This document shows, piece by piece, positions 1 through 64,000 of a DNA stretch of 64,000 nt. Numbering within the stretch: position 1 is the stretch's first letter; each line of letters starts with the position of its first letter. Under the pieces are notes generated by a model, which made no database searches, had not been told where the DNA came from, and saw nothing but the letters and a program-made list of their open reading frames with translations. A program made the translations under genes and the position numbers. Origin of the DNA: Amphiscolops sp. MND2022 (Eukaryota); contig OZ076409.1 in NCBI GenBank assembly GCA_964187785.1, positions 682,001-746,000 of the forward strand, in the 5' to 3' direction.

Positions 1-429
1 GGGACTCCATATACTCTTTTGTGCGTATCGCAGTAGTCTCCTTGACTGAACTTTCCGCACCTGATGCAGCGGTTCGTCGGCTTTCTTTTCTCCTCCGATT
101 TCTTTGGCAACTGAAACTTTATCGGTTTTGACGCTAGTTTTTTGTGTATTGTTTTTCCTTCGGACGTAGTTACAGTGTGTTTAGTTTCTGTTACCGCTGT
201 TAGCCATTTATTGGTTTTAAATTTACATTTCATGGCGTTTGGTTTGTTTTCCTTTTCAAAAAATTGATATTGTTTGAATTCCCGGCTTACCGATCTAACC
301 GTTTTCTTTGAGTCGTTAAAGATCATATAATCGGACATTTCTCCCTCGGAGTTGTAGATCGTAAACATCTGGAGCTCAGTAGGTTGTGCTAAAACGTAAT
401 TGGTCAATGTCTTTTTCCAATTAGAGAGA

Positions 430-1370
430 AGAAAGTCTGGCCGTCCGGTTGAATTAGTTATCGCTGTACGTGGTTTGCGTCCGCAGTGCATTTGAAATGG
501 CGTCATGTTTAATTTACTATGCGGGTTTTGTCTGATCGTTTTAATCGCTAAATTAACACTCTCTTCAAATGTTAAGCCGTCCGCCATGCTTGCTCTGGTT
601 AATGATTTAATTGTTCGTTTTGTTCTTTCCACTTGGCCGGTTCCCGTATGTAAATTCGGTGTGCATCGGATGCGCTTTATATTTTCTTGGTTACAAAATT
701 CTTTAAATTCGTTACTTTTAAAACAGCTACCGTTGTCGGTACGTATACTCCGTGGTGTTCCGTTGTCTGAACAAAACTTGGATAAAAATTTTAAAACTGT
801 CCGTGAATCGGTTTTTTTTAAAAAATTTGGGCCGTTGGCCATTTGCTAAAACGGTCGACTGCGACTAGAATATATACATCACCGCGTGTCTTTGATTTTA
901 TTGGACCGGCCAAGTCCAATTGGATTTCTTGGTTGGATTCAGATAAAATTTCCAATTTTTTTTTCTGTAGACGGTAATTGTGTTGTTAAGTTCCTACCTG
1001 ACGCCCTGCAGCTGGGGCAATTTTCAGTTTTTTCTCGTATTTCCCGGTACAGGCCGAGCCACCAGAATGCTGCAGCTGATTGATCCATCTTCGACGCTGA
1101 GGGATGTCCTTGGTGAAGCATGGCAATAACTGTTGATCGCATTGTTTCTGGTATAACTATTTTGTCGTTATAGAAGAGTAGGCCGAATCGGGTGGTCAGA
1201 TGGTGTCTATGTGGTCGGTAAGGGTAGAAAATTTCTTCGATCTGATTTCTTTCAAGGGCAGTAATAGCGCTTAAGATTTTCACATCTCTCGCCATTTCTT
1301 CTACCAGCATGGGTAAATTGAGTGCGAAGTCCTTTTCTGCTTTTTTCCTCAGCCCGTTCATTATGTTCAT
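430..1370 (-). pseudogene. Gypsy integrase (H2C2 zinc finger plus rve core), frameshifted
   Basis: ORF 939-1370 LHQGHP...CPSC; manual translation of 600-745 gives RTDNGSCF and CTPNLHTGTGQVERTKRTIK. Confidence 0.85.
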
Positions 1371-2424
1371 CGTCCAGGGTATTTGTTTTGACGGTTTGTT
1401 TCAGCCGTATCAAGTTGACGGTCTCATGTTTGCGGAACTTTTTGAGGGCACTGGTGGGGCATTTTTCTTGTCTAACAATGCTTGTTTGGTTTTGGTGTCT
1501 GACGGTTTTTGCACCATCCATGACTCGTGATTGTTTTGTTGAAATTCTTTCAACGGCGTCGTTCCCAGTGACTCGCAATAACTTGTAAATTTGTATGTTC
1601 AACTCAACAATTCTTTTTCGGACTTGTTGAGAAGGTCGATACTCCTGTATTATTTAGTTGTCTGTCCCTTTGGCGACAATTCTTGTCTTTTCGGGTTTCA
1701 GAAGTCTCTTTCTTTCTGCCCAGAGTCTGTATGCATCTAGTGAGTGTCCTCGTTTCTTGTAGATGAAACTTATCTCTATGCCGTTGACTTTGTCCATATT
1801 GGATATCGATGCGGATTTGTTTGAAAGTTTTGTCGATGAGATTTGATTAACACCGTTCAATGGTATTGAGGCTTCGAGCGATTGAGTTTGTCTATTTTGT
1901 TCACGCTTGCATGTGCCGCGCTGTGATTGGTCGGTTTTTTGTTTCGGTTTGGTTCGTTCTGCGAATCTTTTTATGCTTTCGTTCGTTTGGATGAAATCGA
2001 ATAGACCGTGTATTTGATTTATTACGAACTCTTCTTCGGACTCCGTTTCGTTTTGACCGCTAAAATTGTTCTCCGCGGCCGTCTCACCGGTGTTTACGAT
2101 TGGATGCCTGCTTAGATTGTCCGTCAACGGAATGTTTTTACCAGTTGTGTATTGAACATTTACATCGAAATGGCTCAATCTGTCTAACCACCGTGTTAAT
2201 CTAGCACTGTTCTGCTTGTGCGCCCTATTTCGTTTTAGCAACGGTTGTAGTGCCTGGTGGTCCGTTAACAAATTTACTCTTTTTCCGTAAACGTAATACC
2301 TAAAGTATTCCAACCCCCACAGCGCTCCTTGTAGTTCTAGTTCATTATTAGCATATTTCCTCTCACAATCGGTGAGGAATCTACTGGCGAACGCGATTGG
2401 CCTAAAGATTTCTCCCTCTTTTTG

Positions 2425-3663
2425 CTACAATGTTGCTCCAAGTCCCGTATTGCAGGCATCCGTCGTCACATAATTGTTTTTTCGTGGGTCGAAGTGAGCG
2501 AGGCTTGGTAATTCAGTTATCTCGTTTTTCAAATTTTCGAAATCTTCGTTTACTTCAGGCGTCCAATCCCAGCGGGTTTCTTTCTTCGGTAGTCTTCTCA
2601 TTCTATCGGTCTTCTTGGATAGATTGTTGATGAATTTTGACAGCTGTTGTATTGAGCTCAGAAAGGATTTGAGTTCTTTGGCGTTCTTTGGGGCTTTCAG
2701 TTTTGTTATCGCTTCTGTCTTGTCTTTTATTGGTTTTACCCCACTTTGATTGATGTGGTAGCCCAGCCAAGTTATCTCTTGTTCGAATAATTCGGTTTTC
2801 CTCTCACTCGCTCTGTATCCAGCGTTTTGTAACTTGGTGAGTACTTCCCGAACTTCACGTTCGTGTTCGTCGATTGTTCCGTTGGTTACACAAATAATGT
2901 CGTCCAGATAGACTGGTGTTTTAAATTCCAGCACTTTGTCGATGTGTTCCTGGAATACGGTGGGAATATCAGACAATCAGTGAAAACCTTTCTTGAATCG
3001 GTAATGGCCGGTGAAATCGCCGCCAATTCTCGAAAACACGCAGTGTTTTGCTGCTTCTGCGGTTAATTTTGCCTGTCCGTAAGCATAATCCAAATCAATC
3101 TTTGACATCCAAATTTCTCCACTGCTTCGGGTAATTTCTGCTGATTGTTTGCTGATTAGTTCTTCCATATTTGACATTGCCGCTTTCCTTTTGACACATG
3201 CCTCGTTCATTTTTCTCGAGTCGAGCGCTATTTTTACGGATTTATCTTCCTTTATTGTTGTGACAGCTGGTGAGACGAAACAGTGTTCCGTGGTTTTGTC
3301 TGCTTTTTCTAGATGTCCACTTTCGAGTAGTTTTTCTAACTCTTTCTTGACTCTTTTTTGAAAGTGTATCGGTACTGGTCGTCCCTTCTGTTGTATCGGC
3401 CTTGTGTCCCTTTTCAGTTGGAGGTCAATGGTTAGGTCTTTGATCGTGTGGTTGTTTTTGAATAGATCATTGTATTCGTCTACAATCTTCTGTCGTCTTT
3501 CGTCTGTTTCAATGTGTCGGATAATATTTGTGTTCTTGTTCCCTTGAGGTACGATTTCCAGTTTATCCAACCAGTCTAATCCCAGCAAGGGTTGGGTGTT
3601 TTTGTTTGCAGTTATTAATATGGGAAGTGCTACTTTGTTTTTTTTTGTTTTCACTTCGAGCAT
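2425..3663 (-). pseudogene. pol: Gypsy reverse transcriptase (in-frame stop at 2977)
   Basis: ORFs 2977-3663 and 2425-2976: PIQQKGRPVP, KIDLDYAYGQ, VYLDDII, WLGY. Confidence 0.9.
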
Positions 3664-4860
3664 GGCCTCGCCTTTGAAAATTATTGGATTTTTGTTTTTT
3701 GTTCACGTCTACAAAGCTTTTTGTGGTTTTGTGTACTTCCGCTGTATTGATTATAGGCGGTATTATCGGTACTGGAACCAGTGTCAAAATTAAATTCTAT
3801 TGGTTGTCCCTGGATCAATAATATCGCTTTGTAGAAATCAATCCGATTTATGCCGTTGACGGATTGGATATGGTCAATTTCGGGCCATGACTCGGAGTTG
3901 CTGTCCGTTGATAGTTCTTTTTGTACCCGGCTGACGGTTTTGGATTTACACACTTTGGCGAAGTGTCCCATTTTCCTGCACTTGTTGCATTGTGCTCTTC
4001 GTGCTGGGCAAATGTGTTCCAATGACTAGTTTGGTTTACCGCAGAAGCGGCAATTACGGTTTGATATTTTCTTTTTTTCCCGTTTCATCTATTTTTCGTT
4101 TCCGTGCTGGAAGTGAGTAGGCGACTTGTTCTTCGCTTGATGAACTTTCTAAATGAAGTTTTCGGTGTTTTTTGTTTGTCTTCTTGTCTCCGTATTCACG
4201 GTTGTAGTTATCTTGTTCGATGGTTTCAAGGACCATCTGGAGTTTCAGCGGTCCTTTTATGAATTTGTCTCGGGCTTTTTTGTCATTGATGGTTGCTCCA
4301 AACTTGTAAGTGATAATTTCTTCTGGTGTAATGCTGATGAACTCGCATTTTCTCTCAATATCCAGAAGTCTTTTCCAATACTCATCCACTGTTTCATTGT
4401 CTTCTTGTTTAATATTTAAAAATTGTGCTCGACTGTGGAATACATTTCTTGCAGGGATAAATGTTTTCTTGAAAAATTTCAGCAATTCTGGGAGATCAAT
4501 GTCTTTTAACTCTTTGCCCCACTGGCCTCTCATTATTTCGTGTTTGGCCTTGGGGCCTAATGCCCAGATAACCTCTCCCTTGATGTGGTACACCGTATGT
4601 GGGTCCATTTGATCGATACCTTGATCCATCAATTCATCCAAATTTCGGTTATACGTGAAGTGTATCTACTCAGAAATTTGCTACCACCACATTCGTGGGT
4701 TTATTTTGGTCAGGTCCGTCTCCCTGTCCGATAAAATTGGAATTTTATACTTGTTCTTCTCTAGTCGGTCTGCTGTTGTCTGGTTCATTATCGTCTGGTT
4801 CTCGGCCGGTTGGCCCGATTGTTCCGAGGTACTCGGGTCTGAATTGTTGTCCATTAGGCT

Positions 4861-4870
4861 GACTGCGCCA
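4861..4870 (-). promoter_or_regulatory. Primer-binding site TGGCGCAGTC (tRNA-Ser-like, inferred)
   Basis: TGG immediately after the LTR terminal CA at 4871. Confidence 0.75.
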
Positions 4871-5604
4871 TGTAATAAACTGGAGAATAGTATAAGAAAG
4901 TGAATTAAAAGTATGGGAACTCAAATGCGAAGTAAATGTAAGATCATATACACTGATCACTCAACTGTACTGTATCTAGCATCATCATAGAATGTTCAAG
5001 CAGTAAGGTTTATGTTGGCAGGTACTATGAACTGAATTAATCTTCATAGTGACATCATCTCTCACAACTAGCAATACATTCTCTAGCTGGATCATCTCAC
5101 CTTTTCAATAAGTCTTGAGATTCACTTCATTGCACAGTCAGAGAACTGACCAAAAACAAAATGTCTATCTGTTAAAAATGAACGAGAGCTGAGACTTATT
5201 GACAAATCCTCAGAACGGAATTCAACGCCGCATGTGCTACCTAATCCGGTGCTATCTAAAAAACAACCAGACAAATGTAAAAAGACTCGGAATATGGTTC
5301 TGACGAAATGACAAACATCGAGGCAATCGTTGCGGAAATCAGAGGAACTGAAGAAAGATAAGATACTTCTTCCTTCATAGAGGCTCTGCGTCAAAACTAC
5401 TTCACGTAAATTACAAAAAATGGAACAGAAAAAGAACAGAGCACACGGTGCAGTTTGACGTATCCATGTCTTCTTCAAATTACATTTTATTCAGGAAAAG
5501 AATAAACACCATAACAGGACAGACCAATCGCTTTCCAATCTCGACCAGGAACCCGCAGGTGAAAGCGCTGATGATAAATGGAACGCCATACTCGAAACAC
5601 AGCA

Positions 5605-6000
5605 AAAATTTTTTTTGAAAAAAAGTCTCACAATGCCAAAAAAACTGAAAGGGGGGACCCTTTGGGATTTTTCAACATCCGTTCTGTCGGAAAACCAAAA
5701 AAAAATTGAAGGGGGGACCCTTTGGGGAAAATTTTTTTTCGAAAAAAAGTCTCACAGAGCCGAAAATACTCTAAGGGAGTTCCCTTTGGTCCTTTTGAGT
5801 TTCTTAGATGATGTAAAAATATTACTTCGCGAGCTTTTAAAGTATTTTAAATTTGATAAGTAAGAATTGTAAGATTTTAAGATTGTAAGAATTGTAAGAA
5901 AAGTGGACAGATCAGTGTGAGGATTGTAGTCTGAAGAAAAAAAAAGGTCACTGCTATAGTCGGGCATTTTTCCTTAAAAGGATAAAGCGCCGACTAAAAA
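5605..6000 (-). mobile_element. Helentron-type non-autonomous element (HINE family 1), truncated
   Basis: 5' end reads TTTTTAGTCGGCGC...CCCGACTAT on minus; internal AAAGGGTCCCCC/TTTTCGG repeats shared with other copies. Confidence 0.75.
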
Positions 6001-6543
6001 TGAAAAATAATCGAATTAGTTGACTGTAAAAGATGCAGCGCACCGAATTGCAATCAACAACACGAATGGCCAGTTAGGGGTAAAAAGTCCACCGAATGTA
6101 GAAAACTGGGTTATTTTGAAGAACTCTAGCAAGGAAAAAAGTGAGAAAACTAGTGCAGTCACAGGTCAAAACGGCTCACAAACAAGAACCCGATGGATAC
6201 GCAAAGGCACGGGTACCCAAGATGATAACTGGAAACACCGTACAAATGCCATAAAGGTGTGACAAGACACATGGAATGGAACTCAGGGACAGAAGCCGGT
6301 CTGAAAACCAGGGTATGAGCCTACAACCTTGGAAGGGTTGGCGTCTAGATGTTACTTCGAAAATCAGACTGAAGGATAGTACATGATATCTTTTTACTGA
6401 ACGTGATAAACAAACAAGTACAAGAAACGTCATGTAGGGAGCCGAAGAAGACCTCTGTCGAGGCATTACAGTCCGCAATTGCCTTCGAAGACAGGCTAAA
6501 AAGGCAGAAGATATACGTGGTCATAAATCCAGAGACAAGGATA

Positions 6544-6926
6544 AACAAGACGCCCGCTAACCACCGGGATATTTTCCGCCCTGTTCGCCTTCACCAACTG
6601 AGCTATAGCTATTTTGGGAGGAGGAATAGGATCTAAAGAATAAGATCTAAAATTTAGTGATTTTAGATCTTATTCCTTTTAGATCTTACTTCCGCCCTGA
6701 AATTTTAGATCTTATTCCCTTCAGATCTTATTGCCCTTTTTGACTTTAGATATTATTCCCACTGTATGCTATTTTAGTTACTTAAATATTTTAGGTACTA
6801 ATAGCTATATAAAATAGTCAAGTAATCAAAAGGTGGAGATTGTGGAGATTTGGCAAAATTAGGAAAGAACGCGTCACAGATCATGATTTTCCTCCCCCAT
6901 TTATAAAATGTGGGGTCGGAAAATAA
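6544..6926 (-). mobile_element. HINE-like family 2 copy, interrupted
   Basis: Same termini as 21307-21549 and 34895-35151 (cgcccgctaaccaccgggatattttccgc ... tggggtcggaaaataa). Confidence 0.6.
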
Positions 6927-8107
6927 TAAAAGCACAACCAGTGTGTTCAGTCGCTGAAACTAACAAACAACAACCGATGTCACAAAACAAAGAACCGTAA
7001 ACACCGAACAGCAATCGGAAACCATACTGAAGAAGGAGCAATATGCCAAAGACACAACGGAGAGGGTCCCGATTCTGGCATCAGTCCAGTAGGAACAGCA
7101 GTTAGGAAAGAAGAAGTTCCAGGCGAAAAGCCGAACCTCAAAGAGACTAACAAAAACCTTGACTGGCTTGGACATAATTTCAAGGTAAAGAAAATTGAAA
7201 CGGAGTCGTCAAGTATTGAAGAAGAAAGGTGCCTAACTGTCATAGAGATTTTACCACAACATGAACAACTACTCGTTAAATTTTAAGTGTTTGTTCATGT
7301 TTTTGTAGTTATGAAATATATCAATGCTGATTACTAATTGGCAATCAAATAAAGCAGCTGCGTTGTAATTGACCCAGTAGGAGTATATCCCTGTGGTGCA
7401 GTATTTTGGTTTTGTAATAATTATATTTACCTGTCCTTCTCGGTATAAAAAGGGGAGTGTGGTAGCGAAAGCCAATTCGACACTTGATTGAAACTCGATG
7501 TGTCACGTAGTAGGACAAAATAGGTTAGACATTTTAAACAAAATTTCAACCATCAACAAGCCATCATATTTTTCATTGGGATGAATTATCGAAACTTGAA
7601 CGAAGATTTAAATTGCAAAGTACAATTTATTCGGCAGAGCACTCACCGGAAAACATCCATGGCGAAATTATGCTCTTTACCGATAAAACTGCTGAACATT
7701 GAAAAATTTTGCTCCGGGAACTATTCCACAAAAAATCCTTTCCAGAATTATTGCAATGTAAAATGAAGTTTTAAATGGTAAATTTTAAAAAGTGCTGAAT
7801 ATTTGGCATATTTGAAAAAAATTAATCTCTTGCTTTGAAAAGTTTTTTTTACAAATATACAATACGACACTTTTTAATCGTCGAACTTTGTGGACAGAGC
7901 TCTACGCCTTGACTAATAATTCAGAATTTGTTTTCTGTTTATTTTTAAATTAAAAACATGGCAGTGGAAGATTACTTTCTGCTACCCCAATTTGTACGAA
8001 ACATCTTTTTTTTTGGGGGGGGGATTTGGATCGCGGATAATTAGATTGGTCATGACTGTGGTGGGTGTAGAAGGAAGAGAGGGCTGGTGGTGGTGGCGGT
8101 GGTGCAG

Positions 8108-8347
8108 ACAGCCTGACTGGGTCTTACAAGTTGTTCACCCTGACGAGGGAGCCCTTTGCGAGGCTGGTGTCGTTCTACCACGACAAGGTGTTGAGGATGC
8201 AGCCTTTCTACTACTCACGCATCGTCAGCCGCATCCTCCGCTCAGAGGACATGCTCCAACACGTGCCCCCACAAGCACACCAGGCCAAGCAGATGGGTCT
8301 CAGGGCCTCGTTCAGGGGCATGGTGAAGTACATCCTCAACCACCCGG
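8108..8347 (+). CDS. Sulfotransferase exon containing the 3'-PB motif
   Basis: ggtgcag acceptor; DSLTGSYKLFTLTREPFARLVSFYHDK...YILNHP; donor G|GTTGCC, phase 1. Confidence 0.85.
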
Positions 8348-11300
8348 GTTGCCACCCCCCCCCACTCTCGTCCTAACAAAAATAGGCCCATGCCTATTTC
8401 TGCTTTTAGGCTTTCATCTTCGATAATAGAAGCAATCATTTATATAGCGCACAATTAACCACTACCTCTTTACACCGCCTTTAATTCTTCTCGGACTAAA
8501 GAAAATATGTATAACTACTAAGCGTAGACTATGCGAAGCTCTCGGCGAACGAATAATTAACACTCGTTCGCTTCATCTCAATAACTCGACGTACGAAAGC
8601 ATAATTACTACTCGCTCGTTCCATCGCACGAGAGACGAATTGTTTTCGGCAGCTTGAGAAATTTAAATTTCACGCTTGTACTAATGCCGAACAAATTATC
8701 TGAATTTTTCAGTAGGTACTTGAATCGCGTACGAAAAATTGACTGAAAAAAGTTGAATATTTCAGATTTCAATAATATTCCTGCTATCGCAGAAATACTA
8801 ATAACGGGTCTTATTAGGTGGGTGACCATCATATCACATGTTTAGCACTCCCTGTGAATCTGTTCAGATCTGTACAGATCCTTACAACTATTCCAGGATT
8901 TGTCAAACATTAACTAAGCCAAAACGACCAATAAATTTTTATAGCGTATTCTGAGTAACCAGCAACTATCAAAGCTACTCAGTGCCTTGGAAAGTTAGTA
9001 CTTCAAATACTAAGGTAGGTAAAGTAATTTTCCAAAATTGGTAAAGTAGTTGAAAAGTCCAAAAATGCAGTACATTGGTTCCCTAGAAGCTCCCGGAAAA
9101 AGTTCTCTGAAGGTCTGTAAAAACAAGTTTTGAACATCTGTAAAGATCCTTGCAGATCTGCACCTGTCCTGAAGAAACAGTGACACGATCTTTACAGATC
9201 CTCAAAGGAATCAGGCTCACAGATCTGTACAGATTGTGAAGGAAAGCTCAACATGGGATAACGTTGCTTCATATTGCAGGAGATTATAGAAAGTGAATGA
9301 GGATTTATAACAATGATAGCATCAGAAGACACAATCAATACTCCGCTCACACATGTTTTTGCACTCGACGTAGAAATTGCAAGGGAAAAATTTAGGATTG
9401 AAGAATCGAATAGAAACTTGGTTTCATCCAGGATCTAAAGATTTGAACTTTTCATTACCATCACACCATACCTATAGTGTTTTAAAAGCAGGAGCCAAGC
9501 GACGTGTCACTGCATGACCATTAGGTGGCGATTTCGGGACTTGCTATTTTTCCCGAAAAAAGTTCTAATTGCGACGTTATAATTTCTAAACATTCTAACT
9601 TTTAATGATTTCTGGAAAACTTTTGAATTCAAATCGATTTCCGTTTTACCTGATGAGTATTTTTTGATTTCAATATCAAATTTGAACAGCAATTTTTCCT
9701 TTAAATCTTGAGTGACCCTATGCAACTTTGTTTCCTAGAACATTTTTTTTGTTTTTTCAAACTACGGACTCTTCAAAAATGGACCATTTTTTTCAGAAAT
9801 ACGCTCAGTGTCAAAGAACATGAATGCGGGCCTTTGTTTCCGTGCATCTTTGCAAAAATTAAAAAAATTAATCCATTGCAGAATTCGAACCCAGGTGATT
9901 TTTTTCCAGGCAAAGCCACGACAGAAACTTGTGACAACCACTAGGCCAAGTGGAATTTACCTTACACTTTAGATAGTAGAAGTAGACTCCAGAAGTCTAA
10001 AGAAAACGGTCGCAAAAGCCGCTTCAAAACTACAGCTAGCTTTTCTTCTTCTCGAAGAAAAAAATGTAATAAGAATCCGAGAGTGTACTTCAGCAACTTT
10101 GCAATTTGCAGCCTCTGCTCTAAATCATTAATGGATAACTGCAAGATACTTCGGGCGCTTTTCTGGGCGTATTAGAAACCTTGACAATAGCATCTTTTCA
10201 AACCATTGCCAGCCATTCAGTTTTGTTCGGCGGTATCTTTAATAGTTGTCTTGTAACAAAGTTTAGCTTATTGTCGTCATTATGATAATAATTCGATACA
10301 GTTTCCGGGAAGGTAGTGTTTTTAGTCGGCGCCTTTTCCTTTAGAAGGAAAAAAGTCCGACTACTACAGTGACTAGTTTTTTTTCGTGAGACAACAGAAT
10401 GGTATGCGTAGCGGTCACTTTTTTTTACCTAACTACTAAATTACTGGACTGGCAAGTGGAAACACATCTAAGTAGTGTAAAGGTCCCCCTTTCATGTACT
10501 CATTTTTTAACGTAAGATACAAAACGGACGGGACTATAGGGTCTCCACTTTGAATTTTTTTCGGCACTGTGCGACTTTTTGAATTTTTCTCCAAAGGGTC
10601 CCCCTTGCTACAAACTGGACTTTCAAAAAACTCAAAGGGTCCCCCCTTTTACAATTTCAAAAACTTTGCGCTTTTTGAGCCTTAAATATAGCGCCGACTT
10701 TAGACGTTCTCGTCTTGGTTACTGGTACAAGCACAGCAACACCTGGAAGGTTCCACCAACCCCCCCACGAGGTTCTACTTGTAGCCTAGGCCTCATGTTT
10801 CAAAAACACGATCGTCTGTCTGTGTGTAATAACAGCAGTGAATTACATGGTTTGCAACCCGGGGGTGTTTGCATGGGGGTGTTGGTGTGCAGAGAAGTAC
10901 GACCCGCACTATGAGCCGATGTGTTCTCTGTGTCAGTTCTGCTCCTACAACTACTCCTTCATCGGCAAGCTGGAGAACGCGGCCCAAGACTTGCCCGCTC
11001 TCATGCAGCACTTAGGATGGTGTCCCTCGACAAATAATGCTGCTCATTACAAAAATTTGAGCTCTTTTCTGTTTCCCCCACCACCAAAATTTTTGAAAGA
11101 AATTTCCTTAAAACTTTACACTAGGTTAATTAAAAGTAAAACCTTCTTTCATTACCGGAAGTTAACTTCTATTAGAGTAGTTTTTTGCTTGAACAAAACA
11201 TTGTTCACACATTTTGACTATAATTATGCTCGTATTAAGTGTTTATTGATAACTCAAAACAGGAAGCTGTTGATTTTTTATCAAAAAAGTGTGACTGCAT

Positions 11301-12659
11301 ACGGAAAAAGAGTGAACAAAGTTTGTATTTGAATCCTAAACTGTAACTCTGAGAATAAATTTTAAACTGAAGCTTTCTGGTTGGTACTCAAGTCTTTTTA
11401 ATATAAGATTTTCATTAATTTTCCAAAAAAATTTATTGGTGGTGGGGGGCAAACAGAAAAGAGCCAAAATTTGCCCTTTCCATCCGGACTACCAAACACG
11501 GGTACTAGGAGTAGTATCTACAGAAACAATCAACAAAAAATTGGCATTGGTGGAAAATCGATTACCAATGCTAATTTAAGAATTATGATTGGGGCAAAAG
11601 AACTAGATTTTAAACCATCCCAATGAACCTGAGCATTTTTGCAATTTCCGTTCAAAAAGTCCAATGGGGAATGTTTTTTTGTAACGCCGCTTTGCGGTCA
11701 TTCACTGCACAGGAACTTGTAATAACAACTGCTTTTAAATGCATATAAAAGCATGATTTTGCCTTTGATGACCTTGTTGTGTATATGTATATGGTTGCTG
11801 TTTTATATGCACCAAGGATTTTTCAGAAAATCATTTTTTTCCAAAAAGGGAGTTTTTGAAAAATCTAACAATTTTTCCAAATGAGGAAAGACTTTTCTAA
11901 TCTTTCGGACCAAATAAGGTACCAACAGAAAGTGAATTATAAACTGTGTCAAAATAGTGGGAACTGACAAATGATCCCTTTGTGTTGTCATCTGTGGAAC
12001 AGGGGGCACTTTTCTGTAAACCCCCACCGACGATTTTTTTTTCGGAAAATTAGTGGAAATATAACAAAAAGAGTTGAATAGAAACCAGAAAGCTCCAATT
12101 TCAAATTTATTTCGAATGTGACCGTTTGGGGTTGAGATACAAACTTTGTTCACACCATTTTTGCGTATGAAGTCACGCATTCTTGATTTTAAAATCAACA
12201 ACTTCCTGTTTTGAGTCACAAAAACAGTGAATAAAAACGTAATTATAGTCAAAATGTGTGAAAAATGTTTTGTTCAAACAAAAAACTATTCCAATAGACG
12301 TTAACTTCCGGTTATGAAAGAAAGAAGGTTTTACATTTGATTAGGCTAGTCCGAACTTTTTTAAAGGAAATTTACTTTCAAAAAATTTGTTGGTGGGGGG
12401 GGCGGGGCAAAAAGAGGCGACCAGGGACACTATTCTAGGCCTGAGTCGAGACCTGATACCGACCCACTCGTACTCCACGGTGAACGCGTCTCGAGAAGCA
12501 GTGATCGCACACTTCAAGGACATAGATCGCGATGACGTCATCAAGCTGCAGTACAAGTACTTCCTGGACTACAGACTCTTCCACTACCCCCTCCCTTCCT
12601 CATACCTGCCGCAGTTCCAGTTCAGGAAATCCAAGACCAGGAGAAAGTTCTTTTTCTGA
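8108..12659 (+). CDS. Carbohydrate sulfotransferase (Sulfotransfer_2, CHST11/CHST8-14-like), 3' three exons; N-terminal exons not found in window
   Basis: Motifs REPFARLVSFYHDK (3'-PB), DPHYEPMCSLCQFCSYNYSFIGKLE and LQYKYFLDYRLFHY; exons 8108-8347, 10893-11015 (or -11019), 12439 (or 12425)-12659 join in frame. Confidence 0.88.
8440..8810. repeat. Interspersed repeat, unclassified; second copy at about 54617-55575
   Basis: Shared tagcgcacaat...ctcggactaaag...ctactaagcgtagac...cgaagctctcggcgaacgaataattaacactcgttcgc. Confidence 0.7.
10319..10720 (+). mobile_element. HINE family 1, complete
   Basis: TTTTTAGTCGGCGC plus 5' hairpin; 3' GCGCCGACT subTIR followed by hairpin AGACG-ttct-CGTCT; no TSD. 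Confidence 0.85.
10893..11015 (+). CDS. Sulfotransferase exon
   Basis: gtgtgcag acceptor; EKYDPHYEPMCSLCQFCSYNYSFIGKLENAAQDLPALMQHL; 3' boundary 11015 (GA donor) or 11019 (GT donor). Confidence 0.85.
   Translation, partial: RSTTRTMSRCVLCVSSAPTTTPSSASWRTRPKTCPLSCST
11060..11465. mobile_element. MITE with 8-bp TSD (Merlin-like, inferred)
   Basis: TIR (a/g)GCTCTTTTCTGTTT..CCCCCACCACC; TSD AAAATTTG at 11052-59 and 11466-73. Confidence 0.8.
12005..12418. mobile_element. Second copy of the same MITE, opposite orientation
   Basis: Reverse-complement similar to 11060-11465; TSD GAACAGGG/GACCAGGG. Confidence 0.8.
12439..12659 (+). CDS. Sulfotransferase terminal coding exon
   Basis: GLSRDLIPTH...HFKDIDRDDVIKLQYKYFLDYRLFHYPLPSSYL...stop TGA; resembles the CHST C-terminus. 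Confidence 0.85.
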
Positions 12660-13344
12660 CATCTTGGTCGATGCATCTTTCTTTGGCGAATCCAGTCACG
12701 CAAAAACATCATACCGCAATTGAGAAGATTTTGACACTTTTGACCCCAAGCTTTGATTTACAACACACATTTTTCGTAAACTATTCAAACAAAAAGTTCA
12801 ATGTTTCAAACATTTTTTGATACCTGGAACCTTCATGAAATCGCAAGCCAACTGCACTGGAACAGATTTCAGTGGAATGCATTAGCTATGTAATTCAAAT
12901 TGCGCCATAGTATGATTTGGTTTCAGGATCTATCTTCTATCAGTCGTTTCTGCTTCAGTTTGCTTTACCCAGCTTTTACCTAACATGTTCTCATTTGTAT
13001 TTTGTTGCCCCTTGTGTTTCAATCACTATAGCTGTCTTTGATCGAGAATACATGTATTTACCATTGATGCATGTGTACAATTATTTAACTGAAAAGATAA
13101 TGAAAACTCTCCAACAAAGTCGATAATTCATTTTTGGACCAAAAGCATGAAATATTCCTACTTTCACAATCGTGATTACTTATCTGAAAATATTTGTGAA
13201 ACAGAGCATCAACTTACTACCATATTTAGAGATAACAGCGTATTGGACAGAACTTTCTTTCATTTCATTCGAGCAGCGATTGAATTGTTATGTAATGATG
13301 GCTTCTTTATTTTTGAGGTGTCTCAAATATGTGATAGTTTCATA

Positions 13345-13810
13345 CAGGCATGTCAAAATTACTCGGACCAAAATCCAAATCCCTAATTTACTCGAGTCGG
13401 TACAGGCTCGAATGTGGGCGGATTACTCGGTAAATTACTCGAAAAAAAAACGAAATTAATCACAAAATTTAAAATTTTTTCGGCGTCGACATAGAAATAT
13501 TAACTGCAAGGGGCAAGTTTTCGTTGATCTTCGGTTAAAAACTTGTTGAAATAAGAACTTACTCTCTCAACTGAGGCGGAAGATGGAACTATGCATCCGT
13601 ATGTCATCGCAACAAGAGAATACATCTTCGGGGGGATTTGAGCGACAACTCCTTCCCAAAACTCGCGAATTTCCTTAATTATTGCTTGGACGTTCATGCT
13701 ATTTCTCAGAAATACAGGCTTCTTACGCGATTTCACTCGCTAAACTGTGATTGGTCGGTTTAATCGGAAAACGACTCGGAAATACTCGCCGAATAGTAAT
13801 GACATGCCTG
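13345..13810 (-). mobile_element. hAT deletion derivative
   Basis: TIR CAGGCATGTCA; TSD GTTTCATA on both sides; remnant IVPSSASVERVSS (hAT dimerisation motif). Confidence 0.9.
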
Positions 13811-14049
13811 GTTTCATAAAATAAAAATGAAAACACACGCGGTATTAACGGTCAATAATGATTTCCAGGGCGGAGAGCCCAGGATTTTCAATATTTAAAT
13901 TTCCAGGGCGGAGAGCTTTTCCAAAGTACATAAATCATCAAAATTTTATTTGGTGGATTAGGTCTTCGCTTATTTGTCTAGCTTGGCCAGTTTTCTCTCT
14001 GAATTGCTCTTCAATTTTACTCGACTATAAAAACTTGAAGCTAGAACTA

Positions 14050-14699
14050 CAGTAGTGATATTATTGAAAGCAACAAAGCACGAAAGAGTGCAAATAAACA
14101 AATCTCATTGGCTAAATAACGTCTCACGCGCTCATTTCATTGGTCGAGAGCAATTTTCAAAACATCATTTTTTAGTTTTTTGATTTTTTGACCCACTTAC
14201 AATTTTTTGATTTCAAAACAATTTCATCAGAAAAATTCTCCCAAACATTTTGAATCTGACAATATAATTTTTTGTCGAAAATTTTGTTAATTGTATTAGT
14301 ACGAGCTTGCTTTATATGGTTGTATTTCAAAATCGTATCTTAATACATGTATTTTCGAAAAAGATTGATTTTACAACCTATTTTCTTTGAGATTTTAGAA
14401 TGATTTCTCAAGCAAAACATATCAGGGGCTTCAGTTAAATCAGGGGGTCAATTGAACAAAAATATTTCAAACATTTTGAGCAAAATGATATCAAAAGTGA
14501 GAAAAACCTCAATTTTGGCTAAAATTGGACTATCGTAACTTCTACAATTTTCCTCGCATAATCTTCAAACAAACATATTTGTAAACTAGATAAAAATCCA
14601 TGAAACTTTCACTTTTATCATTTTCCAAAAATCACTGCTGTTTTAGAGATATTCGATTTTGAGATTTGCCTTTTGTTGCTTTTAACAAAATCACTACTG
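14050..14699. mobile_element. TA-flanked MITE (Tc1/mariner superfamily); related copy at about 24260-24938
   Basis: TIR CAGTAGTGAT..TTGAAAGCAACAAA flanked by TA. Confidence 0.75.
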
Positions 14700-15507
14700 T
14701 AGAGCTAAGCTGAAGTACTATAACCTAACTAATTTTAAAGAGAATAGTCCAATCAGTCGTTATAATAATCAACTACAATTAAACAGGCTAGGATTGAGAT
14801 CCACAATTTAGCCATGAGGAATACATCAATATTCTAGCTCCACGAGCTACAAAATAATTCTCACTGCTTCTTCATTCTCAACGTCAGTGCCAGGCTTTAA
14901 CATCGGCTCTCGAGAAGCGCAAGTAATTTTGTACAAGTGTCTTGCCTCCGCAAGACTCAACTTGCTCTAGCTCTCTAACTCCGCTTTTTAGGCAGAGTCC
15001 AATTCGTCGTAAGTTTTCGGAGGTGGCCTGCAAAAAAGACCTGGAGTCGGCGCTGTGACCTTGAAGCTTTTCCGTGTCGTCCAACATTCGTATATACCTG
15101 GTTATCGAGTCCTAGATTCAATGGTTTCCGAGCTACATGATTTTCGTATAGTTGGTTTACTTCGTTATAACGATCCCGTTCAGGTATTAGTAGCCAAGGT
15201 CAAGTTTTTTTGCGCCGGACCTGTTTTGATCCCGCTTTCCTTACAAAAGAAATGTTGAGTGCCTCGGTCGTTGAACTGATGATTGTTACTTCCATGTATG
15301 TTTCTCAAGGCTTTTCTACTTTTTAGTTGTGCATCTTGAACAAGGTTCGTGATTGTAAGGTCGACTGGTGAAGATTTACAAAACATTGTTTTTATATAGG
15401 GCTCGCCCCGTTCCCAGGTGCATCTTAAGGGTCCAAAAATGTAGACAAGTGGCGAAATATCCCACAGACTCGGCCTATCGGTTTCAAATATAATATAACC
15501 TATTATA

Positions 15508-17658
15508 CACTATGGTACCAGAAAGCTACGTACACCTGTTGAATTTTTAAAAACTGAGAGGAAAATTTGAAATTTAAACAGAAAAAAAATATAATCAAAT
15601 TAGGAGACAAACACACTAATAACCAATCATATTTCCATCGTTTTTTATAGTTTTTACGAGGCGACTCTCATAAGATGCGTACATATTTCGGATAATTTCG
15701 GGACTGATATTGTTCCAAATATCAATCACTGTTTCTTCCAAATTTTCCCACGTTAGAGTTTGTCCTTGCAGGGATTTCTTCAGTACGAAATATTTTTTTC
15801 TTCAGTAGCCCAAATATTTTCCATGGGGTTCAAATCAGGACTATACGGAGGCCATTCGAGCACATCCCACTTCTTTTCACTTAGATAGTTGGAAACCTCT
15901 CTGCTTCTGTGAATTGGGGCATTATCGTGCTGGAAAACAATGTCCGGTAGGTGCAAATTTCTGTCATACTTTTCAAGAATTTCGACATAGCCGCTGCTAT
16001 TGAGTGTTGCCGGGCATCTAATTAGCATCTTCCTGCCATCCGATCGAATAGCTCCCCAGAACATAAGCGAGCGTTTATCAGTGTTCTGCCCTTGAATATT
16101 TTTTGAGTGGAAACGCGATCCTTTTTCTCGGAAAACTCTTACAATACCGTCACTGTTCAGACGCACACGAGTTTCATCAGTGAAAACCACATTTTCCCAG
16201 AATCCTTTTCCATCCAGCCAAGATTATTATGTAAATCTTCATGAGAAAAAGAATAGCAAAAGTAGAGTACTACAAAAATCTGCGATAATAAAAAACAAAA
16301 GAAAAAGTCAGAAAAAGTTGAAACACTTTGTCGATAAATTTGAGGCTTAAGCAGGTCACCGACTTACGCTGTTCCCCGATTGTTTACGGTTCTTAGTCGG
16401 CGCTTATATCAAAAAGTGCCCGACTATTACAATGACATTTATTTTTTTTTAGTCGCCGCTTTTAACTGTTCGAATTCAAGTAGATTTGGCGCAGCCGGTT
16501 GAATTCTCACTTTTGACACCAAAGATTGTGGGTTCCACCCCAGGGCTGTCCCGTGTTTTTAGACGATTTCGCAAACAGAAGAAAAGGGTCACCCTGTGAA
16601 TTTTTTTCGGCCCTGTGAAACAAAAAAAATGAAATATTCGAAAAATCGAAATTTTGAAAAAAATTCCAAAATTCATGCATGGATTTTGTTTCAGTTCAAG
16701 GCCGTAATTGGAAGGTTTCAAAAATAAAAGAATGCATTCTTATTGTGAAATGTTGTGAAAAAAATTGGGAAAATTTCGAAGATTTTTTTCGAAAATTTCG
16801 ATTTTTTTCTAAATTTTTGATTTTTTTGTCTCACAGTGCCGAAAAATTTCGAAGGGAGACCCTTTGGTGTTGAGAAAAAATTGTCTCACAGTGCCGAAAA
16901 GTTTGTAGGAGGGGCCGTTTGGTGTTGCGATAAAAAAATTAGGAAAATTCCGAAACTTTGAGATTTTTTTCGAAAATTTCCGATTTTTTTGCTGAAAATT
17001 TTCGTCTATTTGCGGACTCTGTGTATGACTCTGTGTATGATTTTCCTTCCCAAAATTGAAAATTTTTTACTATGTACTTTTTTCAGTGAGTGCAAGGCTG
17101 GACAAAAAACCGAGCGGCTTCTTGGACATTCGCAAGCACCATTTTTTCCTCGTTGTTCGTTGTTTTTTATTGAGCTGAAATTTTTTAGCCGCCACTCTAG
17201 AAACTAGCCCATACTTCTTCAGAACTCGCCGAATTGTAGATCTTGAGACACTTTTTGAGGTTGCAAAAGAATTATACTTTACCCTGATTCTTTGTAATGT
17301 AGTTTTGGGATCGTTTTTGACGCTTCTTATAATTAATCTTTTGTCTTTTTTGCTAAGTTTTTCCGGTCTTCCTGGTGGTTTTTTTGGAGAATAAGAACTG
17401 GTTTTCAAAAAGCGCTTGTAAGCTGACTGTGCTGTTGATCGTGACTTCAAACCCAATTTCTCTTTGATTTGATTGTAAGATAACCCAATCTCGCGAAGAG
17501 TAACAATTTTGCAAACCAAAAATGAATCAAGCGGTTTAACCATTTTCGAAGCACAACTTCCGGTAACTGATTGAAATTGTTCACAAATGTTTTCATTTTT
17601 TTTGACTTGAAAAAAATTCAAAAAATTCAGCTGTACTTAGCTTTTTTGTACCATAGTG
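15508..17658 (-). mobile_element. Tc1 (DD34E) transposon, interrupted or chimeric
   Basis: TIRs CACTATGGTAC..AAAGCTA.GTACA with TA on both sides; DNA-binding half 17070-17543 (GRPEKLS), catalytic half 15780-16205 (FTDE, QHDNAP, 34 residues, PDLNPME). Confidence 0.9.
16390..17060 (+). mobile_element. HINE family 1-related insertion inside Tc1, carrying a tRNA-like segment
   Basis: TTAGTCGGCGC...CCCGACTAT start; A/B-box-like TGGCGCAGCCGG and GGTTCCACCCC; right end unclear. Confidence 0.55.
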
Positions 17659-17844
17659 TATCAAAAGCAGTATCAAAAGCGAGTTTTCGCCTTTTTGTGT
17701 GATAACATGTTTGTGGATGCATTCCCATTGTAGAGAGCACTCACGGTTATGCAAGATATTGTAGTGGATGCTCAAAAGTAAATGGTTGCTTGTTTTGACT
17801 CAGATGGATAAAAAGATACTCAGCGGCAAGAACAAAAGATCAAC

Positions 17845-18034
17845 AAAACAGCTGTCTCGCGCCTAAAGAGAACGACTTCTGATGCTCTGCATTATGCAAA
17901 CGAAAAACTAGTGAAAACTCTGTTTTATAACGCAAATCATCTGATTTGCGTTATAAAACAGCTTTCACTAGTTTTTCGTTTGCATAATGCAGAGCATCAG
18001 AAGTCGTTCTCTTTAGGCGCGAGACAGCTGTTTT
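17845..18034. repeat. Near-perfect 190-bp palindrome
   Basis: Arms of about 94 bp, 2-nt loop, one small internal mismatch/indel. Confidence 0.95.
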
Positions 18035-18559
18035 CCGGCTTCCATCCGCAACGCAGACCTTTTCTTCTCCGAATTAGGATTTGGTGAGCGTCGAACCGTA
18101 GCTCTGCAGTCAGAGTGTATTATGTCAGGTCAGCTATGCGTCCCTCGTGAAGAAAACTCCATCGCATATAGTAAGTTTTCTGGTAACAAGTTTCATATGT
18201 TCGATCTTACTCAAGTTCCATCGCAAGTTTTCTGAACTAGCAACATTAGTTCTTTGTTTTCATACTGTATTTTCCTATTTTCTTTCTTCAGTCAATAATC
18301 TTTTCAGGCCACCGTTTCATACCAAGCCTAGAGAAATAACTCACCCAGTCAGTGTTTTGCGGGAAGTGTTGCATGTTTTTTTGTCTGATTATGCGTTACC
18401 GATCGCATCGGCTCTATCGTTGAATCTAGTACTCGATGCCCGAAAATCGACTGAGTATTAAAAAACGAGACTTTTTAAAGACAATCAAGTTGCACTTTTT
18501 GAAATTGCCGTACTTTCTGTTTATGCAAAACCAGGCGGCAGATTCGACGGTTCATACTA

Positions 18560-19234
18560 CAGTGGTGTGAAGAAAGAATGCGACTTAGCTGCTCAAAAAG
18601 GCTAATTTCGCAGTCTCATATCTCCAAAACTTTTCAAAATGATTCGATTTTGTGAAGACAAAAGTTTATTGAATTTTTGCTATGAATACAATGGTGTTTG
18701 TTTGAAACTTCAACCATAGTTGTTTCTGAAGTTAGAAACATGTGAGTTGAAGGCAAAATATTCAAAAATGCTAATTTTCGAGAAACTATCAGTGATCCAA
18801 TAAATATTTTTTAATAACTTTTGCCTTGCAGATACACTCAAATCTCTCGAAAACGAAAATGAAATTTGATTTTGGATATATTTGGAAAATGTATATTGGT
18901 GGGTGTTTTACCAAGTGTAAGTCTGAATTTCCTATCTTAATACATGTATTTTCAATTTTACTGAACGAAAAAGTGCTCCCATTTTTGTTTTCTTGGTGAT
19001 TTCCACAAACAAAAACTATCATGGGATTGAGAAAAATCAGAGACATTTTTTGGTATTATTTTCATGTAAAAATTATCCCCGAAAGACGGTAAAATATTGA
19101 AAATACTGATTTTTGTGAGCGATGGAGGCTTGTTAAACCAATAAGATTTGAGCAGCGAGGCTTTGTGAACCAATCAGATTAGAGAATTATTTGCATTCTG
19201 AGAAACTAAGTCGCATTCTTTCTTCACACCACTG
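18560..19234. mobile_element. TA-flanked MITE with perfect 29-bp TIRs
   Basis: CAGTGGTGTGAAGAAAGAATGCGACTTAG at both ends, TA flanks. Confidence 0.9.
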
Positions 19235-20391
19235 TACGCATTATCGTCATTGGCATACGATTTATGGAGGTTACTCTTGTTTGCCATCAATTTGATAACG
19301 GTCGAATCACATTTTTTCATATCGTGGCAGCCGAGTTGCGACTTCGTGAGAACATTATATTCTCATTGACACAGGCCGCTTTGCGCTTTCCACGAAGATG
19401 GCAAAGTTTTTTATATTGATTGATAGCAAGATTACGAGTCAATGTTGAAAATAATATTTAGTCGGCGCTTTACAAATTTTTCCATCAGCTGTCACTATAA
19501 TTGATCATGTCATGTTATCCTAAGTCTTCCTAGTTTTTTTCGGGTTATAGGGTCTTAGAGTGAATGGTTTGCGTGTTGGCGTATGGTTTGTTTACTTGAA
19601 GCAGTTCCACCCTGAAAATACTCCTCGCGCATTGGACCGATTTATGTAACATTTATATATGTTACTTAGGGTTGGTAGATGAGTATCTTGAGGAAGTTTC
19701 ATAATCGTGGGGGTCGACTGGTGGCAATTTGCACAATATTGAGGGTTTGTTCACACTGAGTCAGTGATTCCCCTAAGCGTAACCTATAGGTCCGGAAATA
19801 ACCGGGAACAGCTTAATTTTCTAAGGGTTTTCGATTCCATAAGTACCGGTAATGCAACTAATTTTGAAGCGTTATCAATGTGCACTTTCGGTGCTGATAG
19901 CTTAGGACGGGTAATGCATGATGCTGCGCTTCTAACTTCATATACAGGAGGTCCTAGTCCTAATGTACACGTGTATCAAAGTTCATGTCCCTACGAGTAA
20001 CCGTGTTCGACAAAACCCATTTGGGGGGTTCCGTTTTGTCATACCTGGTCTTCAAGTTTAGCATCTACTATCTTCGCTCTGCAGTGAAACTTGGTAAAAT
20101 TCGCTCTGAGAGATCCACTCAGCAATGACCGATTCGATCAAATACGTCGCTAACGTAAGCGCACAACGTCTAGAAACGTAATCAAAATCGGCGACGTCCT
20201 TAGTCTCTGCTTCGCGCAAAAATAAAGGATTTTTCAAAATAAAAATTGCACAAATCTAAAACTCCTACAATTGTTGAGCTTGGCTAACAAAGAGAGATGA
20301 TAGCAAAAATAAACTGAGAAATGGAAACAAATGTGGAAACAAAAATGTAATAATTCTAAAATGAGGTGAGTGAAGTGGCTGACGAGTCTAA

Positions 20392-20457
20392 TCAACCGAT
20401 CGGCTCCAATCTCGATGGCCAGTTCTTGGGGCGATAGTGAGGGCTAAGGATGCGATC
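20392..20457 (-). CDS. CCDC33: CCDC33 terminal coding exon
   Basis: tttgtttcag acceptor; DRILSPHYRPKNWPSRLEPIG then stop TGA. Confidence 0.75.
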   Translation of the reverse strand, partial: DRILSPHYRPKNWPSRLEPIG

Positions 20458-23400
20458 CTGAAACAAACAAACCAACTCCTGAACCTGAAAGAATGGCACA
20501 GCATCACACAAGACACTCAACTACTCGACATTGGCGGTGCTGTATCACCACTAAAAGAGTGCGTGTTAGCAGTAATAAACATTTACGTGGATTGTAAGTC
20601 GACACAGAGTAACGTAGTTGTTAAAAGCCGCCGGGTTACTTCAACTGACACCGGCAACAACGATTGTTCCGTTTCGAAGGTATTGACAGCGTTCAAAACG
20701 TACACTACAGAGAAGCCACCGCGCCACTATAAGAGACATCCTCTTACAATGAGATATGATATTGGTATAACCCGCCTTTTGATAGCAGATTCAATACGAT
20801 TCAACCGAATGAGTAAAATTCTACTGGAACTCGGCCGATTAACCCAGTGCTCAGGCTGTAGGAGGGCACCCAAACATAAAAGGAGAGTCTGAAAATGTTC
20901 ATTTCGGAACTCAACAGCTGCCCGCCAATTCCAAAGTGAAATTCAATTTGAAAACTTTTCACGAAGATTCTACTCTCGTTCTTAAACACTTTCTGTTCGA
21001 ATGTTCTCTACTCGAAATCTACATCAGTCGTCAGGACGCAGTTTCACGACACTTTAATCTTTTTAATTTGTCAAATATCGGTTGAATTTGATTCAATTGC
21101 CATAACATAATGGGAAGTAGATGCATACTCACTTTGTGCAGGTGATGGGGCGGGGGCGGGGGTGGCGGTCCCCCCAGAATCATGACGGGGGAGCGCGCGA
21201 AGCCCCTCTCCAGCTCCGTGATGCGTCTCAGCAGCTCCTCCTTCTCGCGGCCCCACAGCCGAGAATTGTCCTCCAACTGCAACACAACAACCACCCATGT
21301 TACAACAACACGCCCGCTAAGCACCGGGACATTTTCCGCTAAAATGTAACGCATCAGCACGGGTTCGAACCCACGACCTCGTGTCTGTCAGGCAGACGCA
21401 CTACCGAGTAACTACATAAGTCAACTGACTAAAATAGTTAAGTGGATATTTACTAAATGGGGTAAAATAGAAGTGGAGTTTTGGCAGAATTTGGAAAAAA
21501 CAACACAGATTATGATTTTCCTCCCACATTATACGTGGGCGGAAAATAACAGCAGTACACAGCATACTGTTCACAGCTACGTGGCTCCAAGCAACTATAA
21601 CTTTAAGGACATCAAACATGTTTCAGTACTTTTTCAATAGCATATCGATATATGACACTACAATCAAGTCTTGAATGTTTTCTTTCACTATTCTGTTCAA
21701 CTTTCGCTCTATACAATTTCACCGGTTAGTCAGACTACTGATAGCGTTAGCAAGCTGCAAATTCGTCATTTTTCGAGTGGAATCTTTGGAATGAAGGATT
21801 CTCGGAAATGCACCAAGCATGAGGTGGGTTTTTAAAGCGACCTCAACAGCAAAACACAATGCACACGTGAATTGGAAACTTTCAAGACAAACAAAACCGA
21901 GACTTACGATAGAAACAATCTGGAAAAAACCCAAAAGACCCAGAACCAAAAAAGGCGAGAGTGAATGGTTCGAACAAAATGATGCAACATAAACAAACTA
22001 TGCTGTTATGGAAAATGTGTTTTTCAGTAGCGAAACACGGAAACTGCGACATTTCACAATCTAGAGGTGGGGGCCACGCCGCCGACTTGTTTGACGTACA
22101 CGCCGATGTATATCAGCGCACGCCGGTGTGAACAAATACTAACGTGAACACATACTAATTAATCAGGCACCAAATTTGATTGAGAAACACACACTCGTTC
22201 CTGTACAGCACAGATAGTTAACTCGATGTTCATTAACGATCCGGAACGGATTTAACTTATTGAACGGATTTTGTTGCTTCATTATTTTTTTTATTTGTAT
22301 GTGAACTTCGTGCTCATTCAATTTTTCATTCAACTTGCCTATTTTTTAGATCCATGACCGATATAACTCTGTACCGCATGGTACTTCCAACTTCGAAAAA
22401 GAGCAAGGTTTTTGACTATTTTGGCGCTTTTAACAAAGGAACAGAGGCAGTCAATCACGATCAATATTATTGAAAGCTTTGCTTTGATGCTGATGAGAAC
22501 AAAGAAGACCCTAAGATTCCCAATTCTGTTTTCAAATACAAAACAACGGGATTACCTGTTGAAACTGTTGAACCCCATTTTAATTTTCATTGCGTTCTAA
22601 ACTTTAAAGCTTTATTTGAAGCTCTCCAAGTTTTTAGATTGTCAGCCCGCGACCGATGGCAAACGCATGATACTAGATGTAAATGAAACTAGATGCAAAA
22701 TGAAACTAGATGAATTATTATAATTATTATTATTCTTATTAGTAACCTTGTTCATTATATTCCGAGGTCATTTGATCGATGTACATGCCACAGATCCAGA
22801 CTCGAACAAACGAAAACAAGATAATGCTGGAGCAATTAGGAAGTTTTCAGTTCTGATAGGAAAAAACCTAAAATAACAGACTACCTCGGATCAAAAAAGG
22901 ATGATCAACTAAAAAATTCTCTTTGTTTGTGGTTCTCCGCCGATCTTCCCATGCAAACTGTTGAAAAAGCTGGTTTTAATGCAACAAAATCATATAGAAT
23001 TTTTGCAATTCCAGCAACAGCTGCACCATGCGAGCGGGTCTGGTCCGCTTCAGGATTATTGATAGACGAAAAGCGATCAAGTTTGTCCGTTGCAATGTTC
23101 AAGTACCAATTATTCTTGCACTGTAATTGCTTTTATTTCAAAAAACACTTTGATGTGTTATGATTGTAAAACAATTTTTGTTATCGACTTATTGTTTCCA
23201 CGCCGGCGACGCCACCGATCGATTTTTGACGTCACGTCGCCGCCGAAAGAAATAGTAACGGCGCCCACTTCTATCACAATCTAAGGTATGAATTCCACAA
23301 GTTTCCAATTCGTAGAATATTCACATCGTTGAAAAAATTAAAACAATTCAAAGGGTCGAAAGAATTCCATATCAGCGATTATTTTCATATTGGCTGTATG

Positions 23401-26400
23401 ACTCGGCCTTCCTCTTTTCGCGGCTTTCAAGGTCGGCCTTCGTCGTCAAAACCAGCCACTGATCAAGTAATGGCACGTCGCTTCGCTCCTGCATTTAGGG
23501 CACTAGGGTATGTGAGCATAGTTTATTACATTATCGTAATTAGTTCGCCGCTTCTGCTGTATTCATTTCACTGGAAGTTGATTGGTTCATCGAATGAAAT
23601 TTTGGTTACGTTACAATGACGCGCAGTTTTTACTGCGTGTAAATTTTCCACCATATTTGAATATTCTACGAAGTGAAGTTCCCGCCCCACATACAGTACA
23701 GTAGCGTTCCAAAATATCGTAACTCAATTACTAAAAATGACAAAATTCAAAGCCAAATATCTCGCGAACTGTCACAAATAGAAGAAATTGTCAGCTAAAA
23801 AGTTTTTAAGAATTTTATCTAGTTTACAAAAATGTTTGATTGAAATTTCTACGACCCATATCGAGAAAATTGGAAATTGCAATTTTTAGGAAACTTTAAT
23901 TGAAACTTTTAGTTTTTCTATATTTGAGAGAGTTAAATGTCCCGAACCTGCTGAATTGTCGATAATTTGATTTCGATCAGCAAAAAGCATTATATTTTGT
24001 GTGAGCACGGTAATACATGTATTAGGAAAATAATTTTCTTTAACTTTGAGAAATTCAGCAAAATTTTCCATTTCTAACTTTTGTCGTAGAAAGATGAAAT
24101 AAACATCTTTGAAAACTACAAACATTCTAAGAAACTTTCCCAGCTGCCAGTTTTGGAGATTTTTGGATTGGAAATTTGCTATTTTAAGCAATGTAGTTGC
24201 GATATTTTAGAACTCTACTGTACATAATGTCCAGTGGGGGTAATCAAGTAGTACATGTAAAGTAAAAATACTATTGAAAGCAACATAGCATGCGGAAAGA
24301 GAGCAATTAAACAAATCTCATTTCGCAAAAGCGTAATTTTACAGCATATTTTTCTATCATTTTAGAATGATTCCTACATCAAAACATGTCAAGAGCTTCA
24401 GTACAATCAGGGGGCTCGATTGAACATTCCTCAAAAATTGTTTTTGAACGTTCCTCAAAAATTTTGAAAAGTTAACCAAAAGAGAAAAACTCTATTTTGA
24501 AAATGGGCTATCACAATTTTTTATTTACAATGGGCTCTTACAACTTTCATCGCATCGTTTTTGAACAAACATTTAAGGTGCAAGGTTTTAAAATGTCTGT
24601 CAATAGTTTCAACAATCTGAAAATATTTTTCACTTTCACGAAGCATCAGCAAACATTTATACTATCTAACATTTATAAACATTCAAACATTTATACTTTA
24701 GTAAAATGAATACTTAAGGATGGAAATCGAAAAAAAAACATGTTTTTTTCATGTGTTTAAAACATGTTTTTTCGTGAATGTTTTTTTATGTTTTTTCATT
24801 TTTGCCAACCCTGCTTTAAACTAGATAAAAACGTGAGAAACTTTTACTTCTACCATTTTTCAAAATTCGCTGCTGTTTTTTGAGAGCAGATTTGACTTCG
24901 AGATTTACCCTGTGTTGCCTTTAATAACATCACTACTGCTGTGGTACATGAGGAGTACACCACAGTAGTACATGAGGAGTAGTGAGTGAGTGGGTGGGTG
25001 AGTGAAGGGAGACAGACTAACGGCCTTGTGCAGCCCGAAGTACTTGAGGTCCTTCTCCTCCAACTCGTGCTCCACAGACTTCAGTCTGGCCGCCATTTCT
25101 GCAGACACCTCCCCGCCACTCTCCCCCGCACTCTAAACCACACACACACACGTCACACATCACACACTGCTACAGCTATGCACACTGATGCACGTAATAA
25201 AAGTTGGTACCGGGCCCGAATATCCAGGCCCCATTGACGGTCAATGGTTTGGTTTTGAACTTCATCGAACAGACTCACAAATGAATTTAATTCCGACCCT
25301 TTTCGTTCTACACCCATCGAAACACAGGCCCGGCCCGGTTCCAACTCTGCACGCAACAAAACACAACACAATTCTTCTCTTCCTTTCTACGCAGTGTAAA
25401 TAAATTAACAGCACGGAAAGGTAAAAGAAAAAGAATACGACGGCCAAAACGAGTGGACCAACAAGGGAGAATGAAAGAGGGAGGGAAGGGGGGTTGGCTG
25501 GGGTTCAATGTCGCACCTGACACCCACCCACCCACCCCACTTACAACTTTGGAGAGGGCTCCTTTCTCGGCCCAACACTTGGCCCACTTCATTTCGCCAT
25601 TCAACAACTCTCTATGTAGCAATGCACTCTTATCACTCCCTTCTCCCAACAGCTGCACAAGAAACAATTTCCAGTTTCAACAATTTCAGTTTTCGGAGGA
25701 CGCACACAATCTTCGTCGTTAGGTGATTTATTCAAGAAAATACGTATACGATAAGAGAAACTATTCAACACTATGGATGCAAGTTCTTTTTTTTTAAAGA
25801 TAAGACACAGAAATTTTAAAATGATCAACATTGCAATGTCGTTCTTTGTCATCCACAAAAAAACTGATGTCGACTCTTTGAAACGTTGACTGGGTAAATT
25901 TATACCAATGCGCAACGAGATCGACTCACTAGTTTTGAAATTTTGACCTACTTATACCGAATTCGCGTCATTTAATTTTATACGCGTTTGTCTAACGATG
26001 CTCAAGAAGACAAGATTAATTCCCACTTTTGGCCACCTAGACCACAAAGCGTGCAGTTTTGTCCAGAGCGGAATGGCCGTTTTTACAGCCTTTTAACCCG
26101 AGGTCTATCAATGACATTACCCCCTTTGGATACAGTGAAAGAATTCCAGAATCTTCTCAAAAACCGACGCTGAGCACGTTAACACATTTGTGAGTCTCAA
26201 GTTGGGCGCTGACTGGGGGGGGGGGTAATGAGTCATCAATAGTGTCTGTAGTGCAGTAGTCAGTAGTATTACTCACCCTCTCCCTCTCGGCCTCTCTGTC
26301 CTCCATGGCCTGTCTGTGTTGGCGCTCCCTCTTCAGCTCGGCTCTGAGTCTGTCGTTCTCCGCCTTGAGCGCCTCTTCTATCCTCTGTCTCTGGTCGTCT

Positions 26401-29400
26401 AAACAAGTCAACAGCTGCCTGCCTGCCTGCATCGTTTCTTCACTTCATGCAACACTAGAACCCATCTATCTCTTACTTCTTATTCATCATTCACTTAATA
26501 CCACAACCGGGAACTACACACCTTTTCACGTCGCTTCTCTTTCACTAACCCACTCCTCATTTCAAAACAGCTCATTTGCTGAAAAAATCTACTTCAAGTA
26601 GTAGTTCTTGAATGAGTCTTTGAAGCACGAATGAATTATTTCACTTTCCAGTGCCGCCGCCAATGGCACGAGAAACGTCAACATAATTCACGAGGGCTTG
26701 AAAAACTCATTCAACAACTGATTTAGCCAACGCGAATTCTTTTTCACCGGGTTACCACTTTCGTTGTTTCAACGTTTCCACATTTCAACAATGTCAATTC
26801 AAGATTAATGCATCCTAGCTGATTAGTTATGTTTTCCTAATTTCATTGATGCACGCAGTAACATGAGCTTCCGTGCTTCAAAGGAAAGTTTTCACATGTT
26901 TCGTTTGTTCAACCGTTGTCACGATTTCGTTCATGCATATGGCATTGAAGTTTAGCATTGACAACTTTTGGTGTGACCAAAAAAAGTTTCAAGATGAAAT
27001 GATAAGTTTATCCAGCCTCTGTCACATAAACTCTGAACTGTTTTCACACATTCTACGTTTTATGAGGGAACAGTTTCGCTTTTCCGAGTGCGTTGTTTTC
27101 AATCTCCGTGTAAATCTCTTGAAATGAAGGAAGTTTGGATTTGTACACATTCTTGGATTATCCAGGCGAGGTCCCAATTTAGCGGTGCGGAAATTGTGCA
27201 AATCATTTAACCGTTTCAATGCCTTCAAGCTCAAAGAAAAACATTTCTAGAAATCTGAGAGGATTGATTTGAGAAACAAAAGTTAGTCTGTGAAAGTCAA
27301 CAATGACCATTTAAACCTTGTCAAGTATTGTTAGCGTATTAGTAAAACAAAAGCCGTCCAAGAGGGGAGGGAACTGGTTCAATTATGAAAATAATAGCCG
27401 CATCAAATTAGAGGCTGGGATTTTATATGGGTACTACACGAACCATAAAAAAACGGAACGCATGAAAATGTTTGAGCTCCCAAAGTTTCAAATATTTGTC
27501 AACAATGTTTCAAAAGAACTCTGAACATTGCACTTCAGCTTGTCCGTCATTCACCTTGACAACTTTTCTTCGGAGCAAATGAACTTTCACATATCGAAAA
27601 TGAGAACGAAATGACTGCTAAAGACGTCTACATTTTTTCTGAAAGTTCGGATCATTCTTTGTTGAAGATCTGATTACATAATGAGAGGATCATTGACAGA
27701 GAAAGTGAAAGATTTTCAGTGTCATGTTTACAAATATCATGATTTTCAAGAGTGCATTTTCATGCATTCCTTTGATTTTGGTTCAGCCAGTAATAAATAA
27801 ATACAGTAGTAAATGAGGACAGGACAACAACTGGAGTTCACGTATTAGCATAGTGATGAGAGTACAGGCCGTTTCAAAAAGTTCGCGAGACTGGAACTAA
27901 TTAATTTTTTAATGACGTAATCCATTGATCTGAATAATCTTATCTATTCTCAGCATACTGAGTTCGTTCCATTGGCTCAGAAAAGTGTTCATAACTTTTT
28001 GTGGCGTCGAAGTGTAAAGTTTTTGCTTCAAATGTCCCCACACATGTTCGATAGGGTTCAAATCTGGAGAATATGGGGCCAAAGCAGAACAGGAATACCG
28101 TTGTTCGCAAGCCATTGCATCGTGATTCTTGCAGTGAGGTGGGGCATTGTCTTGTTGGAAAATACAGTCTCCAAAAAGGGGTACAACAAATCAATACTCG
28201 GTCTCAAATAATTTTCCAATGTTTCCTCCACATATTGTTGGCTATCCATGGTACGGCACCAGTTGACTCTCCTATCTTTTTGAGCATTCGTAAGAACGTC
28301 TTATACAGCAACACGATTTCGAATGCCGCGATTTTTCAAAAAACGGTGTAACGTGGCATTGGAGACAAGTCGTCTGGCTGGTAAGCAGAAAGTCAGAAAG
28401 CCGGAGTTTTGAGTTTCGATTAATGCGGCCCAGAAGCTGACGCTTGATTCTTCTTGTGAGTACAGATTTTCGACCCAATTTGACTTTTTCCTGTCTGTCA
28501 GACCGCCCAATACGTCGCTTCAGGATTCCTCTAAGTGTTGACTCGGAAATCGAGAAAATCTGAGCAATTGCTGAGTTTGCATAATCCGGGTTTGCATCTT
28601 TAACCTTAACTTGGCCAATGTGCCAAATTTGGCACATTTAGTTTCTGCAAAGTCTTAACGCACCAGCTGATTGTATGGTAAAGCAAACCCTTTAATAAGA
28701 GTTTCAGACAATATTGCATAGCATTCGGCGCCTTTTCACGGAAAATTGACGTGATGTCTCCAAAATCCAGAAAATGACGCGAAAAAATCAAAAGAAAAAT
28801 AAGTGCAGATTTTCCGTTTTCCCAGTTTTCGTTTGTGCCCCTTTTATCCCACTGGTATCAACATTGGGTCAAAGCGTCCCCAGCATGTTTTGAAACATGT
28901 TGAAAAGCAAGCAGAGACACGACGCGTGCAAAGTTTTGGCGCAAAGTTCGGAGCCAGTGCGGCGAAGCCGCACGCCAGCGGAGAACTTCGCGCAAAAAAC
29001 TTTGCGCGCAAGGGGCCCAAGTTAGCGGGCCCCAAGCCCAGCAGTTTAAAAATTGATTTGAAAGCCCCAGTGCTCCTCTTTCGAACGCTGTATAAATCGT
29101 TTGTCGGACTTGTATAGTTCAGGAGATATTGCGGTTTAAAGTTGAAGCACGTGATTTTTGGATGCAACAAGATTTTTCCTGGCCAACTTAAGGTTAAAAC
29201 TGTATATCGATTTTGCAAGGTCGGCAGATGCGCGTTTGCCTCGTACGGTTGCAGAAATTGATGTGATAGCATCGCTAATTAAAAGAATGGTACCTATTTT
29301 TTGAAAGCGAACTTTTTGAAACGATCTATAACAAGAGGAGAGTTCATATTGCACAGAGTTCAGGAGGTCGAGTGAACAACACTTCTTTTTTCTCTTTCTT

Positions 29401-32400
29401 TGACGACAGTGTCATTGAGTGAGTGAGAGAGTCACAAATAGACGTTCATCTTACGACAAGCACAACAGTGACTACATGTACTGGTGTGGTGCTCATGTTT
29501 GGGTGTCACTGAAGCAAGTGTGTCACAACATGAAAAACCAACTCAACAAACGAAAGGGCACACCCAAAAACACTCATTCCCAGACGTTAGAAACATCATA
29601 GCTTACACATATGTTGAGTGAATAATGTACACCACCTATACTAGCCAATTTTTATTTGGTTACAAAGTTGGAGTAAAGAGAAAGAAAGCCTTTCAATTTC
29701 AATGTATTGACAGAACCGAAAAATTTGGACACAGACAGTAACAGTGCTATATACCAAAAATTTGGGTTTTCCCACGTTTAATTAATGCCAGTTGAATTGG
29801 CCGCCGAAGAAAAATTGATAATCGAGCAACTGGTACTTGATGCAGTTTTGAATTTTTTTTAGAAAATTAGTTTTCATAGATATCGAGAAATGAAGCTTTA
29901 AGCTTTCATATGGAATCAATCGACTTTTTGATATCATTTTTGGGAAAATTAATGAACTATTGTTCTAGAACAAACCATTGATTCAGATCTATTTGTTGAT
30001 TCGATGCTAGTCTCAGTTACTAAATAAAGTTAGGAATAGTTCCGCTCGATGAAAAATATCACTGAGGAAGGCTTTTAAGGAAGATGATGTCTTCTTGAGA
30101 CCCTTGTGAAATACACTTCCATCTCAGAGAAATTTGATTTCTCGAAAAGACATGTCAAGAAGCACATTAATTCGAGTCTTCTCTTCGTACTTGTAACGCC
30201 TTTCGTTTGTTTCTGATGGATCTTTTCATCAAATGAGAATCTCTCTGCTCATCAAAGGAGACAGAACAGAAATCTCAGAGGTCTGTCATTTGCGGATCTG
30301 GAGTCTGAAGCAATCGTGAAGCCATCGGCAGATACCGGAGTTCGCAACGACGTCAACTTCAATGTGGCAAAACGGTTGAATGATTGCTTTCAATGTGCAG
30401 CAGTCGTAGGTTCAAGTTGTAAAACTTCATATGAGCTTTTGGCTTGCATTATGGACAAGACGTTATCATCATGATCAACAATTATTCCGCTAACACGCCT
30501 TCACACAAAAATCGGACACCTTCCGACCTAAATTGTTTGACATTTTTCTCTTAAGACGTTTCTACAAAACCCTCGAGAGCGAAACCGTAAGGTGGAGTTA
30601 CCAGAGCGGGAACATCGCGTCGGCATAATTCATTCGAATGTCCTGTTCAATCATACAAAAAACGACAATTGCGTGAGGAGCCCCACCTTATGAAAGAGTC
30701 TTCGAAAGGAGCCTTAGTCGTCGTCCCGTCCATTCTATTTCAACACTTCTTTGAAGCAAACAGTACTTTTGCTTCACAAAACGTCTTTCCTACAGTTTCA
30801 ACCAGCACAGCAGTGAACAAGACAGACAGTGGTGTGGAAAGAGATTCGTTTCAAACAGATTGTACAAACAGTGAAAGTGTGATGTAACCCCCCAATACCC
30901 CCCCCCCCCCCGCGCACCTGCGTCTTTGATGGTCCTGCCCTTCTGGTGGAACAGCCTCTCCATTTTGGCGATGACCTTCTCCTGTGCCCTGACCGTCTCC
31001 TCCAGGTGCGAGTACTTGGCACTCTTGTCCTGGTACTTCATCAGCAGAGCCTGCTGCGCCGTGTGTGCCTGCTGCAGCTGCATGTACGCCTTCTCCTTGT
31101 CATTCTTCTGCAACGCCAACAAAACAATGTCACCCATGACACCTGATGGCACCCATGACCAAGTAACGATAGCTACAGATTCGGTCATTCACTGCCAAAT
31201 TGTCTGTTTGTTCTCCGTTTTAGTCAGCACTTTATGATGAAATGAAACGAAACGCGAATATAGCAACTTTTTGACCTGTTTTTAGTCGGCGCGTTTTCCT
31301 TTTAAGGAAAACTGCCCGACTATAGCAGTGACCTTTTTTTTCTTCAGCCTCACACTGATCGGTCCACTTTTTAGAAACAATCCTGAAACCACCCAAGGCG
31401 CCCAGTCCGGCAAAGAGGCCAAGGCAAATTTAGTGCAAACCTTTTTCAAGGTAACCTACAAAACCGGACGGGACTACAGAGTCCCCCCTTTCGATTTTTT
31501 TTTCGGCGCTGTGCGACTTTTTTTCGACAATTTTTTTGTCTCCAAAGGGTCCCCCCTTTCATTTTGTACTTTTTTAACGTAATCTACAAAACCGTCCGAG
31601 GCTAAAGGGTCCCCCCTTTTGATTTTTTTTCTGCACTGTGCGACATTTTCCTTAAAATTTTTTTTTCGAAAATTTCAAGTTTTTTTCGAAAATTTCAAGT
31701 TTTTTTCGAAAAAATTTTTTGCGCTTTTTAAGCCTTAGATATAGCGCCGACTTTAGACGTTCTCGTCTTGTTATTTTTAATCCGGTCGAAGTGACCATTT
31801 CATTCCAAAATTCTACAAATTGCCAAATTGGTTACTTTGAATGCCAATATAATAAGGACCGAGCGTACTGAAACCGGGATATGGTGTAGAGAGAGATTGC
31901 CAAATTGGTTTGAAGGGTCTCCCTTTTCGTATTTTCACAATTTTATTCCAATTAAATACTTTTTTTCGAAGCCTAATAGCTTATTTTCGGCACTGTGCGA
32001 TTTTTAAAAATATATATTTCGATTTTCCAAAAGGTTGCCCTGCCCCAAAAAAGGTTTTTTGATATTTTTGGATACCAAAAAGCGTTTTGAGCCGAAAAGG
32101 TCCTCCCTTAGATATTTTTCGGCACAGGCTGTGGGACTTTTTCCCTAAAAATTCAATTTTCCCAAAGAACCCTCTTCTGTTTTTGTTATTCTCTTCTCTT
32201 TTCGGATAGGAAATGGAGGTGGAGAGTGGAGAGGGGAGAGGGGAGACTAGCCTTGATGACCTGGTTCTGCAGAATCTGCACCTTGTCCTTGTACTGCTTG
32301 ACCTCGTTGGAGAGTTCGGCCATCTTGCGTCTGAGGGCGATGTATCTGTCGATGAGGTCAGCCTTGGAGACGCCCTCGAGCTCTGCCACGTTCAGCAGGG

Positions 32401-35400
32401 CCTTGCTGCTCTCCTCACTCAGCGCCACCTGGCGTCGCAGCTGCGAGTTGTGGCTCTCCACCCGCGACACCTGCTCCCTCAGCCGCAGAATGTCCTCACT
32501 CATCTTCTTCACTGCTCGCCGGTAGTTCTCCAGGTCCTACATTCAATCAAATCAAATCAAATCAAATCAAATCAAATCAAATCAAATTATAAATTTCCAC
32601 TAGCTTGTGTGGGAGGAGGGGGGCGTTGATCGCTTAAATGATTTTTAAACGCTGATGAACAATATAACCACTATTTAAACGCTCGCGAAGAAACGGGGAC
32701 AAAAGATTTTCAATTAACCAAATTGAATTTCATACTTAATTTGATCAATTTATAGCAAAATCAATGTTTTTTTTTATGGAATCCATTGACAACCTGCAAC
32801 GGCGTCCCTGTGATGGTAACGCCATGATGACTCGTAACAGACGATGTTTGTCTCGCTCATATTTAAAGCTAGAAGTGTGAGTTGCCAACATAGTTTGCGT
32901 GAAGTCATCATTGGAAAAGGGATGACATCGAATTGTTATAAATCAAGCAAATGTTAAATTCAGAATTTCACGACAATTCGGATAATTATCCAGTGTTTAA
33001 ACGCTAGCCACTTTAAATTCTTTTAAAAACTAAAATCGTTTAAAGGGCGTTTAAACTACGGTTAAAAATAATCAACACTGGTGGGGTGGATTGGCTGCGT
33101 CGTGTCGTTCATATGATCAATTCAGCCTCGATTTTCAGTTTTTTTCTCAGTTTCTCAGAGTTTCATTTCAGATAGTTTTACATTAGTGGTTTTTGAAAAT
33201 TCTGAACAAAAACGAGTTAGAACTAGCCAATTCTGAGCAAAATAGAAATCTCAGGCTTAAAAAAAAATAAATTGGATCCCAGACAATCCGCGGAACCTAC
33301 TATTAAATTTTGCATTTTGAGAAAATTTTTCCAGAAAATGGACCATGTGTTCAATCCCCCCAGAATCCCAACCAACCCCCCAACACGAAATCATATTTTG
33401 TTCTTGAATAGAAATATTTCACTAATAAGAGAATATTATGTGAATAAAAATACTTAGAGAATTGTCTCTACATCTGTTTTGACACTTCATGCAAAAAAAA
33501 TTATACTAATTTTTAGTCGGCGCTTCATGAAGTGAAACGCGACTATTATAGTGGCAATCTATTGGACTAACTGAGGTGAGTTATTTGCGTCGATATACTT
33601 TTTCGGAGCCACCGGCAAAAAAAGTAACTCGAAAAAAGAAAATTTATTGCTTTTTCTCAATGACTGAGCAACTGTTTGCTAAGTTACTGCCTGTCCCACT
33701 CTAGTAACACAGTAGGCCACCATTGAAAACGCATAGAGAAGTTTTTTGAATGTAGCTTCAGCTATGAGTACGACCGGCATTTGTAAGTGTGCATTTAAAA
33801 GCTTAGGTAAAGGGCTTTCAGGAACAGAAAACCGATTTGAGGTGCGGCTATCATTCGAGGACAAATGCAGCTTTGAAGAAATTTTGCCCTATTTTTGTCA
33901 ATTTTTCAACTTCTCCGTGTACTGCTGTCGAGGTTAAAAGCCTTTTCAACACACTTTTCCCTTCTTTATGAAGCCAAGAAGAAAAGGAATGGAGTTGTGC
34001 TTACTTGCATCTGCAGATCAATGATTCGCATGGCCCGGTCGTCAAACTCGCCAGCGGCTGGTCTGAAAAAAGTCCAACAGAATAGAGGATCTCATCGCAC
34101 GATTTTGCAACTGAGAATCTACGAAAATCTAATTGTCAGCTGAAAAAAAAGATATCTTTTCATCGAATATATGTTGTAATATCGTCGAAACAATATTTCT
34201 ACAGAGTAGAAGGTGAAGAATTATTAGATCATTGTGTGGTGTAAATTCTAAAGGAAAAAGTTTTCAGATCAGAAACTGTTAAATTCAAAAGTTACAACTC
34301 CAGAGATAAATTCCAGAAAATGCTAAAATAGGCTAAGTGTTATACCTTTTGCAATTTTTCCATTTCGAAACAAAAAATTCTTCTGTAATTTTGATCTACA
34401 AAAGTTGTAACAGCTATTTTTGACTTCTGCCTTTTTCTAGAATTTGTCATGCACTGCTGTTCGTAACAAATACACTCAACTGTGCTTATAACGATTGCCC
34501 GGGACCGCGTTTTTAATCGTTATAGGCAAAAATCGTTATATACAGTCACAAACTCGGATAAAAGAAACTCATAGGGCGGTAAGAGTTTCTTTTATCCATA
34601 ATTTATTTTATCAGTTGTCCTATTAACGTAGAAAGTTTGTCTTGCATAAAAGAGGAGGAGTGAAAACGTTTCTTTAATCCAAATGTTTCTTTTATCCGTG
34701 TTTCTTTTATCCGAGTTCGACTGTACTAGCATCGTGGCCGGGACCGTGAAACTCTCGCTATAACCGGAATATCGTTATAAACGTAACGTTATAAACGGAG
34801 TTGAGTGTATAGGATTTGAAGAATTACTGGCCAAGTGGTAAACAGCAACTATTCGACTAGCACTCAAATTCACTCAATTTTGACATATCAGATAGCAGGG
34901 CCCGCTAAGCACCGGGATATTTTCCACCTTCTCAAAAAAGTCTGGGGCATGTGAGATTCGAACCCACTGACTACTGCCTGAGAGGCGGATGTACTACCAA
35001 CTGAGCCATAGTAACTAGAAGTCAAGTAACTAAAATAGTCAACTACATGAAGTGGATGGAGATCAATCATGGAGATTTGGTAGAATTTGTAAAGAAAAAC
35101 GCAACACAGATTATGATTTTCCTCCCCCCATTATATGTGGGCGGAAAATAACAAACAATTGGGCAATGGAGAGATTAAGAGATTGGAGTGACTACTCACT
35201 CACCTCTGGTACCTGTTGGGGGGCGCCTGCATCGAGTCGTAGTCGAGGAAGCCGTCGTCCAAGTCTGCCCCTGCAGCGGGGGGCGGGGCGTCTCCCTTGG
35301 GCACCCTGTACAGGTAGGCGTCTGACTGGCCGGCGGCCGCGCCCAGAACCGCATTCAACGAGTCTTCCGGTGGCAGCTCGTCCTGGTTGATTGGCTGCAA

Positions 35401-38400
35401 TGCAAACACACTACATCTTTCTAGTTAGTGTCACAGCACGAAATTTAACCTCGACAATGATTTCGTCCTCAAATGAGAACAGCGATTTTTTTCACAATCA
35501 ATAAAAATACGAAATGCAAAAGGCATAGAGGAAAACGAAATATTGTCTTCCTTATCGACAATCTATTGGCTATCTGGGCTAAGTTGTTACTTGTGTCAAT
35601 ATAGTTTGTTTTCCGAACAACCGGCAAAAAATAAATGGAAAATTTGCAAAAAAATACTTGTCAGAAAATTTGCTTTCACTCAATAAATGAGCATCTGTTT
35701 GCTAAGTTACTGTCCCACTCTAGTAACAAAGCAGGCCACCATTGAAGACGCGTATGGAGCCCACGGTGGAAAAATATACCATACTGTAATAAATGAATTG
35801 GACCTGTGATTGCGAAAATTGATTTGGACTCAATTTGAGGAGACAGACCAAAACCTTCTGAACGAAAAAGTATTACCGAAAACTCTAAAACTAAAAGTTT
35901 GATTATTTTATTTTTGTTTGAAAAATCTGCGATTAATATACAAAAACTTGGAAACATTGCATTTTACTACTGATTTCGTTTCTAACTTATTTTAGTTCAA
36001 ATTTCGAAAGCCTTGAGACTTGAAAAAAAATCCATTTTCAATCTTTCAGACGCTTGGATAATTTTCATTTCAACGTTCCAAAGAGAAACCTTCTTGAACA
36101 GGACATTGCAGAGGAAGAAACTTGAATTCCATGTATTAAGATAGGGCATAAAATTCAGTTTTGACAAATCCATATGTATAGTATACAGTAGTTGCTTTCG
36201 CTGTAGAAGTTAACATGTGTTGTGACCGCTAATACCAACCACTGAAATTTCCGTTGAACGCAAAATTTTGTGGGACAAGTCAAAATTGAGAAGGCCGTTT
36301 TATTGTTTTGAAAATGCGCTAAAATACAGTACTGTGATTAGGAAATCGTAACCCTATGACGTTCTCAGCCAATTAAAACTGTTCATTTTCTCTCGCTTTC
36401 AATCCTCATTGGCAAATCGAGTGAAATTCATGTAAATAGAGAAATTTTCACCTTTTGAACCTGATGTTTTGAAAAGTGTTGATCATTTTTGACATCAAAA
36501 TACATCCATCGATTCAGTATATTTGTGGGAGTTAATTGGGTACAAAAATTGTGGGTAAAGCGGTCAAAAATAGGAAAAACGAATAAAGTCTAGTTTTCCG
36601 AAGAGTTAACATTAGGACCTACGCTCATAAATTGCAAATTTGAAAGGATTTGATTTTGGGATGGTTGTTTTATTTACCTGCGATGCGACGCGATTGTAAT
36701 CAGCCATTGCTACTCATTCAAATAAAAAGAGCACTGCGTATAACAAATGATCAAACTTGTAATAATAAGTTTGTACCAACAAGACACAAGCAACACAAGC
36801 TTGCACAGCAACACAAAACTTGCTTTCATTCTCATGCATTCAAAAAATTACTCGGCTTCTTGCTGATTACGTAATGAAACATGAAACACGTCAGAGAACA
36901 TTGTTCGGTGATTCTTTGGCGGCGGCTTCGAAACGAAACAAAAATCACTTGTGAAAAATGTTTCTATTAAACTTATAACCCTAGATTTTTGGCTCTACAG
37001 GAATTCCGGAGCGGAGTGCAACTGATATTTCTACAAAAAAGTTTGAAAATCTTTAGAAGTATCATCTCACAAAACAGACTTTATGGTAGTTGAATTTTGT
37101 GGAACAGCCTCTATCATCTAGGTATAAATTTTGAACATGGCCAATTTTGGAAAAAATTTTTAACGCGGCAATTAGTTATTTTCCGTTCTGATATGAAATT
37201 TTGGGCAGAAATAAAAAATATGACCGAATAGAATTGCTCGACAACAATTTGGTATAAAACTAAAAAACTAAAAAAGCAGCCCAATTTTCCATCTCAAGGT
37301 TTCAATTTCACGAAACCTAATGTGAAAATTTCAGTGAAACATCAGATAATGCCCATCTCTGCATCAAACGAAAGATTAAACATTTGTTTGAATGTCACGA
37401 GTCGTACGTTTCTAGGAAGTGTGTTGGCGGCGGCAGGAGCAGCACCAGTGTGGTGCCCAGGGTACTGCTTCTGCATCCCGCGAGGGGGGACGGGGGCGTT
37501 GGCGGCGGCGAAGACACTGTTCCAGGGGGGAAAGACGGCGGCGGTTGCCGCTGCCTCCCTCTCTCCTCTGTCCTCTCTCTGAGGGGGGCGGGGAGGAGGG
37601 GCATCGGGCTGCCCCACGTTGTTGGGTTTGGTCGACAGCTCCTCGAACTCGACCTCCTCAACATTACCCGCCACTGACATCGATTCCTGTCACAACACAA
37701 TCAGCGCCAATCAAACATTATCACCGTTGGGTCGGGTGGTCCAGTGATATGCAATATAACTCTTTAGTAAGCCCCGAAATTTATTGAGTCTATTTTTGTG
37801 AATTATTGAGCAATTAATTGAGCTAAATTTCTTAAAATTGAGTAAAAAAAATCTAGCTCCCATAGTATGATAAGGTTAGATTTGATGTGTTCAACTGTGA
37901 ACGATTCGCGCTGTGGAGCTAGCAAGCGATTCAAGCACGAAAAGCCAAGCCGCTCCTCCACTTCTACGCCCACAATCGGACAGTTCCCAAAAAGTGCGAC
38001 ATTAGCAGGAGGTGCGACAAAACTTGTAGAAATTCCTCGGAGAATTTTCGAAACTCCATGTACAAATGAATAATCGCAATTCTTCTTCAACACGTCTTCA
38101 AGTTTTCTGCGGGAGGGCTGCAAATTCTCAGTATCGAAGAAAGATGAATTTTCTTAGACAATTTAATTGCATCCATTAGAGGGAGTCGTTTTCCAAGATT
38201 TCATTAGTTGAGTTGAAGTCAAATGAAAAAAATTTTGCGAGTTAAACTCATGTAACTCGAGTTAAATAGACCACTACACGCGTATACGTACAACCAACCT
38301 ATTGAAAGCGAACTCGAAGTAACAATTCTAGAATATTTCGAACAAGCCGGGAACAGCCCAAGTCGGCGCCATATCTAAGGCTCAAAAATAACAAAAGGAC

Positions 38401-41400
38401 TTCAAAGTGTCAAAGTATTCTCTTCTACAGTACCCGAAAAAGCCAAAAGTTGGATCGAAAGTATCAAACTTACAAAAAGAGTTTCGAATCACTTTTGAAA
38501 AACCGAAACGACCGAACTGGCGCATTAAAAGGTGGGACCCTTTCGGATTTTTAAACATCCATTGTTGCAAAACATAAAAAAATTGAAGAGGACCCCTTGA
38601 GAAAAAAATTCGGAAAAAGTCTCACAATGCCGAAAAACTGAAAGGGGGACACTTTAGTCTCGCCCGGAATTGTATGTTACAAGGAAAAAAAACTTTTACA
38701 ATACTGTTCGCCAAGCCAAATGGTTCAATTTGACACCATAAAATTTCATAAAACTTTTGTAGAACTATTTTGGTCAGTTCGTGTGGATTGAAAAAAATAA
38801 TAGTCGCGTCTCACTTCATGTCATTTGTCATCTGCAGATGCTCGATATGGAAAGTCAGAGTCGAGCTAAAAAACATCTTTCGCAAAAATGAGTTAAAAAC
38901 ATGTGACTTGTACATCACTGGTCGGGTCATCAACTAGCCATCCAGTAACGACCCAAACGTGAGTCTCAAAGATTGTTTCTATTGTTCGTGTGAAAATATG
39001 TATCCAAAATATGGGAGGAGACCGTTCGATGAGAACATGAAAAAATCCAAAAAATTCGCACATTTCCGAAAAAGCTCACACTTTTCGAACTAATTACAAC
39101 TTGAAAATGTTGGATAACAATGAAGAGTGAACAATCTAGTGCGAGACAGGAGAAATAGGTCACTCTCATTAGATATTCTGCTCTTCTTATCGTCAGAAAT
39201 TGGCAACTAAAAGAATCTTCACAAACATCCATGCGCTTCTTCAGTAGCTGCATGTACGTCAAGAAAAGCTTCCGGAAAAACGAGACCAAACTTACACTGC
39301 TGTCGATGAGATGGACGAAAACTGTCACTACTGTCGATTTATTGCTGTTGCCCTGAAACAGACAGGAACTCGCCCTCAATTACTATCCTGTAACCAAATT
39401 TGGGAAGACTTTAGTCATTTTTAGTCGGCGCATTTGAACAAAATGAGCCCGCCTATCACAGTGGCAAGTTTTTTTCATTTTTTTTCGTCAGATAACAGAA
39501 TGTATGCGTAGTGGAGACTTTTTACAGAACTACTAAACTATTGGACCGGCAAACGGAAACGCATCTAAGTTAGTGCAAAGGGTCACCCTTTCATGTACTC
39601 AATTTTCAACGTAAGATACAAAACCGGACGGGACTACAGGGTCCCCTTTGATTTTTTCGGCACTGTGCGACTTTTTTTTCGAAAATTTTTTTGTCGCCAA
39701 AAGGTCCCCCTTCAAGTTTTTTGAAATTTTGCAGCAAACTGAAGTTTCAAAAAGCCCAAAGGGTCTCCCCTTCCTGCTTTTTCGGCACTATGAGACTGTT
39801 TCAAAATTCTCATTTCATTTTTTTTCGACAGTTTTTTCAAAAAAAACGAATTTTTTTAATGTCTCCAAAGGGTCCCCCTTCAATTTTTTTGATACTTTAC
39901 AGCAAACTGAAGTTTGGAAAAGCCCAAAGGGTCTCCCCTTCCAAATTTTTTGGCACTCTGAGACTGGCTCGAAATTCTTATTTTTCGATCTTTCGCTTTT
40001 TTTCGAAAAATTTTTTAATGTCTCCAAAGGGTCCCCCCTTTTACAATTTTCTAAAAACTGCGCTTTTTGAGCCTTAGATATAGCGCCGAATTTAGACGTT
40101 CCTTCCGTCTTGTTTTGCAAACAGCGATGATAGTTTGTTTTTATTCACAACAATTGCATAAGGCTCACCAATTGCCAGCCTATGTGGATAGATACTACAA
40201 ATGCTCAATACACATGTGTGCTGGATTTCCACAATTGCTGCATGTAAACACATCACATAAACCTGTATGGTATTCCCATTAACAAAATTTGCCAAGTGAA
40301 TGTGCACAAAGCGGAGGCTCATCTTTCTCAGAAACACCAACTTCGCAAATTTCAAAATGAAAATTTTGCAGTCAAAATGAAAAAACCGTTCGAATTTTAG
40401 CGGAAATTGCGAAACCATGTTTTCATGAAATGGAAACCATTTTGAAGAAAAATAAAGGGCTGTTTTACCCTATTTTTCATATATTTGAGTTTTTTAACGT
40501 ATATTTATGCCCATTCAAAAACATATTTCGTTCATTTAAAACATACAAATTCCCCCAAACCTGTTTCGCATTCGTAATTCCGGAGTTTCAAATTATACTC
40601 GGTTCGAATTTCAGGCGTGTTTGCACACTAAGATGACGGCGTTTGAGTTTTTCAAGTCGAAAACTAATAAATTCCCCAGACTTAGTAAAGTGGCTAGAAG
40701 AATACTGTGTTGCGGAGCGTGGCTTTTTTCCAAGGCGTCGTTTATGTCGTCCGACAGAAAAAACCAGCTCAAAATGAGTACCATGAAGCCTTAAAGGATA
40801 GACTATTCTTGACATGATTTGAATTATCGAATACAAACAGATAATTCCAAACACGCATTGCGAATACAGTTACACTCAACTCCGTTTATAACGATATTCC
40901 GGTTATAGCGATAGAGTTTCACGGTCCCGGTCACGATGCTAGTATATAACGATTTTCGCCTATAACGATATTCGGATATAACGATTAAAATTCTTCAGCA
41001 GCAGCAGGAGTGATTGATGTGTGGTGAAATGCAGCAGTGAGGATTGTCTAACAACAGTCTGACTCACTCGCAGAGGGACGTTTTTGAGGGAGAGTGCGTT
41101 GTGCTGGGCAGCCATGAGTGTGAGCAGCAGAGACTTGTTGAGGGGCACGACGGCGAAGGCGGAGGGTGCAGAGAGACTCCAGCCCAGCTCGGCACTCATG
41201 GCCCTCTTGCGGTCGAACAGCTCCACCACGAGCGCCGAAGTGGGCGTGAACAGAGACGGCAGCTCCTTCGAGGGCAGAAACACACTGCTGCCAACACCCA
41301 CACCCACTTCAGAGCCACCGGGCAACTTCACCTGCAAACAATCAGCACCAAATAACTACCCACATAAACCGAGCCAAGCATGCCATTGCAACCTTGGTCA

Positions 41401-44400
41401 TTTTATAGGTAAGCAACCCGCAAGTTTTACTCCTCCAGTGAATTATACATACCTCCCTAATCCAAAAGCCAACTCTCGTCAGCAAAAGAGCGGCTTTCAC
41501 TTTTGATTCCACATACCGTATTTCTTCGAATAGAAGTCGCCCCTGATTAGAAGCCGCACTTAGCCTGAAAATTTTATCTTATAAGTCGCGGTTTGTAATT
41601 GACTTATTCAAAAGTTGAAAACAGTCATGGAGAACTTTAAAGGCATTTCTCATGTTATAACAGAAGCATCATCACTAGTTTCAGAAGTCTCAACAACTTG
41701 CATGGTATCTAAAATGCCATCGAAATGACTCGGAAACAAATTTTAAGAATGCAAGCCACCCTCGAATAGAAGCCGCCCCTGAATATAGGCCGCAAAATCC
41801 ATACGGGAAAAATCTTGGAGGGCGCGGCCTGTATCCGAAGAAATACGGTAGTAAAAAAACTCATTCCAAAAATGAAACTACAAATCGCTATAATAAACTT
41901 TTTCGATTGGTCAATTGCAAGTTTGCCAATAGTAACGGCCCCTAGGAAATTGCGGAAATATATTAAACAAATCGCGTTGCGTTCAAAAAGTTGCGTTTAA
42001 AATGTCTTGAAATCGCGGGAAAAGCCATAGTCTGAACAAATCGGTTGAGAGTGTTCACTTATTCAACTGATGAATACTTTTCGTTCAAAAATTTCAAAAT
42101 ACAAATGATCAAATTTTACAAATTAAAGGATAAAAACAAAAGCCATTCAATGGTTTAGCTTAAGGATCGACTGTCATCCTTGAGAACTTTGTCATAGTAC
42201 GAAAACAGTCTCTGCGTGCGTCGAAAATAAAAATGCATATTCCTACACTTTTCGATTTATCAAGTTACCGGGTAAAGTAGGCATGTTCTATGTAAACTAA
42301 ATTCAATTTCGGTGTTGTTTGATTTTAACGAAAAGCGCGGGAAAAGTTGCAAGAATGCGCGGAATTTTAAAATGATTGAAATGCGCGGGAAATCGCGGTA
42401 AGTTGCATTTCGGCCAAATAGTTGACGTTTCAGCCATGTCGTAGAAGGAATTCGAGCTATTCGGCTATTTTGAAATTAAAGACATATGTTCATCCCCTTT
42501 CATCGAAGTGGTGATTGAAATCACATTAAAATGCAGCCAGGGCTGGGTAAAACACAATAATTGAGTACAATAATTGCAATAATATTGAGGTCAATTATTG
42601 ATTGTTAAGAAAAAATAATTGCAATATCTGTGGGTGGAATGAATAATTGTTAACAATTAAAAGTGCTGAAAGTAGAATTTTCAAATATTTGCAACAAGCA
42701 AAGCAAGGACAACAAGCAAATATGCGTGCAGTGCGCCGGCTGGCAGAAGTGTGGTATTCGTTACCGTGCTGTTAATTACCCTACCCAAAATCAATCCCCC
42801 ATTCAGAGAAATTAATTTGTCTCAATTTCTCTTTGTTTGCACAAATACAACATCTTGAGTCGCGGTACTTGCAATACTAATTGAACAACTGTACGTACCT
42901 GGCAGGGCAGTGTAGTATTGCGTTTTGTCATCTTACATTCACGTTACTCATCTAAATTCGTCGGATCGTATACACGACTTGACAAAAACACAAATTTTAC
43001 TTTGTTTCTGCAATAATTTTAAGGATAAATGTCTTCAAGGGACGCTTTCAAATTGATTTATCAATCGACTGAGACCCCACATAGACACAGATGCATTAAA
43101 TGTGGGGCTGTGAGAATTCAGAACCTCAAACATGGGTACAATAACCTTATTAATCACTTGAATTCTTGCAAACCTTGTTGGAAAAACGAATTAAACTCTG
43201 TTTCTGATCAACAACCTCTAATATTTGTCTCTGAGCGAGCGAGAAACGTCTTTGGATGGATCGAGTGAGTTGTTCTGGAAGAAAGTATGAACGCAATGGA
43301 GCATACGACTTTTATTGAGTTCACACTAGCCGTGTTTGGCAAAAGCAAAGACGCCGTTTCTTTTATTGTTGGAGACAACGAAAATTTGAACAAGTCGATC
43401 GCAAAAATGATTGGCGTACCCTTGATTGGCTGTTACAGTCACAGACTTAACTTAGCTGTTAGAAAGTATCTGGAACCGAATGAACCCTTGCTTGAAAAGG
43501 TTAATTGAAGATTTGATGTGAAAATTTAACTTGTTGAATTGAAATTTTCATAAAATATATTTTTTAATTGAGTACAATAATTGTGGAAGCAAAAAATGAT
43601 AATTGCAATAATTGTGTACAATGGTAAAAATTGAGGGAATAATGATTGTACCCAGCCCTGAATGCAGCCCTTCTGTCCCATATGAAAGGAGGGAGTTTGA
43701 CTACATGCTCTCTAAGATACATGGGGTATCTACCGTGTTCTGCTCGCTCATTATAAGACACTTCCGAAAATAAGACACTTGTTAATATTTTGACTGCATA
43801 CTGAAAGTATAAGACAGTATAAGACAATATCCAATTATGTAAGTCAGTTTTCAATAATGACTGACAACAAACACAAATGACGTCACACACTGTCATAGAA
43901 TTGCATGTGTCAAAGTAAGACCTGTCCCGAAAATAAGTCCTGTAGCCACCAAACAGGTTTACTGATACTGAAGGGGAAAGTAAATAACTTCTAAATAAAT
44001 AACTTCTAAAATTATATTAGTAAATAACTTCTAAATTGCAATGGCATCTGGTAAATAACTTCCAAACAGCTATTTTGACGTAATTTTTTCTATAACGTCG
44101 TCAGCTATGTTCACATACTCCCAGTGCCATAAATACAGGAGCGAAGCGAAGCGGAGCGACGTGCCATATGGCCATGCCTCAATGTTGCTACTTGGCGAAG
44201 GGAGCGAAGCGACCGAGCCATACAACAAATATTTAAACCTCTTCAAATAACAGTTTTCGGAATAATAGAACGGTAAGTTTATTTTCGGAATAATGAATAG
44301 CAATCTTTTCTAGAATGATTTTAGAAGTTACCAGACGCAAATGCATATTAAAAGTTATTAACTAATATAATTTTAGAACTTATTTATTTAGAAGTTATTT

Positions 44401-47400
44401 ACTAAAATAATTTTAGAACTTATTTATTTGGAAGAGTTATAGTTCAAGTAGAAACAAGTAATTTTACTGAGAGTTCTAATACTGCTGCTGTTTCAGGAAT
44501 AAAGGGAAGCGAGACAAGAATCTATTTTTATAAAGACCATGTGGCAAAGTGGATGGGCCATCACTACGATGGTCTATAATGTTGCTGGTATCTAATGTAC
44601 AAATATATATATATCAACAACTACAAACAGAAGACTGCCATTGAATTGGTCATTTTAATTAATTAGATTGCTGTCACTTCAGTTTTAATAAATTGTTTTG
44701 TATTGCTCTTTTCTATTGTTTTGGTATGACAGTTTGTAGCCCCGTTACAATCCCCTCTGTTCGATTCTTGACGAGCTCTGTGGTTTGGGTTCAACATAAA
44801 TATCCTTGGGCTTTGACTGGTTCGGTTTACTTGTTTAGTTTTCGTCACTCGAGATTGTGATTACCTCTCTTTCTCCTTCTTCGTTTGTGTTTTCTATTCC
44901 ACATATCCGTCACTCGAGATTGTGATTACCTCTCTTTCTCCTTCTTCCTTTGTGTTTTCTATTCCACATATCATGACCGGGTTTCCATAGTAGTCAGGTG
45001 TGGTGCGGTTTCTTTTTGGTCGTTCATTGCTTGTATTGCTGTTTGTTTCGTTTTCACTTTCTGGTTCTTCTTTGTCAGCTGTGGTTTCTCCCAGTTGACT
45101 GTTGCTTTTGTTGGTGTTTTTGGTTGATTTGTTTGCTTTCTTTCGTTTCTTCTTTTGTCATTTTCTTCTTCGTCTTCTGACTCTAGTAGTTCTCTCAAAT
45201 TTGCGAGACGTTTGAATTCTGTTGGGATTTTCTTTTCCCTTCTTTTCTTTGTGTTTTGTTGTTCGTTGGTTTTGATTTGTTTTGCGTCCTTCTTGTGTTG
45301 TGGTGAATTCGTGTGTTTTGATTGGCTGCTTTGTTGGGCCAGTTGTTGTGGCTTCGCTATTTCTCGTTTGCTGAATGTTTGTGCTGTTGATTTTCCATCT
45401 TCTTTCATTGTCAGCGTGTGCTGTGTTTCGCCTGTGATTCGTCCTTTCTTTCGCTTGTAGACTTCTTCTAGTTTTGAGCCCCGTGCTCTTTCTCTGACCA
45501 TTATTTCTGAATCTTGGTCTTGGGGAAAATCACTCATCTCCAGTTCGAAGTCTTTGTCGTTATCTGAAACAGAATTGTAGTTTGTACTTGGTTTTGTAGT
45601 TATGATTTCTTTGATTGTAGTTAATTTTCTCCCTAATTGTAGTTCCGCTGGAAATATATTATTACTTTTTGGTGCATTTCGTATTGAGTATAATATTTCT
45701 GATAATCCGGTATTTTCTTTATCCAGTATTATTCTTTTGTTGGTTCTCAGTCTTTCGTTTATTGTGCGTATAAGTCTTTCTACTTTACCATTACCGCGGT
45801 GGTCGTATATGGGACATTTTATGTGTTGTATAAAGTATTTTTGGCAGAATTGTTTAAATTTGTTACTTGTGAATGCTGTTCCTGGATCTGTTCGAATTTT
45901 TCTTGGGATGCCGTTATCTGCAATATATCTTTCGAGGAATTCTATTACTTTATGGTAGTTGGGGCTCGCATAAATTTTGCGTCCGGCCAGCCTGTTTTAC
46001 TGTCGATTGATACTGTTAAATATTTCTTTGAACTTTTTGCTATTTTGAAAAGGCCAGCGAAGTCTATAGCAATTTCTTCATTTACTTCTTTTGGTGTTGG
46101 TAATTTGCCAAATTGTTTTTGATTTAACATTGGTTTTATTGACTTACCTGCTGCTCTGCATTCTGGGCATGTTTTGGTAAGTAGCGCGATGTCTCTGTGG
46201 ATCTTTGGCCACCAAATATCGATAATCTGCCTTAGCATTTGGTCACGTCCGGGGTGACCCCAATGTAGCGAATTTTTGATGGGAGTCTGTAAGTTTTTTG
46301 GTATTATAAGACGATCATCCATGTACAGCAGGTTATTTTCATCGATAGAGATTGAATTAAATCTTTCTCTCCAGGGACTTTCCAGAGCTTTGATTTTTGC
46401 TTTTGTAGGGCTTTTTACTAATTTGATTAGTTTTTGTAGATTTTCATCATCGTTATAATTTGCGATAAGCATGTTTTCACCAATTTTGTTGGCTATTTCA
46501 ACTTTCGATTCAAATTGCTTTGAGATTCGTTTACCTGCTAATGCGTTTGTTGAATTGTTCTGTTCCATTTTGGTCAGTTGCGTTGTTTGCTTGCTCGCGT
46601 GTGTTTGTTCACTCTTGCTGCGTCTATCTTCGCGGTTGAGTTTCAACTATTGCCGTCCTCTGATTGGTCGGTTGAATTCTTCAGCTAAAATACTATTTAC
46701 ATTATTTACATGGTTCACTGTGAACCAGTTGTTCCATAATTCTTTAGCTTTTACTCTTTCTCCTTCTATTGGTGATGGATGGCGTGAAAGGTAGTCAGCT
46801 ATGCCAATTGTCCTTCCAGGTGCGTGAAATATGTCAAAGTCGAATGGTAGTAGTCGATCTACCCATCGAGTAAGTCTACTCGAGTAGATTTTATTGCCTT
46901 TATTTCCTTTCAGCACTGTTGCTTGTGCCTTGTGGTCTGATACCACTTGGAATTTTATTCCGTATAAGTAGTTTTTAAAGTGCTCAATTGCCCATACAAC
47001 AGCGAGTAGTTCCAATTCATTTATGGAATAATTTTCTTCTAGTGGCGTTAAAAATCTGGATGCGAAATGTATTGGTCTCCATCCAATTTCGTCTTGTTGT
47101 TGTAGTACAGCGCCTAATCCGGCTTTACTTGCGTCACATATTATTCGGATATTTTCGCTTTTCTTGAAGTGTCCCACTTCTGTTACCCTTTTTACCTGTT
47201 CGTTTATTTAAAAGCTTTTTCGTGTTTCTCCTCCCAGTTCCATGGTTTATCCTTTTTTAGTAAGGGTCTTAGTGGAAAACAAAGTTGGGCTAAATTCGGT
47301 ATAAATCTGTTCATCTGGTTTACAGCTCCCAGATAAGAACGTAATTCTTTTAGATTTTTCGGTCTAAGTTTTTCAGTTATTGCTTGTATTTTCGTATTTA

Positions 47401-50400
47401 TTGGGCTGATTCCGTTTTGGGTTAATTTATATCCCAACCATTCAATTTCCTTTTGTGCTAAATTACATTTTCCCATTTTAGCCTAACGTTCGCTTTATTT
47501 AACTTTGTTAATACTGTTTTTACCACTTTGTAGTGATTTTCTTTTGATCCCTTTGTTACTACTAGGATGTCATCTAGGAACACGTACGTGTTGGGGATGT
47601 TTGCTAATTCAGTGTCCATGGCTTTCTGGAATTCGGTTGGCATTACTGTTAAGCCGTAGAAACCTGTTACAAATTTGTACGTTCTGGTGGCTTTCCCTCC
47701 TATCATTTGAAAATTACAGTGTTTTGCAGTTTCTTTATTTAATGGTACCTGTCCGTACGCGTATTGCATGTCAAGAGAAGTATATCATGGTATTCCTTCG
47801 TTTTCTGTATCTAGTTGTTCTGCTACCATATCGACAAGGTGCTCTAGATTCGGCATTTGGTATTTGTCTTTTACGACTTCTTTGTTTAATGCGAGTGCGT
47901 CGAGTGCTATTTTCACACTCTTATCTCTTTTCACCGTGATTACTATCGGCTGAATGAATTGTTTGTCCGTTACTTCTTTTACTCTTTCAATGTGTCCTTC
48001 ATGCAACCCCCTTCCTATTTCTTTTTGTACTGCATCTTGCAGTTGAATGGGTACTCTTCTACCCTTTTGTTGTGTTATTTTTGCATGTGGTTTAAATTCT
48101 ATTTTGACTTCATGGCCTATTAATTTCCCTTGTCTTGTAAATAGCTCGTTAAATTGTTCCTTTATTTTTGTTTGTTCGTTCACTTCATTGTGAATGCTCT
48201 TTTCGTTCTCTTTTTCTATTTTACTGTTTTTGCTTGAATTACTGCTTATTTTATAAATGGCTTGTTTACCTTCACTTTGATTGGGTGATACGAATTTGTA
48301 GTTGAAAGCCTTCAGCCAGTCTCGTCCAATTAACGATTTTGCTCCCTTCTGTGCGATTAGTATTCTTGCTTTGTGGAGTTTACTTTCCCCAACTTCCAGA
48401 TGGCAGAATATGTAGCCCAATAAATCTAGTCTCTTTCGATTGAAATCCACGTATTCCTCATCGCTGGGTAGTTCCCTGATGAATAGTGTTTTTCGTTTCA
48501 TTATTTTCTTCAATTCATCTATCTCGAAGATGGTTACTGGTGATCCTGAATCGACCATTGTCTGGAATTCATTGCCGTTGATTTTTCCTTTCATCGTGAA
48601 GTGTCCATTTTCGTCACCTTCTATGGTTAGTACTACTTTTTCTTCGTCTACTATTGATCCTTCATTTTCACTGTCGCTTCATTCGTCAATTCGTTGGATT
48701 CTTTGTGGTGGTTTTGCGACCTTTCTGCTTTTTGCAAAATTTCCAGCTCCTTTTGTTTGGCAGCATTTGGCGAAGTGTCCCTTTTTTCCGCATTTCATGC
48801 AAGTTATTCCTATTGCCTTGCATTCTTTCAAGTGTTGTGGAGTGAAGATTCCTTCGCAGCGAAAGCATTTCTTTTGAGGTCCCCATCTTTTTGCATTCTG
48901 ATTTATGTTATTTAATTCGGACGGTTCTGCTTTTATTTTGGGTTTTTCCAATGTTTCGAACGATTGTTGTCTTATCGTTCCCTCTTCATAGGCTATTGCA
49001 AATTGTATGTTGTCATTTACATTTGCTTTGGGTTCAGTACACAGCTTTTGCTGTACTTCTTTGTTGTTCATATTCACTATGAATACATCTTTCACTAAGC
49101 TTTCGGTTATTGCTCCAAAGTTGCATTTTGAGGCCAATCCGTTCAATTCGTTCCAGAATTGTTTGAGTGATTCTCCTTGTTTTTGTTTTCTGGATAGGAA
49201 TTTGAATCTATCCAATGTTTCGTTTTTTGGTTTCTCGAAACATTCTTTGCAGTTCTTTAGTAAATCCGTTAGATTTACTGTTGCTATATTTGTCGTCGGA
49301 AACTTGTCTGCAATTGTTTTTCTCCCTGCAGCTCCCAATGCCAGATATAAGACGCTAATTGCCTTCTTCATTGCGGGTATTTCGTCTAAGTCTCCCATTA
49401 GACTTTTTTCTTTTGCTCCCGTCGTCTTCGTCAGATCAGATACTGAGATATTGTTTTTCGCCATTAAGGCTACCTCAAAGAGGTCTATCCACTTTTCCCA
49501 TTCTAATGTGGGTGTTTTTGATGCGTCAGTCCAGTAAGTTGGTAGACCTGCAATTGCTTGCGGTCCTCCTGAATGTTCAGAAGCTCGCAGCGCCATGTTA
49601 TAGTTCAAGTAGAAACAAGAAATTTTACTGAGAGTTCTAATACTGCTGCTGTTTCAGGAATAAAAGGAAGCGAGACAAGAATCTATTTTTAGTCGGCGCT
49701 TCATGAAGTGAAACGCGACTATTATAGTGACTCTTTTTTTTCTATCCACACGAACTGACCAAAATAGTTCTTAAAAGTTCTACAAAATATTATGGTGTCA
49801 AATAGCACCATTTGGCCTAGCGAACTGGACCAAAATGGTTTTACCTGTTTTTCCGCGTAACATATCATACCGGGCGAGACCAAAGAGTCCCCCCTTTCAA
49901 TTTTTTTCGGCACTGCGAGACATTTTTTTTCGGATTTTTTTTTCGAATTTTTTTTTCCGCAAAGGGTCCCCCTGCATTTTTTTTGATGTTTTGCGACAGA
50001 ATGGATGTTGGAAAATCCCAAAGGGTTCCTCCTTTCAGTTTTTTTCGGCATTGTGAGATTTTCTCCCGAAAATAAAAAAAAATTTTTTCTTCAATTTTTT
50101 CATGTTTTGCGACAGAATGGATGTTGAAAAACCTCAAAGGGTCCCCCTTTCAGTTTTTCGGCATTGTGAGACGTTAGCGCGCCAGGGGCTCGCGGTAGCG
50201 AGCCCCGGCGCGCCACTCGGTCCATTTTTTTAGTATGTAATTTTTTTCAAAAAAAAATTTTTCGAAAAATTTTCGAGTTTCGACTACTGTAAACGAATAC
50301 TTGACACTTGGAAGTCTTTTTGCTATTTTTGAGCCTTGGATATGGCGCCGACTTGGGCCGGTCCCGGCTTGTTATAAAGACCATGTGGCAAAGTGGATGG

Positions 50401-53400
50401 GCCATCACTACGATGGTCTATAATGTTGCTGGTATCTAATGTACAAATATATATATATCAACAACTACAAACAGAAGACTGCCATTGAATTGGTCATTTT
50501 AATTAATTAGATTGCTGTCACTTCAAATTTAATAAATTGTTTTGTATTGCTCTTTTCTATTGTTTTGGTATGACAGTTTGTAGCCCCGTTACAGGAAGTT
50601 ATTTACTAATATAATTTTAGAACTTAGTTATTTAGAAGTTATTTACTAATATAATTTTAGAACTTAGTTATTTAGAAGTTATTTACTAATATAATTTTCG
50701 AACTTATTTATTTAGAAGTTATTTACGTGATCCATACTGAAACATTAGACATGTCCTAGAATAAGAAGCAGAACACAATACACGGGGGGGAAGGGAGGTT
50801 TGTATAATGACGGGGTGTACTAGCCTGGGGGTATCCGTGGAGGTGTCCCTGGGGGAGAGAGAAGGCCTCTTTGAGGGGCTTGGGGAAGAGCACACTCTGG
50901 GTCCTGACACCCGCCGGCCGACTGTGCTTCCACAACATCTCCTGGCTGCAACAACAAACAATGGCCTGGCCAACAGCTCCACCTCACACCAACAACAAGA
51001 GAAAGCCAGCCGGCCGCCGTTTCAGGGCTTAAAACGCTCAGTCTCATTAAAATGCTAAGGGCTTTCATGCAATGCTCATAGATTTCAAGGTGCCAAAAAG
51101 TTGGAAAGACCCTTTTTTCCAGCTGAAAACGACAAAATACCACCGAGCAAAATAGTGGGAAATACATTTTTCTAGAAAATAACTTCGAAAAAAACTCGCT
51201 CACAGCCGAAAAACAAATGGTAATTCTGTATTCGAAAAACGTGTTTTATTAAGTGAAAACATGCAAAAAATTAAAGTGGGACCCTTTGAAAGAAACCTTC
51301 CTCTGTAAGACTAGGGTACTTTTTTACAAGAAGCACCGACTAAAAACACTGAGCAACTGTTGTGGAAAGTGGTGATTCAGCAAATGAGAGTTTCAGTTTA
51401 AAATTGAATCACTTCTCAAATTTGATTTTTGAAGCCATTTCCAAAACGGACTTTACCCAAAACTGTTGACTGGACCAAAAAATGTTCTACTATACCGTGA
51501 TGGGACTAATTTCCGTAATTATTTTGTGAACATGCAAAATTTAGGATACAATTTACAAAACTTTCAGTAATTCTATGGTACAAGGCAAAAACTTAAAAAA
51601 GAAGCAGTTCAATGCGTAGTCATATTGACCTTGGAAAATCTTGGACACTTTTTGGAAAAATTGCAAAAATGCCCGGGTCAACTAGTGTTAAAACATTTGC
51701 TCACTTGTTTGTACCTTGGGTTTTGTTAACTAAATCAAACACCATCAAATTTAGTGTTTGAAAAACTGGTCACTGATAATTTCATCAATGAATCATTAGG
51801 ACTCCTTTTACAGAATTGATTCGCACGCCAGGGACGACGGTGAAAACAAGGTACAGTCAATGGATATCATTTCATAATGAGTCTCCTGTAATGCATTAAA
51901 TTGATGAATTGACTTTTCAACTTGCTTTTTCTGCTTAAATATTCTGCAAATTGTTCAACTGAACATCATTAACATTCGTGTACAGACAAAAGCGCCCATT
52001 TCAGTTTTAGCTGATTTCATCGCCTCTTGTTAAATTTAATTGTGTTCGTTCAAACAAAAAAATAAATCACTGCAATTCAAATGAAAAACTCAAAACAATG
52101 ATTATTTAATTAAAGTGAGAAACATGAAGTTGGTTGCGGAAAAAAGTCAGCGAATCCCATGATTGCAGGGGCGCTTTTGTCCCTGAACTTAGGAAATTAA
52201 CCCTGAAATTAGGAGGACATGCCACATGCAGAGACAACCACAACAACGACAACAAAACAAGAGCAGAGCAGAGATCAGAATCACTGAACATGAGCAGTCA
52301 GTCATTCGATTGCGTACCAATTAACATCAGAGCAAATAACATAACAAGACGGGAACGTCTAAAGTCGGCGCTATATCTAAGGCTCAAAAAGCGCAAAACA
52401 TTTTTTTGCGAAAACTTGAAATTTTCGATTTTTTTTTCTTTCGGAAAATGTCGCACAGTGCCAAAAAATGTAAAAAAGGACCCTTTTTGATTTATAAACA
52501 TGCATTCTGTTGCAAAATAACAAAAAACTCAAAAGGGGGAACTTTTGGGGACATTAAAAAATTTTCGAAAAAAAGTCGCACAGTGCCGAAAAAAATTCAA
52601 AGGGGGGACCCTGTAGTTCCGTCCGGTTTTGTATCTTACGTTAAAAATTGAGTACACGAAAGGGGGGACCCTTTGCAGTAACTCAGATATGATTCCGCTT
52701 GCCGGTGCAGTACTTTTAGTAGTTCTGTAAAAAGTGTCCACTACGCATACATTCTGTGGTCTGACGAAAAAAAAAGAAAAAAAAACTTGCCACTGTAATA
52801 GTCGGGCTCATTTTCTTCTAAAATGCGCCGACTAAAAACGACATTAGTCCCATTTAACATAAAAATGAAATATATTTTAACATAACTTGAAAAAACCGAA
52901 TATCCGGTTAAACAATCGAACTCACGAAATTTTATCTGTAATTTTCATACTTTTTCATAGAATCTTTTCAATTGTGAATGCTTTTGACCACTAAAACTTT
53001 TTCGTATACAATTTTATTTTTACGTCTAGTGAAACTCATTTCAGTTTTATGTTATTCGAAACATCTGTAATTCAGTTTTTGTTATTTGCTCTTATGTTAT
53101 TTGGGAATCCACCCAAATCATTCAAGCGATGTAGTTCAAGATGGAATGAACAGGAAGTGGTGATAGCATAGCAGCACTTACTTACTCTGACTCACACACT
53201 GTCACCTAAACAAGTCAACCACAATTATCACTCACACAAACACACACACACTGAATAGTACACTTCCTTCCTGTTTGAGTGCACTAACAATTTGTACTAC
53301 AAATGGGGGGGGCATGAGCCAGAAAAGCTTGCGCCACGTCACAAACAGGCATCCGGGGCAAAACAATTTCTTGGACAGTTAGTTCTTGAATTAGAGCCCT

Positions 53401-56400
53401 AATATTGACAAACATAGAATGTCGTGGCAGTATGCAAAAGAATAGATCACTGTTGATTGCTACGCTTAATTTGGCGCTCATTTCAAGTACGTTTCAACAA
53501 CTCCAACAATTCCTGCTCATTCAGATACATTTCTCAAGAAACATGAAAAACAAGCCGGGAACGTCCCAAGTCGACGTCCGCTCAAGGTTAAAAAACAGTT
53601 TTTTGAATATGCAAAGGGACACTTGTGAAAATTTTATCAAATTTACATAGCCGGTAAATATCCGAAGGGATACCCATGACTCCAAAACCGCTTTTTTATA
53701 ACTGGAGACATCCACGACCCACTTTTATGGGGAAAATAAACCTTTTCTTCTGTAAAACGTCTTATAGTGCCAAAAAAGCGGCTTTAAGCTCGCAAAACGT
53801 TTCTTCTAAGCCGAAAACATTTATAAAGGTGAAGGGGGTACCATTTGACCAAATGATTTTTTTTCGAATAAAAAAACACTTGGTCTCCCCTCTACTTTTG
53901 CAAACATAAAAACATTTCGTTCCAACGCAGGAATCGAACCCTTCAGGAAAGCCCATACGTAATCCCAGCTTCCACCATGAGGTTGTAGATGCCTCTCTAA
54001 AATTTTCAAAAACACATGGCACAAAGGGATCTTCTTTTGCTAAAACTTTCATGACATCAGGCATGATATCGGCCTTACAATGTCGAATATATTCAAGGCC
54101 CTTTACGTTTTCAGATGAAGTAAGAGAAACTGTAGTGAAAAAAAACATTGTTTTTTTTCAATGCTGTTTAAAACATGTTTTCATCCCTTCTTTAAAACAT
54201 GTTTTTCATCCCTTGTTTCAAACACCTGTTTAAAACAATGCCAACCTTGGCGCTTGATATTTCTTACTTTGGCTATGTTCTAGTTTCATGCCCAAATGAT
54301 TCCGTATTTGGCATCCTTATTCGGACTGAAAATGATTTGAGTGTTACTATCATAAATGTGCAACTTTTTCTCAGAAAAATTCAATTTTCCAAAAGTGACC
54401 CTTCGGTTTTTCAGTAATGTGCGACTATTTGGAAAAAAACTTGATTTTATACAAGGGTTCTCGTTGTGGTTTTTCGATGTTTCTGGTTTTAAAAAAGCAT
54501 AAAAGCTTTGGTTTTATGAGAAAATAGACCCCTCCGGGACACTATTATTTCTGCTTTAATCTTTCATTAATAACAATCATATCTGGAATACCAAAACACT
54601 CCTGTTTAATCATTATTTAGCGCACAATCAATCACGGATCACGTAAATAACTTCTAAATAAATAAGTTCTAAAATTATATTAGTAAATAACTTCTAAATA
54701 AATAAGTTCTAAAATTATATTAGTAAATAACTTCTAAAATGCATTTGCGTCTGGTAACTTCTGAAATCATTCTAGTAAAGATTGCTATTCATTCTTCCGA
54801 AAATAAATTAACCGTTCCATTATTCCGAAAATAAACTTACCGTTCTATTATTCCGAAAACTGTTATTTGAAAAGATTAGCATATTTGTTGTATGGCTCGG
54901 TCGCTTCGCTCCCTTCGCCAAGTAGCAACATTGAGGCATGGCCATATGGCACGTCGCTCCGCTTCGCTTCGCTCCTGCATTTAGGGCACTAGGGGTATGT
55001 GAACATAGCTAACGACGTTCTAGAAATAATTACGTCAAAATAGCTGTTTGGAAGTTATTTACTAGATGCCATTGCAATTTAGAAGTTATTTACTAAAATA
55101 ATTTTAGAATTTATTTATTTAGAAGTTGTTTACTATATTAATTAGAAGTTATTTATTTAGAAGTTATTTACTTCCCCCTCAATCACTATACCAGTTTATA
55201 CCGTCTTTAAATCTCGGACTAAAGCAAATATGTATAACTACTAAGCGTAGACGAAGTTTCCTTTGGCATTTGAATGCAGGCGAAGCTCTCGGCGAACGAA
55301 TAATTAACACTCGTTCGCTTCATCTCAATAACTCGGCGCAACGAAAGCACAATTACGAACATTCGCTCGCTTCATCTCAATGACGTCAGCGTACGAACGC
55401 ATAATTACCACTCGCTCGTTTCATCGCACGAGAAACGAATTGTTGTCGGTAGCTTAGAAATTCAAATCTAACGCTTAAAATATCTGAATTATTCAGTATC
55501 GTGCGAAGAATTTTACCGAAAAAAAGTAGACCTCTTGAAGTTTCAATAATATTCCTGCTACCGCAGAAATAATAAAAAGCAAAAAAGCTCCTTTATGCTC
55601 AAAGTGTTACATGTTGGTTTTTTTGACAGTGAGACATGAAATGTTTCAAAAAAGAATCCATCACGCTTTGAAGTACGCTTTCAGTCTTGAGCAGGGCGCT
55701 GACTTGTGCCGTTCCCCCCCCCCCCCAACTTGTTTTCTGTAACGCCCGAGGAAAGTTTTTGAAGACTTTAACTTCGTAAATGAGACTAGATATGACTGGA
55801 ATGCTGTCCTCTTTTCATAAGCAAACAACCGACTGCTTCGTCAACACGAAGTTTTCCCCAACTGGCTAGTTTGACTCACTCGAATCATATTTTCAGACTG
55901 GCCGGCCGGCCATATCAAAGTGAAGGCAAGGAGAACTATGCACAACAGATTCTACCATCTACTCTGATGAGTGCATGTATGTATGTACAGGGTTGTTAAA
56001 AAACACATATTTTGATTTAAAACAAAACAAGCGTAAAAATAGCTAAATAGATCGAAGCAACACACATGAAAGGAACACAGCTAAATACGAGGAGCAATTA
56101 TTTGCCCCAGTGCGCAATAAGGACCGAAGGCCTTCATGTTAACACAAATGGCATATATAAAATTTGACTTAAAACATTGAACAAAAAAACGTTGATTTAG
56201 AACAAACGTTTTAAAACATGTTTTTTAGTCGTAGCTTTTATCAATAAAAGCCCGACTATTACAGTCACTCGTTTTTACTTTTTTTTCATGTTCAGTTTGT
56301 TCAACTAAACGAATACCTGGGAAACGCATCTAAGTTATTGCAACCCTTAGTCCCCCTTTCATTTTTTTACTTTTTAAACGTAACATACAAAACCGGATGA

Positions 56401-59400
56401 GACTAAAGGGCCGGCGCTTTCAATTTTTGGCCCCCTTTCAATCTTTTTCGGCGCTGTGAGACTTTTTTGATTTTTTTTGTCTTCAAAGGGTCCCCCTTCG
56501 ATTTTATTGAAGTCCGCTCGTAATATCCGGAGTAAAGCGCTATATCCGAACTTTTGACGTTATATCCGAACTATTTTGCGTTTTGTAACGAGGAAGCCGA
56601 GGTTCAAAAACAGGAGTTTTTCATGAAAACGTTCTACGCATATTTCAAATCTGCGCTTTTTGAGCCTTAGATATGGCTTAGCCGACTTGAGACGTTCCCG
56701 TCTGGTTATTTAACAACCCTGTGTATGTATGTATGTCTATGGGTGTGGATGTGCTGACGCTTACCAGTATTGGGTGGCGTTGGGGACGACGCGGGTGACG
56801 GTGTAGTGGGTGGGGGGCACGGCCTCTGCTTCCCCTGTGACGTCACACAGCAGCGCCAGGTAGGGCAGCGAGGGGAAGTCGCGGGGCAGAGAGGAGGTCA
56901 GTCTCAGCACCGACACGTACACGTTGCACTCACCCATCTTGGACCGGTTGATCTGACAACACAACAACCAAGTCTCACAGTGCCGAAAAGGCAGATTGAT
57001 TGTAATAATGTAACACCCAAAGGCAAGTGTAATAATGAGCACTGTCATGGAATATAGGGTTGGCAAGGAATCCGATCCGATTTTTATTTGACTAAAATCT
57101 GAATTATTGATAATAATCATGATTTAATTGAAAAATTGTCGGTTGCTTAGGGAAATTCTTTTGGAACAATGGGAATTATTGGTTTAAGACTTTATTAGAA
57201 TATACTTTAAAAAGCAAAAAATTAAATGAGACGGAATTTGTCAAATTGCAGTCATTTGTTGGAGATGTTGAATGTGTTTATATTCCAGAGTATATTTCAA
57301 GTGTATATAATTTAAGAAAGCGTATATATTAGAATGTGTCGACATTCAAGTGGAGAACAATGGGGAGAATAACTTCTGAGACTGACTTCTCTGAGACTGA
57401 GTGATCAACCAACGACCAACCTTAGAGAAGTCGAAGTGGTACTCGATGAATGGTTGGATGTTGGCCAGACTGAACTTGTAGGAGGACAGAGTCTCCTTCG
57501 AGGGTCCGTCCGCCACCACCATCAGCAAATCTGAACAAACAACAAACTGAAACATTTCAAGTTCTTGTCGCTGAACCATTGTGACGCTGAACAAGTTTCC
57601 AATGTTCGTTAGTAATGAAATGTTCCACTGTTTCTTCCACTGTCGGAAGCTTTGACGAAGTGCTGTAACTCGGGCTACCATGTCTTTCCTATTTCAGTCT
57701 ATTTCTATACTTAGAAATGCCGCCGGTTAGACTATATTTTTGACACCAAACTTCTTTACATTTTAGCTGCACTCTTCTAGACTGGTGTATTCTTTCCAGG
57801 GAACACCGATTGTCGGAAATTGGTGATTAATCAATCCATCAACCATATAACCATTGGTGATTATCGAAATTGATGATTGTACAAAAAGAATATTGGAGGA
57901 AATGCAAAAACCCAACAAAAAGAAGAGCGACACAATATTTCGAAGAGAAAAAGAAACCAACTGAGAAACGAAACTTGAAGTGGGAAAGATTGAGTTATTT
58001 CTCCTCATAATTTAAGTCAATATTCATGCATCATTTTGTGTGAAATAGAATATCAATGAATGAACTAAACCTAAACGCTTTCCCCCACTAAAGACTTCTC
58101 TGAGCTACTTTAAAACACAGATCAGATGAGACGAGACAAGAGGTACTAACAGTGGGGCATGTGGCCGCCGCCATGGTCCGAGTCGGTGGTCACGTGCAGA
58201 GAGACGTGTTCGTTCCAGTAGGGCGTGAACGAAGGCCCCACTGCCTTGGTCACCCCCTCACACAACACACTCCCCTCCTCGGGCACCACCCTCCTACGTC
58301 ACACAATCACATTACACTCAGGGTTTTGACATCGCTAATTTCTTCCGCTAATCGCTAAACCGCTAATTTGAAAATCGCTATTTCGCTGAAAAGCTTTTTC
58401 TGCAAACTATTAAATGTCTAGCTTCAACTATGTTTCAAATTAACTTATTCGGTTTTTGGAAGAAAAAAGACTAGAATTTTTTATACTGTGCGTGTTTTAC
58501 AAGGGTAAGAGTTGGAATTTTTCCGAAATTCATTTTGAAACCGTCAATACACAGAAGAAATTTTGAATTTGGAGGGTCTGTTAGTTACCGCTAATTTGAA
58601 TCGCTAATGAAATCGCTGAAAAATTCCTGCGCGGCCGCTAATTCGCTAAATCGCTGATTAGCGGTGTCAAAACTCTGATTACACTACTGTGTGATTAACA
58701 ACAAATCGTGCCCCTATGCGCCAGGGTTTTGACATCGCTAATTTTTTCCGCTATCCGGTAAACCGCTAATTTCAAATTCGCTATTTCGCTGAAAAAAATT
58801 CTTCAAACCATTAAACGCTTGTCTTCAACTATCTTCCAAAATCGAATGATAACCTAATTTAGTTTTCCAAAAAAACAGACGGGAATTTTTTGTACTGTGT
58901 GGGTTTTACAGGGGTAAGAGTTGGAAATTTTTGACATTCATCCTGATACCGCACGTGTAAGATTTTTAGGAAATTTTAAATTTTGACATTCTATTAGTTA
59001 CCGCTAATTTTAATCGCTAAAAGTATCCTGCGCGGCCGCTAATTCGCTAAATCGCTGACTAGTGGTGTCAAAGTTCTGCTATGCGTTGAGTGTCGTTATC
59101 AACCAATTAGCATTGCTGCTTATTTGCTCTCACTTTCAATTCTGATTGGCGCATAGAGTGAAATCCCAGGCACAGAAAGAACTCTTCTGCAGTTTTCCCA
59201 GTTTTGGGCAAGTTTTTGAATTTTTTTCTGAAAAATTCAAATTCATGGAATTCTGCTGATTGTATAGAATTCAATGATATATTTTTTGTTTGAAAAACAT
59301 TCTAAATGAAACAATAATCGCAGTTTTTGCCGCGAAACGTAAATTCGCTATCTTGATACATGTAAATCAACGAAATTTTACCTTTCGAGCATGATGTTTC

Positions 59401-59483
59401 GAAAATGGTTGATCATTTTTGAAATCAAATGATATCCATAGATTCAGTAGATTTGTGCGAGTCAATTGAGCATAAAACTTCCC

Positions 59484-59519
<36 letters not shown>

Positions 59520-62500
59520 AACGCGACAATGTAAGGAGTGGGTTTGTTCTCAAACTTGTCCTCTGGCAGGTTGAGGGCTGCGTGTGCCTTGATGTGGATG
59601 ATCTCGCTGCCAGCTGCAGGCAACTCGAGACTTAACCCCCCTCTGGCCCCATTCCCAGACTCACCCCCCTTGGACACACCCACACCCCCTTCGCCAGCAG
59701 CGGGAGCCACGGAAATCTAAACGTTGCACACCTCACATCTCAACTTCACATCACAACAATCACACACCACAATTAGCTCAATCGACACTACGTTGCATGC
59801 TGTATTAGGTGAACCAAAAAACGGAACGCACAAAAACTTTTGCGCTCTTAAAATGTCAAATATTTGACAACAAAATGTTTCAAAACAACTTTGAACGCTG
59901 AAATTTAGCCTGTCAATCTTTCAATTTGACAACATTGCTTTCACACATTCGAGTGTCAAAGAACTTTCACACTTCAGAAGTCAAACAAAGTGACTGGTAA
60001 AGATGTCTAGAAGTTCACTGAGGGTTCAAATCATCTTTTGGTGAAGATTTGATTATTTTTTTATTTCGCTTTTCAAAATGGTAATATTTGTAAACAAGGC
60101 ATTGATATCGTTTCATTTTTTTGAGGAACATGGTCCGAAACTTTTTCTCTCAAAACCATAACAAGTAGTCAATGATAGCAATAACTGCACAATTAACAAT
60201 AATTATGAAGATAATTATCTAGACTCGATAATTATTGAGACTCAATAATAAAGCACGATTCCTAATAGATTATATAAAATGCGACGTTTTATGGAACGTA
60301 ATTTGCGACCACGAAATTTCTGGCGACGAAATTTCTGTTAATCAAAAATAGGATAGCATACGGCTTCTCTGGAAGGGAGAGGCGAGTTTTCGAGGAAGAA
60401 GTTGAGGTTGGCATTTTCGTCGGCCGCGAACAGCTCGTTGTCGGATTGAGGAATGTGGTCGATCGTGATCTCAGACGGAGTGCCCAAGTCCTGCAACGAA
60501 AAAGGAAGGAAAACACTGTAGAGAATCAAATCAAAACTTGTGGTAGCCAAGTGTAGAAGAAATAACTAGAGGAGCAATTCAAACATTGATTAAACATGTC
60601 AATTAGAGAGAGCTTTTGATACAATAGCTGATGATGTAGATAGAATCCGAGTTTGTACACAAGGGATTGAATTGGACACAAGGGCCAAACAGATTTTTCA
60701 GCGATTTTATTAGCGATTCAAATTAGCGGCAATGAACAGATTGTCCAAATTCATAAATTCAAAAAATGCCAACTCTTGCCCTTCTAAAATCCACACAGTC
60801 TGAAAAATTCCAGTCTTTTTTCTCTCAAAAAATGAATATAATTTATCATTGAATTTCAACACACTTGAAGTGAAATAGTAAATATTTTTAAGAAAGTGTT
60901 GCAGCGAAATAGCCATTTCCAAATGAGCGGTTTAGCGATCCAGTCCAGTCAAACCCTGGATAGAATAGAAGACAGGCAATCCATGCCAACCTCTGGGGTC
61001 TCGCTCCGGACCAGTCGGTGTGTGGGGGCAGCCACTTGTCTCTGTGGGGGAGGCTCAGAGGGCGAGAGTGGGGAGGGGGCGATGTACTCCTTGAGAGAGT
61101 AGTCCACACTGATTCTGCCCGCGTGCACCTGGATGGGGTCTCCGGAGGCAGTGCGCAGGAGAGAGAACTCGTCCCTGCAATTAAAGCATCACCTGCTCCT
61201 GTACAGACATGAGCGCCCCAGTCAAAAGCGTCTAGCTAATTTTGAGCTGATTTCATTTCCTTTTTTAAAATATAATTGAAGTAGTTCAAACACAGGGTTG
61301 GGTAAAATTGTGGTTTTTTGTGAATTGAAGTTTTTTTCCGAAAAATGTTTTTCCCAATCTTTACAGATCACATCACTTATTCAGTTGTTTATACAAAAAC
61401 AGCTTTCGACGCCCAGACGGGATCTGAGTCCCGTAACTCATCCCCATTGTCGAAAAGTGTCGCTCCAATCCGGCTGAACTTGTACCGCCGAAACCAGATT
61501 GTTCTCATGAAGCATCAGCGATGGCATTCTAGTACAACTACAAACGAGCGAAAAAAAACATCAGTTCTTTTCACGTGTTTTAATCATGTTTTTCCGCTGT
61601 TTAAAACGTTTTTTTTTCAAACTTGCCAACCCTGTTCAAACACAATAGGAAATCACTGGTGATGCCTTGTTTAACATCTTCACACCTAACAAATTCCAAT
61701 TGAAAACGACCAAAATTGTTAATTTTGAAGCAATTAGTTTTAATTCTTAAAGAAACAATTAGTCAATACAGTTTTAAATGGAAAACTCATAATTATTCAA
61801 TTGAATAAGAAACTTAAAAAGGGTGGCTTAAAAGAGTCAGCAAATAATCTGATATATTTACATTGATCAGATCCTCTGCACTCAAAGCTGCCTTTCAATG
61901 TTAAGTTATCAACTGCTGGTTGTTTCATCTATATTCTTCTGACTCTTACTCATTGAGAACAGTTGTAGACCCAAGTCACAATATCATTACTTAAGACCAG
62001 AGTTGGAACCGGGTCTGTCTTTCGATAGGTGTAGAACAAAAACGCTCCGAACTAAATTCATTTTCGGTCTTTTAGTAGGAGTTTCAAAAGCATTGACCGG
62101 GCCTGGACGGGCCGGGTCCGGATATTTAGGCCCGCTTCCAACTCTGCCCATGATATGAAGCGATGCACAACTCATCATAATGGAAAAAAGTCAGCGGATA
62201 CATCAAGTGAGTTTTTGGGTAATATCAACATTAGAACAAAAGATGTGAATTGTTTTTTTACCGAATGTACTTTTTATTTCAAACGAAGTTTGTCACTTCT
62301 GGTGCCAGGAAATGATCTCATCTAGAGATCGATGGCAGTTGAAAAATGATGAGTTCTCGCATAAATTTCCTAGTTGACAGAAAAGATTCAACATGTAATA
62401 CATCCTTGAACACCCCCTCCCCCCTGTGAATGTGTTTAACTGACTGGACGTGGAACATGTGGCTGTCGTGTCTGGCCTTGAGGTCCACCTGGGAGAGATG

Positions 62501-62631
62501 GGCCCTGGGGTAGATGGCGACCATGTTCTGCGAGACCCTGGACCCAGAGCCGGTGCTGCTGCGCTTGTCCTTCAGCTGGAACGCTTCTATCATGAGTCGC
62601 ACGTCGTGGTTGCTGTCATTCTTGCAGAACC
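20392..62631 (-). CDS. CCDC33: Coiled-coil domain-containing protein 33 (C2 domain plus C-terminal coiled coils), 5'-partial, 18 exons
   Basis: Recalled CCDC33 motifs: FCKND..HD, AIYPR, RVVPN, GYPQ, NYRRA..KM.EDIL, KND.EK, LEETVR.QEKVI.KMER, LED..R.WGREK; all 18 exon phases checked and consistent. Confidence 0.9.
21133..21276 (-). CDS. CCDC33: CCDC33 exon
   Basis: LEDNSRLWGREKEELLRRITELERGF; ttgcag / GTGAGT. Confidence 0.9.
21307..21549 (-). mobile_element. HINE-like family 2 with internal tRNA-derived segment
   Basis: 5' hairpin TTTTCCGCCCAC..GTGGGAGGAAAA; 3' GCGGAAAA plus hairpin CCCG..CGGG; B-box GGTTCGAACCC. Confidence 0.7.
22062..23273 (+). mobile_element. hAT deletion derivative
   Basis: TIR TAGA(G/A)GTGGG; TSD TCACAATC on both sides; remnant AIPATAAPCERVWSASG..KRSSL. 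Confidence 0.9.
23699..24220. mobile_element. TA-flanked MITE
   Basis: TIR CAGTAG.GTTC.AAAATATCG.AACT flanked by TA. Confidence 0.8.
25022..25132 (-). CDS. CCDC33: CCDC33 exon
   Basis: SAGESGGEVSAEMAARLKSVEHELEEK...LHKA; tttag / GTTAGT. Confidence 0.85.
25199..25349. mobile_element. Short hAT-like MITE; second copy at 61998-62146
   Basis: CAGAGTTGGAA-type termini and GGCCC repeats in both copies. Confidence 0.6.
25545..25652 (-). CDS. CCDC33: Candidate alternative 108-nt exon of CCDC33
   Basis: ttgtgcag / GTAAGT; phase 0-0; LLGEGSDKSALLHRELLNGEMKWAKCWAEKGALSKV. Confidence 0.6.
26277..26398 (-). CDS. CCDC33: CCDC33 exon
   Basis: DDQRQRIEEALKAENDRLRAEL; tttag / GTGAGT. Confidence 0.88.
27865..29328 (-). 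mobile_element. Tc1 transposon, degenerate
   Basis: TIRs ..CGTTTCAAAAAGTTCGC with TA flanks; frameshifted ORFs with LGRKSVLT and YSPDLNPIEHVW. Confidence 0.88.
29455..29508 (-). CDS. CCDC33: Candidate 54-nt cassette exon of CCDC33 (His/Cys-rich)
   Basis: ttgcttcag / GTAAGA; phase 1-1 matches the host intron; open frame VTPKHEHHTSTCSHCCACH. Confidence 0.55.
30918..31107 (-). CDS. CCDC33: CCDC33 exon (coiled coil)
   Basis: KNDKEK...LEETVRAQEKVIAKMERLF; ttgcag / GTGCGC. Confidence 0.9.
31279..31772 (+). mobile_element. HINE family 1, complete
   Basis: Both subTIRs and the 3' AGACG-ttct-CGTCT hairpin. Confidence 0.85.
32252..32536 (-). CDS. CCDC33: CCDC33 exon with GC donor (coiled coil)
   Basis: DLENYRRAVKKMSEDIL...QNQVIK; tgtag / GCTAGT. 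Confidence 0.88.
32546..32586. repeat. (ATCAA)n microsatellite next to a splice acceptor
   Basis: About 8 tandem units; reads (TTTGA)n on the transcript. Confidence 0.95.
33510..33556 (+). mobile_element. HINE family 1, 5' end only
   Basis: TTTTTAGTCGGCGCTTCATGAAGTGAAACGCGACTATTATAGTG, identical to the start of the copy at 49686. Confidence 0.7.
34005..34062 (-). CDS. CCDC33: CCDC33 short exon
   Basis: PAAGEFDDRAMRIIDLQMQ; ttcag / GTAAGC; needed to bridge phase 2 to phase 0. Confidence 0.82.
34473..34807. mobile_element. TA-flanked MITE containing a nested TA MITE (34543-34723)
   Basis: Outer TIR CACTCAACT..TTATAACG; inner TIR CAGTC..ACTCGGATAAAA; a partial copy at about 40873-40990 shows the empty TA site. 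Confidence 0.8.
34895..35151 (-). mobile_element. HINE-like family 2 with tRNA-derived segment
   Basis: Homologous to 21307-21549; A-box TGGCTCAGTTGG, B-box GGTTCGAATC. Confidence 0.7.
35204..35394 (-). CDS. CCDC33: CCDC33 exon
   Basis: PINQDELPPEDSLNAVL...NRYQ; ttgcag / GTGAGT. Confidence 0.85.
37408..37686 (-). CDS. CCDC33: CCDC33 exon (Pro/Ala-rich)
   Basis: ESMSVAGNVEEVEFEELSTKP...LPRN; gacag / GTACGA. Confidence 0.78.
38341..38820 (-). mobile_element. HINE family 1, 5'-truncated
   Basis: 3' end GCGCCGACTTGGGCTGTTCCCGGCTTGTT on minus. Confidence 0.8.
39418..40114 (+). mobile_element. HINE family 1, complete, with expanded internal repeats
   Basis: Both termini; internal duplicated cagcaaactgaagttt..aaagcccaaagggtctcccc unit. 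Confidence 0.85.
41068..41331 (-). CDS. CCDC33: CCDC33 exon
   Basis: VKLPGG...TSALVVELF...VPLR; ttgcag / GTGAGT. Confidence 0.88.
41516..41848. mobile_element. pogo/Tigger-like TA MITE
   Basis: TIR CCGTATTTCTTCG flanked by TA. Confidence 0.8.
42538..43660 (+). mobile_element. hAT deletion derivative
   Basis: TIR CAGGGCTGGGTA; TSD AATGCAGC; BED finger remnant (CIKC..NLINHL) and IVGDN..GCYSHRLNLAV. Confidence 0.92.
44435..44749 (-). repeat. 3' LTR (315 bp)
   Basis: Direct repeat of the 5' LTR, about 5 differences by eye. Confidence 0.95.
44843..44972. repeat. 65-bp tandem duplication upstream of the PPT
   Basis: cgtcactcgagattgtg...cacatatc twice, one mismatch. Confidence 0.9.
44971..48594 (-). 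pseudogene. pol: Gypsy pol (PR-RT-RNaseH-IN) with stops and frameshifts
   Basis: ORF fragments 47785-48594, 47458-47769, 47204-47476, 46647-47177, 45945-46646, 44971-45537. Confidence 0.9.
48679..49596 (-). CDS. gag: Gypsy gag with two zinc knuckles
   Basis: RKQKQGES; CFRC..H..C and CMKCGKKGHFAKCC. Confidence 0.85.
   Translation of the reverse strand: MALRASEHSGGPQAIAGLPTYWTDASKTPTLEWEKWIDLFEVALMAKNNISVSDLTKTTGAKEKSLMGDLDEIPAMKKAISVLYLALGAAGRKTIADKFPTTNIATVNLTDLLKNCKECFEKPKNETLDRFKFLSRKQKQGESLKQFWNELNGLASKCNFGAITESLVKDVFIVNMNNKEVQQKLCTEPKANVNDNIQFAIAYEEGTIRQQSFETLEKPKIKAEPSELNNINQNAKRWGPQKKCFRCEGIFTPQHLKECKAIGITCMKCGKKGHFAKCCQTKGAGNFAKSRKVAKPPQRIQRIDE
49688..50373 (+). mobile_element. HINE family 1, complete, inserted in the Gypsy 5' LTR
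   Basis: Both termini; the other LTR gives the empty site tctatttttataaag. Confidence 0.92.
50825..50945 (-). CDS. CCDC33: CCDC33 exon with GC donor
   Basis: QEMLWKHSRPAG...HGYPQ; ttgcag / GCTAGT. Confidence 0.82.
52343..52838 (-). mobile_element. HINE family 1, complete
   Basis: aacaagacgggaacgtctaaagtcggcgc ... gcgccgactaaaaa. Confidence 0.85.
54636..55178. mobile_element. Foldback-like MITE, intact copy
   Basis: TSD TCAATCAC on both sides; inverted homologue of 43973-50733. Confidence 0.88.
55988..56721. mobile_element. hAT MITE containing a HINE family 1 copy (56221-56707)
   Basis: TIR CAGGGTTGTTAAA; TSD TGTATGTA. Confidence 0.85.
56765..56952 (-). CDS. CCDC33: CCDC33 exon
   Basis: NVYVSVLRLTSSLP...VTRVVPNATQY; gtcag / GTAAGC. 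Confidence 0.88.
57421..57530 (-). CDS. CCDC33: CCDC33 exon (C2 domain)
   Basis: LLMVVADGPSKETLSSYKF...EYHFDFSK; ttcag / GTTGGT. Confidence 0.88.
58151..58293 (-). CDS. CCDC33: CCDC33 exon (C2 domain)
   Basis: VTKAVGPSFTPYWNEHVSL; cgtag / GTTAGT. Confidence 0.85.
58319..58677. mobile_element. hAT MITE
   Basis: TIR CAG(G/A)GTTTTGACA; TSD ATTACACT; CGCTAA subterminal repeats. Confidence 0.9.
58722..59078. mobile_element. hAT MITE, same family
   Basis: TSD CTATGCGC/CTATGCGT. Confidence 0.88.
59487..59516. repeat. (AG)n microsatellite abutting a splice donor
   Basis: Reads GTTAGT(CT)n on the transcript. Confidence 0.95.
59523..59716 (-). CDS. CCDC33: CCDC33 exon (start of C2 domain)
   Basis: EIIHIKAHAALNLPEDKFENKPTPYIV; tttag / GTTAGT. 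Confidence 0.85.
60362..60490 (-). CDS. CCDC33: CCDC33 exon
   Basis: DLGTPSEITID...SREA; ttgcag / GTATGC. Confidence 0.8.
60991..61174 (-). CDS. CCDC33: CCDC33 exon
   Basis: DEFSLLRTASGDPIQVHAGRISVDY...; ttgcag / GTTGGC. Confidence 0.85.
61293..61634. mobile_element. hAT MITE
   Basis: TIR CAGGGTTGG; TSD TTCAAACA. Confidence 0.88.
62445..62631 (-). CDS. CCDC33: CCDC33 exon
   Basis: FCKNDSNHDVRLMIEAFQL...AIYPR; ttgcag / GTCAGT. Confidence 0.88.
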
Positions 62632-62652
62632 CTGCAAGTCACATCAGTGATA

Positions 62653-63154
62653 AACGAGACGAGAACGTCTAAAGTCGGCGCCATATCTAAGGCTCAAAAA
62701 GCGTAAAACACTTTTTTTGGAAAAAAATTGAAATTTTTGAAAAAAAATTTTCTTTCAGAAGAAGTCGCATAGTGCCGAAAAATGTAAAAGGGGGGACCCT
62801 TCTGGATTTATTAACAAACATTCCGTTGCAAAATATCAAAAAACTCAAAGGGGGGACCCTTTGGGGACATTTGAAAATTTTCGAAAAAAAAGTCGCACAG
62901 TGCCGAAAAAATCCAAAGGGGGGACACTTGAGGCACTTCCGGTTTTGTATGTTTCCTTGAAAGAGTAATAAATCAAAGGGGGGAGCCTTTGGAGTAAAGT
63001 TTGCCTTGGGCGGACTTGGCCTCAGGTGCTCTGCTCAGGATTGTAAAAAGTGGACCGATCAGTGTGAGGATTGTAGTCTGAAGAAAAAAAGAAAAAAAAG
63101 GTCACTGCTATAGTCGGGCATTTTTTCTTAAAAGGAAAACGCGCCGACTAAAAA
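62653..63154 (-). mobile_element. HINE family 1, complete
   Basis: aacgagacgagaacgtctaaagtcggcgc ... gcgccgactaaaaa. Confidence 0.85.
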
Positions 63155-64000
63155 CACTACGCAACAAACTGATCATTCAAGTTAAATTTTCATTGACTGG
63201 GTTTGACTGAAAACATCAGTTTGATGAAGCAATTCCTAAACCAATTGACAATCGAGGTTGGCTAAGGCATTTTGAACACTCAAATTCCATTACGTGAAAA
63301 CGCTGATGATTAAAACTCATGTTAAACACTAGAAGTGATTGACTTTGTGTTTGACATTCAAAATGACAATAGATATAATAGTTCTCAATTTATTTAATTA
63401 TTAGTTTTGTTCCGTATGGACGATGGAAGGTGAATTTCAGATCTCCATCAAACTGCAGAACGACGTTGCTTCTGCCTCTGATGCAATTAATCCCTCGTAA
63501 GTGTTCCTTTGAGCTCTCATCTATGGTTCTCGTGATCATTGTGCGCTCTTGGGCAGGTAAATTCGGGCATGAGGTGTGCGGAAGCGGTGAGGTTTTCAGT
63601 GGACACGAGTGCCAATTTTTTCACCATTTTCGATTTTGTTTTACTCCGTTCCCCGTGTTTTACATCGAGTGAAGTTGCTTTCGTATACTACTAACCAAGG
63701 TTTTCGATTCCACGAGAATATAATCACTCGAGTTTGTTTCTCTTCACTTACTAAAGTGTTTGCTTGCCACAAACTGCGTTGGAAGATGAAGTTTAAGTTA
63801 CTGGAACAAAGACTGCCTTTATGGATTCGGACCCGTGGATTTCAGGAATCTACTTAACTTTTTCTTACATGACCTAGCTGGTTCAAGAAAATCGGGACAG
63901 GAATTGAGAAAAAGAAAAATTGAAAATCTTTCAGACAACTCATTCTCTCTGATCGCTTTGAGGCTTTCATTAAACGGGCTTTTACCTCTGCAAAACTCAT

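Follow-up and report, generated by a model that had tools for sequence, protein, structure and literature searches.

In the 64,000-nt window (the whole stretch of DNA analysed), an animal carbohydrate sulfotransferase gene, assigned by its Pfam match to the Sulfotransfer_2 family (PF03567), is interrupted by approximately 1.4 kb of DNA that, judged by comparison with its paralogues, was inserted into a previously unbroken coding exon. The inserted DNA is situated between two open sulfotransferase exons with a TA on each side, ends in short inverted repeats, is a singleton in the genome, contains two nested MITEs together with their target duplications and offers several in-frame splice options (Table 1). 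Tentatively, we regard it as a single transposon-derived intron that is removed in GT-AG fashion by means of splice sites located within its own termini.

Table 1. Features of the sulfotransferase gene and of its insert (positions in the window; ^ marks a splice junction).
Feature	Positions	Strand	Remarks
Exon B	8104..8347	+	3'-phosphate-binding motif region; Pfam PF03567, tblastn to paralogues, sequence; 5' edge approximate
Intron B/C	8348..10892	+	GT-AG, phase 1
Exon C	10893..11019	+	tblastn to paralogue, Pfam; end as given if GT 11020 is the donor, ancestral end 11015
Left TA direct repeat	11013..11014	+	sequence; preceded by CAC T
Left terminal inverted repeat	11015..11027	+	GGATGGTGTCCCT; sequence
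MITE1	11060..11465	+	abundant family; 8-bp duplication AAAATTTG
Single-copy core	11474..11767	+	covered by self match only
Old low-copy repeat fragment	11768..11971	+	third nested repeat, older than the MITEs
MITE2 target duplication, upstream copy	11997..12004	+	GAACAGGG
MITE2	12005..12418	-	MITE1 family, inverted; duplication GAACAGGG/GACCAGGG
MITE2 target duplication, downstream copy	12419..12426	+	GACCAGGG; contains candidate acceptor AG 12423-12424
Right terminal inverted repeat	12423..12435	+	AGGGACACTATTC; sequence
Right TA direct repeat	12436..12437	+	with G 12438, second candidate acceptor TCTAG^
Exon D	12425..12659	+	last coding exon, stop TGA 12657-12659; start as given with acceptor 12424, 12439 with acceptor 12438

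The four exon pieces, 771 nt in all, are open, including the two exons flanking the insert as claimed in the first-pass annotation. Exon B matches PF03567 with an E value of 9.5e-11 (42.7 bits), and exon C, with 72% identity to its paralogue in tblastn, reaches 21.5 bits, just below the cut-off of 22 bits. Exons A and B contain PKAGSTS and TREPFARLVSFY, which we take to be the 5'-PSB and 3'-PB sulfotransferase motifs, and the atlas look-alikes of the gene all belong to PF03567. Intron B/C, with its donor G^GTTGCC at 8347/8348, has no counterpart in the C12 paralogues or in the distant ones. High-copy repeats nested within this intron begin 47 nt in and stop approximately 170 nt 5' of the acceptor; due to their internal position and the unique sequence of both edges, a transposon-bounded origin of intron B/C was rejected. 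Near the ends of this intron, an inverted repeat of 10 nt (CCCGGGTTGC/GCAACCCGGG) occurs with an offset of 30 nt.

At the insert, the gene reads ...LMQHLG ^ LSRDLIPTHSY, and its two close C12 paralogues read ...LIQFLGLNETIYPVHSY... and ...LIQFLGLNKTVSPVHSY... in a single open frame. Four further, distant paralogous loci cross the site in single open frames as well, so that all loci covering it (6 out of 6) are uninterrupted. Among 61 aligned homologous proteins (P0001, P0151 and P0002-P0060), 60 carry no extra residues here, which corresponds to the spacing obtained without the insert and one TA. Based on these paralogues and homologous proteins the site was scored as free of introns in relatives, in line with the intron gain at this codon that had been proposed in the first-pass annotation, and the uninterrupted loci and spacing thus point to an insertion into a once-continuous exon rather than to an old intron. 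Furthermore, no GT-AG, GC-AG or AT-AC pair in the sequence gives a scar-free junction. Canonical splicing of the present sequence therefore never yields the spacing of the family, and an ancestral intron kept here and lost in all other members, whose transposon-like inverted repeats and duplication would be coincidence, does not fit. The C12 paralogues also lack the two other introns of the gene, which makes a wholesale loss conceivable, but they appear to retain the upstream acceptor at the same place (xQ^K/R..LWF) and thus are not simple retrocopies. Considering also the four distant paralogues, we attach next to no weight to this explanation.

As had been reported from first inspection at the same positions, the terminal 13-mers of the insert are complementary at 11 out of 13 positions; with the TAs included, an inverted repeat of 15 nt (87%) results. 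The reading frame continues with GGC CTG from 12438, and the earlier observation that removal of the element and one TA (deletion 11015-12436) restores CAC TTA GGC CTG holds as well. The direct repeat is readable equally as TA, TAG or TAGG (left copy TAGG at 11013-11016), and the termini are in register if it is read as TA. An equal or better match of the adjoining 13-mers was found for 125 of 580,287 TA...TA pairs spaced by 300-3000 nt within the window (2.2e-4), an upper bound since the count takes in real transposons. Approximately five registers are possible inside the duplicated TAGG, which raises the chance to roughly 1e-3. Thus, the inverted repeat at the edges exceeds chance by position (approximately 2e-4 to 1e-3). 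The further similarity of the arms that had been claimed after removal of the nested MITE was not recovered: with both MITEs removed, the best local alignment is the 11-nt core with a score of 17, compared to a shuffle median of 16.

A target duplication and terminal inverted repeats, as at the borders of introners, are present; multiple near-identical intron-forming copies in unrelated genes, the mark of an introner family, were not found. The TA plus 13-mer terminus occurs six times in the 1.07-Gb genome including the two occurrences described here (reversed control: three), and beyond this pattern the remaining four sites show no similarity to the insert. Genome searches with a 26-nt terminus (up to 3 mismatches) and with the 527-nt centre as DNA query retrieved only the insert itself, apart from the unrelated old repeat in case of the latter. 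This repeat (11768-11971), with 66-89% identity to 11 other loci, was considered as the element's own family and dismissed, since its copies measure at most approximately 350 bp and GTGTCCC or GGGACAC is present within 3 kb at none of the 11 loci. Absence of other copies with these inverted repeats had been named in the first-pass annotation itself as an outcome speaking against its proposal of an introner or inverted-repeat family in this lineage; with termini and core single-copy in 1.07 Gb, this proposal was abandoned.

Due to the singleton status, the presumed transposon nature of the insert rests on 13 nt and a repeat of 2-4 nt. Repair-mediated intron gain has been linked to Daphnia, and the insert might represent filler DNA from double-strand-break repair with TAGG microhomology, which could still serve as an intron and whose 11/13 inverted repeat would be due to chance. 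A singleton with arms alike over 11 nt at most is in agreement with such an origin, and a short direct repeat of the AGG type is a product of consensus splice sites and of repair junctions alike. Against it stand the low positional chance of an 11/13 match beside a TA pair given above and the 294-nt unique core, which has no source copy elsewhere in the genome as copied filler would require. We consider filler DNA unlikely and presume a transposon.

Both later MITEs proposed in the first-pass annotation are present, with refined boundaries and target duplications and with the third, older repeat fragment added. Their family, approximately 406 bp in length with the termini GGCTCTTTTCTG...CAGAAAAGAGCC, yielded 4528 and 5178 candidates in a first look at the genome, and the 8-nt flanks are identical at 7 or 8 positions in 14 of 19 copies examined. 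By 8-bp duplication, short inverted termini, high copy number and lack of coding capacity the nested elements are MITEs. An 8-bp target duplication is typical of the hAT superfamily, a likeness that applies to the nested elements only and not to the outer insert. The duplication AAAATTTG of MITE1 is perfect (8/8; 11052-11059 and 11466-11473), and that of MITE2 matches at 7 of 8 positions. Compared to consensus sequences of 8 and 11 copies, MITE1 and MITE2 show 6.0% substitutions with 4 indel events and 9.2% substitutions with 7 indel events, respectively. A MITE2 match reaching 12434 at a single locus (L031) was identified by inspection of the alignment as a weak chance extension past the family end ...AAAAGAGCC.

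Four GT-AG pairs near the junction preserve the reading frame (+18, +6, -3 and -6 nt), and the rare GA donor that had been suggested for the removal of the insert is thus not required. Within the left terminal repeat, GT 11020-11021 is the candidate donor and is followed by another GT (11022-11023). GT 11020 combined with AG 12424 is in frame, free of stops and adds WDTILG; both splice readings of the first-pass annotation (11015^12439 and 11019^12425) proved to be in frame and stop-free. Donor 11020 (G^GTGTCC) resembles the other donor of the gene, G^GTTGCC. If one copy of the MITE2 duplication is removed, the acceptor reads ...ccctttgtgttgtcatctgtggaacag^GG and is G/T-rich like that of intron B/C, so that GT 11020 and AG 12424 had normal-looking contexts before the arrival of MITE2. 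Today, the stretch 5' of acceptor 12424 is rich in purines (4 pyrimidines out of 20), and the best-looking present acceptor, 12438 (9 out of 20, likewise poor), is out of frame with the best-looking donor, 11020. The original pyrimidine/T-rich tract is retained by the upstream duplicate acceptor CAG^G (AG 12001-12002), the use of which leads into MITE2 and to a stop 26 codons in. Splicing may be impaired by the insertion of MITE2 at the acceptor, of which a second copy was thereby created. A rescue of the downstream acceptor by looping-out of MITE2 through an RNA fold was rejected (z = -0.40; 33 of 100 shuffles as good).

A bolder variant of a solitary insertion turned intron is its scar-free removal as TAG^GATGGT...TTCTAG^GC (11016-12438) by way of a GA donor, as favoured by the first-pass annotation. 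GA donors are very rare outside lineages with introners that use them, the donor fits the consensus at 5 of 9 positions only, and a canonical GT is situated 4 nt downstream. Intron B/C is of the GT-AG type, and the genome gives no sign of tolerating non-canonical sites. On the other side, this splice yields the exact H-L-G-L spacing of 60 of 61 homologues and uses TTCTAG^G, the better of the present acceptors. GA 5' sites account for 0-40% in some introner families, according to an introner survey (PMC9860276). Overall, we judge the GA-AG intron to be highly improbable.

Returning to the GT-AG reading, the following course of events is proposed. After the split from the closest paralogues, approximately 585 bp of foreign DNA would have entered one coding exon, until then undivided, of the Sulfotransfer_2 gene. 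This DNA was most likely a non-autonomous DNA transposon of small size, with terminal inverted repeats of 13 nt and a target duplication of TA (or TAG/TAGG). Removal as an ordinary U2-type GT-AG intron would have allowed the gene to survive, with ATG^GTGTCC (11019/11020) in the left repeat as predicted donor and, as predicted acceptor, CAG^GG (12424/12425) on the inner margin of the right one. The mRNA would retain 16 nt of the element plus the 2-nt duplication, resulting in six residues (HLG-WDTILG-LSRD) in a putative surface loop. Two copies of the abundant MITE, each with an 8-bp target duplication, would have been taken in later, the second of which would have hit the acceptor exactly and duplicated it; splicing may as a result have become less efficient or have shifted to a neighbouring AG. 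From sequence features, we tentatively infer that the insert is spliced at 11020 and 12424. The full account, i.e., a solitary exon insertion that became a constitutive intron with GT and AG from its own termini, added six residues and was kept by selection after the MITE hit, is possible, if doubtful.

Whether the gene has been maintained bears directly on this account. At the MITE divergence of 6.0-9.2%, neutral decay would leave the exons without a stop with a probability of 0.195-0.085 and without a frameshift with a probability of 0.21-0.002 (0.0025-0.01 indels per nt), and jointly the probability of intact exons since the MITE insertions is approximately 0.01 or less at plausible indel rates. 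At positions with conservation across three relatives, the gene differs at 20 of 115 and P0002 at 16 of 111, compared to approximately 34 changes predicted by 9.2% neutral decay (P = 0.002; P = 0.06 for 6% decay). For exon D alone, 4 vs 3 unique changes were counted and intactness has a probability of approximately 0.08-0.4. These tests presuppose that the outer element arrived before the MITEs, that the age of the latter can be read from their divergence from a small consensus and that the rate of P0002 is typical, and they are weak for exon D alone. Protein identity to the paralogues is approximately 50%, and synonymous sites are therefore saturated. Taken together, the open frames and the normal rate of protein substitution moderately suggest that the gene is still constrained.

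Alternatively, the gene may be dead or dying, the correct mRNA having been abolished by the insertion or by the later MITE2 at the 3' splice site, and its open exons would represent an undecayed remnant. The landing of MITE2 at the acceptor, the stop behind the upstream AG and the poor present pyrimidine tracts are in agreement with this, as are a truncated-looking related copy on C4 and the chance with which exon D could have stayed intact. A predicted protein of the gene was not found in the protein database (ranges of 179-571 aa and 40-128 aa) whereas both C12 paralogues are present; likewise, a search with exon B, P0002 and exon D revealed no existing gene model of the locus. However, all four exon pieces are open with intact binding motifs, and both the joint decay probability and the lack of excess replacements at conserved sites argue against decay. 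We therefore consider a dead gene rather unlikely.

Maize Ds/dSpm alleles and Tc1 in C. elegans are known examples of exon insertions that are spliced out via cryptic sites within or close to the element termini. Similar to these (and TA-flanked as in Tc1), the insert is a one-off insertion with candidate GT and AG near its ends and a small predicted in-frame change. The Ds/dSpm and Tc1 alleles arose recently by mutation and their splicing, often partial, has been measured, whereas the insert is old (nested MITEs 6-9% diverged) and apparently fixed. Its inverted termini and the TA reading of its duplication may indicate a TA-targeting TIR transposon (Tc1/mariner-like, Stowaway-like MITE), with TAG and TAGG equally possible and no related copies found in the genome.

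Introners of Micromonas, Aureococcus, Symbiodinium and others are intron-generating DNA transposons, of which the Aureococcus type is closest. Like these, the insert is short and non-coding, has inverted termini next to a target duplication of a few nt and is situated in a coding exon uninterrupted in relatives; its candidate splice signals are located within the termini, as are those of introners (PMC9860276, PMC11282704). In Aureococcus, both splice sites are provided by the introner and the mRNA gains 12 bp or four residues, compared to the predicted 18 nt or six residues here (PMC9860276). In contrast to introners, which occur as families, the element is the sole copy in 1.07 Gb, and its host is an animal. 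The survey required at least four similar introns per family and lists introners in only two groups of animals (PMC9860276). Non-canonical MITE-derived introns have been described for Fritillaria borealis and Amoebophrya; they are bounded by inverted repeats and target duplications, of which one copy is precisely excised along with the intron, and would parallel the scar-free GA-AG reading (PMC11282704). Very many such introns and an altered splicing machinery are found there, in contrast to one case here beside the GT-AG intron B/C.

The origin of new introns in animals is poorly documented. Clean features of the present case are the uninterrupted exon kept in paralogues, the readable edges and the minimum age given by the nested MITEs, and the 3' splice site duplicated by a MITE provides a natural test of tolerated damage. 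As a singleton, the insert may be regarded as a plausible single instance of a process that is already known. If the interpretation is true, it would represent the dated fossil of a single event by which a transposon gave rise to an intron in a metazoan, outside of any introner family, and one-off events too, not only introner families, could create animal introns.

The open frames on either side of the insert, i.e., the ~1.4 kb between exons C and D, belong to a Sulfotransfer_2 gene with a Pfam match to PF03567 on exon B (E 9.5e-11) and a score marginally below the cut-off for exon C (21.5 against 22 bits). Its look-alikes in the protein atlas are carbohydrate sulfotransferases without exception. 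The catalytic domain is divided by three introns, the candidate one between exons C and D among them (G000:C1:679782-694659; window 8104-12659), whereas it forms one uninterrupted exon in six paralogous loci. The intron between exons B and C is of the GT-AG type, and for the one between exons A and B twelve GT-AG combinations keep the frame. The position of the latter seems to be common to a copy on another contig (G000:C4:21737120-21738557), possibly a pseudogene, in which the C-terminal half is missing. All three candidate donors of the gene (GTTGTC, GTTGCC, GTGTCC) are alike and differ from the usual GTRAGT. Behind the conserved part of exon A, in the region of its putative end (L041 3971-4100), comes a lysine/threonine-rich low-complexity run (HKKTTKNKKTTKKKTKRN...) for which no paralogue has a counterpart.

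Features of the sulfotransferase gene and its insert (window positions unless a contig is given; for splice pairs, first and last intron base and length relative to the scar-free junction, i.e., removal of the insert plus one TA)
Feature	Position	Strand	Remark
Exon A	G000:C1:679782-679970		2 kb upstream of the window
Exon B	about 8104-8347
Exon C	10893-11015/19
Exon D	12425/39-12659
Left 13-mer terminus	11015-11027	+	GGATGGTGTCCCT; sequence reading
Right 13-mer terminus	12423-12435	+	AGGGACACTATTC; sequence reading
MITE1	11060-11465		perfect 8-bp duplication
MITE2	12005-12418		duplication GAACAGGG/GACCAGGG
GT-AG pair	11020, 12424		+18 nt (HLGWDTILGLSRD)
GT-AG pair	11022, 12438		+6 nt
GT-AG pair	11020, 12445		-3 nt
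GT-AG pair	11022, 12450		-6 nt

Two other high-copy repeats occupy the intron between exons B and C, one at 8395-8700 (2764 first-look candidates) and one at 10500-10722 (2377). Part of the latter is a unit of ~115 nt (10605-10722) that is probably young, since many loci carry it at 91-93% identity. A 10-nt inverted repeat without mismatches, CCCGGGTTGC / GCAACCCGGG, lies over the donor of this intron (8343-8352) and 30 nt before its acceptor (10853-10862); due to the palindrome CCCGGG within, it is possibly a matter of chance. Strong strand asymmetry that extends for several kb, with AT skews between about -0.32 and -0.34, sets window 1-4000 and 44001-50000 apart from the rest of the window.

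The first-pass annotation had proposed an intron gain through a TA-flanked insert, and a comparison with relatives bears out the insertion: with high confidence, the exon was once continuous. In two close paralogues on contig C12 the whole catalytic domain is a single open frame, reading ...FLGLNETIYPVHSY... and ...FLGLNKTVSPVHSY... across the site (window: ...HLG | LSRDLIPTHSY). In four further, more distant paralogous loci the site likewise lies within single open frames, so that 6 out of 6 covering loci are uninterrupted; the copy on C4, the seventh, ends short of the site. The same spacing as in the C12 paralogues is found in P0002, a database protein of 326 aa for which the 1.07-Gb assembly has no gene (best matches there 43-67% identical). 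In an alignment with both candidate products, 60 of 61 homologues run through the site without added residues, the exception being P0052 with an insertion there. A canonical intron of ancestral age that every relative has lost cannot account for this spacing, since the TAGG repeat allows five cut pairs with an equivalent junction and not one of them is GT-AG, GC-AG, or AT-AC. Immediately before the domain, the C12 copies seem to keep an acceptor whose place matches that in the window's gene; they would thus not be simple retrocopies.

On the + strand, ...CAG CAC T-TA is followed by the left terminus, ~1.4 kb, the right terminus, TA, and GGC CTG, in agreement with the TA-flanked inverted-repeat ends previously annotated here. 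The two terminal 13-mers are complementary at 11 of 13 positions and, with the TAs included, form a 15-nt, 87% inverted repeat; TA, TAG, and TAGG are all possible readings of the flanking direct repeat. Unconstrained local alignment of the arms (score 17, shuffle median 16) would not pick out this repeat; its evidential weight lies in its position. Several chance repeats of comparable size occur elsewhere in the window's inverted-repeat listing. The window contains 580,287 TA...TA pairs at distances of 300-3000 nt, and for 125 of these (2.2e-4, real transposons included) the adjoining 13-mers match this well; with about five registers allowed in the duplicated TAGG, the chance is roughly 1e-3 for the terminal repeat. 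The degenerate 13-mer was found at two places in the window, both of them insert ends (0.21 matches expected).

MITE1 and MITE2, nested in the insert in opposite orientations, are copies of a single very abundant MITE (4528 and 5178 first-look candidates, 40 scored in each search). Once both are taken out, about 585 bp remain as the original insert, which we consider a fairly likely TIR transposon. The two MITEs differ from a small consensus by 6.0% with 4 indel events (MITE1) and by 9.2% with 7 (MITE2). Of 19 other copies, 14 have 8-nt flanks that are identical at 7 or 8 positions, indicating that the family makes 8-bp duplications, a trait of hAT elements. The family is ~406 bp long with termini GGCTCTTTTCTG...CAGAAAAGAGCC (loci L002-L008, L022-L031), and its copies fall into two age classes, with identities of about 90% and about 84% to the two window copies.

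Four GT-AG pairs near the junction are in frame and free of stops. The GA-AG pair 11016/12438 suggested earlier keeps the frame as well, but with four GT-AG pairs at hand a GA donor is needless; if the insert is spliced, we strongly favour GT-AG over GA-AG. Of the donors, 11020 looks best, and of the present acceptors, 12438; these two are mutually out of frame. The right terminus is overlapped by the target duplication of MITE2, before whose arrival the 3' end read ...ccctttgtgttgtcatctgtggaacag|GGACACTATTCTAG|GCC. To judge by sequence, this is a normal-looking acceptor for the gene (...gttggtgtgcag|AG between exons B and C) and makes an in-frame pair with the GT at 11020. For this reason we think that the original intron was 11020-12424, which would place donor and acceptor both within the element termini and add six residues. 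The insertion of MITE2 duplicated the acceptor, and the state of the two copies is genuine evidence of possibly impaired splicing. The upstream AG (12001-12002) kept the old upstream tract, and its use reads into MITE2 with a stop after 26 codons; in front of the downstream copy there is now the purine-rich MITE end (4/20 pyrimidines). RNA folding gives no support for a looping-out of MITE2 (z = -0.40). On balance, we lean slightly towards the insert now being removed to give a working mRNA.

Indirect tests on the sequence suggest that the gene is probably alive. Each of the four exon pieces is open (771 nt in total), and the sulfotransferase binding motifs, recognised by their consensus, are present. 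In neutral simulations at 6.0-9.2% divergence, the probability of no stop is 0.195-0.085, and that of no frameshift is 0.21, 0.046, and 0.002 at 0.0025, 0.005, and 0.01 indels per nt, respectively; the homopolymer-rich MITEs themselves show 0.010-0.0175. The window differs at 20 of 115 sites identical in three relatives, and P0002 at 16 of the 111 sites that are the same in the window and both paralogues. With 9.2% neutral decay added, about 34 differences would be predicted (P = 0.002), and with 6%, P = 0.06, both values being slightly conservative as the baseline is 16/127, not 16/111. Exon D alone is a weak test (4 versus 3 changes; probability of being intact about 0.08). These tests presuppose an outer insert that was already there when the MITEs entered; a composite element with the MITEs already inside, moved by cut-and-paste, is conceivable as well. 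Both C12 paralogues are predicted proteins in the searched database, in which a model of the window's gene was not found within 179-571 aa and 40-128 aa, a result that is weak either way.

The family of introners with these TIRs, expected by the first-pass annotation, did not emerge. The TA plus 13-mer occurs six times genome-wide, including the two insert ends (reversed control: three), and the other four sites have nothing in common beyond the motif. A genome search with the 26-nt left terminus (up to 3 mismatches) returned the self match only. The 527-nt centre matched itself and, over 45-210 nt at 67-89%, an old repeat at 11768-11971, whose copies elsewhere do not exceed about 350 bp and lack the insert's termini. 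Introners are defined by several similar introns, at least four being required in a survey (PMC9860276). The insert has no such similar introns and belongs to no introner family; its termini and core are single-copy in the 1.07-Gb genome, whereas introners come in families. In its working it would also resemble introners that carry both sites and add residues: those of Aureococcus have both splice sites within the element and add 12 bp (PMC9860276), compared to a predicted six residues here. Singular cases of spliced transposons are known, as a review states (PMC11282704). It is such single transposon insertions, spliced through sites in their own ends, that the insert would work like.

Maize Ds/dSpm and C. 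elegans Tc1 are single insertions of this kind.
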